A stretch of DNA of 43,909 bases from Cyanophyceae cyanobacterium (GTDB lineage: Bacteria > Cyanobacteriota > Cyanobacteriia > Cyanobacteriales > JBHJGN01). Under the pieces are notes generated by a model that saw only the letters and a list, made by a program, of their open reading frames with translations, ran no database searches and had not been told where the DNA came from. The stretch spans positions 1 through 43,909 of the forward strand of contig JBHJGN010000082.1 in assembly GCA_050331735.1 (NCBI GenBank), given 5' to 3'. Positions 1-43,909 of this stretch are shown here, piece after piece. Positions within the stretch are counted from its first letter, which is position 1, and each line of letters begins with the position of its first letter. The position numbers and the translations under genes were made by a program.

Positions 1-417
1 CACCACATTATCTGCTCCACACCTTCGCAGGCGTTCTGTGACGTAGTTTAACGGGATTCCGGTCCGGTCAACAGCTCTCGGATTGCCGTCTGAGGGCATT
101 AGGTAATCTCGGTCTTCAAAACGGATGCCGTGACCGCTGAAAAAAAACCAGAAGTTGTCCCCAGTCCGTAATGGGGGAGACTCAAAAAAGTCCCACAGAA
201 AAGACCAAAGATTCGCATAGGTCGGTCGAGTAGACTGAAGCGAACCGTTGGGAGCCATTAGGTCGGGGGAGTTATCTGAGAAGTGGAATACTTGCTCAAA
301 TCCTGCTTCGGTATGCAAGTAATCTCGCACCAACTCGGCATCCCGCTCAGCATAGCGAAGCGATCGCAATCTATCGTAGCGATTAATGCCAACCACCAGC
401 GCCCAATTTCTCGGCAT
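1..417 (-). CDS. Caspase-family peptidase C14 (orthocaspase/metacaspase-like), N-terminal part; runs off the window edge
   Basis: Manual translation from ATG at 417: MPRNWALVVGINRYDRLRSLRYAERDAELVRDYL...GDNFWFFFSGHGIRFEDRDYLMPSDG...RLRRCGADNVV. It has the C14 motifs ALVVGINxY, L.YA..DA, FFFSGHG (catalytic His) and YLMP.D, and is open to position 1. Not in the ORF track. Confidence 0.9.
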   Translation of the reverse strand, partial: MPRNWALVVGINRYDRLRSLRYAERDAELVRDYLHTEAGFEQVFHFSDNSPDLMAPNGSLQSTRPTYANLWSFLWDFFESPPLRTGDNFWFFFSGHGIRFEDRDYLMPSDGNPRAVDRTGIPLNYVTERLRRCGADNVV

Positions 418-418
418 G

Positions 419-787
419 TTACTCAGTCTGATTCCGCTTGAACTTGAGGGTAATGGCTCCTTTCGCTCCGGCTTTGCCGCCAGTTCCAAGCAGCTTAACT
501 TCTCCTTCTCCGCTAATTTCTACCGATAGCTCTACTTCATCGAGCTGCATCCGTGACTTTTTCTCGGCTTGTGCGTCTGCTCGTTCAAATATTCCGGCAA
601 CGACCTCCAGAAATTCGGTCATGTTGGCCTCTAGCTTCTCGCTACTGACCTGAACGACCGTCTCTGTGACTACCACCCGTTCCGTCTGCCAGGGGTTAGA
701 CAACCCTCTGGATTTATCTCCCTCGACGGCAGTTGTTTCTGCTTCTTCCGTAACAATCCAAATCGATTTAGAGTTAGCTTCTGACAT
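419..787 (-). CDS. Small peptidase-associated protein (Pepco/Trypco-like domain)
   Basis: 122 aa; C-terminal LDEVELSVEISGEGEVKLLGTGGKAGAKGAITLKFKR pattern typical of peptidase-co-occurring domains; stop lies 1 nt before the caspase ATG. Confidence 0.75.
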   Translation of the reverse strand: MSEANSKSIWIVTEEAETTAVEGDKSRGLSNPWQTERVVVTETVVQVSSEKLEANMTEFLEVVAGIFERADAQAEKKSRMQLDEVELSVEISGEGEVKLLGTGGKAGAKGAITLKFKRNQTE

Positions 788-1025
788 GCTGCATTTTTGG
801 TGTTGATTTGACCTTTGGTTCAGCTACTCTTGCTGATTATTGTACGTCACTCTCATCGTTTGGCAGTTGGGTAACTGAGCGATCGCCTTATGTGTACTAC
901 AGGTTCATCAAAGGATATTCCGCATTATTCTCAGAAATATTGATTTCCGAGAAAACTAGGATGACGACAGTTTTGTGCTGTGTTAGAAAGGCGGCATCTA
1001 TTTGGCTCATTCAGACTTGAAAAAC

Positions 1026-2159
1026 ATGAAAATACACCAGCGCCTGAGCGAATGGCTAGAATCTCGTTACTGTGCGCCGGCCTACGGCGGTTGGGTGTTG
1101 ATTGCTATTGCTCTCTGCTTCTTTGGAGCGGCCACCAATACAATGGCGGGCTGGCTCTACGTAATTAGCGGCATCATCCTAGCACTATTGGTGCTGGGGG
1201 CGGTTCTGCCTGTGCGATCGCTCTCTCACCTAAATATCCGCCGCTTCCCAATTGAGCCGGTCAGTGCGGGTCATGAGTTGACAATCGAGCTTGTCCTCGA
1301 AAATTTAACGTCTCAGCCGAAGACGCTTTTCCAGGCTCAAGAGCTGCTGCCGTTCGCGCTCTCAAGACCCAAACCAACAGCAATTGCTGCCATCCCGGCT
1401 CAGGAGACATTTATCTGGAGCTACAGCATCACGGCTCGTCGTCGCGGTATCTATCAATGGCATGAGGTTCAGCTCAGAACAGGAGCACCGCTCGGGCTGT
1501 TTTGGTGTCGTCGGTGCTGGCAGGTTCCGGCAAGAGCCGTTGTCTATCCGAAAATCTTACCCCTCAAACACTGTTCCCTCATCGAGGCTATCGGGAATTC
1601 CCCATCAACTCCGAAACGTTACCAAGCTGCCACTGAGGGCTTAACCAAGGGATTGCGCCCCTATCGTCATGGGGATTCGATTCGTCTGGTGGCGTGGCGA
1701 AGGAGCGCTCGTTTCGATCAGCTTCAGGTCCGGGAACTGGAGGTCATGACAGGAGGACAGGAAGTCGCGATCTGCCTGGACTGTCAATCCCCTTGGCAAG
1801 CAGACGCTTTTGAGCAAGCCGTGATTGCCGCTGCTTCGCTCTACTGCTACGCCAGTCGTCGTCAGGCGAATGCAAAACTGTGGACGGCTGACAGCGGTCT
1901 CCTTCAGGGTGATAGAGCGGTGCTAGAAACGTTAGCCGCCGCTGCACCAACCCCAGAGGCGATCGCCTCTATTCCTGCTGCTCCCTTGGTCTGGCTCACC
2001 TCCAGTGTTGCCTCGCTTCACTCTCTCCCGGCTGGTAGTCAAGGGGTACTCTTCCCCTCCTCTCCTCGGCTAGAGCCGCTACCGTGTCCTACTTTAGTGA
2101 TCGATTCAGGTCAGCCTCTCCAACAACAGTTACAGCAAGAATTAGAAGCGAGAGTTTAG
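1026..2159 (+). CDS. DUF58 domain-containing membrane protein
   Basis: N-terminal TM hairpin, RRGIYQW..V.LRT.APLGLF, LRPYRHGDSIRLVAWRRSAR and FEQAVIAAASL motifs; ATG at 1026 preferred over TTG at 1002. Confidence 0.85.
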   Translation: MKIHQRLSEWLESRYCAPAYGGWVLIAIALCFFGAATNTMAGWLYVISGIILALLVLGAVLPVRSLSHLNIRRFPIEPVSAGHELTIELVLENLTSQPKTLFQAQELLPFALSRPKPTAIAAIPAQETFIWSYSITARRRGIYQWHEVQLRTGAPLGLFWCRRCWQVPARAVVYPKILPLKHCSLIEAIGNSPSTPKRYQAATEGLTKGLRPYRHGDSIRLVAWRRSARFDQLQVRELEVMTGGQEVAICLDCQSPWQADAFEQAVIAAASLYCYASRRQANAKLWTADSGLLQGDRAVLETLAAAAPTPEAIASIPAAPLVWLTSSVASLHSLPAGSQGVLFPSSPRLEPLPCPTLVIDSGQPLQQQLQQELEARV

Positions 2160-2290
2160 TTTTGACCCTGTACGGAAGACCGTCCTCAGCACAGGAAGCA
2201 GGAATAGGAAGGCCAATACACCCAAGGCATGTTAGCGTCTTCCTCACTTCACGGTTTTTTGCTAATTTCAACCACTGACAAGTTTAATCA
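2100..2290 (-). ncRNA. ssrS: 6S RNA (cyanobacterial SsaA/SsrS type); ends approximate
   Basis: Minus strand AAAAACCGTGAAGTGAGGAAGACGCT...CCTGCTTCCTGTGCTGAGGACGGTCTTCCGTACAGGGTC...ACTAAACT resembles cyanobacterial 6S RNAs as recalled; 5' and 3' arms pair (GAAGTGAG/CTCGCTTC, TAGCAA/TTGCTG, GTCAGT/GCTGAC, GATTGATT/AATCGATC), giving a ~190-nt rod. Confidence 0.8.
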
Positions 2291-2336
2291 ATCGTCCTGC
2301 TGCGGGGTCTTCCACAGATTTTGGTCTGAGATTAAA

Positions 2337-2948
2337 CTACGCGCATTTTTTCCGCTGGAGCACTAATCCTAGTCCACTAACACCGAGAAGGCCCAGAACA
2401 GTTGTTGGTTCAGGAACTGGAGCAGGAGCTTCAAAGCTACTGATGGTAGCAGAAGCAGGCCCTAAAAGATTATCAACGGTCTGGACCGCAAAACCGAAAC
2501 TATCTCCTTGCTCAACATCAAAGGAGAAACTACCGGATTGATCGTCTGGTCCAAAATTATCTGTAAGCTGAGTGAATATTTCATCGACGACAATACCAAA
2601 CGGATCGAAAAACGGACCATCGACATTGAAACTGCTGTAGTCGTAGTCGAACGCGACCGTTCCATCTGCTGGTGCTGATATAACAAAGCTCGTACTTCCC
2701 AAAGAGAATGAACCGTCATCTCCTCCAGTGAGGGTAATCGAGTTGGGAGCATCGGTGGTATCTACAAAGCCATCTGCATTTTCGTTAATCAACGTCCAGT
2801 TAGTCGGATCGTACGGGCCTTCAAACCCGGAAACTGAGATGATAGAAGCGCTAACAGGGGCAGCAGTAGTTCCACAAACCGTCACTAAGGCTAAGAGACC
2901 GGGCGCGACTAGTCCAACTCGGGGAGTTCTATAAATCAGATTCAACAC
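2337..2948 (-). CDS. PEP-CTERM sorting domain-containing surface protein
   Basis: Signal-peptide-like N-terminus, acidic Gly/Ser/Phe-rich beta-type domain, C-terminal VPEPTTVLGLLGVSGLGLVLQRKK; AGGAG upstream of the GTG start. Confidence 0.9.
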   Translation of the reverse strand: MLNLIYRTPRVGLVAPGLLALVTVCGTTAAPVSASIISVSGFEGPYDPTNWTLINENADGFVDTTDAPNSITLTGGDDGSFSLGSTSFVISAPADGTVAFDYDYSSFNVDGPFFDPFGIVVDEIFTQLTDNFGPDDQSGSFSFDVEQGDSFGFAVQTVDNLLGPASATISSFEAPAPVPEPTTVLGLLGVSGLGLVLQRKKCA

Positions 2949-2987
2949 AGATAAGGCTCCTTGACTAAGGTTAATAGCAGCTTAAAT

Positions 2988-3068
2988 AGGAGTTACGCAC
3001 CTACCCCCTAAATCCCCTAATTCTGGGGGACTGTAGGGAGACTAGATTCATTCAACTGCGTAAGTCCT
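2988..3068. mobile_element. Short inverted-repeat (MITE-like) element with internal CCCCCTAAATCCCC...GGGGGACT repeat
   Basis: AGGAGTTACGCA (2988-2999) and TGCGTAAGTCCT (3057-3068) are inverted with 1 mismatch; both motifs resemble dispersed cyanobacterial repeats; no transposase. Confidence 0.6.
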
Positions 3069-3173
3069 GAGAACATCGAAACAGAAATCACCGAGATAAT
3101 AGCTTTTTTAATGCCATATTACAAAGCCAAAACGTCAGGAGATAAGTCATGCCTTCCCCTTATATTCTCAACA

Positions 3174-3200
3174 GCTTGCCACCAATGTTGGTGAGCAAGC
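3174..3200 (-). terminator. Stem-loop downstream of the DUF2993 gene
   Basis: GCTTGC-CACCA-ATGT-TGGTG-A-GCAAGC, 11-bp stem with one bulge; no clear U-tract. Confidence 0.3.
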
Positions 3201-3276
3201 AGTGAATTCGATGGGAGTTTTCTCCCCATAATGCCTTGAACGGGTAACTTCCTAAGTTTTTACTGCTGCACTTCGA

Positions 3277-4014
3277 CTACTCAGAAGGAAACTGTTCAAT
3301 ACGCGTTTTAGCCTGTAGAGTGATTTGCCCTTGCTGGACGTCTAGCTGCTGAAATTTGAGCGTCATTCCCTCTAGCTCAAAGTTACGCAAATCGAGCAGT
3401 TCTTGAGCGCTTTCAATCAACGCATTCGTCAACTCTGGCGAGTGATACTTTCCCTCATGATGTTGAACATTCTCTAACGTTACCTGGTGTCCCCCTTCCT
3501 TCATGGTGGGCGTAGCAGAAAATCCAACGTGTTTGGTTGCTTCCATATCTACCAAATCCACGTCACTGCTCAGCGCAATCTTGCCGTTTCCTGGCAGAGC
3601 GAACTGAACGTTCTTGGGTTTAACTGTCGTAGACTGGCCATCTACGTCTATTTTTAGGTCTTTAAACTTATCCTGGATGTAATCTGAATTAAAAGCACGC
3701 TCCAAATCCGAATCTTTAAGCACAACGCGAGCGGAGGCTGCTGTCGGACGTTCGAGTTCAATTTCCCCGAAAGCTGCTTTAAAAGGATTAATCGAAATGC
3801 GGTCGGTTTGTATATTTAACTCTTCGGTGCGCAGATCTTTGTTCATGACGAGACCATCGCCATCGATTTCGACGGCATCTAGCTCGCCCTGCATCACTTT
3901 ACCCGGGTCGGTATGAACGTCTACGTCTAAACCTTCTTTCTCATCAAGCTGAGTAGACATAGCCGCTTCTGCCGCTTTGCTAATGGCTTCTTCACCAAGA
4001 TCTTGATTAGGCAT
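3277..4014 (-). CDS. DUF2993 / LmeA-family protein
   Basis: LGEEAISKAAE.A..TQLDE, V.I.G.GLVM..DLR.EEL.IQTD.I.INP..A.FG.IEL.RP, DL.RAFNSDYI motifs; ATG at 4014 preferred. Confidence 0.8.
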   Translation of the reverse strand: MPNQDLGEEAISKAAEAAMSTQLDEKEGLDVDVHTDPGKVMQGELDAVEIDGDGLVMNKDLRTEELNIQTDRISINPFKAAFGEIELERPTAASARVVLKDSDLERAFNSDYIQDKFKDLKIDVDGQSTTVKPKNVQFALPGNGKIALSSDVDLVDMEATKHVGFSATPTMKEGGHQVTLENVQHHEGKYHSPELTNALIESAQELLDLRNFELEGMTLKFQQLDVQQGQITLQAKTRIEQFPSE

Positions 4015-4209
4015 TTCTGATTCGCTTTGGATATACTGTCTTGGGCTCACTGTAGGCGTTTGTTAACTGCCGATGAATCTGCCAGCCGATATAAATTGAG
4101 AATTAGCAAAAGCGCACTGGATTAAATTGATGATTTCGCTAAAAAAAACTCAAAAATTGCTTGTTTTTCGATTAAAAGCGGAATGAGAAGCTTCTGACTA
4201 AAAATATAC

Positions 4210-4243
4210 AAAAAAGCAGAATGGGTTTTGTCTCCATTCTGCT
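4210..4243 (-). terminator. Rho-independent terminator after ugd
   Basis: AGCAGAATGG / CCATTCTGCT 10-bp inverted repeat with adjacent A-run (U-tract on the minus strand), ~20 nt after the stop. Confidence 0.75.
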
Positions 4244-4265
4244 AATGAGAGTTATTAATCAACTG

Positions 4266-5654
4266 CTATCGACCGACACCGACGTAACGGAAGCCTGCTT
4301 TTTCAACTGCTTCGCGGTCTAGGAAGTTACGTCCATCGATCATCACCGGATTCGTCATCAGCTTGGCCATTTTTTCTAGCTCCAGGCTTAAAAACTCCTT
4401 CCAGTCAGTCACTAGAACCAAAGCATCGCATCCGTCTGCCAGCATCACCGGATTAGTTTCAATGAATACCCCGCTTAAGCCGTGGCTGATGCCGGTTTGG
4501 GACACAATGGGGTCGTAGGCTTTGACTTTAGCCCCGAGGCGATTTAGTTGCTCAATGAGGTTAAGGGCGGGAGCATCGCGCATATCGTCGGTGTCTGGCT
4601 TAAAGGTTAAGCCGAGTAAACCCACGACCTTTCCCTTAAGGATCTTGAGTTCCTGCTGTAGCTTTTCAATGGCAATGACGCGCTGACGCTGGTTGACGTT
4701 AACGGCGGCTTTAAGCAGTTCTGTTTCGTAGCCGTAGTCAGCGGCGGTATGAATTAACGCTGAAACATCTTTCGGGAAGCAAGACCCTCCCCAGCCAATC
4801 CCGGCCTGAAGGAACTTATTGCCGATGCGGGAATCTAGACCGATGCCTTTAGCAACTTGGGTAACATCAGCCCCAACGCGATCGCAGACATTGGCTACTT
4901 CGTTGATAAAGCTAATCTTGGTTGCCAGAAAGGCATTGGAAGCGTATTTGACCATCTCCGCTGAGTTCAAGTCGGTGACAACGACGGGAACAGGAGGCAA
5001 GGAGGCATCCTCGGCAAACTGACGCTCGACGATTGGTTTGTAGAGTTCCTGCATCATGGCGATGGCCTGGGTGCTGTTGCCACCAAGCACAATGCGGTCT
5101 GGGTTGAAGGTATCGTGAACCGCAGAGCCTTCGCGCAGAAACTCGGGGTTACTGACGACATCAAAATCGGCCATGATCTGCTCGGGGACATCTTGAGCGC
5201 CACCGCCGGAGGTGACGAGGGTTTTCTGGCGTTCAGCCACTCCATCCAGCACGATCATTCTTACCCAGTCTCCAGAACCAATCGGGACTGTCGATTTGTT
5301 AACGATTACTTTATAGCCGCCGTCGAGATGAGCCCCGATTCCGCGGGCGACCGCTTCTACATAGCGGGTATCGCTTTCTCCGGTTGGCAGGGGAGGAGTA
5401 CCGACGGCAATAAACAAAATTTCTCCATGTTTGACTCCCGCTTCTAGGTCTGACGAAAACTGCAATCGTCCGGCTTCTGCCGAAGACTTCATCAGTTCTG
5501 ACAGTCCGGGTTCAAAAATCGGCGACTGTCCCGACTTCATCAGCTTGACTTTCTCTTCGTTGTTGTCAATACAGATAACATCGTGACCAATGTGAGACAA
5601 ACAGACACCCGTCACTAGACCAACATATCCAGTTCCGATCACACAAACGCGCAT
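4266..5654 (-). CDS. ugd: UDP-glucose 6-dehydrogenase
   Basis: VIGTGYVG Rossmann motif, VNKSTVP, SNPEFLREG, GWGGSCFPKD (catalytic Cys), FKPDTDDMR, DGRN. Confidence 0.96.
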   Translation of the reverse strand: MRVCVIGTGYVGLVTGVCLSHIGHDVICIDNNEEKVKLMKSGQSPIFEPGLSELMKSSAEAGRLQFSSDLEAGVKHGEILFIAVGTPPLPTGESDTRYVEAVARGIGAHLDGGYKVIVNKSTVPIGSGDWVRMIVLDGVAERQKTLVTSGGGAQDVPEQIMADFDVVSNPEFLREGSAVHDTFNPDRIVLGGNSTQAIAMMQELYKPIVERQFAEDASLPPVPVVVTDLNSAEMVKYASNAFLATKISFINEVANVCDRVGADVTQVAKGIGLDSRIGNKFLQAGIGWGGSCFPKDVSALIHTAADYGYETELLKAAVNVNQRQRVIAIEKLQQELKILKGKVVGLLGLTFKPDTDDMRDAPALNLIEQLNRLGAKVKAYDPIVSQTGISHGLSGVFIETNPVMLADGCDALVLVTDWKEFLSLELEKMAKLMTNPVMIDGRNFLDREAVEKAGFRYVGVGR

Positions 5655-5737
5655 AAAGCTAATTCCTCCAGTTACTTTAATTGAATGGCGGCACCGATAT
5701 CCTCGTTACCGTGAATGCAGAGTCACAAAACCTGAGA

Positions 5738-6688
5738 TTACTGTTTAACAAGCGCTGGTTGTTTTTCCAGGCGATCGCGAAAGTCTGCTATTGTCAGTTT
5801 TAACCCTTCTTGCAAAGGAATGGTGGGTTCCCACCCGAGCCAGGTTTTCGCCCGAGTGATATCTGGCTGTCGCTGTTTCGGATCGTCTTGAGGCAGGGGC
5901 TTAAACGCTAATTGAGCCTCTGGATTGACCATTTCCTGAATTGTTTTGGCTAGTTCCAGAATCGTATATTCCCCGGGATTACCCAAATTAACGGGGCCGA
6001 TATGCTCTCCGTTCATCAGGCGCATCAACCCTTCTACCAGGTCAGAGACGTAGCAAAAACTGCGGGTTTGGGAACCATCTCCATAAACGGTCAGCGGAAT
6101 ATTTTTCAGGGCTTGAACCACAAAGTTACTAACCACGCGACCGTCATTTTCTAGCATTCTCGGTCCGTAGGTATTAAAAATTCGGGCAACGCGAATATCA
6201 ACCTGGTTATCTCGGTGGTAATCAAAAGCGAGCGTTTCCGCCACTCGCTTACCTTCGTCGTAGCAGCTACGGATACCAATACAGTTGACGTTACCGCGAT
6301 ATTCTTCGGGCTGAGGGTGAACGTCGGGATCGCCGTATACTTCGGAGGTCGAAGCCAGCAGAAACCTGGCTTTAACCCGTTTGGCCAACCCCAGCATGTT
6401 GAGCGTCCCAATCACGTTAGTTTTGATAGTTTTCACCGGGTTGTACTGGTAGTGTACCGGAGAAGCTGGACAAGCTAGATGGTAGATCTGCTCTACTTCT
6501 AAACGAATCGGTTCGGTGATATCGTGGCGAATCAGCTCAAAGTAAGGATGATTTAACCACTTCAGCAGGTTACGTTTGTGTCCCGTATAAAAGTTGTCTA
6601 GGCACAACACTTCGTGACCCTGTGCCATCAATCGATCAATGAGATGGGAACCAATAAAACCGGCACCGCCTGTGACGAGGATTCGCAT
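5738..6688 (-). CDS. UDP-glucuronic acid decarboxylase (UDP-xylose synthase family SDR)
   Basis: [58 protein letters not shown]; directly upstream of ugd. Confidence 0.93.
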
Positions 6689-6774
6689 ACAACTTCTAAG
6701 CTGAGAATATTAAAATTTATAATAAATTAACCTTAGTCTGGATTAATGTCCAGCACTATTAAAGTCACAAGTTA

Positions 6775-6956
6775 GTCGCGCAGCGACGAGAGAAGCGCCG
6801 TCGGCGCGGGACAAGGGGAAAGGGAAGGGGTAAAGGAGGGATAATCAAGTTTGTTCTTTAGATCCAATGTTCTTTTCTTTCCCCGTCCCGCAGGGACAGA
6901 TTTCCCTTTCCCCGTCCCGTCAGGGACAATTTCCCCCTTCCCCGTCGCGCAGCGAC
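6775..6956. repeat. GGGGAAA-type short repeats interspersed with 13-14 nt mini-hairpins
   Basis: GTCGCGCAGCGAC at 6775 and 6944, GCGCCGTCGGCGC at 6795, GTCCCGCAGGGAC at 6885, GTCCCGTCAGGGAC at 6914. Confidence 0.75.
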
Positions 6957-6957
6957 C

Positions 6958-8085
6958 CTAGTACTGATAAAGCGTCCGGCGCTCCCGATCCGGGCGACCG
7001 AGGGAGCGAATGGTCTGCTGAAGCGTGGACACCTCCATACAGGTGCCTCCCTGCGCTCCGGCCATGGTGGTGATGTGTTCTTCCATTAAGGTGCCGCCCA
7101 GGTCGTTACAGCCCCACTGTAGAGCTGCTGTGGCTCCTTCTAACCCGAGCTTGACCCAGCTAGGCTGATGATTGGGAATCCACTGGCCGAGAAAGATTCT
7201 TGCTACTGCCGTCAGCAGTAGAGCATCTGCCAACACGGGCTGATCGCGGCCAACTCGACGGCGTAAGGGGGCCGGGGCTTCTTGTCCGACGAAGGGCAGT
7301 AAAATAAATTCGGTAATTCTGGCGGGATAACCGCGAGCGATCGCCGTTTTTTGCAGCGATCGCAGCTTTGCTAAATGAGCAATCTGCTGCTTAGGAGTTT
7401 CGATGTGCCCAGACATCATGGTGCTAGTGGTGTACATCCCGACGCTATGGGCAATACCAACAATTTCTAACCAGGTAGCGGTATCAAGTTTTTCTGGACA
7501 AATCACCCGCCGGACGCGGTCGTCGAGCACTTCGGCGGCGGTTCCCGGTAGCGACCCCACTCCTGCTGCCTTCAGCGCCACAATCACGTCTCGATAGCTG
7601 ATGCCATCTTCTCTGGCGATGAACTGGACTTCCTGGGGAGAGAAAGCGTGGAGGTGAAGCTGGGGATAGTCCTGTTTGATTGTTTCTACTAGCCGAAGAT
7701 AGTAGGCTAAAGCGGAGCCGTTGAGCTTGGCTGCTGGGTTTAATCCTCCCTGCATACAGATTTCTGTCGCATCTCGACTGACGGCATCGGCAACTTTTTC
7801 CAGGATTTGAGCGCTATCGAGCCAAAAGGCTCCGGCTTCCCCTTCGTCCCGGCGAAACGCACAGAAGCTACAGTGCTGTTCGCAGATGTTGGTGAAGTTG
7901 ATGTTGCGATTAACAACGTAGGTTACGGTATCGCCCACCTGTTGCTGTCGCAGGCGATCGGCAGTATAACGGATCGCTGTAAGGTTATCAGGCTGCTGTA
8001 GCAGGGCGACTCCCTCGGCTTCTGAAAGTTCTTCTCCTGCTAAGGCACGCTCTAAAATAGCGTCAGTCGTTATTTCCACCGTCAT
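6958..8085 (-). CDS. cofH: 7,8-didemethyl-8-hydroxy-5-deazariboflavin (FO) synthase subunit CofH
   Basis: [23 protein letters not shown] radical SAM motif, [40 protein letters not shown]. Confidence 0.92.
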
Positions 8086-9679
8086 GAGTGTTAAAAATTA
8101 CCAGTTGCCGTTACTGACCATTGTAGCTGGAGTGCTGTTTACCCTCTATCTGCATAGTCAAATTCCTGACGGAGTTTATTTTAGTGGCGATGCTGGTTTA
8201 AAAGCGTTATTGGCCCAGCAGCTTAGTACAGAGGTGCGCTTTGACTTGATTCCTCCGGAAGAAACATGGATAAGGACTCTCTGGAACGAGGGGCTATATC
8301 CTTACGCAGAACCATTTGTTTATCATGTTGCAAACCGCTACTACATTACGTTTCCGTTCACGTTTCCGCTGCTCACGGCTCCTTTTTATGCTCTGTTTGG
8401 CTACCGAGGACTATACGTGGTTCCCCTCATCGCTCTCTGGGCCACTTGGCTGGTATTCTACTGGATGTGCCGCCGTCTTCAGCTCCGTGGAGTCTATGCG
8501 GCGATCGCCCTAGTCAGCCTCATTTTTGCGTCGCCGCTCACGCTCTACAGCGCCATGTATTGGGAGCATACTCTTGCTGTCGGCCTGTGTTTAGCGGGTT
8601 TAGCCCTGCTGCTGACAGATTTGACACGCTTATCAATCTGGAGAGCGGTTTCCAGTGGAGTGTTAATTGGTTTATCGGTGTGGTTCCGACCCGAATTTCT
8701 CTGTCTTGCCGCACTGTTAACTCTCGGGTTCTATGTAATCCCGTTACTAGATAAAATTGGACTCCGAAAATCGTCTCTAGCACAATACAGAGTCGATCAT
8801 AGAACCTTACTAGTCGCCAGTTTATTTGTCACTATCGGTCTATTTTTCATCTTTAATAAAATTATTTATGGTTATGCTTTAGGCATTCACTCAATTCAAA
8901 TAGTTGAGGAAGTAAGCTTGTTGCAAAAGCTCAAAGATGCCTGGAATAACTTTCGGGGACTAAGCTGGGCATACTTTGAGTTTTTCCCAATAGCGTCATA
9001 TTCAATTCTGTATGTTTTTTATGGCTTTTTTAGTAAAAAATTCAAAATTACTTTTGAAGTAGTTGCCGCCTATTTATTCTGGCTATTGTTTACCATTGGG
9101 GTCTCGATAATTGTTCCCGTAGGAACAGCAGGTCTCATTGCCGGAGGTAAGCAATGGGGACCAAGGTTCTTATTAATCTTAGTGCCAATAGTTTCTCTGC
9201 TTACTGTTGTAGAACTAGCAAGCATTGTTGGCAAGCTCCGCCGTACCAAAAAATATTTCAGCACCGGACTGATTTCTGTACTTCTCGTGATTGGAGTTTA
9301 TCAAAATACTATTTTAGGGACTAAATATCTCCAAAAAAATTACCAAGAAGTCGTTCCTGTTCTTCGATTTCTACAGCAGAATAACGACAAAATTGTGGCC
9401 GTTTCCCATCAGTTTGTTGCTCAAGTTCTAGAAGCCTCTATTGCTGAAAAATTATTTCTAACAGTTGATGATAAGCAAGATTTAGCGAAGCTAAGTATAG
9501 CTTTAGCGGCCCGGGAAAAGCAACAATTTGTTTATATCTGTTATCCCTTCCGTCCCTGCCCACTTCCGCAAGAAATCTCGGACAATTTTGAAGAAAATCG
9601 ACACATCGGCACTCGCTTTATTTTCTTAGGCGAGCTAGGAAAATATTCGGTTTATAAAGGGTCTCTTATTGAAAAATAA
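8084..9679 (+). CDS. Polytopic membrane glycosyltransferase (GT-C/PMT-like)
   Basis: About 12 hydrophobic segments; first loop [21 protein letters not shown] and QWGPRFLL motifs typical of ArnT/PMT-like GT-C folds. Confidence 0.65.
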
Positions 9680-9849
9680 TTAGGCATTTTATCAAGGGAA
9701 AAACGCCTAAGTTTTGGCGATTGGCCATCATTGAAGTTGTCTGTGTATTTTTAAGTAAAGAAAAAGTTCATAGTGTTTAAGCAAGCAGACAGCTTTAATA
9801 TCAGCAACCTAATACCAATTAGAAAAAGTAATAGGAGACTTGATGAGTT

Positions 9850-9878
9850 GGGGGAAAGGGGAAAAGGGGAAAGGGAAG
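9850..9878. repeat. GGGGAAA heptamer-like tandem repeat
   Basis: GGGGAAAGGGGAAAAGGGGAAAGGGAAG between convergent genes; similar tract near 29538-29567. Confidence 0.6.
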
Positions 9879-10113
9879 CACAGCAGCTCTTTGCCCTTGA
9901 ACCTCCAATGCTTAGTTAGTTTAAGGAACTATCTGACTACTTTCGGTAAATGGTACAATCTATTTACTAGTCCTGTTTCAAGAGATTTAAGCTAGTGGAA
10001 GATTACCCACAACCGTTTGCTCTAATCTGTATAGCTGACTTGTTTAATCAAAGCAGCCACTCAGCGCTGATATTAGCGATGCCCCGCATTGGCTGATTAC
10101 TGCTTCCCAAAAG

Positions 10114-11220
10114 CTAACTCCTCGTACTGGCTTGACGAAAAAACAGTAACCCAAGTTGAACCTTTTGACCTAAAGTCTTGTGAGCAAGACACGAGTTAGC
10201 GCAATCTAGGGAGCCAAATTTAGTACAGGCAACCATCTGAGCACGTAACTGTCGTGCGCGACTGCTCTGCCAAATCTCACGGGCACTATTTTCTTTGGCA
10301 TTGCCGATAGCCGGGTAAAACCAACAGCAAATAACATCGCCGTTGGGTTGGATATGATAATCTCGCATGCCAACTCGGCAAGGGGAAGCACCATGGTAAA
10401 CTTGGTTGCCTAAAAAGTGGTCTAGAAAAGAGCGCAGTTTTGCTTCACTCGTTTCTATAGGCGCTCCCTTGCGTTTCATGTCAATCAAAGTATCAATAAT
10501 TTGCTTAAAGGTTTCTTGCTCAGCTTCATCGTTCAACCACAGTTCTGTTTTGACTTCCGAGGTCCACGGTCGAACAGGAGCAAAATCGATTGTCGTTGCA
10601 CCGATACACTGAGTCCACTCTACTAGCTCTGGGAGATAGCGGAAATTATGCTTATGAATCGTTGGTTTGATGCGAATCGGAAAGTTTAATCCTAGCCGTT
10701 TTCGCTCTTCTCTGAGAAAACCGATTCCTCGAGCAATCCTACTGAAGGAACCGGGTACTCCTCTTACATAATCGTGAATCTCAGCCCGTTCGCTATCAAC
10801 TGAGATACTAACATTAACTGGATGCGCGGCTACGACTTTTGCTACCGTCTGACGACTAAAAGCGGAACCGTTAGTAATTACTCCCCAGTCAATTCCGTGG
10901 GAGTGACAAAAGCTGAGTAAGTCTACAAACCCTGGTTTGATAAAGGGTTCACCACCCGCAAACTGAATGACGTAGGAGCCAATAAACTCTTTTAAGCTTA
11001 GCAGTGCTGCTTGCCACTCTAAAATTGTCATCTCTTCTTGACGGTTTTCTAACCGCCAGAAATCGCAATAGCGACATTTATAGTTACACTGCTCATTGAT
11101 GGTAGCCCGAATCGACAAAGGCTTGGTCAAGTCGTAGCCGCTTTTTAAGTACAAAGATTCAACTAAGCTATGCCTGATATGTCTTGTTCCTAACTCTATC
11201 AACTGCCCTACTGTTTCCAT
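10114..11220 (-). CDS. Radical SAM enzyme with SPASM/twitch-type C-terminal domain
   Basis: CNYKCRYC, FAGGEP, ITNGS, SISVD, HDYVRGVPGSF; C-terminal CRVG....IQPNGDVICC....IGN......EIW...C.......C...C; GGAGG RBS. Confidence 0.9.
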   Translation of the reverse strand: METVGQLIELGTRHIRHSLVESLYLKSGYDLTKPLSIRATINEQCNYKCRYCDFWRLENRQEEMTILEWQAALLSLKEFIGSYVIQFAGGEPFIKPGFVDLLSFCHSHGIDWGVITNGSAFSRQTVAKVVAAHPVNVSISVDSERAEIHDYVRGVPGSFSRIARGIGFLREERKRLGLNFPIRIKPTIHKHNFRYLPELVEWTQCIGATTIDFAPVRPWTSEVKTELWLNDEAEQETFKQIIDTLIDMKRKGAPIETSEAKLRSFLDHFLGNQVYHGASPCRVGMRDYHIQPNGDVICCWFYPAIGNAKENSAREIWQSSRARQLRAQMVACTKFGSLDCANSCLAHKTLGQKVQLGLLFFRQASTRS

Positions 11221-11392
11221 TGAAATAGCTCCTCCAAATCATCAAAAAATGGCAATTTTGGGGAGAGTATATAATGGTCAGCTCAAATTAATCTGTATAT
11301 TACGCAGCAAGGGTTGTTCCCTTTTTGCAGGTCACTAATTTCTATGGACAGTATTGAGCATCGAAGTGCAATTGAATGCTGTTAGACCAAAT

Positions 11393-12466
11393 TTAATACA
11401 GATAATTAGACATTTGTTGCGGGTCGGGAGCAAACGCTAGCCACTGAGGGAACTGTAAGAGCGACAGATCGATTTGCTCTTCGGTTTCATCAATAATGAC
11501 GAGGGGCAACAAGCCTTCTTCAACGAGGCGGTCGGCTTTTTGAACCAGCGCCTCTGGAGACTCAAACAGAACCACGCCGCGGTTGGGACCAAAATCGCTG
11601 CGCGAAATGCCCAGACAGTCCTGGAGTCCGCGCCGCCACTCACCGAGGCGTTCTGGAGTATCAGCTAGGACCAGAGTACGACAGCGATCGCCGTTGAGAC
11701 GACGCACAATCGAAATCACGGCAGAGGCGACCAGAATATTTTGGAGGCGACTGCCCATTGAGCGAATCGCTCCTCTGCCGCCCTGGGAGAAAAACCAGTT
11801 TTCGACTCGCTCAGCATGCACGGGTTCAAAGGTACGACGCAGTTGCCAAGGAGGACCGTAATAATCGGGCAGCGTCCGATACTGATCGAGCAGGTCTTGA
11901 ATTTGCTGGGTTGGCTGACGCTCCCCTCGTTTGGGGGGAGGTTCTTCATCAAGGGGATCTATAGGTGGTTCAGGCGTTTCCCACACCTCGTAGGTAGGTA
12001 ACTCTAGCTGCTCTGCCGCTGCTGCTAAATCTTGGAGACTTCCCACAAGGTAATCTTTAAAACCCTGCACCCGAATGGCTAGCTCTTGAGACGCTCCGGC
12101 AAAGGTCGTCCGCATTTCTTCACGAATGCGCTCTCGACGGCGTTCAAGCTGCTCAATGGAGGTTTGCAGGGTTCCGCGCCGCTGCTGTAGTTCCTGTAAT
12201 CCCGTTTCGATCAGGCGCCCAAGGGTCTCCTGCGCCTCGGCTACCTGTTGAGAAAGGTCAGCTTTGTGTTCCTGTAGCGCCTGGATTTCTGCTTGCAGAG
12301 CCTGTTTTTGGCGCTCTAACTCGGTCAATTCTGGTGACGACGTTGTTGAGTTTTCTGCCCTAGCTTCATCGGTAGCATCGGCAGCAGAGTCTTGACTCGG
12401 TAGGGAGGAGTCAGCGGCTGCGGAGGAATTGTCTAAATTGTTGCGCAGGGGGTCGTCAGAGTTCAT
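11393..12466 (-). CDS. DUF3086 domain protein (cyanobacterial conserved)
   Basis: Coiled coil then EMRTTFAGASQELAIRVQGFKDYLVGSLQDL, PDYYGPPWQLRRTFE, RLGEWRRGLQDCLG. Confidence 0.85.
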   Translation of the reverse strand: MNSDDPLRNNLDNSSAAADSSLPSQDSAADATDEARAENSTTSSPELTELERQKQALQAEIQALQEHKADLSQQVAEAQETLGRLIETGLQELQQRRGTLQTSIEQLERRRERIREEMRTTFAGASQELAIRVQGFKDYLVGSLQDLAAAAEQLELPTYEVWETPEPPIDPLDEEPPPKRGERQPTQQIQDLLDQYRTLPDYYGPPWQLRRTFEPVHAERVENWFFSQGGRGAIRSMGSRLQNILVASAVISIVRRLNGDRCRTLVLADTPERLGEWRRGLQDCLGISRSDFGPNRGVVLFESPEALVQKADRLVEEGLLPLVIIDETEEQIDLSLLQFPQWLAFAPDPQQMSNYLY

Positions 12467-12499
12467 TGATTAGCTTGAATTAACTCACGGCTGATTGCA

Positions 12500-12889
12500 T
12501 CAGTCTTGTTTAAGAGGATAGTACGTTTCCAGACACGATTGTAGCTGCTGAGGAGAAAAAAGCACGGGCAGGAAATGAATGCTGTTGACTTCCCGAAAGT
12601 AGAAAAGAATTGGCACTGGAGACCAAAAGATGCGCCAGTTCTGCCATTCGGAGTACGGAAAACTCCGAATTAGCTTGGTGGAGCGATAGACTTCTAAAGC
12701 CGCTGCCGTAAACTTCAGGCGAATGGTGGCTGCCTGAATGAATAAAAACACTCCAAACAGAGCGATCGCGCCACCGAGCCAGGGCTGGAGCAAACAAATT
12801 GCCCCGGCTCCTACAATAAGCGCTAGAGGAAGCCGATAGCTAGGAGAAAGTTCTTCTATCTGAGTATCTGCGGGTTTGGTAGTTGTCAC
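12500..12889 (-). CDS. DUF3119 family protein
   Basis: L.PSY.LP, TM hairpin, FPYSEWQNWRIFW.PVPILFYFREVNSIHFLP; GTG at 12889 follows GGGAGG. Confidence 0.85.
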   Translation of the reverse strand: MTTTKPADTQIEELSPSYRLPLALIVGAGAICLLQPWLGGAIALFGVFLFIQAATIRLKFTAAALEVYRSTKLIRSFPYSEWQNWRIFWSPVPILFYFREVNSIHFLPVLFSPQQLQSCLETYYPLKQD

Positions 12890-13025
12890 GGTTTTCCCTC
12901 CCAAGTTAATCGCTGATATTCTAAGTTTAACTGCCTGAACAACGCGAATGAGAAGTTTTCCAGTGAAGGACCAACGAACCCACCAAAAACTCAGTCGCCT
13001 TTTCCCGAAGCGATCACTGTTTTCT

Positions 13026-13784
13026 TTACCCCACCACTCCTTGTCCTAATCCTTGGAACATAATCCAGGACAGAAAGAAATTGGTAATAAAAATTGCCAG
13101 TAAAGCCGTCACCACGGCAGTTGTCGTTGAGGTGCCCACTCCTTTCGCTCCTCCGGTAGTTGTCAATCCCCAACTACAGCCAATAACAGCGATCAAAGCC
13201 CCAAAAACGCCAGCTTTTATCATCGAGCTGAGCAAATCCCAAATTTGCAAAAAATTGCGAGCCGAATTGAGAAAAACCGTCGTCGGAATATCGTACAGAT
13301 TGTTGGCAATAATCAACCCTCCGGTCATCCCGGTAATCAGCGAAAAGATTGTTAGCAGCGGCAGCATCAAACAGCAGGCCACGACGCGAGGCGTGACGAG
13401 GTAATCAACAGGGTCAGTTTTGAGCAGATAAAGCGCATCAATTTGCTCAGTAACTCTCATCGTGCCGATTTCTGCGGCAAAGGCCGAGCCAACTCTCCCC
13501 GCCAACACCACAGCCGTTAACACCGGTGCTAGTTCGCGGGTCAAGGCTAGACCCAAAACCCCCCCAACGGCGGTCCCAGCCCCAAAATCCAAAAATTCAC
13601 GGGCCACCTGAATGGTAAACACCATGCCCACAAAACCAGCCGTCACCAGAGCGATGGTTAATGATTCAGGTCCGACGGCTGCCATTTGTTCGAGGGTATT
13701 GCGTCGATGAATTTTCGCTTTGAGGAGATGCAGGATAACCTGTCCGCCCAAGAGAGCGGCTGCGAGCAAACGCTGAATCCACAT
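13026..13784 (-). CDS. mlaE: MlaE-family lipid ABC transporter permease (Ycf63/TGD1-like)
   Basis: RELAPVLTAVVLAGRVGSAFAAEIGTMRVTEQIDAL, GGAKGVG.STT.AVV. Confidence 0.92.
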   Translation of the reverse strand: MWIQRLLAAALLGGQVILHLLKAKIHRRNTLEQMAAVGPESLTIALVTAGFVGMVFTIQVAREFLDFGAGTAVGGVLGLALTRELAPVLTAVVLAGRVGSAFAAEIGTMRVTEQIDALYLLKTDPVDYLVTPRVVACCLMLPLLTIFSLITGMTGGLIIANNLYDIPTTVFLNSARNFLQIWDLLSSMIKAGVFGALIAVIGCSWGLTTTGGAKGVGTSTTTAVVTALLAIFITNFFLSWIMFQGLGQGVVG

Positions 13785-13811
13785 TGATAGTAATTTAAGT
13801 CAAAGGACTAA

Positions 13812-16220
13812 TTACTTTGTATCAGGTTCTGCGTCCAGTTCGACCGATACCCGAAAGCGTTCTACAGAGTTGAGCAGATTGTGGGAGATGCTCACTAGGC
13901 TCTGGAGAGAACCAGCAACCCGCTGAGACTCCTGCGACGTTTCTTGAGCCGTTAACTCGACTGACTGCATGACCTGAGCCACGGCGCGGGAGTTTTCTCG
14001 CTGTTCGACGGTATCTGCCGTAATCGAGCGAACGAGGGCATCAATATGATTAGAAACTTGAATAATATCTTCGAGAGACTCTTTGGCCTGTTCGGCTCTA
14101 TCGGTCACATCAATCACCTGCTGAATGCCCTCCTCCATCGCCGTCATCACTCCTCCCGTTTCGCTCTGGATCTGGAGAACGATCTGCTCAATTTCCTTGA
14201 GGGCTTTGGCCGCTCGGTCAGCAAGCTGACGAACTTCATCGGCAACAACCGCAAAGCCGCGTCCAGATTCTCCGGCTCTAGCTGCCTGAATGGACGCGTT
14301 CATGGCTAGTAAATTAGTACGCGAGGCAATCTGAGAGATCAAGGCGACGATTTTAGAAATTTCTTGGGAGGCTTCGGCGAGGCGTTTAACCTTGCGAGCC
14401 GTTTCTGACACTGTTTCGCGAATTTGGAGAATGCCGGAAACAGTCCGCTCGACTGCCTGTCCTCCTTTAAGAGCAGTGGCTGATGAGGAACGCGCCACTT
14501 CCTCGGCTTCCCGGGCATTGTCGGCCACCCGCTCGATCGAATCTGTCATCATCTGCACCGAGTTGAGCGTGACGGCGAGTTCCTCGGCCATTCTGAGCGC
14601 GTCGGAGGACTGATTGCGAGCAAAAGATTCGCTGTCGGTAGAGCCTTTGTTGACCTGCTGTGCTGCTTGTTTAACCTGCTGCACAATTTCCCGCAGGCTC
14701 TGAATTGTCAGGTTAAAGGCATCCGCAACGGCTCCCAAAACGTCGGCGCTGACGGCTGCTTGAACGGTTAAGTCTCCTCGGGCTGCTCCTTCTACATCGT
14801 CCAGCAACCGAATTACCTGACGCTGAAGGTCTTCTCTGGCTTTTTCGGTTTCTTCGGCCCGCTGTTTAGCTTCTTGCGTGGTCGCCCGAATCACCTGCGT
14901 CATCTGGTTAAATCCCGCCGCCAGCTGTCCGAGTTCATCGGCGGAGTAAATGGTGGCCTGAACATTAAAATTTCCCTGGTTGACAGCATCAAATTGAGCC
15001 TGCAAATTTCTGGTGGAGCGTCTGACCTGTTGGGCCGTTAGCTGTCCCAGCAGCAGGGTAGTTCCCAAGGTAGCTGTTCCCCCAACTAAAGCCATCATTC
15101 CCGTTGTTCTTGGCGTTGGGTTTTGGGAGTCAGTGCCGCTAATGAGGCCAACAAGACCCACAGCGATCGCCGAAGTGAGACCTGCTGCTCCCGCAATGAG
15201 CCATTGCTTGGTTTGAAACGAAAAGTTTCTCATGGGAGAGCGCAATTGCCCTGGGGTGGCCGTCGGCACCAGCAGTTCAGAGTTCTCTTCCTCTGAGGCA
15301 ACTGCGCTGCTGTCAGCCGGATTCGCTAAAGGAGACAGGCTGCCAAAGCTAGGTTCATCGACAGTCGTTCCGTTCTCTGGATGTGTCGGGATAACAGGGC
15401 TATCAAATATGCTGGTGGCAGGTGATGGCTCCAGGTCTTCCCGGGCATGACCAGCATCGGCTGCTCTCTCTTCTTGAATGGCCGTGTCTTCTAATTCATC
15501 TTGAAAAGGACTCTCGACACCATCATCCAGTTCATCGAGTTCGAGTTCCTGGAAGGCACTGAGGTTGTCGTCTAGTGCTGTGGGATGCTCGGTAGGGGGA
15601 GACAACTCTGGACTGGTCTGTTCAGATTTAGCTTGATGAGCAAAGATAAACGTCGTTTCCTCACTTTCTAGGGCATCGGGATCGTCGCTGTCATCATGGC
15701 TGTCAAAAAAGGCATCAGAAGCTTGCTGGTCTGCGCTCTGATAGATTTCAGTGTCGGCGCTGGCGAAGGGATTGAGCGACTCTTCAACGACTGAAGAGGG
15801 CTCTGAAGAGGGTTGCTCAGACTCGTCTAACCATTCCGCTTCTTCTTCCGGTAGCGGCTCGTCTGGAGCGGACAAGGACTGAGGCTCGGGTTCAGGAGCC
15901 GTATTCGTTACCGGACTGGGTTCGCTCTCCCACTCTTGAATTTGTTCGATCCCTTTTTGAGCAAACGACACTAGCTCTGGCTGTTCTGTCAGTTCGAGAA
16001 CAGCGCGGTATTGCTCTTGCGCTAGGTTGTACTGTTGAAACCCGTAACTATAGATATGTCCTCGCAGCAGGAGGAGAGCGGGGTCTTCGGCATACTCTTG
16101 AACTAGCTGGTCAACAATGGTCGCTGCCTCTGCAAAATTCCCCTGTAAGTAAGCGAGTTTCGCCTGTTCGTATGTTTGTTCGTAGTCTGTCACTGATGTC
16201 ATTAGCTCTCTCCCGGCCAT
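13812..16220 (-). CDS. pilJ: Methyl-accepting chemotaxis protein PilJ/HmpD-type (TPR, acidic linker, 2 TM, HAMP, MA domain)
   Basis: N-terminal TPR-like helices, [48 protein letters not shown] signalling hairpin. Confidence 0.88.
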
Positions 16221-16314
16221 GCGATCGCATCTAGTAATTGATAAGTTGATTCAATAAATTAAGCAGTCAAATCATATTGGTCACTGGTTCCTGTTCACTG
16301 AGCTTCCCCATTGC

Positions 16315-16818
16315 CTATCGCGACCACTGTTCCGAGCGAAGAATGGCTCGGTGATCGAGCAGTCGGAGCGGTTTCTCTGCCAGGCTCCATTCTCCCTGAA
16401 TGTAGGGAGCCAACTCCTGGGAAATCTCTGTGGGAGATTGTAGCTGTTGGGGATCTAGCCACTCCATTTCCCCGAGCTGCGCGATCGCTAGCCCCAGGAT
16501 CGTGTCTTGGTCCTCGATCGCAATTACGGGAATTTCTGCTTCAAGTTGATAAGGAGTAGAGTCTCCGAGAAGCTTTGCAAGGTCGGCAACCCAAATGACT
16601 TGACCGCGAAGATTAATCGTGCCGAGTAGCAGAGAAGAAGCATTGGGAATGGGCGTAATGCGGTCGGTAGCTTGCTGCATTACTTCTGTAATCCCTGTTG
16701 CCCCTAAAGCAAATTCGCTATCTGAGGGTAAGAAAAAACGTAAGTGAAGCTCGCCGACTGGCGCTTCTAGTTCCTGAATTTCTGGCGTTTCTGTTAGTAA
16801 ATCTGGTTGAGAGGCCAT
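16315..16818 (-). CDS. pilI: CheW-like protein (PilI/HmpC)
   Basis: ITPIPNA..LLLGTINLRGQVIWVADL; located between CheY and MCP genes. Confidence 0.88.
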   Translation of the reverse strand: MASQPDLLTETPEIQELEAPVGELHLRFFLPSDSEFALGATGITEVMQQATDRITPIPNASSLLLGTINLRGQVIWVADLAKLLGDSTPYQLEAEIPVIAIEDQDTILGLAIAQLGEMEWLDPQQLQSPTEISQELAPYIQGEWSLAEKPLRLLDHRAILRSEQWSR

Positions 16819-16903
16819 AGTTATCTGTTCGTTGTTGATGGTGAAGCGGCGCAGTCTTCGTTCACTCTCGCCAGTTATTTCCGAAGACCGCTCGCTTATT
16901 GGC

Positions 16904-17278
16904 TTAAGGGTTCAGTAGCTTTTCGATGGTGCTCAGGAAGTCTGCTGGTTTAAACGGCTTAATCAAGTAAGCGTCAGCTCCCTGTCTCATGCCCCAGTAG
17001 CGATCAAACTCTTCTTTCTTCGACGAACACATAATGACGGGGACGCCCTTGGTTTGAGGATTCGACTTAAGATTACGGCAAACTTCATACCCGTTCATGC
17101 GCGGCATCACCACGTCTAGAACCACGAGGTCGGGACTGCAGTTTTGCAGATAGTCTAAAGCTTCTACCCCATCTTTGGCCATGACTACTTCTAATCCATT
17201 ATTTTGGAGAAAATCGGAAATAATTTCTCGCTGTGTTACGCTATCTTCTACGATTAGTATTTTGCTCATTGTTGGCAT
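16904..17278 (-). CDS. pilH: CheY-like response regulator (PilH/HmpB)
   Basis: ILIVEDS, PDLVVLDVVMPRMNGYEVCR, DRYWGMRQGADAYLIKPF. Confidence 0.88.
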   Translation of the reverse strand: MPTMSKILIVEDSVTQREIISDFLQNNGLEVVMAKDGVEALDYLQNCSPDLVVLDVVMPRMNGYEVCRNLKSNPQTKGVPVIMCSSKKEEFDRYWGMRQGADAYLIKPFKPADFLSTIEKLLNP

Positions 17279-17725
17279 CCTACGCTGCTCGATTGCACAT
17301 TATTGATGTCGAGTTGGCTTTCAATTAGCTGACCGTCGTCTGCTGATAAACAACAGTTTTTTACTCAATTACCGACCTAAATTAACACCGTAGAACTACG
17401 GTATTGGCCTGAGTTTACTTCTACAAATACGAGAAATTAACTCAATCAAAATACGGATACAGCCTGACGTTGGCCTGACAGTTAATCAGGCACTATTGTT
17501 CTTGCTGACGATTGCAGTCATAACTGGTTCACTGAGACTTTGGCATTATTTAATTGACAATCTACCTGTTAACTAGTCTTCCCGCATTGGCATCTGAATC
17601 TTGCAGGCGACTAGCAAATTAACTTAAGTTTAAGATTTAATAAGCTGAGCTAATTTTAATTCGTCAGTTCTCCATCTATAGGTATAGATTCAAGACTTGG
17701 CAGATGCGAGGGAAGTGGTTATCTT

Positions 17726-17734
17726 GGGAGTACT
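17726..17734 (+). promoter_or_regulatory. Possible SigJ/SigF-type -10 element (J-box-like) upstream of hmpF
   Basis: GGGAGTACT, 8/9 match to the GGGAATACT motif of cyanobacterial motility promoters; short, so could be chance. Confidence 0.3.
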
Positions 17735-17748
17735 AACGGTTATCTGCC

Positions 17749-17784
17749 CTTCTGTGAGTTTGCCAAAGCGCAAACTCACAGAAG
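17749..17784. other. Perfect 15-bp inverted repeat
   Basis: CTTCTGTGAGTTTGC-CAAAGC-GCAAACTCACAGAAG; no flanking U-tract. Confidence 0.8.
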
Positions 17785-18018
17785 CGGCTGAATCCGTTGC
17801 TCATCGAAAATGTTTTTAAGTGCTTGGCGAAGAGAAGCAACCTGGTACTCTCTCAGTCTGTAGCCAATTCCATGTATTGTGACCTCAAGCGAGCCAGTAA
17901 CTCTGTAAAGTTGCTTAACTCCAATTGAAGCGGTAACTCAAATCGATTTAAATTTTCTGATTTAAACAATTAAAGCAGTGTTGGGTTTAGCCAAACACCA
18001 GAGAAAGGAACAATTGCA

Positions 18019-19662
18019 GTGCTATATCTTGCAGAAGTAAAAAAGCAAAATAAAGGCTTAATCGGCGGCGTTAAGACAGAGCTAAAATTGCTGGCGTTTC
18101 AGCGGAACGATCAGTCATGGAGTGCCGTGACGCAAGGAGAAACGATTAGCTGTGAATCTGTCAATCAGGTGGGAGAAGGAGCGTTACTGATGGTTAACCT
18201 CAGCCCAAATCGGCAGATTCAGGGAACGCCAGAACCAGCCGGAGCAAAAATCGTGAGCTTGTTACAAAAGTTTTCTCGGCTATCAGAAAAATCAAAAGAC
18301 CAAGACCAGGAAATTGAGCAGTGGAAACAGTCCTTAACGTATCAAAGCCAAGAACTAGCGCGTCGCGAGCATGAATTAGAATCGCGGCTCGAACAGCTCG
18401 AACGCATGGAAGAAGAATTTGGCCCCCTGCAAAAGCAGCGACAAGATATTGAAGAAGCACGGCGGCAACTCAACGAGCAGTACAAACGGTCGGAGCAAGA
18501 GCTAGCCGAGCAGATCGTTTTCGATGCTGAGCAGAGTCGGAACATGCAGGAGCTGGTCTCGCGCTTATCGCGGGTTGACATAGACTCAAACTTAGTCCAA
18601 GAACAGCTTCAGTTAGCGTTGGCTGCGGTTGATCATCAGCAGAGTTTCCTCGATGACTCTCGGCAGCAGCTCGAACGGCAGCGAACGGAAATTGCCCAAC
18701 GACAAACCGAGCTGGAGCAGCAGGCGCAGGCGTTAAGCGATCACGTAGCGGCACTCTGCTCAACAGCCGACTCTTTAGCCCAAAGCCAGCACCACCTTCA
18801 CGAACAGCAACTCTGGTACAGCAGCCAGCAAGAGCTTGCCGAACGTCTCGATCGGTACCGCTGGAAACTCGAAGAAATTGAGGAACTCGTAGCCTGTTTA
18901 GCGGTGGAGTCGGGAGCGGTGTTATCGGCTCACCCAGTCGATACCGATGCCCTAGAAAAGATGCCGCTCGCAGAGCTACAGGGCAAAGTGGAGGAGCTGC
19001 GGCAGGATCTCGAGAAGCTGATCGGTTTTGTCAAAGACCAAGAGGAAGAGGTCACCTATCAGTTCCAGGCGATTCAAGAATTACAGGAAAAACTCAACAA
19101 CGCCCACGATGACGAACGGAGCCAAATAGCAGCAGAACTCAAGGACGAGAAAGAGCGCAAGAGAATGCTCGATGAAACTCTCCTCGGTCAGCGCCGCAAT
19201 TTACGCGAGCGACAGGAATTTTTTCTTCAGCACCAGCGAATTTTGCACCGTCGTCAAGGAGTCGTTGAGGAATCTCCGGTTGATTTCCAACCCGTTTTGC
19301 GACACATTGAAACTCAGCGACACCTCCTGCAAGAAGACCAGCAAAGCTTAGCGGCGAATGTCGAGCAAATCAGCGCGAGCCTAGCACACCTCCAGGAACA
19401 GGTTCAGCAGCAAAGCCAACAGCACCAGGACCAAGAACACGAGCGACAGCACCTAGAAGAAGCGTGGCAGCAAGGACAGACTGAAACAGCCCGTCTACAA
19501 TCCCGGATCGAAGTTTTCGAAAGTTTAGACCCTCTACAAAACGACCTCAACAAACTGCGACAGAAGCTAGAGGACATACAGCAAAATCTAGCTCCCGTCC
19601 AGCATAACGAGCGACAGCAAATTGCTGAGCAGATCCTCAGCCAGTTAACAGTGACTAGTTGA
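18019..19662 (+). CDS. hmpF: Pilus motility/taxis coiled-coil protein HmpF
   Basis: MLYLAEV.KQ N-terminus, ELKLLA.QR.DQSWSAV, EIEQWKQSLTYQSQEL.RRE, LEKMPL.ELQ, LDETL.GQRRNLRER; divergent from the Pil-Chp locus. Confidence 0.9.
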   Translation: MLYLAEVKKQNKGLIGGVKTELKLLAFQRNDQSWSAVTQGETISCESVNQVGEGALLMVNLSPNRQIQGTPEPAGAKIVSLLQKFSRLSEKSKDQDQEIEQWKQSLTYQSQELARREHELESRLEQLERMEEEFGPLQKQRQDIEEARRQLNEQYKRSEQELAEQIVFDAEQSRNMQELVSRLSRVDIDSNLVQEQLQLALAAVDHQQSFLDDSRQQLERQRTEIAQRQTELEQQAQALSDHVAALCSTADSLAQSQHHLHEQQLWYSSQQELAERLDRYRWKLEEIEELVACLAVESGAVLSAHPVDTDALEKMPLAELQGKVEELRQDLEKLIGFVKDQEEEVTYQFQAIQELQEKLNNAHDDERSQIAAELKDEKERKRMLDETLLGQRRNLRERQEFFLQHQRILHRRQGVVEESPVDFQPVLRHIETQRHLLQEDQQSLAANVEQISASLAHLQEQVQQQSQQHQDQEHERQHLEEAWQQGQTETARLQSRIEVFESLDPLQNDLNKLRQKLEDIQQNLAPVQHNERQQIAEQILSQLTVTS

Positions 19663-19676
19663 TCGTTAGAGTTAAG

Positions 19677-20666
19677 TCAACGGTCACTCTGCTTATTGTT
19701 GACTGTTAATTGTTGATTGAAAATAATCCAGTCACCCTGGGCTTCGGCGCTCGCACCGCCGCTTAAAGATGAGGTGCGGGTGCGGTTAGGAGCCTGAATC
19801 AGATTAGTGACGCTTTCGATCTCTTCAAAGTTGGGCGCTTGGGGAAGAACCTGGTGTAAAAACTGCCGCACGACGCGACGCTGTAGCGCAAGGGGCACAT
19901 CCCGCAGGCGCAATCGATTCAGGCCGAGTGGCGATCGCACCTGCTGAAGAAGCGCTTGAGCGGTTGTTTCTAAATATTCCACGTCGGCGCGCAGGAGTTC
20001 TGCAGTCTGAGCGAGCGCCGTTTCCACTTGCGGATTGAAATGGCGCTGGAGGTACGGCAGAAGCTCAGCGCGAATGCGGTTGCGAGCGTACTTCAAATTT
20101 TGATTGGCGGCATCTTCCCAAACGGGAAGCTGAAACTGCCGACAAAATTCCAGGGTTTCGGTCCTCGAAACCGTCAACAGCGGACGAACCACAATGACTT
20201 GCTCGGTCAGCGATCGCTGCCAGGTAAGCGCCTGAAGCCCGTCAGCCCCTGAGCCGCGAACCAGATTATACAATAGCGTCTCAGCGCGATCGCTTTTGGT
20301 GTGGCCCGTTACCACCGCCGCAAAGCCATTGTCAGCGGCAAGCTGAGCCAAAGCCTGATAGCGCCATTCCCGCGCCGCAGCTTCGGTTTCCGCTACAGAT
20401 TCGGCGGCCAGATAGAAAGGAAGCTGCCACTGCTGGGCAATCTGCTGCACCCATTCTGCCAGTCCAGCATCGACAGACCAGCGATGGTTGCAGTGAGCGA
20501 TCGCCAAATGCCAGTTCCACTGAGGCTGAAGATCCAGCAGCAGCTTCAGCAAGCACAGGGAATCCTGCCCGCCGGAGACGGCGACTAACGCTCGACTCCC
20601 CCGCGCCAACAGGTGTCGCTGACGCAGGGTTTGATGCAATCGCGCGTGGAGTAAAGTCCAAGTCAT
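19677..20666 (-). CDS. tilS: tRNA(Ile)-lysidine synthetase
   Basis: AVSGGQDS PP-loop, HCNH, E..AR..RY, TGHTKSDRAET, RPLL, YARNRIR. Confidence 0.95.
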   Translation of the reverse strand: MTWTLLHARLHQTLRQRHLLARGSRALVAVSGGQDSLCLLKLLLDLQPQWNWHLAIAHCNHRWSVDAGLAEWVQQIAQQWQLPFYLAAESVAETEAAAREWRYQALAQLAADNGFAAVVTGHTKSDRAETLLYNLVRGSGADGLQALTWQRSLTEQVIVVRPLLTVSRTETLEFCRQFQLPVWEDAANQNLKYARNRIRAELLPYLQRHFNPQVETALAQTAELLRADVEYLETTAQALLQQVRSPLGLNRLRLRDVPLALQRRVVRQFLHQVLPQAPNFEEIESVTNLIQAPNRTRTSSLSGGASAEAQGDWIIFNQQLTVNNKQSDR

Positions 20667-20765
20667 CGGTCGCTCCGCGACGGGGAAATTGTCCCGGTTG
20701 GGACGGGGAAAGGGGAAGGGGGAAACTGTCCCTTTTCCCTGCGCCTCTGGCGCTTCCCTGCGGCG
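20667..20765. repeat. Second copy (opposite orientation) of the GGGGAAA/mini-hairpin repeat family
   Basis: GTCGCTCCGCGAC (20669), GTCCCGGTTGGGAC (20691), GCGCCTCTGGCGC (20741) within GGGGAAA/TTTTCCC tracts; resembles the reverse complement of 6775-6956. Confidence 0.75.
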
Positions 20766-21767
20766 CTAGAAGAACCAGCCGTAGGAATGCAGTCCTTTGC
20801 CGAGCAGGTTAACTCCTAGGTAGCAAATCCAGACGACAACGAAGCCGCTGGCGGCGAGGATGGCTGGCTTACGTCCTTGCCAGCCGCGGGTGATGCGAGC
20901 ATGAAGATAGGCCGCAAAGACAAGCCACGTGATCAGTGCCCAGGTCTCCTTGGGATCCCAACTCCAGTAGGATCCCCACGCTTCATTGGCCCACACGGCT
21001 CCAGCGATAATGCCGATGGTGAGGAGGGGAAAGCCTAAACCGATCGTGCGATAGCTAAGATTGTCGAGAGTATCGGCTAGGCTAAGGCGCTGGGGAGACA
21101 GAGGAGGCTCGGGCGGAGCTTTCTCCATGACGGCGGTTCCGGCTCCGCTGGTGCTGGCCTCGGCGAGGGTATAGGCATTGCTGGGGGATTGATGACGCAG
21201 CTTGATAAACTCCGAGCTGCGGTAGCTTCCCGTGCCGACTGAACTACCTTTAAGCTCGACGGACTGACCGCGAGTCACGACTAAAAAAGCGATCGCCAGC
21301 AGCGCTCCCACCATCAGAGCCGCATAGCTGAGCATCATCACGCTGACGTGCATCATCAGCCAGTTTGACTTGAGAGCCGGCACGAGGGGAGCAGCAGACT
21401 GCATTTCGGCGGGGAGAGAGAGCGCGGCGAAAGCGGTAATGCCCATAGCGACAGGAGCGGTCACCACGCCAACCAAGCGACTGCGACTCACGTTTTCCGC
21501 TATTAGGTGGACTGCCGTGATGCCCCAGGTGAGGAAGAAGAGAGATTCATAGAGATTGCTGAGCGGAAAGTAACCCGCCTCCAGCCAGCGAGCCCCCAGC
21601 AGGGTAGCGATACTGAGGTTGGCGATCGCCATGCCAGCGGTTCCTAGCGCTGATAAGGCAGGCAGGTTGGAAAAAACCGCGCCTCCCCAGTAAACCAGCA
21701 TGGTCACGAACAGCACCAAAAAAGATGTGTTGTCGAGGACATTCTGAAGAGTAATCAGATCCATCAT
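20766..21767 (-). CDS. ccsB: c-type cytochrome biogenesis protein CcsB (CcsA/Ycf5 family)
   Basis: [44 protein letters not shown] (WWD motif), GLHSYGW. Confidence 0.95.
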
Positions 21768-21979
21768 TATTTAAAGCCGTTTTTAAAGATTCTAAGGAGC
21801 TAGGGATAGTAAACAAACAGCGGTCGAGACAAGGTTGAAATTTTAGCAGGCTAGGAGCAGAGACAAGTTGTCGTTGTTTTTCCTCTTCCCCGTCCCGAAG
21901 AACCCAGTTTCCCTTGCTCGCCCGCAGCGGATCCCCTTCAGTTTATTCTACTCAGTCGAGGCTTTGGCAGGGCCAGAGA

Positions 21980-24223
21980 TTACGGGGCTTGTAAGACAAC
22001 TAGCTGATCTTCAGGCAAAAAGCTGCGAAACTCTCCTTCATCTGCCAAGATGGCAATCATGTTGAGCTGAGAATCTGGCTCGACGTGCAAATCCGCCCAA
22101 GGCACTGCTAATTCTAGACACTCGTTGAACGCGACTTCCGCTCGGCTGGCTCTGGAGTGCCAAGCAAAATTCTCTGTCGCTTCTTCAAACCAAATGGCTT
22201 CAGTGAGCAAGTTAATTCCTAGGTGATGACGAAACAGATAGTTCAACGGTGCTTGTTTAGGAATCGCTGCTAGCGGAATTGGGCTATTGTGTCCGGTAAC
22301 GCCCGAGTAATACCACAGCAAATGAAGTTCAGTGGGGAGATTAATACCGGGCTGGACTCCAGCTTTAAAATCTAAACGGAGGTAAAAGTTAAGGTGATCG
22401 AGGCCGTAAAACAGTCGCTGAATGGTGCTGCTGCGGTGCATCGTTCCTCTCGCACCGCCAATTTCGATGCGACCAGCTTTGTCCCAGTCTTGTTCATCTC
22501 CGATGCCGTTAATGACTGGATGAATAAAGCTTTGGGGGTGTAGACTGCCTTTGTGTTCGTGAGCTTCAATCGGCTGTCGCAGATGAGCGGGCACTGGCTC
22601 ATTGAGAGCGCGGTATATAGCGCTAAGATGTTCGCGAAAGAGCTGATCGAACATGGCATCTTGGTTAGAAGAATGTCCTTCTCCAAACCACCAAAACCAG
22701 TCAGAGCCTTCGGCGGCATCCAGAGCCTCCCACACTTCTGGGTTATTTTCCTCCGTGGCTTCAGGATGCTGGGCTAAGACCGCTCTGGCTTCAGCTAACA
22801 GATCCCAGGCGCGGTTTTTAGCCGGATCGCCGATCCAGGTCGTGAAGCTGCCGTCCACCCAAGAACCGCTGTGGAGGGTTTCGGAGGAAATGGTTTCTGT
22901 GGCTGGAAACTGCTGCAAAAATTCGGCGACGGTCACTAATTGAATTCCTGTGTGGGCGCTTAAGCGAGAGTACAAAGCCTCGAGAAAGGGCAGGCCATCT
23001 TGCTGGTAAAATTCCCAGCAGTTCTCGCCATCGAGGGCAATGGTGACTAACCCAGGCTGTTCTAGAGCCCCCGGTTTGCCCTGACGCTGCTTTAAGGAGC
23101 GAGAGATAGCCTCTAGGTGTCCGATAAGATCGGAGGCAGCGTGGTGAGCGTCCATTGAGCCGTAGGTAAACCCAATCAAGTCTGACAAGCGATGATCGCG
23201 GAAGACGATTGCTAGGTCGCCGTGGGGCGTTTCCAACCGATAGGGACGATAAAGGAGTTCTGGTTCGTAGACATTGCCAACTTCATCTCGATGAAAAAAG
23301 TGGCGGAGGCTCCAGCCCAAAATGGCCTCATCCGAGCAAATCCATTGAAACCCAGCTTTAGCAATGTCGGGTAAGATAGCGGGGCTGACTGACTGTTCTG
23401 AGGGCCACAGCCCGCGAGGTTCTCGACCAAATCGCTCGATATACACATCCCAGGCTTTGCGGAGATGCCGAGGAATATCTTCTGGCCACTGAAAGCGATG
23501 CTGGGGGAGCGGCATCCCGGGAACGGCGACGCGACCAGAGTTCGTGTCTGCCAGCAGCGGCAAAATCGGATGCGTGTAGGGAGTGGTGGTTACTTCTAGC
23601 TGTCCGGTTTCCTGCATCCGGCGGTGCTGAGGCAGGATGCGGCCAATAATCTCTCGCTGTTTGGAGTAGATGCGCTGGCGATCGCTCAAGCTAAAGTTCC
23701 GGCCCTGTCTGAGCCAGCCTTCGATGTCGGGGTCATCCCAAAAGAGGGGATCGATCCAGGCGAGATTGTGCCAGGCCAGCAGGTCGCTGTAGTCTTGAAG
23801 GGACCAGTTTTCCAAGCACCAGGGGCGTCCTCGTTCCTGACGGTGACGATACAGCTCGGCATAGCGAGGATGGGGATCGATTAAGGTGCGGTGGTGTCCG
23901 TCAAAAAAATGTTCGACGATATACTGCCTTTGCTCGTGGTTGAGCTGCTCGTCTGGGGTCAGCGCCAAGGCGAGGTAGGGATCGATCGCTGTTCCGTTTG
24001 CGTAGTCTTCGAGCTGGAGAATCAGTGATGGCACTAAATTGACGGTTTGATGCAGTTTTGGATAGCGTTCTAGAATCAGGATTAGATCCAGGTAATCCTT
24101 AGTGCCGTGGAGCCGGACCCAAGGAAGGCGATACTGTCCGGACCGATCGAAACGAGGCTCTCGGGATTTATACAGGGGCTGGTGCTGATGCCAAATAAAA
24201 GCAACGTAAAGAGGATGAGGCAT
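21980..24223 (-). CDS. Glycoside hydrolase family 57 (amylopullulanase-like)
   Basis: WHQHQPLY, LPWVRLH, HPILPLL, GLWPSEQ (nucleophile), IALDGENCWE (acid/base), AEGSDWFWW. Confidence 0.93.
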   Translation of the reverse strand: MPHPLYVAFIWHQHQPLYKSREPRFDRSGQYRLPWVRLHGTKDYLDLILILERYPKLHQTVNLVPSLILQLEDYANGTAIDPYLALALTPDEQLNHEQRQYIVEHFFDGHHRTLIDPHPRYAELYRHRQERGRPWCLENWSLQDYSDLLAWHNLAWIDPLFWDDPDIEGWLRQGRNFSLSDRQRIYSKQREIIGRILPQHRRMQETGQLEVTTTPYTHPILPLLADTNSGRVAVPGMPLPQHRFQWPEDIPRHLRKAWDVYIERFGREPRGLWPSEQSVSPAILPDIAKAGFQWICSDEAILGWSLRHFFHRDEVGNVYEPELLYRPYRLETPHGDLAIVFRDHRLSDLIGFTYGSMDAHHAASDLIGHLEAISRSLKQRQGKPGALEQPGLVTIALDGENCWEFYQQDGLPFLEALYSRLSAHTGIQLVTVAEFLQQFPATETISSETLHSGSWVDGSFTTWIGDPAKNRAWDLLAEARAVLAQHPEATEENNPEVWEALDAAEGSDWFWWFGEGHSSNQDAMFDQLFREHLSAIYRALNEPVPAHLRQPIEAHEHKGSLHPQSFIHPVINGIGDEQDWDKAGRIEIGGARGTMHRSSTIQRLFYGLDHLNFYLRLDFKAGVQPGINLPTELHLLWYYSGVTGHNSPIPLAAIPKQAPLNYLFRHHLGINLLTEAIWFEEATENFAWHSRASRAEVAFNECLELAVPWADLHVEPDSQLNMIAILADEGEFRSFLPEDQLVVLQAP

Positions 24224-24484
24224 AAAGAAAAATCAGATTACTGGTGTTTAGGAGCTTTCTGAGCTAAGAGACAGGACGCGTTATCGTCAACAAGAGTGAC
24301 TCGTTGGCACTAAGCGAGTTTGCTGATCTGCTTTTTGCTTATGCTACATCAACCGTCTATAACCGCCTATCTCTTTGACAGCAAATCAGGCTTGGTTACC
24401 AGTTGATGTGAGTGGCGGAATATTGCTATTAGGATGGCCTCTTCAGAGAACCTTTCCTTTAATTTTGATGCTTCACTAGGCCAC

Positions 24485-24508
24485 AAAAAATGCTCCCAAG
24501 AGGGAGCA
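24485..24508 (-). terminator. Rho-independent terminator
   Basis: TGCTCCC-AAGA-GGGAGCA with adjacent A6 (U-tract on minus), ~30 nt after the stop at 24541. Confidence 0.75.
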
Positions 24509-24540
24509 CGAAAGAACTTTGATTGAGAGCTTAGAGCCGT

Positions 24541-26349
24541 TTATGGTTGTCTTTTAAATGAGTCTAGCCATTCCCGCACCTGGTTAGCCGCAATATCTCG
24601 ACTGCCTAGGCCAAAGGCCAGAGCGATCGCTACGGCCACTGCGCCAAAGAGCAGGCCGAAGGCGAGGTTGACAATATTGCTAGCAATCCCCATCTGCTGG
24701 AGCGCCATCGCGGACACTAAAGCAATGATCGCAATGCGCGCCGTCTGAGCTAAAATCCGTGACTGCCGAGAACCAGAGCTGATGATGAGATTAAAGGCAA
24801 GATTCGCTAGGTAGAGACCAATGGCAAAGACGATTAAGCCGGCCAGGATTTGACCGGAGATTAACACAATACCGCTCACGAGGGCCGTCAGCGCTGGAAT
24901 ATCAATGATATTAACTGCCGCCAGGGTGCCAAACAGCACGATGCCGACCCAAGCAATAATGCCTACTAATTCTGAAGGAGAGCGGCTGGGAACCGACGGT
25001 GTGGGTCGTGGGGATGTGGGATCTGCCATTTCTGGGGCAGTCGCCGGGGGAGGCTGAGGAGGAGTGGTACTAGCGGGACGGGTCGGAAACCCGAGCCACT
25101 GGAAAACGCGGTTAAAGCCTACGCTCGTGAGGATGTTGGTCAACAGCTCAGAAACAAAATGCCCGGCGACGTAGGCCAAGGCCAGAATCACCGCTGCCGC
25201 AAATAGGTTGGGGAGGAAGTTGAGAATCTCGTTGAGCATGGCGATCGCTGGTTCAGAAATCGCCTCGATTTGAAGAGCCTGGAGCGCGGCGATCGCGGTG
25301 GGAATCAGAATGAGCACGAAAACAATGGTTCCCAGCAGCCAGGACAGAGACTGATTGCCCGGTCGAGTACTGAAGCCAAATCGGGCTCCGAGGCGATCCG
25401 TGCCAGCGGCAGCGAGCAAATTCGTAACGATGCGGCGGACAATTTGAGCAACCAGCCAACCGGCACCAGCGATGACGATCGCTGCCAAAATATTGGGCAG
25501 AATTGCCAGAATCTCGTTTAATAGCTCCTGAACCGGGGCTAACGTCCCTTCTAAACCGAGAGTGCTGAGAATGGAGGGAAGAAACAGTAAGAAGATAAAC
25601 CAGTACAGTGCGTTGCCGATGGTTTCGCTTAAAGAAAACTGGTTGCTGGCCGAAGGGCGATCGCTCGTTCTAGCGGTTGTTCCGGTTGATTCAGTCGAGG
25701 AACTCTCATCGGCAAACCGCGTTGTCGTGGTTGAACTGACTGTCGTCCCCGTGGTTCTGGTCGTTCCGGTTGCTGTTTCGGGGTCTTCCATTTGCTGACC
25801 CAAACGTTCATCTAGTCCAAAGGCTTTAAGGGCACGAGTCACCACCAGCTTGACAACCGTTGCTAGTAGCCACGCCACTCCAAGCAGAATTAACGCGCCC
25901 ACGATGTTAGGCAAGAAACCGATCACGCCACTCAGGAAATCGTTAATCGGCTGAGTAACCGCATCGAGCTGGAGGGTCTGGAGAACCGCAACAATCGTTA
26001 AGATAACGACGAGCCAGAAGAAGGCACTGGAGATCCAGTCTTCTACCTTCGGTGCGTCTGTATCTGGTCGTCCAGATATCCAGTTAGCAATGCGATTATC
26101 AATGTTCGTACTGTTTAAAATTCCCCGGACGATCGCCTTGACGATGTAGGCAATAATAATGCCGACCACCAGAATCACGATCGCCGCGATAATTGTCGGC
26201 AGGAAGCCCGTCAGGTTGCGCCCTAATTCCTGAAAAAATCCAGGGCCTGGTTCAGGAATATTCTGGGCATCCGGGACTGCCTCCTGGGCTAGGACTATTG
26301 GCAGTGATGATATACCACCGCTTAATATTTTGATTTGCCAATCATTCAT
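24541..26349 (-). CDS. Conserved TM-helix-repeat membrane protein (mechanosensitive-channel/CmpX-like)
   Basis: Repeated (F)LPNI.AA..IL..G...A helices; C-terminal NIVNLAFGLLFGAVAVAIALAFGLG.R..A; AGAGGT RBS. Confidence 0.8.
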   Translation of the reverse strand: MNDWQIKILSGGISSLPIVLAQEAVPDAQNIPEPGPGFFQELGRNLTGFLPTIIAAIVILVVGIIIAYIVKAIVRGILNSTNIDNRIANWISGRPDTDAPKVEDWISSAFFWLVVILTIVAVLQTLQLDAVTQPINDFLSGVIGFLPNIVGALILLGVAWLLATVVKLVVTRALKAFGLDERLGQQMEDPETATGTTRTTGTTVSSTTTTRFADESSSTESTGTTARTSDRPSASNQFSLSETIGNALYWFIFLLFLPSILSTLGLEGTLAPVQELLNEILAILPNILAAIVIAGAGWLVAQIVRRIVTNLLAAAGTDRLGARFGFSTRPGNQSLSWLLGTIVFVLILIPTAIAALQALQIEAISEPAIAMLNEILNFLPNLFAAAVILALAYVAGHFVSELLTNILTSVGFNRVFQWLGFPTRPASTTPPQPPPATAPEMADPTSPRPTPSVPSRSPSELVGIIAWVGIVLFGTLAAVNIIDIPALTALVSGIVLISGQILAGLIVFAIGLYLANLAFNLIISSGSRQSRILAQTARIAIIALVSAMALQQMGIASNIVNLAFGLLFGAVAVAIALAFGLGSRDIAANQVREWLDSFKRQP

Positions 26350-26849
26350 AATCTTGTTGAATTTACCTCTAATTTAATCAACAAACGGCTCAAACCTGTA
26401 GCGGTTTTCAGTCTCCAAACTTTTCTTGCTGCCATCAGCGATGGCTAAGCCTGCGAGGAGGCGAGCTCAGTTTGGATGACGCCATTTTGTTGCGTGTAGA
26501 TGTTACCATTGCACTCCTCCACTCTTCGTGTTTTTCGCGGTGGAATTATTTTGCTCAAGCTAGCCAAGAAAGTCGTAGCCTAGGGTAAGTAAAAATCGCT
26601 CTGTTGGCCTCTATCTTAATAAAGATTTAAGCCACAAAAATAGGTGATTTAGCTGAGTTTCTTAACCAAATCCTAATCAACTTAGCTAACAGATTGAGTA
26701 AAAAGACCCCTATCTAACCTGTTTTACCTGGGAGAGGCGTCTTCACTAAGCCGGTAGCTATGGCGCTAAGCGCTTTTGAATTTGTGTTAAGAATAGTAAA
26801 TAAGAAATTTAAAATATTAGCTAATTTACTCCTCGACGTTCTATTGGAG

Positions 26850-27308
26850 ATGTCATCTTATCAAGTTTTTGAGCAATCTATTCAGATTCATGCCAGTGCT
26901 ACAACCGTTGAGCACTGTATTACTGACCAAAGTTTAATGCATCGGTGGTTGAATCCTGCCCTGCGCTGCGATCCGGTAGGAGAATGGAGGACGACCGTTG
27001 GCAGTCGCAGTCGCTTTGTGATTCAAATTCCTTGGATTGAACCGACTTTGGAGAGTATCATTCTCAAGCGAGAGCCGGGGTTGGTCGTGTGGGGATTCGA
27101 GGGATTCTTTCAAGGACGCGATCGCTGGGAGTGTCAGCCGAATATCAAGGGAACTCATCTACTCAATCGGTTTGAGTTTAAAATTCCCAATCCATTAATT
27201 AATTGGGGATTCAACACCTTTGCTGCCACTTGGACCAAAAGCGACATGAAAGCTCAACTCCGACGACTCAAGCGCCTTGCCGAAGAAATTTATCAGCAAG
27301 AATCGTGA
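26850..27308 (+). CDS. SRPBCC (polyketide cyclase/dehydrase-like) family protein
   Basis: FEQSIQI.ASAT.VE.CITD..LMHRWLNP, VVW.F.GFF.G.DRWECQP, DM.AQLRRLK; ATG at 26850 preferred. Confidence 0.8.
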   Translation: MSSYQVFEQSIQIHASATTVEHCITDQSLMHRWLNPALRCDPVGEWRTTVGSRSRFVIQIPWIEPTLESIILKREPGLVVWGFEGFFQGRDRWECQPNIKGTHLLNRFEFKIPNPLINWGFNTFAATWTKSDMKAQLRRLKRLAEEIYQQES

Positions 27309-27491
27309 TATATTAGGCGACAAAAACAGTTGAGGTCGAACGGCACCGCCTGAGAGTTGTTATGATACTGTCTGACTAAAATGACCAACAGACAACCGTC
27401 GCTGATATTTTCTCGTTAGTTGAATAAAGCTTGCCCTTAATATTGAAGTGCTGTACAGCCAGTTTAAGCCGACAAAGCGGAAGCAATCGTC

Positions 27492-28472
27492 ATGATGCAT
27501 ACACGTACGTTTGATGATATTCTCATTGTTGGACAAGGACGCTCGGGGACAAATTGGTTGCTCGATCTACTAGATATCAGTCCCAGAACTCACTGTCGCA
27601 ACGAGCCGGATAAATTATCGTCTTCTCCACTAGCTAAGCTACCGTCTCCGGTTACCAAACAGCCGCTAGGAGAAGATTTTGCTAAGCGGTGGGAGCAGGC
27701 CCTCACTCTGACTTCGCTAAGCATGGGAGAGCGAGATCGCATTGGCGTTCATCCCAAGTTTCATTTGTACGAGCCAGTGCGTCGGCTGGGAGGGGGGTAT
27801 TTAATCAGTAAGTCTAGGCTGCGTCAGCTCTTTGCCCTCATTATGCCTGGATGGGGACAATCGGAGTGGATAGCCCCTCGATGGCTGGCTAATCCGTCTG
27901 CACTGAGGCAAGCAGCAACGGTTTTGAAGCTCAATCAAGTTCCAGGATGGGCAGAGTGGGTACTGCTAAATCAGCCAGAAATCCTCGTGATTCACATTGT
28001 GCGTCATCCAGGAGGTTTTTTGAACTCTTGGCAAAATCGGTATTTAAAAACTCAGGAACCGGAGGCAGTCGAACAAGCTAATCAAGAACGTCTCCGGCAG
28101 GTGGCCCAGAGAGAGCCACAATGGGCGGCACTGTTCAAAGACATCGGCGATATGTCTGTAGAAGAATCAGAATTGTGGTACTGGCGTTACGCCGCAGAAA
28201 CAATTCATGCGGCTGGAGAAGGACAATCTAACTACTTAAGGATTATCTACGAAAATTTGGTTGCCGACCCACTAACCGTCGTCCGGAATCTTTATGAAAA
28301 ATGTTGTCTGCCCTGGACAGAGGACATTGAAAAACAAGTTTTTCAAAGCTCATCTGGCTCTAATTCGATAGCCACTGCTTGGTCTGAAAAATTGCAGTCC
28401 GAGCAAGTTGCTCTAGTAAAGCGCATTCTGCACGGTAGTTCAATGCAGGATTGGTGGGGAGAGACATCATAA
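27492..28472 (+). CDS. PAPS-dependent sulfotransferase
   Basis: IVGQGRSGTNW (5'-PSB loop), NEP, IHIVRHP...LNS (3'-PB), YE.LVADP. Confidence 0.85.
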   Translation: MMHTRTFDDILIVGQGRSGTNWLLDLLDISPRTHCRNEPDKLSSSPLAKLPSPVTKQPLGEDFAKRWEQALTLTSLSMGERDRIGVHPKFHLYEPVRRLGGGYLISKSRLRQLFALIMPGWGQSEWIAPRWLANPSALRQAATVLKLNQVPGWAEWVLLNQPEILVIHIVRHPGGFLNSWQNRYLKTQEPEAVEQANQERLRQVAQREPQWAALFKDIGDMSVEESELWYWRYAAETIHAAGEGQSNYLRIIYENLVADPLTVVRNLYEKCCLPWTEDIEKQVFQSSSGSNSIATAWSEKLQSEQVALVKRILHGSSMQDWWGETS

Positions 28473-28653
28473 AGCATCAGGTTGGCTAGTGAAGAAACAC
28501 ACCCGTGCTGGCAGACAGCATGATGGCCCTGGAAAAGAGAGAGGGACATAAGCACTGTACACTGGAGAAGGTCAGTAGTTCCGGTAGAGTAGCCTTTCCG
28601 GGCTTCCCCCAGAAGACACAGAGATTGGGTGTTACTTTTTCCTCTCTTTACCG

Positions 28654-29496
28654 ATGTCAACTCCTTCTATTCAATGGTATCCCGGTCATATTGCCAAAGC
28701 TGAGCGGCAGCTTAAAGAGCAGCTCAAGCGTGTAGACGTTGTGCTAGAGGTATTAGATGCCAGGATTCCCCTAGCCTCTCATCATCCTCACGTTCTGCAG
28801 TGGATTGGGAGCAAACCGAGAGTTTTAATTCTGAATCGCATGGACATGATCAGCGACTCTGTGCGCTCTCAGTGGCAAGAGTGGTTCGATAGGCAAGGAG
28901 AGTCTCCTTATTTTACCAATTCAAAACAGGGTAAAGGAATTAAGGCGGTCAGTCAAGCGGCGCAATCAGCCGGAGTAGAAATGAATCAACGGCGGCGCGA
29001 TCGCGGGATGCGTCCTCGTCCAGTGCGGGCGGTGGTGATTGGATTCCCCAACGTCGGTAAATCTGCCCTGATTAATCGGCTGCTGGGGCGTAAAGCAGTG
29101 ACGAGCGCTCGTCGTGCCGGGGTTACTCGCCAGCTTCGGTGGGTGCGGATTTCTGAGGAAATTGAGCTTCTCGATGCTCCGGGGGTCATTCCTGTTAAGT
29201 TAGATAATCAAAAAGATGCCGTTAAGCTCGCTATCTGTGAAGATATTGGTGAAGCCGCCTACGACAATCAGCTCGTCGCCACTGCCTTGGTGGATCTTCT
29301 GGTCGAGCTGGACTTTGAGCCGGTGCTCACTCGCTATAGCTTAGAACTTGGCCTGATGAACGGGGCAGAGTATGTTCATGCTTTAGGAACCCAACGCTAT
29401 CAAGGCGACGTTGAACGAGCCGCCGTTCAATTACTCAACGATTTTCGCAAAGGATTATTGGGAGCAATCCCGCTAGAATTACCGCCTCACGATTAG
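28654..29496 (+). CDS. ylqF: Ribosome biogenesis GTPase YlqF/RbgA
   Basis: IQWYPGH, DARIP, GFPNVGKS, GVTR, LLDAPG; circularly permuted GTPase order. Confidence 0.95.
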   Translation: MSTPSIQWYPGHIAKAERQLKEQLKRVDVVLEVLDARIPLASHHPHVLQWIGSKPRVLILNRMDMISDSVRSQWQEWFDRQGESPYFTNSKQGKGIKAVSQAAQSAGVEMNQRRRDRGMRPRPVRAVVIGFPNVGKSALINRLLGRKAVTSARRAGVTRQLRWVRISEEIELLDAPGVIPVKLDNQKDAVKLAICEDIGEAAYDNQLVATALVDLLVELDFEPVLTRYSLELGLMNGAEYVHALGTQRYQGDVERAAVQLLNDFRKGLLGAIPLELPPHD

Positions 29497-29634
29497 AGTC
29501 TATAGATTAGTAGTAGAGTTCAGACTGGCTGGAAATCGGGAAAAGGGTCAGGGGGAAAGGGGAAAGGTTTTCTGGTTAACTCTCTACAAATTTGTTCCTT
29601 ATTGTTGAAGAGATTGAGCGGTTTTTTGCAGGGG

Positions 29635-30126
29635 TTAAACGATGGCAAATTCTAAGCTGTGGCTGTTGAGGAAATCGTGGGTGAAATGATCGACGACGTT
29701 TGTATCGCTCAGTTCTAGATTGTAGAAATCAACAATATCGTGGTCGAAATAAGGACCAGCATGCCAAGTGCCAACGGCTAGCTTGATAAAACAGTTACCG
29801 GGAATCTCAAAGGCGGTAATGTCTTCTATGGCTGGTTGTTCTGAATCGGCAGGAGGCGCAACGGCCATGAGCCAATCTTTGCCTGCTAGAGCGCCTAAAC
29901 ACTGCGTACACTGGACGTGACGAGTAATGCGATGAAACTTGCGTCCGCGTTTGCGCAAGCGCATGATGTAGAAGCGAGGAATTCCACTGCTTAGATGAAG
30001 CTGAGCGTCGGTTTCGTCGAAAGGCTTAGCGTCTTCAGTCGGAGTAATCAACTGACCGTAGGGCTGAAAATTTTCGTGGGTAATCCCCTGAGCCTGAAGC
30101 TGTTTGATTAAGGCAGACTGATTCAT
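29635..30126 (-). CDS. Ureidoglycolate lyase/hydrolase-like cupin
   Basis: IT.ENF.PYGQ.I, ITRH..CTQCL, FIKL..GTWHAGP.F, FYNLELSDTN. Confidence 0.8.
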   Translation of the reverse strand: MNQSALIKQLQAQGITHENFQPYGQLITPTEDAKPFDETDAQLHLSSGIPRFYIMRLRKRGRKFHRITRHVQCTQCLGALAGKDWLMAVAPPADSEQPAIEDITAFEIPGNCFIKLAVGTWHAGPYFDHDIVDFYNLELSDTNVVDHFTHDFLNSHSLEFAIV

Positions 30127-30199
30127 CGTTCAAATAGAGAGAAAGCTACTGAAATTTAATCAACGAAACGTTCTTTAAGGACACAAGTCCTCTCTTTAC

Positions 30200-31885
30200 T
30201 CAAATACCGTGACTTTTTCCAATGACCCAGTGACGACGAAAAAAGCGAGCTAGTGACGTTTCTTCTAGGGGCATATAAATTGGTCGTCCGTGGGGACAGG
30301 TGTGAGGAGTGCGGGTATTTTGCCACTGATCTAAAAGAGTTTGCATCTGAGCCAAATCTAAAGGGGTTCCGTTACGAATAGCGCTGCGACAGGCAGTTGC
30401 CACTTGAGCAGACTGGACGTCGCCGCCTAAACTGAGTTCGATTAAAGCATCAGCACAATCGTCTCGTTTGACGAGCAGTTCTGGGGCAGACCGAACGGCC
30501 CATAGCTCTTCTCCAAAGGGTTCCACCGCAAGACCAAGGCGCTCAAGCTGTTCTCGCTGAGCGGTCGTTAGCTGGGCTAACACAATGGGAGTTTCTAGAG
30601 GAGTGAGGGTCCAGGACGCTTGAAGCTGTTCGTACAAAACTCTTTCGTGGGCAATATGCTGCTCAACCAGCCATAGCCCATCCGCATACTCGGCGACAAT
30701 ATAGGTTTGGCGAACTTGGGCAACGGCCCGTAGCTCGATCAAATTCAGAGGAGTCTGTTGAGAGGGCTGCTGACGTTCGGGGGTGAGTCGATACGCGCCT
30801 CGTTTCTCGGAGGCCTGCAGCAGTTTGCCAATACGACGATTGTGAACTGCCGCAGGCAAACTAGCCGGAGTTAGGCGCAGAGCCTGTTCAATAGCGTGAG
30901 TCACTTGCTCTTGCCAGTGCGGCATTGAGTGCAGATAAATTTCTGTTTTGGCCGGGTGGCGATTCCAGTCTATTTGGTTTGGAGAAATCTTCAGATGAAG
31001 GAAACATACCGGATAGCGATCACGGGGGAGGGTTTTAGTAAACGCGCCGACAATAGTTTGTTCGAGGGGCTGCGAGCGCACAACGCGACCGTTCACCGCT
31101 ACCCGTACCCAGTCTAAACGGCGGCGGTGACAGCGATCGGGTAAACCAACGACTAGCTCGATTTTACCCATCGCCTCCTCGCTTTGTGTGCCGTTGGGAC
31201 TAGCTGCTAGCTGTAGCTCCTGCAAATCGCCGGAACGAACAGAGGAAAGGAGCTGAGGCAGCACTTGCTGAGCTGTACCCGGACTGATTTTAAACCACAG
31301 CCGTTCGTTTTGCCATACCTGCCAAGTAACGTGGGGATGGCAGAGGGCTATTTGCCCAATTAGGTTTTGGACTGCTTTAAGCTGCTGTGATAGCGGAGGT
31401 AAACCTTGACGACGGGCCGCCCAGTTCCCAAACAGCTCGGAAACTGTGACAATGGTTCCAGGGGCGATCGCCGCCGTTGCTTCTGCTACTAGGTGACCAC
31501 CCTGATAAAGAATTCGCCACCCAGCGGTGGGGTCGGCGCTGCTGCGGCTGACGATTTCTACATCCGCTAGCTGCGTTAAACTGTGCAGCGCTTCTCCCCG
31601 AAAGCCAAGACTGGTAATGCGACCCAGATCGTCACTGGTCTGGATTTTGCTGGTACTGTGGGCTGATGCACAAAGACGTAAATCTGTCAAGGTTATGCCG
31701 TGGCCATTATCGGCAACCTGTACTCGCCATCGTTCAGGGTAGAGAGACACAGTAATTCTCGTCGCTCCGGCATCGAGAGAGTTTTCCACCAGTTCCCGAA
31801 CAACGGCGGCCAGAGAATCAATCACCTCGCCAGCAGCAATTAAATGAACAACGTCTGAGGGGAGTGTTTGAATTGAGGGTCTCAT
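30200..31885 (-). CDS. mutL: DNA mismatch repair endonuclease MutL
   Basis: IAAGEVI, ELVENSLDAGA, DNGHG, GFRGEAL, D.N.HP.K.E, EQHIAHERVLYE, ACR, CPHGRP. Confidence 0.95.
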   Translation of the reverse strand: MRPSIQTLPSDVVHLIAAGEVIDSLAAVVRELVENSLDAGATRITVSLYPERWRVQVADNGHGITLTDLRLCASAHSTSKIQTSDDLGRITSLGFRGEALHSLTQLADVEIVSRSSADPTAGWRILYQGGHLVAEATAAIAPGTIVTVSELFGNWAARRQGLPPLSQQLKAVQNLIGQIALCHPHVTWQVWQNERLWFKISPGTAQQVLPQLLSSVRSGDLQELQLAASPNGTQSEEAMGKIELVVGLPDRCHRRRLDWVRVAVNGRVVRSQPLEQTIVGAFTKTLPRDRYPVCFLHLKISPNQIDWNRHPAKTEIYLHSMPHWQEQVTHAIEQALRLTPASLPAAVHNRRIGKLLQASEKRGAYRLTPERQQPSQQTPLNLIELRAVAQVRQTYIVAEYADGLWLVEQHIAHERVLYEQLQASWTLTPLETPIVLAQLTTAQREQLERLGLAVEPFGEELWAVRSAPELLVKRDDCADALIELSLGGDVQSAQVATACRSAIRNGTPLDLAQMQTLLDQWQNTRTPHTCPHGRPIYMPLEETSLARFFRRHWVIGKSHGI

Positions 31886-32150
31886 TGACGACTGTGCTAA
31901 ACACATCGTAACTTCTGTAGTCTAATCAATTTGGAGCGGAAATAATTGGGGGGTGTTAACACAAAGATGAGGGCGATCGCTGGCGTTCACTGCCGCCGCT
32001 CGCCATTTTCCTCGCATTTTGATGCCATCGGGCCAGTAGATTTGTCACAATAATCATCAAGACGCTTCTGCTCTATTTCAACAGCCTTGAGCTGGGGAGA
32101 GATTCTCAGCCCTTTTAGCTAGCCATCAGTGTGAGAATGCCACAAAAATA

Positions 32151-33275
32151 ATGTTTGATCTAGCACGCCCCCTCTATCCTGCTCTTTTTGCCGTCGCCGG
32201 AGCCGATCCAGAAACCGCTCACCAGCAGATGCTCAAGACTCTGAGCACGATTGAGCGATCGCAGAGTCCTTGGGGACGCTGGCTGCGGTCTCAGTTCGAG
32301 GCGTCTTTTTGTTTAGAAGACGAGCGCCTTCATCAAAATCTGTGGGGACTCGCTTTTAATAACCCCGTCGGGCTGGCAGCAGGCTTCGATAAAAATGGTG
32401 TCGCGGCTGGCATTTGGCCGAGCTTCGGCTTTGGCTTTGCTGAACTGGGGGCGGTGACTCTACAGGCTCAACCGGGGAATCCGCGTCCGCGCCTGTTTCG
32501 CCTCGCGGCAGATCGAGCGGCCCTCAACCGCATGGGAGCCAATAATTTAGGAGCGGCGGCGATTGCCAACTCTCTTCAGGAAACCTGGCAGAGAACGCCG
32601 CGTCCTATTCCAATGGGGATCAATCTGTGTAAGTCCAAATCGACTCCCCTCGATGAGGCTGCTGCTGACTACGTGGGCAGCTTTCGCCTGCTTAAAGAGT
32701 GGGCCGATTACTTTGTGATCAACGTCAGTTCCCCCAATACCCCCGGGCTGCGATCGCTCCAGGCTACCGAGCAGCTTCATCCGATTCTAGCGGCTTTGCA
32801 GAAGGAACAGGGCGGCAAACCCCTGCTGATTAAGATTTCTCCAGATTTAGACTGGGAGGCGATCACCGCCATCATCGATTTAGCTCAAACCTATGCCCTC
32901 GCTGGCCTCATTGCCATTAATACAACGACCCGCCGGGACCATCTCAAAACTCAGACGCTACCATCGACAGGCAAGCCGCTAGCTGAGGAAGCGGGAGGAA
33001 TTAGCGGTGCGCCCCTCAGCAAGCGGTCTACAGAAGTAATTCGCTTCATTGCTCAGCAGACGAAGGGGCAGCTACCGATTGTAGGGGTCGGCGGTATTTT
33101 TACCGCCGAAGATGCCTGGGAGAAGATTACAGCAGGAGCCAGCTTGCTCCAGATCTACACCGGGTGGTTTTATGAAGGACCCTGGATCGTGCCCCGAATT
33201 TTGGCGGGATTAATGACTAAGCTAGAAGAACGCGGCTTATCTAAGCTATCTGAAGCGGTTGGGCTAGAGCGTTGA
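32151..33275 (+). CDS. pyrD: Quinone-dependent dihydroorotate dehydrogenase
   Basis: [52 protein letters not shown]. Confidence 0.95.
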
Positions 33276-33366
33276 TGCGCCGTGTTGCCTGTCTCTACCC
33301 GCATAGCCGTTTGTCGTCAATTCATAACAGAGTCAGCTTGTTACAAATCTTTAACATTTTTTATTT

Positions 33367-33380
33367 GTAGCGTATACTAC
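33367..33380 (+). promoter_or_regulatory. NtcA-like box (GTA-N8-TAC) enclosing a TATACT -10-like hexamer upstream of crtR
   Basis: GTAGCGTATACTAC; TATACT at 33373-33378; AAGGAG RBS at 33393-33398. Confidence 0.35.
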
Positions 33381-33400
33381 CCAAAAGAGAGTAAGGAGCA

Positions 33401-34300
33401 ATGAGCGTGCAGTCGGTTCAACTGCCCCCATCACCAAGAGAGTTTTTGAAACCGCATGGTGGCTTTAATGTCAACGTGTGGATGTTTTTAGTAGCCTTAG
33501 CGCTATTAGCGCTGTCTCACTGCGGTTACTGGCTGTGGGGCTGGCTAGGCTGGTGCTGCTTTAGCGCGAATGTGCTGGCTCTGCACATGGCAGGAACGAT
33601 CATTCACGATGCGTCCCACAACAGCGGACACAGCAACCGCATCATTAATGCTGTCTTAGGACACGGTAGCGCCCTCATGCTGGGGTTTGCTTTTCCCGTG
33701 TTTACGCGGGTTCATCTTCAGCATCATGCTCACGTCAACGATCCCCGCAACGATCCCGATCATTTTGTGTCTACGGGTGGTCCTTTGTGGCTGATTGCCG
33801 TTCGCTTTTTCTACCACGAGGTATTTTTTTTCAAGCGACAACTCTGGCGAAAGTACGAGCTACTGGAGTGGTTTTTGAGCCGTCTGTTTTTAGTCACGAT
33901 TGTGACTATGGCCTGTCGTTATAACTTTTTTGATTACGTTTTGACCTATTGGTTTTTACCCGCCTTCGTCGTGGGCATTGCCCTCGGGCTATTTTTCGAC
34001 TATTTGCCCCATCGTCCGTTCCAAGAGCGCAATCGCTGGAAAAATGCCCGGGTTTATCCGAGTTCGGTCCTCAATCTGCTAATTCTAGGACAGAACTATC
34101 ATCTTGTTCATCACCTGTGGCCGTCTATTCCCTGGTATAAGTATCAGTCTGCCTACTGGGAAACCAAGCCTCTCCTAGATGCTCAAGGATGCGAGCAACG
34201 TTTGGGGTTAGGGGAAAGTCAAAGTTGGTGGAGATTTTTGTATGATGTTTTCTTCGGCATACGCTGGCATCGTCCTCAGACGGGAGGCAAAAATTTGTAA
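33401..34300 (+). CDS. crtR: Beta-carotene hydroxylase (fatty-acid-desaturase fold)
   Basis: His boxes HDASH, RVHLQHH, NYHLVHH; NDPDHFVSTGGPLW and FFDYLPHRPF characteristic of CrtR. Confidence 0.92.
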   Translation: MSVQSVQLPPSPREFLKPHGGFNVNVWMFLVALALLALSHCGYWLWGWLGWCCFSANVLALHMAGTIIHDASHNSGHSNRIINAVLGHGSALMLGFAFPVFTRVHLQHHAHVNDPRNDPDHFVSTGGPLWLIAVRFFYHEVFFFKRQLWRKYELLEWFLSRLFLVTIVTMACRYNFFDYVLTYWFLPAFVVGIALGLFFDYLPHRPFQERNRWKNARVYPSSVLNLLILGQNYHLVHHLWPSIPWYKYQSAYWETKPLLDAQGCEQRLGLGESQSWWRFLYDVFFGIRWHRPQTGGKNL

Positions 34301-34675
34301 GGAGCCCTAGTATCTGTGGGATAGCAGCTACCGTAACCACACGAGCACTCAAAGAGGTGGTTCTTCGCGTTCGCATCGAAACAGAATGCTCAAAACTGTT
34401 AATATCAAGCCAAACTAGTGTAGAAATTGACAAAGCATAACGTTCCGACGAGGGTGAGGTGTCAGTCGCCCTCAAGAAGAGATGAAAGGACTGTTTCGGA
34501 AAACGGTGTTAGAATCCAGCTCAGGAGCGGATGTTGCCCTTGGAGCTTGGCGAATGCTCTCTTAAGAATAAGCCGTTGTCAGTTGGCAAGGCAGGTTCAG
34601 TCGATGACAAAGTAATGACCAGAATCTTCTGAAATTTAGCAGTATATTAAGTAAAGTTAACGGTAAAACGCGGTT

Positions 34676-36019
34676 ATGTCATCCAAAACACTTGCCGTTC
34701 GTGGAGCTGCTTGGACTATCATCGGCTACGGTTTTAATCAAGGGTTAAGACTCGTTAGCAACCTAATTTTAACACGACTGCTGGTTCCAGAGCTTTTTGG
34801 ACTGATGGCTCTAATTAACACCTTTATCATCGGTCTTAATCTGTTTTCCGACGTTGGGATTGGTCCCAGCATTATTCAAAATAAGCGCGGCAATGAGCCA
34901 GCTTTTTACAATACTGCCTGGACCTTACAAGCGATCCGTGGCTTTGGACTCTGGTTGTGCTGTCTGGCGATTGCTTGGCCTGTGGCCCAGATTTATGACG
35001 AGCCGCAATTGAGATGGCTGATTCCCATCGTTGGGCTGTCAACGATCCTTGCTGGTTTTAATTCCACCGCCATTTTTTCTCTCAACCGTCGAATGGCTTT
35101 AGGAAAGCTCACCATATTTGAAATAGCCATCCAAGTTGCGACTCTCGCAGTGATGGTTGGCTGGGCATGGATAAGTCCAACTATTTGGGCTTTAGTGGCG
35201 GGAAATTTAGTGTCAGGGTTTGTCAAAATGGCGCTCAGTCACGGGTTAGTACCGCAGACACAGAATCGTTTTGCTTGGGATCAAACAGCTCTTGAAGAGC
35301 TGTTTACTTTTGGAAGATGGATTTTTGTCTCTACCGCAATGTTGTTTCTAGCCACTCAAGCAGACCGGCTCATTCTAGGAAAGCTGTTTTCGTTTGAGCT
35401 TCTGGGAATTTACACCATTGCCTTTATGATTGCTGATGTTCCTCGCCAAGTGGTAGCAGCCGTTAGTCATAAAGTCATATTTCCTCTAGTTTCTCAGCAT
35501 GCCGAGCTATCGCGAGAGACACTGAGAGCCAAAATCCTACCCAAGCGTCGATTGTTGTTAGTGGGATTTGCTTTTTTAACAACGTCTCTAGCCTGCTTCG
35601 GAGATGTGCTAATTCTCAGCCTATACAATGACCAGTATGCTCAAGCTGCCTGGATGTTGCCGATTTTAGCTCTTGGGATTTGGCCAATCGTTCTGTTTCA
35701 GCTAATTAATCCATCACTGCTTGCTATTGGCAAACCGCTTTACGGAGCTTGCGGCAACACTCTCAAGTTTATCTATATGGTAGTCGGGGTGCCTCTAGCC
35801 TTTTCTTTCCTCGGAGTGTTGGGAGCCATCGTAGCGATCGCGTTCAACGACCTGCCTCTTTATGGAGCGGTTACCTACGGTCTTGAGAAGGAACACCTAT
35901 CCGTTTTGAAGCAAGATTTTCAGGTAACGTTATTGTTGATTGGCTTAATTACTCTAATTTGTACAGGGCGTTATTTTCTCAATCTTGGGCTTCCCATTGA
36001 AGAAATTTTATCAGGATAA
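34676..36019 (+). CDS. Wzx-type oligosaccharide flippase
   Basis: LILTRLL.PE.FG, FSDVGIG.SIIQ, FGRWIF, QADRLILGK....LG.Y..A; about 12 TM. Confidence 0.88.
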   Translation: MSSKTLAVRGAAWTIIGYGFNQGLRLVSNLILTRLLVPELFGLMALINTFIIGLNLFSDVGIGPSIIQNKRGNEPAFYNTAWTLQAIRGFGLWLCCLAIAWPVAQIYDEPQLRWLIPIVGLSTILAGFNSTAIFSLNRRMALGKLTIFEIAIQVATLAVMVGWAWISPTIWALVAGNLVSGFVKMALSHGLVPQTQNRFAWDQTALEELFTFGRWIFVSTAMLFLATQADRLILGKLFSFELLGIYTIAFMIADVPRQVVAAVSHKVIFPLVSQHAELSRETLRAKILPKRRLLLVGFAFLTTSLACFGDVLILSLYNDQYAQAAWMLPILALGIWPIVLFQLINPSLLAIGKPLYGACGNTLKFIYMVVGVPLAFSFLGVLGAIVAIAFNDLPLYGAVTYGLEKEHLSVLKQDFQVTLLLIGLITLICTGRYFLNLGLPIEEILSG

Positions 36020-36021
36020 CC

Positions 36022-36891
36022 ATGCGATTACCCGATTTTCTCATTATTGGAGCTGCCAAATCTGGAACAACTACTCTATATAGATATTTGTGTCACCATT
36101 CACAAATTTATATGAGTCCTCACAAAGAGCCTAGTTTTTTTGCTCGAGACGAAGTTTACGCTCGAGGAATCGAGTGGTACGCAGCCCTCTTTGATGAGGC
36201 GAACCCCGAACAGATCTGTGGCGAGGCATCAACCGACTATACTAAGTTTCCTCGCTGGCCCCACTCGGCAGAACGAATCGCGCAATGGCTGCCGCAGGTA
36301 AAAATGATTTACATCATGCGCAATCCTGTAGACCGAGCCTACTCCTATTATGTTCACATCAATCGGGGTTTAAAAGTTGACGAAACTTTTGAAGAGCATC
36401 TTGAGAAGACCAGTATTTGTCTAGACGGAAGCCGCTATCTGCTCCAGATTAAGCGTTATCTACAGTTTTTCCCTCAAGAATCCTTTCTGTTTCTATTGCT
36501 CGAAGACCTCACTGAGCAACCGAACCAAACTTTATCAGCGGTTTGCCAGTTTTTGGGAATCGCTCAAGACTTTGATTTTAACGATCAGGGGACGATTACC
36601 GCCAATTCTGGTAAAAACTGGTTTGAGCAGAAAATGCGTGTCCAACTGACAGCTCCTATTAAAGCGATTCCGGGGGCTGAGGCAACCGCGGCTCTACTAC
36701 CGCGGCAGTGGCGTGACTGGGTTTACCATCACCTCATCAGCGGCTCGTTCTACGGTAAGCAAATTAAACAGCAGTATATTAATCCGCCGATGCTTCCCGA
36801 AACTCGCCAAAGGCTCATTGCTCACTACCGTCCCCTCAATCAACAGTTGTCAGAGTTTCTCAATCGTGACCTCTCTCTATGGAATCAGTAG
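36022..36891 (+). CDS. PAPS-dependent sulfotransferase
   Basis: PDFLIIGAAKSGTT, KEP.FF, GEAST.Y, MRNPVDRAYS. Confidence 0.9.
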   Translation: MRLPDFLIIGAAKSGTTTLYRYLCHHSQIYMSPHKEPSFFARDEVYARGIEWYAALFDEANPEQICGEASTDYTKFPRWPHSAERIAQWLPQVKMIYIMRNPVDRAYSYYVHINRGLKVDETFEEHLEKTSICLDGSRYLLQIKRYLQFFPQESFLFLLLEDLTEQPNQTLSAVCQFLGIAQDFDFNDQGTITANSGKNWFEQKMRVQLTAPIKAIPGAEATAALLPRQWRDWVYHHLISGSFYGKQIKQQYINPPMLPETRQRLIAHYRPLNQQLSEFLNRDLSLWNQ

Positions 36892-36948
36892 GTTTGTTTC
36901 CGAGGGAATGAGGAGAAGTCCGATAACATTACTTCAATTGGTTTTAGT

Positions 36949-38388
36949 ATGTCCTTCCAAGCTCAGCTAGTCATGTTAGCCTGGATGCCACTGGTAATCT
37001 ACTTGTTTTGGTGGTTGCCAGCGCCAAAGGCCGTTGTCATTAGCTTTATCGCTGCGTGGCTATTTTTACCCCAAGGAGCTGGCTTTGTCTTTACTGGCAT
37101 TCCAGACTACACCCGGATGTCTGCCACTTGCTACGGAATTTTTTTGGCCACCCTAATCTTTGATGCTCAGCGTCTGCGGTCATTTAAGTTCAGTTGGCTA
37201 GATTGGCCGATGTTAATTTGGTGCTTGTGTCCAATCCCGTCATCTTTGAGCAATGGACTTGGTGCCTATCATGGTTTCTCTCTAGCTTTAAGCCAGACAG
37301 TTGCCTACGGACTGCCTTACTTTCTTGGTCGCATTTATTTAAACAATCTTGCTGGGCTGCGTTACTTAGCAATGAGCATGTTGGTTGGCGGTTTGATCTA
37401 CGTTCCACTCTGCCTTTATGAAATTAGAATGAGTCCGCAGGTACACTACCTAGTTTATGGCTACCATAACATGCGGGCTTTTTTACAATCCATGCGTCTA
37501 GGCGGATACAGACCCTATGTATTTATGCAGCACGGACTTAGCGTTGGTATGTGGATGATGGCCGCCACCTTAATCGGAATTTGGCTTTGGCAAGCTGGTT
37601 GTCTTAAAAGGCGGCTTTGGGGAATCTCAATTGAGTGGTTCTTGCTTGGGTTGCTGTTTACCTTCGTACTCGTCAGATCGGCAGGAGCTTATCTCTATTT
37701 CGCCTACGGAATTGCTACTCTGCTGATTGTCAAGTGGTTCCGCACAGCTATTCCTCTGTTCTTTTTGGTAGGAGCAATTTTGTTCTACTTGTTTTTAGGA
37801 ATCAGCGGGAATTTTTCTGAAACCCACGCAGATAGGCTGGTGACCATTGCCTCTCAGCTAGTAGGCTCAGAACGAGCAGGCTCTCTAGAGTTTAGGATAG
37901 AAAATGAAGAAATGCTGGCCCGTAAAGCACGGGAACAGCTCGTTTTTGGTTGGGGTGGATTTGGGCGAGCCCGGATTTACGAGGAAAATTGGGAAGGAGA
38001 CCTAGTCGATGTTTCCATTACCGATAGCTTGTGGATTATTGCGTTTGGAGATTATGGAGTCGTTGGTGTAGCGGCTATTTTTAGCTCGTCACTGCTGCCG
38101 ACATTTGTCTTTTTTGGATTCCGCTATCGGGCTAGTTTGTGGTTCAATCCAAATGTAGCGCCAGCTGCGGTCCTCGCTCTCGTGATTGTTCTCTACATGG
38201 TAGACTGCACACTTAATAATCTCCCTAATCCAGTTTTCACGATGACCTCTGGAGGAATTGCAGGTCTTGTCCTCACAGGAGGAGCTAAAAATGTTTCTCA
38301 GCGGACTGTTGCCAATTCTCACGACTCCGCAAGGCGGCTGCGGGTCAGAGCTAATTCCCTCCGCCGCAAAAGCACAGCCGATCGCTAG
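36949..38388 (+). CDS. Wzy polymerase / O-antigen ligase family membrane protein
   Basis: Many TM segments; RLGGYRP.VF..H, RAGSLEFR..NE, FGWGG.GR, DSLWII.FG..G.VG Wzy_C-like loop. Confidence 0.8.
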   Translation: MSFQAQLVMLAWMPLVIYLFWWLPAPKAVVISFIAAWLFLPQGAGFVFTGIPDYTRMSATCYGIFLATLIFDAQRLRSFKFSWLDWPMLIWCLCPIPSSLSNGLGAYHGFSLALSQTVAYGLPYFLGRIYLNNLAGLRYLAMSMLVGGLIYVPLCLYEIRMSPQVHYLVYGYHNMRAFLQSMRLGGYRPYVFMQHGLSVGMWMMAATLIGIWLWQAGCLKRRLWGISIEWFLLGLLFTFVLVRSAGAYLYFAYGIATLLIVKWFRTAIPLFFLVGAILFYLFLGISGNFSETHADRLVTIASQLVGSERAGSLEFRIENEEMLARKAREQLVFGWGGFGRARIYEENWEGDLVDVSITDSLWIIAFGDYGVVGVAAIFSSSLLPTFVFFGFRYRASLWFNPNVAPAAVLALVIVLYMVDCTLNNLPNPVFTMTSGGIAGLVLTGGAKNVSQRTVANSHDSARRLRVRANSLRRKSTADR

Positions 38389-38420
38389 GCAATCGTCATG
38401 ATCTTTCTCAAAAAACTCCC

Positions 38421-39368
38421 ATGACCAATTCTTTATCTCACCCCCTATTTCTTGTCGGTGCTGAACGCTCTGGAACCACTCTGCTGAGGCTGATGCTGGC
38501 TTATCATCCTCAAATTGCCTGGTGTTTTGAATTTGAGTATGCCGTTGACTTAATCGGCGAGGACGGCCAGTTTCCTCAGCTTGCTGATTATTACGAGTGG
38601 CTAGAAACCCACCGTATTTTTCAATCAACGGGTTTCACGATCGCTCATCATCTAGATTATACTCAGTTGGTTAATAGCTTTTTGATTCAGCAGCGCGAGC
38701 GCACTCAAAAACCGATTATTGGGGCCACCGTTCATCGTCATTTTGACCAGCTTCTCCAGCTTTGGCCTCAGGCTCGGTTTATTCACCTTCTGCGTGACGG
38801 CAGAGACGTTGCTCGCTCCTGCATCGGGATGGGCTGGGCTGGTAACGTCTGGACAGGGGTAGAACGCTGGATAGAGGCTGAACACCTGTGGAAGAAGCTC
38901 CAAAATTCTCTCTCTTGCGAAGCTTGGCTGGAAATTAAATACGAGGAGTTGATTGCCGAGCCGACGGCTACTTTAACCCAGATTTGCGATTTTATTGGTG
39001 TTTCCTACAGTGAAGCCATGCTGAGCTATCCCCAATCGACAACCTATACTCAACCAGAGTCCAATTTAATTGGGCAATGGCAACGCAAATTAAGCGAGCG
39101 CGAGGTGCGTCTGGTTGAGTCAAGGATTGGGCAGATGCTAGCAGAGCGCGGCTACGAGCTGAGCGGGTTGCCACCGTTAGTCGTGACTCCCGTTATAAAA
39201 ACCCAGCTTCAGCTACAGGACTGGTCGTCTCGTCTCCAGTTCCGAATCCAGCGCAACGGACTGCCGTTGGTTTTATCCGATTACTTAGCTCGGCGGCTGG
39301 GCATTAAGCAGTGGCAGAAGCGGCTTCAGCTTAAACTGAATGCCATTGAAGCAGCCACTCTCAAATAA
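38421..39368 (+). CDS. PAPS-dependent sulfotransferase
   Basis: FLVGAERSGTTLL...L..HP, IHLLRDGRDVARS, KYEELI..P..TL..IC.F.G. Confidence 0.9.
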   Translation: MTNSLSHPLFLVGAERSGTTLLRLMLAYHPQIAWCFEFEYAVDLIGEDGQFPQLADYYEWLETHRIFQSTGFTIAHHLDYTQLVNSFLIQQRERTQKPIIGATVHRHFDQLLQLWPQARFIHLLRDGRDVARSCIGMGWAGNVWTGVERWIEAEHLWKKLQNSLSCEAWLEIKYEELIAEPTATLTQICDFIGVSYSEAMLSYPQSTTYTQPESNLIGQWQRKLSEREVRLVESRIGQMLAERGYELSGLPPLVVTPVIKTQLQLQDWSSRLQFRIQRNGLPLVLSDYLARRLGIKQWQKRLQLKLNAIEAATLK

Positions 39369-39392
39369 ACACGGAACTGTATAGCTTCTGAC

Positions 39393-40391
39393 TCAGTTTT
39401 GCCTTAGCTTGGTTGCTGCCGCTTTGATGCGTACGCTGTTCCGCCAGAAGTCTTGCAGAAGATAGGGCGGATCGGTATTGGGTTGACCTTGAATTCCTCG
39501 ACGAATTTTCCAGAGCAAAAAACCAGTTAGCCAGAGGGAATCGGCCAGAGACGTATAGAGCCTGCCGTGATTTTTCAGAAAATAACGATGTCTAGAATCG
39601 AACCAGTACTGGGGTCGCCGTTTAGGAGGGACTTTTGTATTAGTGACTCCAGAGCTTTGACCAACAAGATGCACAACACGACTTTCAGGAACGTACCAGC
39701 AGCTCCAGCCCGCTCTGCGAGCCTGTAGACAAAAATCTACTTCTTCATAATACATAAAAAAGTCTTCGTCTAGTAAGCCTACTTGCTCAAAGACTTGGCG
39801 GCGCACAATCATGCTGGCCCCGGCCACCCAATCTGTTTGAACGGGAACATCGGATATTGGAGGAGCCACCGTCCAAGACGTGAGTAATTTTGACACGAGC
39901 CCGAGGCGTAAACCAGCGTCTAGCTCACTAAACACGGTATGGAATCGAAAGGCCGAGTATTGGGGGGTTCCGTCTGGATCTTCAAGACGGCTACCGGCAA
40001 TGCCCACTGCGGGATGCTCGTCCATAAAGTCTACCAAAACCCGTAAGGCTCCCGAACGCACGACTGTATCCGGGTTGAGCAGAAGAAAATAGCGAGGTGG
40101 ATGCTGCGTTAGGGCGGGTCGAATGGCCAAATTATTGCCAAAAGCATAGCCACCATTGCGTTCTGACGGGATTACCGCCGCCCACGTCCATCCTTGTTCC
40201 TCGATAGCGGATTGGATCTGCTCTACGGAGCGATCGCCAGAGGCATTGTCAACCACAAAGACGCGCAAAGTGGGGAGCTTTTCTACTTCACTGGTTAGAG
40301 AGTGCAGACAGTCAATCGTCAGAGCGGGAGTGCGATAGTTGACAATCACGACGAGTAAGGTCGGGGAACTGTCTGATTGCTGATCGAGCAT
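39393..40391 (-). CDS. Family 2 glycosyltransferase (WbbL/GT2-like)
   Basis: VIVNY, VVDNASGD, N.GYA.GNN, LLNPD, WV.GA, DE.FFMYYEEVD.C; ATG at 40391 follows GGAGA. Confidence 0.9.
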   Translation of the reverse strand: MLDQQSDSSPTLLVVIVNYRTPALTIDCLHSLTSEVEKLPTLRVFVVDNASGDRSVEQIQSAIEEQGWTWAAVIPSERNGGYAFGNNLAIRPALTQHPPRYFLLLNPDTVVRSGALRVLVDFMDEHPAVGIAGSRLEDPDGTPQYSAFRFHTVFSELDAGLRLGLVSKLLTSWTVAPPISDVPVQTDWVAGASMIVRRQVFEQVGLLDEDFFMYYEEVDFCLQARRAGWSCWYVPESRVVHLVGQSSGVTNTKVPPKRRPQYWFDSRHRYFLKNHGRLYTSLADSLWLTGFLLWKIRRGIQGQPNTDPPYLLQDFWRNSVRIKAAATKLRQN

Positions 40392-40827
40392 AGATTCTCC
40401 AGCAAAGAAGAAAGTATTTTGATGTAGGGTTAATAATAACTCAAACGCGAAGGAAATTAAACCTTGTCCGCTCAATTTTTTTAACAAAGCCTGAGAAAAA
40501 TAGCCTTTCTTGAGCCGTGCCTGGAGCAGAGAAATAAAATAGCTATTTGTGTCACTAACTACTCAAACTTTTTCTCAGTTATGTTCTAATACAGAAAACT
40601 CTGGTTTTCTGCATTCCTAGCAATAGCAACAGCTCCCTGAGTAAAGTTATTTTATCCACCTCTTGAGGTTCCTGATTAGTCAAGTTGATTAGTTAATATT
40701 TTGATGGCATACTCAGGCAAAATGCTCGCTCTGATTCAGAAATATGCGGAATACCGGCAAGTTAATTGCTTTCTCGAAAACCAGTAGTAGGCAACAAAAT
40801 TCATTGCAGATATTCAATCCTCGGACT

Positions 40828-42552
40828 ATGAATAAACTGACTGCCTGGTTAACGATCTTTGCGTTAAGTTTTGCTTTAGCGATCGCAACGTCCTGTACAG
40901 AGTTAGCAAAAGATTTCAGCGTTACAGCCGAGAGCCCTAAGCTGGCTCGTCCGTCTTCTCAGTCTCCAATGTCTCTCGGCATCAATTTGGCAGGAGTGGC
41001 CGACTGGTCTAGCGAAATTCCGTTTGTAGATGCTTTTAAATCAACCAAACAATGGATGACTCAATGCCTAGCGAGCGAGCTAGGATGTAGCAGGCCGTGG
41101 AATACCAATGAGTACGACAAACTAGATTTGGATGAGAACGGCTGGGTTAAGTCTCTGCCCTCCTTAGAAGATCCGGCTGAATATACTCGCGTCGGTACGC
41201 TGATGTTTCGGAATATTGACCACTATCCGGGAGGAAAGTACCTGGTGCTGTACGACGGAGAAGGGACGATTGAGTATGGGTTTGATGCTCATAAAGACCC
41301 ACTCGCTTCTCAGTCGGGTCGAGATGTCATCGATGTCACCCCCTCTAACGCGGGGATCTATCTGGCCATTACCTCTACCGATCCTCAGCAGACTGGCAAC
41401 TACATTCGTAACGTTCGCGTTATTCCGGAGCAATACGAAACTAGCTACCGCCAAGCAGTTTTTAATCCCGAGTTTATTGACAAAATCAGACCGTTTACTA
41501 CCATCAGATTTATCAACTGGATGGCTACTAGTAATTCTGAGCAAAGCGAATGGCAAAACCGACCTACGACTCAAAGCTACACCTACAGCTTCTATGAAGG
41601 AGGCGTACCCCTAGAAACGCTGGTTGAGTTGGTCAATCGCCTCAAGGTTCATCCTTGGTTCAATATGCCTCATCAGGCTACGGATGAATACATTAGAAAC
41701 TTCGCTGCAATGGTCAAAGATTCACTAGATTCGCAGCTAAAAGTTTACGTGGAGTATTCTAATGAGGTGTGGAACGTCGGCTTTAGCCAGAGCCATTGGG
41801 TAGAACAGCAAGGAATTGCTCAATGGCCGAATAGCGCTAGCGGAAATGTGGCTAAGCGGCTCAACTGGTACGGCAAAAGAACAGCAGAGATGTGCGAGCT
41901 GTGGAAAGGGGTTTTTGACGAGCAGAGCGATCGCGTTGTGTGTGTGTTGGCTTCTCAGTCGGCCAATTCTTGGACAGCCAAGCAGTCGTTAGATTGTCCG
42001 CTGTGGTCTGAGGGGCCTTGTTATCAACACGGCATCGATGCTTTGGCGATCGCTCCTTACTTTGGCGGGTATTTGGGCGACCAGGACAACGAGCAGCAAG
42101 TCCAAAACTGGACAACCGAGCAACTTTTTGAGGAAATTGAGAGTGGAGGTGTACTCGTTGACGGCCCTGCTGGCGGAGCTATTCATCAGTCGGTAGAAGC
42201 CATGAAAACAAATTATGCTCTTGCCAGCCAAAGGAATCTACAGCTATTTGCCTATGAAGGAGGCCAGCATCTGGTCGGTCGTCCGGGAGTAGAAAATAAT
42301 GAACAACTTACTAATTTGTTTATTGATGCCAACCGAGATCCCAAAATGTACGCTGCTTACCTCGAGTATCTGAACTATTGGCAAACCTCTGGAGGAACTC
42401 TATTTATGAACTTTTGCGATATCAGCCGTCCTGATAAATGGGGAAGTTGGGGCGCTTTAGAACACGTGTCGCAAGAAAGCTCGCCCAAATATGATGCTCT
42501 TCTAGTCTTTACAGAAAAAGCTCCAGACTCTTTGAGGCCAAGTCACCCGTAG
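40828..42552 (+). CDS. Exported (probable lipoprotein) glycoside-hydrolase-like protein of the 'cellulose-binding domain protein' type
   Basis: MNKLTAWLTIFALSFALAIATSC signal with lipobox-like Cys; LGINL...DWS...PFVD.FK, PWFNMPH, VYVEYSNEVWN, AIAPYFG, AYEGGQH, KWGSWGALE. Confidence 0.65.
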   Translation: MNKLTAWLTIFALSFALAIATSCTELAKDFSVTAESPKLARPSSQSPMSLGINLAGVADWSSEIPFVDAFKSTKQWMTQCLASELGCSRPWNTNEYDKLDLDENGWVKSLPSLEDPAEYTRVGTLMFRNIDHYPGGKYLVLYDGEGTIEYGFDAHKDPLASQSGRDVIDVTPSNAGIYLAITSTDPQQTGNYIRNVRVIPEQYETSYRQAVFNPEFIDKIRPFTTIRFINWMATSNSEQSEWQNRPTTQSYTYSFYEGGVPLETLVELVNRLKVHPWFNMPHQATDEYIRNFAAMVKDSLDSQLKVYVEYSNEVWNVGFSQSHWVEQQGIAQWPNSASGNVAKRLNWYGKRTAEMCELWKGVFDEQSDRVVCVLASQSANSWTAKQSLDCPLWSEGPCYQHGIDALAIAPYFGGYLGDQDNEQQVQNWTTEQLFEEIESGGVLVDGPAGGAIHQSVEAMKTNYALASQRNLQLFAYEGGQHLVGRPGVENNEQLTNLFIDANRDPKMYAAYLEYLNYWQTSGGTLFMNFCDISRPDKWGSWGALEHVSQESSPKYDALLVFTEKAPDSLRPSHP

Positions 42553-42767
42553 TTGGTCAAGGACATACTTTAGCCATGAAAACGGAATTTTGTTTTACTC
42601 TATCGACGAGCTAGCAATTGCCCACTAGTACTTGGATATTGATCATTTCTGCATCGACTAGTGCTAGATGGAATGCCGTTTTTCTTTCCTCCCCAATATT
42701 TCGGAAAAACAATGGTTAAACAATTTTGAAAATGTATGGACATTGTATCTATTGGAGGTCAATTTAA

Positions 42768-43433
42768 GTGACAAAATACTTAAGATTTAAGTTATTTGTC
42801 TGGTTACTCAAGCCATTTTCAATGGCAACAAGAAAAAGGAGAATGGCGCTTTTTGTTAAAGTTATGCAGCCTAAGTCTAGAATGAAAATACTAGATTTAG
42901 GGGGTCAACCAAGTATCTGGGATTTTGTTGAACTTCCTCTTAACATTACCTGTTTAAATCTTCCGGGAATTGCCACTGTAGAGCATCAGTCACATCACCA
43001 AATCACCTATATAGAGGGAGATGCCTGTAGTATGCCTTACTTTCAGTCCGGAGATTTTGATTTGGTGTTTAGCAACAGCGTGATCGAACATGTGGGAGAC
43101 TTCGAGAAAAGAGCCCAATTTGCGAGCGAAGTGCTTCGCCTCTCCGACCAGTACTGGATTCAAACTCCATCCATCTATTTTCCAATCGAAGCCCACTGCG
43201 GAATGCCTTTTTGGTGGCTTTACCCGCAGGCACTTCGTTCTTATTTCTTGAAAAGATGGCAAAAAAAACTTCCCGGGTGGACAAAAATGGTGGAGACAAC
43301 ATCCGTAATTTCTGAAAGAGAATTAAGGAGTCTTTTCCCGGGCTGCCGGATCAAGTATGAGCGTTTTCTGTTGCTGCCTAAATCCATTGTTGCCTATTCG
43401 ATTGGCACTGATCTGCTGAAAGACGCTCGCTAG
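42768..43433 (+). CDS. Class I SAM-dependent methyltransferase
   Basis: KILDLGG motif I, EGDA..M.YF....FDLVFSNSVIEHV, QTP..YFPIE.H; GGAGG RBS before GTG. Confidence 0.8.
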   Translation: MTKYLRFKLFVWLLKPFSMATRKRRMALFVKVMQPKSRMKILDLGGQPSIWDFVELPLNITCLNLPGIATVEHQSHHQITYIEGDACSMPYFQSGDFDLVFSNSVIEHVGDFEKRAQFASEVLRLSDQYWIQTPSIYFPIEAHCGMPFWWLYPQALRSYFLKRWQKKLPGWTKMVETTSVISERELRSLFPGCRIKYERFLLLPKSIVAYSIGTDLLKDAR

Positions 43434-43624
43434 AGATAAAACAATATTTGAATTTTTGCCCAGTCAACGTCAGGTAATCGATTGGCTATAAACCGAGAGC
43501 CCTTGATGTCAAATGCTCGGGCAAGTGCGATTTTCCGACTATTCTTGATAGTTTTTAATGGTTTTCACCCTAGTAGTAACGCAGTTACCCAGCCCGAGCC
43601 GAAAAGCTTAACTCCGTTAAAGCG

Positions 43625-43909
43625 TCATGTCGTGGCCACTGGAGCGGCATTGACGAAGTCTAGCAGCGCCTCGTATTTGGGAGAGGTGTCCTGAGCCACG
43701 TTTTCTAGCGCTCCCCAACTGCCAAAGCGGTCGTACTGGCTGATGTCAACATAGTGAGCAAAGGTGCCGCCGCCCAGCTCGAACCACTGGGACAAATACT
43801 CGCGATACACCTCACCCATGCGCGAGTCTCGGTTCGCTGTCATAAAAAGATCGGCGATGGCGGCGTTATTTTCGACTCCCTGAACTCCCCTCAGTGCTTG
43901 TCCGCCTTC
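43625..43909 (-). CDS. C-terminal part of a paralog of the 40828-42552 protein; start lies outside the window
   Basis: Frame open from the edge: EGGQALRGVQGVENNAAIADLFMTANRDSRMGEVYREYLSQWFELGGGTF...FGSWGALENVAQDTSPKYEALL aligns with EGGQHLVGRPGVENNEQLTNLFIDANRDPKMYAAYLEYLNYWQTSGGTLF...WGSWGALEHVSQESSPKYDALL. Confidence 0.88.
   Translation of the reverse strand, partial: EGGQALRGVQGVENNAAIADLFMTANRDSRMGEVYREYLSQWFELGGGTFAHYVDISQYDRFGSWGALENVAQDTSPKYEALLDFVNAAPVATT

Follow-up and report, generated by a model that had tools for sequence, protein, structure and literature searches.

Filamentous and mat-forming cyanobacteria are rich in orthocaspases. These proteases have long been tied to programmed cell death, and to our knowledge no substrate is known through which the cyanobacterial enzymes act in this process. 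At the very start of a contig from a stromatolite cyanobacterium, a gene for a 122-residue protein directly precedes a gene for a caspase-family peptidase that is cut by the end of the assembly. This arrangement raises the question of whether the small protein is acted upon by its neighbour, as proposed in an earlier reading of the DNA alone (the original prediction), and, if so, where a protease of this kind would cut it. The window, by which we mean the whole stretch of DNA that was analysed, comprises the first 43909 bases of contig C82, in a genome of 99 contigs and 5.57 Mb.

A small gene and a caspase gene in tandem at a contig end

Both genes of the pair lie on the minus strand (Table 1), and all coordinates of the original prediction proved correct when compared with the ORF map and the translations. 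The frame running from position 417 encodes a C14 fold with its SGHG histidine, as it had claimed, since it matches PF00656 and holds His96 within the motif FFFSGHG; it starts one nucleotide past the TAA of the 122-residue protein, which in turn ends in the Gly-rich beta-hairpin described for it (...VKLLGTGGKAGAKGAITLKFKRNQTE). The catalytic cysteine had been placed beyond the window, and the frame indeed runs off base 1 after 139 codons, the gene being cut by the contig end because the window begins at the first base of C82. The TAA-C-ATG spacing is consistent with translational coupling of the two genes, which probably form a two-gene, translationally coupled unit.

Table 1. Features at the head of the window, with positions counted from its first base
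Feature	Position	Strand	Details
Peptidase_C14 / orthocaspase gene, 5' part	1..417	-	codons 1-139, open at base 1
Gene junction TAA-C-ATG	415..421	-	Pepco stop 421..419, spacer C418, caspase ATG 417..415
Pepco gene	419..787	-	122 codons plus TAA stop 421..419; ATG at 787
Intergenic, Pepco start to divergent DUF58-like gene	788..1001	.	ORF map
DUF58-like gene	1002..2159	+	ORF map, DUF58 match; divergent from Pepco

The promoter of the pair presumably lies in the intergenic stretch ahead of the small gene. Scanning positions 1-1200 for promoters and terminators gave counts no different from those in shuffled sequence, and a sigma-70-like site at 866..839 (minus strand) was found once versus 1.1 times expected in shuffled sequence. 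On the assembled side, the locus is followed by genes for DUF58-like, PEP-CTERM and LmeA-like proteins, a UDP-glucose dehydrogenase and an epimerase, and no MoxR, vWA or STAND gene is visible there. The neighbours within the window are thus housekeeping genes and form no defence island, which counts against reading the pair as a death module. With regard to a possible link to a diversity-generating retroelement, the sole RVT_1 match of this genome lies elsewhere, on contig C26 near a contig start.

The small protein is a full-length Pepco domain

The original prediction had called the 122-residue protein Pepco-like, and the profile search bears this out: the Pfam Pepco family PF24393 matches it with 117.6 bits (cut-off 27; E 4.9e-34), residues 9-118 spanning profile positions 1-112 of 112. 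Trypco1 (PF19493) aligns along the whole protein (TFLVEVDE with IWIVTEE, ADEVEVKFG with LDEVELSVE, and ITLKWK with ITLKFKR) and scores 16.4 bits, under its cut-off of 24.6; judged by alignment, this Pepco is related to Trypco1, yet it is not a Trypco1 member. The PADLOC and NCBIfam models gave no match for the protein, and it is the only Pepco copy in its own genome.

An AlphaFold2 model computed from a 74-sequence alignment (mean pLDDT 73.5, pTM 0.55) predicts a beta-hairpin at the N-terminus (strands 8-20 and 36-48), then a long helix spanning residues 49-78, and a second hairpin at the C-terminus, whose strands (80-99 and 112-118) flank the Gly-rich turn. Confidence is lowest in the loop between the two N-terminal strands, with a mean pLDDT of 50 for block 21-30 and values below 50 for residues 29-34. 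Across the own sequence and its 73 relatives, the stretch L82-D-E-V-E-L-S-V-E90 and residues G95, G110 and F116 are invariant, the LDEVELSVE core of the hairpin being unchanged in 74/74.

A second alignment comprised 78 sequences, namely the own protein and ORFs from 77 loci (two partial ORFs were retained, whereas three loci lacking an intact ORF were excluded). Here the variable N-terminal loop was found to contain a near-invariant G-x-R, with Gly at own position 23 in 73/78 sequences and Arg at own position 25 in 72/78 (Lys in 5/78); the own sequence reads G23-D-K25, followed by R27. The opposite end of the protein is short: four residues lie beyond the conserved F116-K-R118 in this Pepco, a single residue follows position 118 in 30/78 sequences and no more than six do so in 75/78, longer tails occurring only in two Rhizobium proteins (23 residues) and in the protein of locus L017 (12). 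Position 112 of the own sequence is conserved as Ile or Met, and the own I112 sits 10 residues from the C-terminus.

Comparison of the monomer model with the PDB by Foldseek gave no match at E ≤0.001, a wide VIA-align search reached a best Z of 4.4 with none ≥5, and a PDB search with the Pepco sequence returned nothing below E 0.03; the absence of a solved relative does not show that the fold is new. Prediction of four copies together gave scores of 0.27 and 0.18 against a mark of 0.42, which speaks neither for nor against oligomerisation. The maximum helical moment (0.43) was reached by 61% of shuffled sequences and the maximum beta moment (0.86) by 18%. Because these moments are not above those of shuffled sequence, we make no claim of amphipathicity for this Pepco, and scores at the level of the shuffles count against the death-module reading.

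The caspase fragment and its missing half

The 139-residue fragment matches Peptidase_C14 (PF00656) with 44.4 bits (cut-off 21.4; E 2.1e-11) over profile positions 1-102 of 233, and the PADLOC 'caspase' model PDLC02987 with E 3.8e-13. The NCBIfam model NF047832 (caspase, EACC1-associated type) gave 30.5 bits versus a cut-off of 140, a score obtained on the fragment of 139 residues. The catalytic His96 is intact, its codon occupying 132..130, and two other C14 genes lie elsewhere in the same genome.

Aligned with 44 Pepco-adjacent caspases from relatives, to which it is 34-65% identical, the fragment ends in ...GADNVV, six residues short of the expected DACR cysteine. In the relatives, GADNV[VIA] is followed by three hydrophobic positions and then by DACR in 42/44, and the Cys is kept in 43/44 (42 with DACR and one with DMCR, the remaining one being degenerate); the cysteine motif anticipated in the original prediction is therefore the one that the relatives show. 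The nearest relatives are the caspases of loci L009 (65%, FGE-sulfatase), L007 (57%, FGE-sulfatase) and L006 (57%, no fused domain). As FGE-sulfatase is the only domain fused to these nearest relatives, it is most likely what the missing C-terminal part would contain.

Several searches were directed at the remainder of the gene. A k-mer comparison between the head of the window and the 99 contigs yielded no continuation, a 15-mer shared with contig C4 being a chance match inside an NRPS gene. The C-terminal parts of those Pepco-linked caspases that exceed 200 aa (42/44), when run by tblastn against the genome, revealed no continuation at a contig end, and a motif scan covering every contig end turned up a single match, on C95, which is unrelated. 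A collection of 5.8 billion proteins (76-244 aa) contained no identical fragment, the best non-self match having 74% identity, and the first 40 bases of the window, taken as an exact 40-mer, had 0 matches in JGI metagenome contigs. The sole public run that holds the stretch is a stromatolite metagenome, from which a 479-nt read-derived contig was obtained; no RNA data set was listed as containing it. Bases 339-479 of this contig cover window positions 1-141, with no loose ends reported, so the DNA on the caspase side runs at least 338 nt further left. The run is possibly the source sample and hence is not independent. The absence of the Cys and of the entire C-terminal part from the assembly, the protein collection and the JGI contigs counts against the death-module reading, for which we infer an intact, sensor-bearing protease whose catalytic cysteine and sensor domain would be those expected from the literature and from the relatives.

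Pepco and caspase genes are paired across cyanobacteria

Relatives were collected by scanning one genome per species, which gave 120 Pepco-encoding stretches, of which the best 80 were retained. These 80 loci are nearly all cyanobacterial, the exceptions being two from Rhizobium, one from a Chloroflexaceae MAG and one from an unclassified MAG. The placement of C14 was counted by tblastn with caspase domains in the best 80 of 120 loci: a full C14 domain lay directly downstream of Pepco on the same strand in 44/80 and only a fragment of one in 8/80, giving 52/80 with C14 directly downstream. In a further 11/80, C14 was upstream on the same strand, in 3/80 it was near Pepco on the opposite strand, and in 1/80 (locus L078) it was a fused remnant, so that C14 occurs within about 6 kb in 67/80. 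That homologues would be conserved beside caspase-family peptidases, as the original prediction implied, thus holds for the large majority of these loci; the 13/80 without C14 within about 6 kb count against the death-module reading.

The tightness of the arrangement is conserved as well, the distance from Pepco stop to caspase start being -10 to +30 nt in 38/44 loci with a full domain. Among the 47 downstream ORFs of at least 150 aa, drawn from the 77 loci whose Pepco ORF is intact, 44 carry an N-terminal Peptidase_C14 domain by Pfam. What follows this domain is variable: the C-terminal fusion in the 44 Pepco-linked caspases is FGE-sulfatase in 23, GUN4 in 7, SAVED in 3, Amidase_3 in 3, a transglycosylase with or without a transpeptidase in 2 and RDD in 1, with none in 5. 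Within the same order, Pepco is present in 8/40 other genomes, in several copies in some, a patchy distribution of the kind that typically marks accessory or defence genes.

A published Pepco-protease system and other relatives of the pair

The best described counterpart is the SsPepco-SsAvs4 pair of Streptomyces subrutilus, reported by Evans et al. (bioRxiv 10.1101/2025.11.14.688446). According to that report, SsPepco forms heat- and SDS-resistant beta-barrels of 9-10 copies, and the trypsin domain of SsAvs4 cuts a C-terminal tail of ~2 kDa off SsPepco after Ile97. A version of SsPepco ending exactly at Ile97 is described as toxic to E. coli, toxicity of the pair requiring both Pepco and the catalytic Ser of the protease, and an amphipathic helix being needed for the toxicity of SsPepco. 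The same authors list cyanobacterial Pepco-protease pairs with FGE sensors.

Akin to the Streptomyces pair as published, in which SsAvs4 is fused to a sensor, the locus described here has a small Pepco gene immediately upstream of a protease gene. The proteins, compared by published description and not by alignment, share N-terminal strand(s), a helix and a C-terminal hairpin. In place of the trypsin-like Avs4/STAND protein SsAvs4, Pepco has a C14 caspase as its partner here. By the same comparison of descriptions, three features set this Pepco apart from SsPepco: (i) it belongs to Pfam PF24393, its match to Trypco1 being sub-threshold; (ii) it has no charged, Pro-rich C-terminal tail of ~20 residues; and (iii) it possesses an extra N-terminal hairpin with the G-x-R/K loop.

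The pair also has features in common with three other kinds of system. First, Kaur et al. (2020; PMC7159879) introduced Trypco1 and Trypco2 as domains that co-occur with trypsin in NTP-dependent conflict systems, and the vWA-MoxR (VMAP) ternary and STAND systems described there likewise combine a small co-occurring domain with a peptidase. As presented in that paper, Trypco domains are paired with trypsin and caspases with alpha/beta-hydrolases, whereas here a caspase is coupled to Pepco; the genome under study itself encodes one Trypco1-Trypsin_2-VMAP pair, on contig C37. Second, orthocaspases are described as proteases with an H-C dyad that cleave after positively charged residues and are separated from metacaspases by the lack of a p10 domain (PMC6426788). 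The fragment resembles cyanobacterial members such as MaOC1 of Microcystis aeruginosa (Klemencic et al., 2015, cited in PMC6426788) in its N-terminal p20-type C14 domain with the SGHG histidine, and the FGE-sulfatase and GUN4 C-termini of its Pepco-linked relatives agree with published orthocaspase surveys. PMC6426788 presents orthocaspases as stand-alone proteases of unknown substrate; in contrast to the MaOC1-type enzymes of that literature, the caspase here has an upstream Pepco as a candidate natural substrate. Third, in the EACC1-caspase and bacterial gasdermin-protease pairs, as outlined by Evans et al., a neighbouring caspase-like protease frees a membrane pore. Pepco differs from EACC1 and gasdermin in having no sequence relationship to either, and also in that those proteins assemble after cleavage while Pepco is reported to be pre-assembled. 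A literature search on Pepco together with caspase or peptidase gave no further relevant paper beyond Evans et al., and the literature searched contained no experiments or cleavage data on any caspase-linked Pepco.

A model for the action of the pair

In light of these comparisons, the locus is almost certainly a member of the Pepco-protease kind of module. The view of the small protein as a substrate or oligomerising effector in a protease-triggered death module, put forward in the original prediction, finds support in its match to the Streptomyces Pepco-trypsin results as reported by Evans et al. We consider it likely, by analogy with that system, that a sensor-triggered caspase would cut a pre-assembled Pepco barrel and thereby kill the cell. 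Pepco and caspase would be made from one transcript, and Pepco, a small non-enzymatic protein, would be expected, as a homologue of the Streptomyces protein, to assemble by itself into an oligomeric beta-barrel that is still latent. The orthocaspase would act as a His-Cys peptidase specific for Arg or Lys at P1, and its C-terminal sensor (in relatives most commonly FGE-sulfatase/C-type-lectin-like, with GUN4 next) would detect the trigger, presumably phage infection or another insult. Once activated, the caspase would make one specific cut per Pepco monomer, whereupon the cut barrel would become membrane-permeabilising and lead to cell death, as abortive infection or regulated cell death. Oligomerisation, cleavage, pore formation and a defence role are in this way ascribed to the present Pepco from the literature and its relatives.

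Where would the caspase cut?

The published activation feature, a C-terminal tail of ~2 kDa after a conserved Ile, is absent from this Pepco. Since only four residues follow R118, removal of a tail of ~20 residues cannot apply here unchanged, and judging by the protein's own sequence the activation linked to serine proteases cannot be transferred to it as it stands, a point that counts against the model set out above. This raises the possibility that the same module is licensed differently, the orthocaspase either cutting in the G-x-R/K loop, which would free an inhibitory N-terminal strand, or trimming the 1-6 residues after K-F-K-R. Several observations point in this direction: the motif is near-invariant within an otherwise variable region of the protein; the exposed loop that holds it, joining strands 8-20 and 36-48, is modelled with the lowest confidence; the tails are short in nearly all sequences; orthocaspases are reported to cleave after basic residues (PMC6426788); and Evans et al. 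tie the conserved Ile to Pepcos 'associated with serine proteases'. However, the trypsin-linked Trypco1 proteins of cyanobacteria are likewise short-tailed and carry a basic residue in this loop, so that the motif does not set caspase partners apart, and we dropped the basic loop residue as a mark of such partners. Moreover, the own I112 (I/M in relatives) could be homologous to Ile97, the published site, and a shorter C-terminal cut near the conserved Ile/Met 112 could take place. We regard this alternative licensing as somewhat unlikely at the present locus. For the caspase-linked cyanobacterial Pepcos of PF24393 as a group, the sequences allow us to suggest, tentatively, that they may be a mechanistic variant activated by a G-x-R/K loop cut or by K-F-K-R trimming. 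Such an alternative site is compatible with a caspase-cut barrel as the killing agent, the two not being mutually exclusive.

Pepco as effector or as scaffold

Caspases are typically activated by proximity. This lends some support to a different division of labour, in which Pepco would be an adaptor, activator or scaffold whose oligomer gathers caspases, which would then kill by broad proteolysis or through a fused enzymatic domain. The fused Amidase_3 (3/44) or transglycosylase with or without transpeptidase (2/44) could itself damage the wall, and an effector-less caspase-like protease is reported by Evans et al. to protect E. coli. Against this stand two results of the same report, namely that truncated SsPepco alone kills E. 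coli and that a nuclease in place of the Pepco-protease pair restores toxicity, which together argue for Pepco as the effector and not the scaffold. The invariance of LDEVELSVE (74/74) fits a structural, barrel-forming role for Pepco, and we consider killing by scaffolded caspases improbable.

Strain variation indicates purifying selection on both genes

A second, minor strain is present in the stromatolite run as well, at roughly one quarter of the depth. Between the two co-occurring strains, 19 SNPs were found across both genes, of which 15 are synonymous (8/11 in the Pepco gene and 7/8 in the caspase part), and the one indel between them, an insertion of 6 nt in the Pepco gene, keeps the frame. 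This pattern shows purifying selection on both the Pepco and the caspase genes and fits two genes that are expressed and selected. The co-occurrence of strains is also sufficient reason for the assembly to break at the contig end. That the pair is instead a decaying remnant, with an orphan Pepco beside a caspase gene disrupted (by a mobile element, for instance) at the contig end or close to it, is very unlikely: the assembly does stop within the caspase gene, no other contig carries it on, and decayed caspases beside Pepco exist (the 8/80 fragment-only loci and the fused remnant of L078, among the best 80 of 120), but the read-derived contig goes on for 338 nt past the window with no loose ends reported, the synonymous excess in the caspase part argues against decay, and the minor strain accounts for the break.

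Discussion

The type of module to which this locus belongs, including cyanobacterial FGE-linked forms, is already published in the report of Evans et al. What is new here is a caspase-linked branch with a tail-less C-terminus, a G-x-R loop and varied C-terminal domains on the caspase. The window itself is mainly of annotation value, in that a stromatolite cyanobacterium joins a known module family, and the published activation site is not obviously applicable to the caspase-linked Pepco branch.

For cyanobacterial biology, the tight and conserved pairing with Pepco provides orthocaspases with a concrete candidate for both substrate and executioner. The variety of domains fused to these caspases (FGE/lectin-like, GUN4, SAVED and wall enzymes) points to many triggers acting on one death switch. 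If the variant cleavage proposed above were true, it would name the first natural substrate and the first cleavage site of the cyanobacterial orthocaspases.

Additional genes and strain variation

Besides the caspase (Peptidase_C14) gene that adjoins the Pepco gene, the window's own genome (G000) encodes two further Peptidase_C14 genes, on contigs C47 and C27, both of which lie without a Pepco gene nearby, as the whole genome yields a single Pepco match. Within the window, a 531-aa ORF flanked by two radical-SAM genes had no Pfam match reaching E 0.001. The metagenome run also contains a second strain at roughly one quarter of the depth. Between it and the window there are 8 SNPs across 142 nt of the caspase gene (112-253); across 249 nt of the Pepco gene (524-772) there are 11 SNPs, together with a 6-nt insertion that lies behind position 655 and keeps the reading frame.

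Trypco1 pairs

On contig C37 (locus L121), the window's own genome encodes another protease-effector pair, this one of the sister Trypco1 type; it consists of a 105-aa Trypco1 gene with, directly downstream, a Trypsin_2-VMAP-M1-VMAP-C gene. An FGE-sulfatase gene immediately precedes this pair, and two further FGE-sulfatase genes are found nearby on the contig. A Trypco1 subgroup (L117, L118, L120, L122 and L124) does not adjoin trypsin genes and is instead divergent to Peptidase_C14-nSTAND1 genes; in all five members the N-terminal loop contains K-G followed by a hydrophobic residue.

Variant arrangements and caspase fusions among Pepco loci

Among the best 80 of 120 related Pepco loci, the order is reversed in 11: a caspase precedes a co-oriented Pepco gene and, in most of them, is itself followed by FGE-like sequence. 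Both Rhizobium members (L083 and L085) belong to this set and carry a Pepco C-terminal tail of 23 residues each; they account for two of the 3 tails longer than 7 residues in the alignment of 78 Pepcos. At locus L078, one ORF joins an N-terminal part resembling the caspase His-region (…LWFFFAGHGIR…) to the C-terminal half of Pepco. It resembles what a deletion would leave of a Pepco-caspase pair.

Positions of variant loci and additional genes
Feature	Location	Remark
Reversed-order loci	L016, L018, L026, L029, L033, L035, L044, L048, L052, L083, L085	
Caspase-Pepco ORF	L078:2817-3335	
Caspase-SAVED, Microcoleus	L020:6383-8152; L021:5333-7108; L022:6383-8158	PF18145
Caspase-Transgly	L047, L049	with or without Transpeptidase
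Caspase-Amidase_3	L059, L060, L068	
Caspase-RDD	L015	membrane domain
Peptidase_C14 gene	G000:C47:6914-7693	open frame 769 aa
Peptidase_C14 gene	G000:C27:15345-15965	open frame 1743 aa
531-aa ORF	window 8084-9676	+ strand
Trypco1 pair	G000:C37:58061-61351	L121

On some Pepco-linked caspases, the common FGE-sulfatase or GUN4 domain is replaced by cell-wall enzymes or RDD, and such fusions could act as wall-directed sensors or second effectors. In three Microcoleus loci, a caspase-SAVED fusion lies downstream of Pepco (SAVED, E 5e-38), an arrangement of which we found no mention in the accessible part of the Pepco-module literature. This domain architecture suggests a form of the Pepco module whose trigger is a cyclic oligonucleotide.
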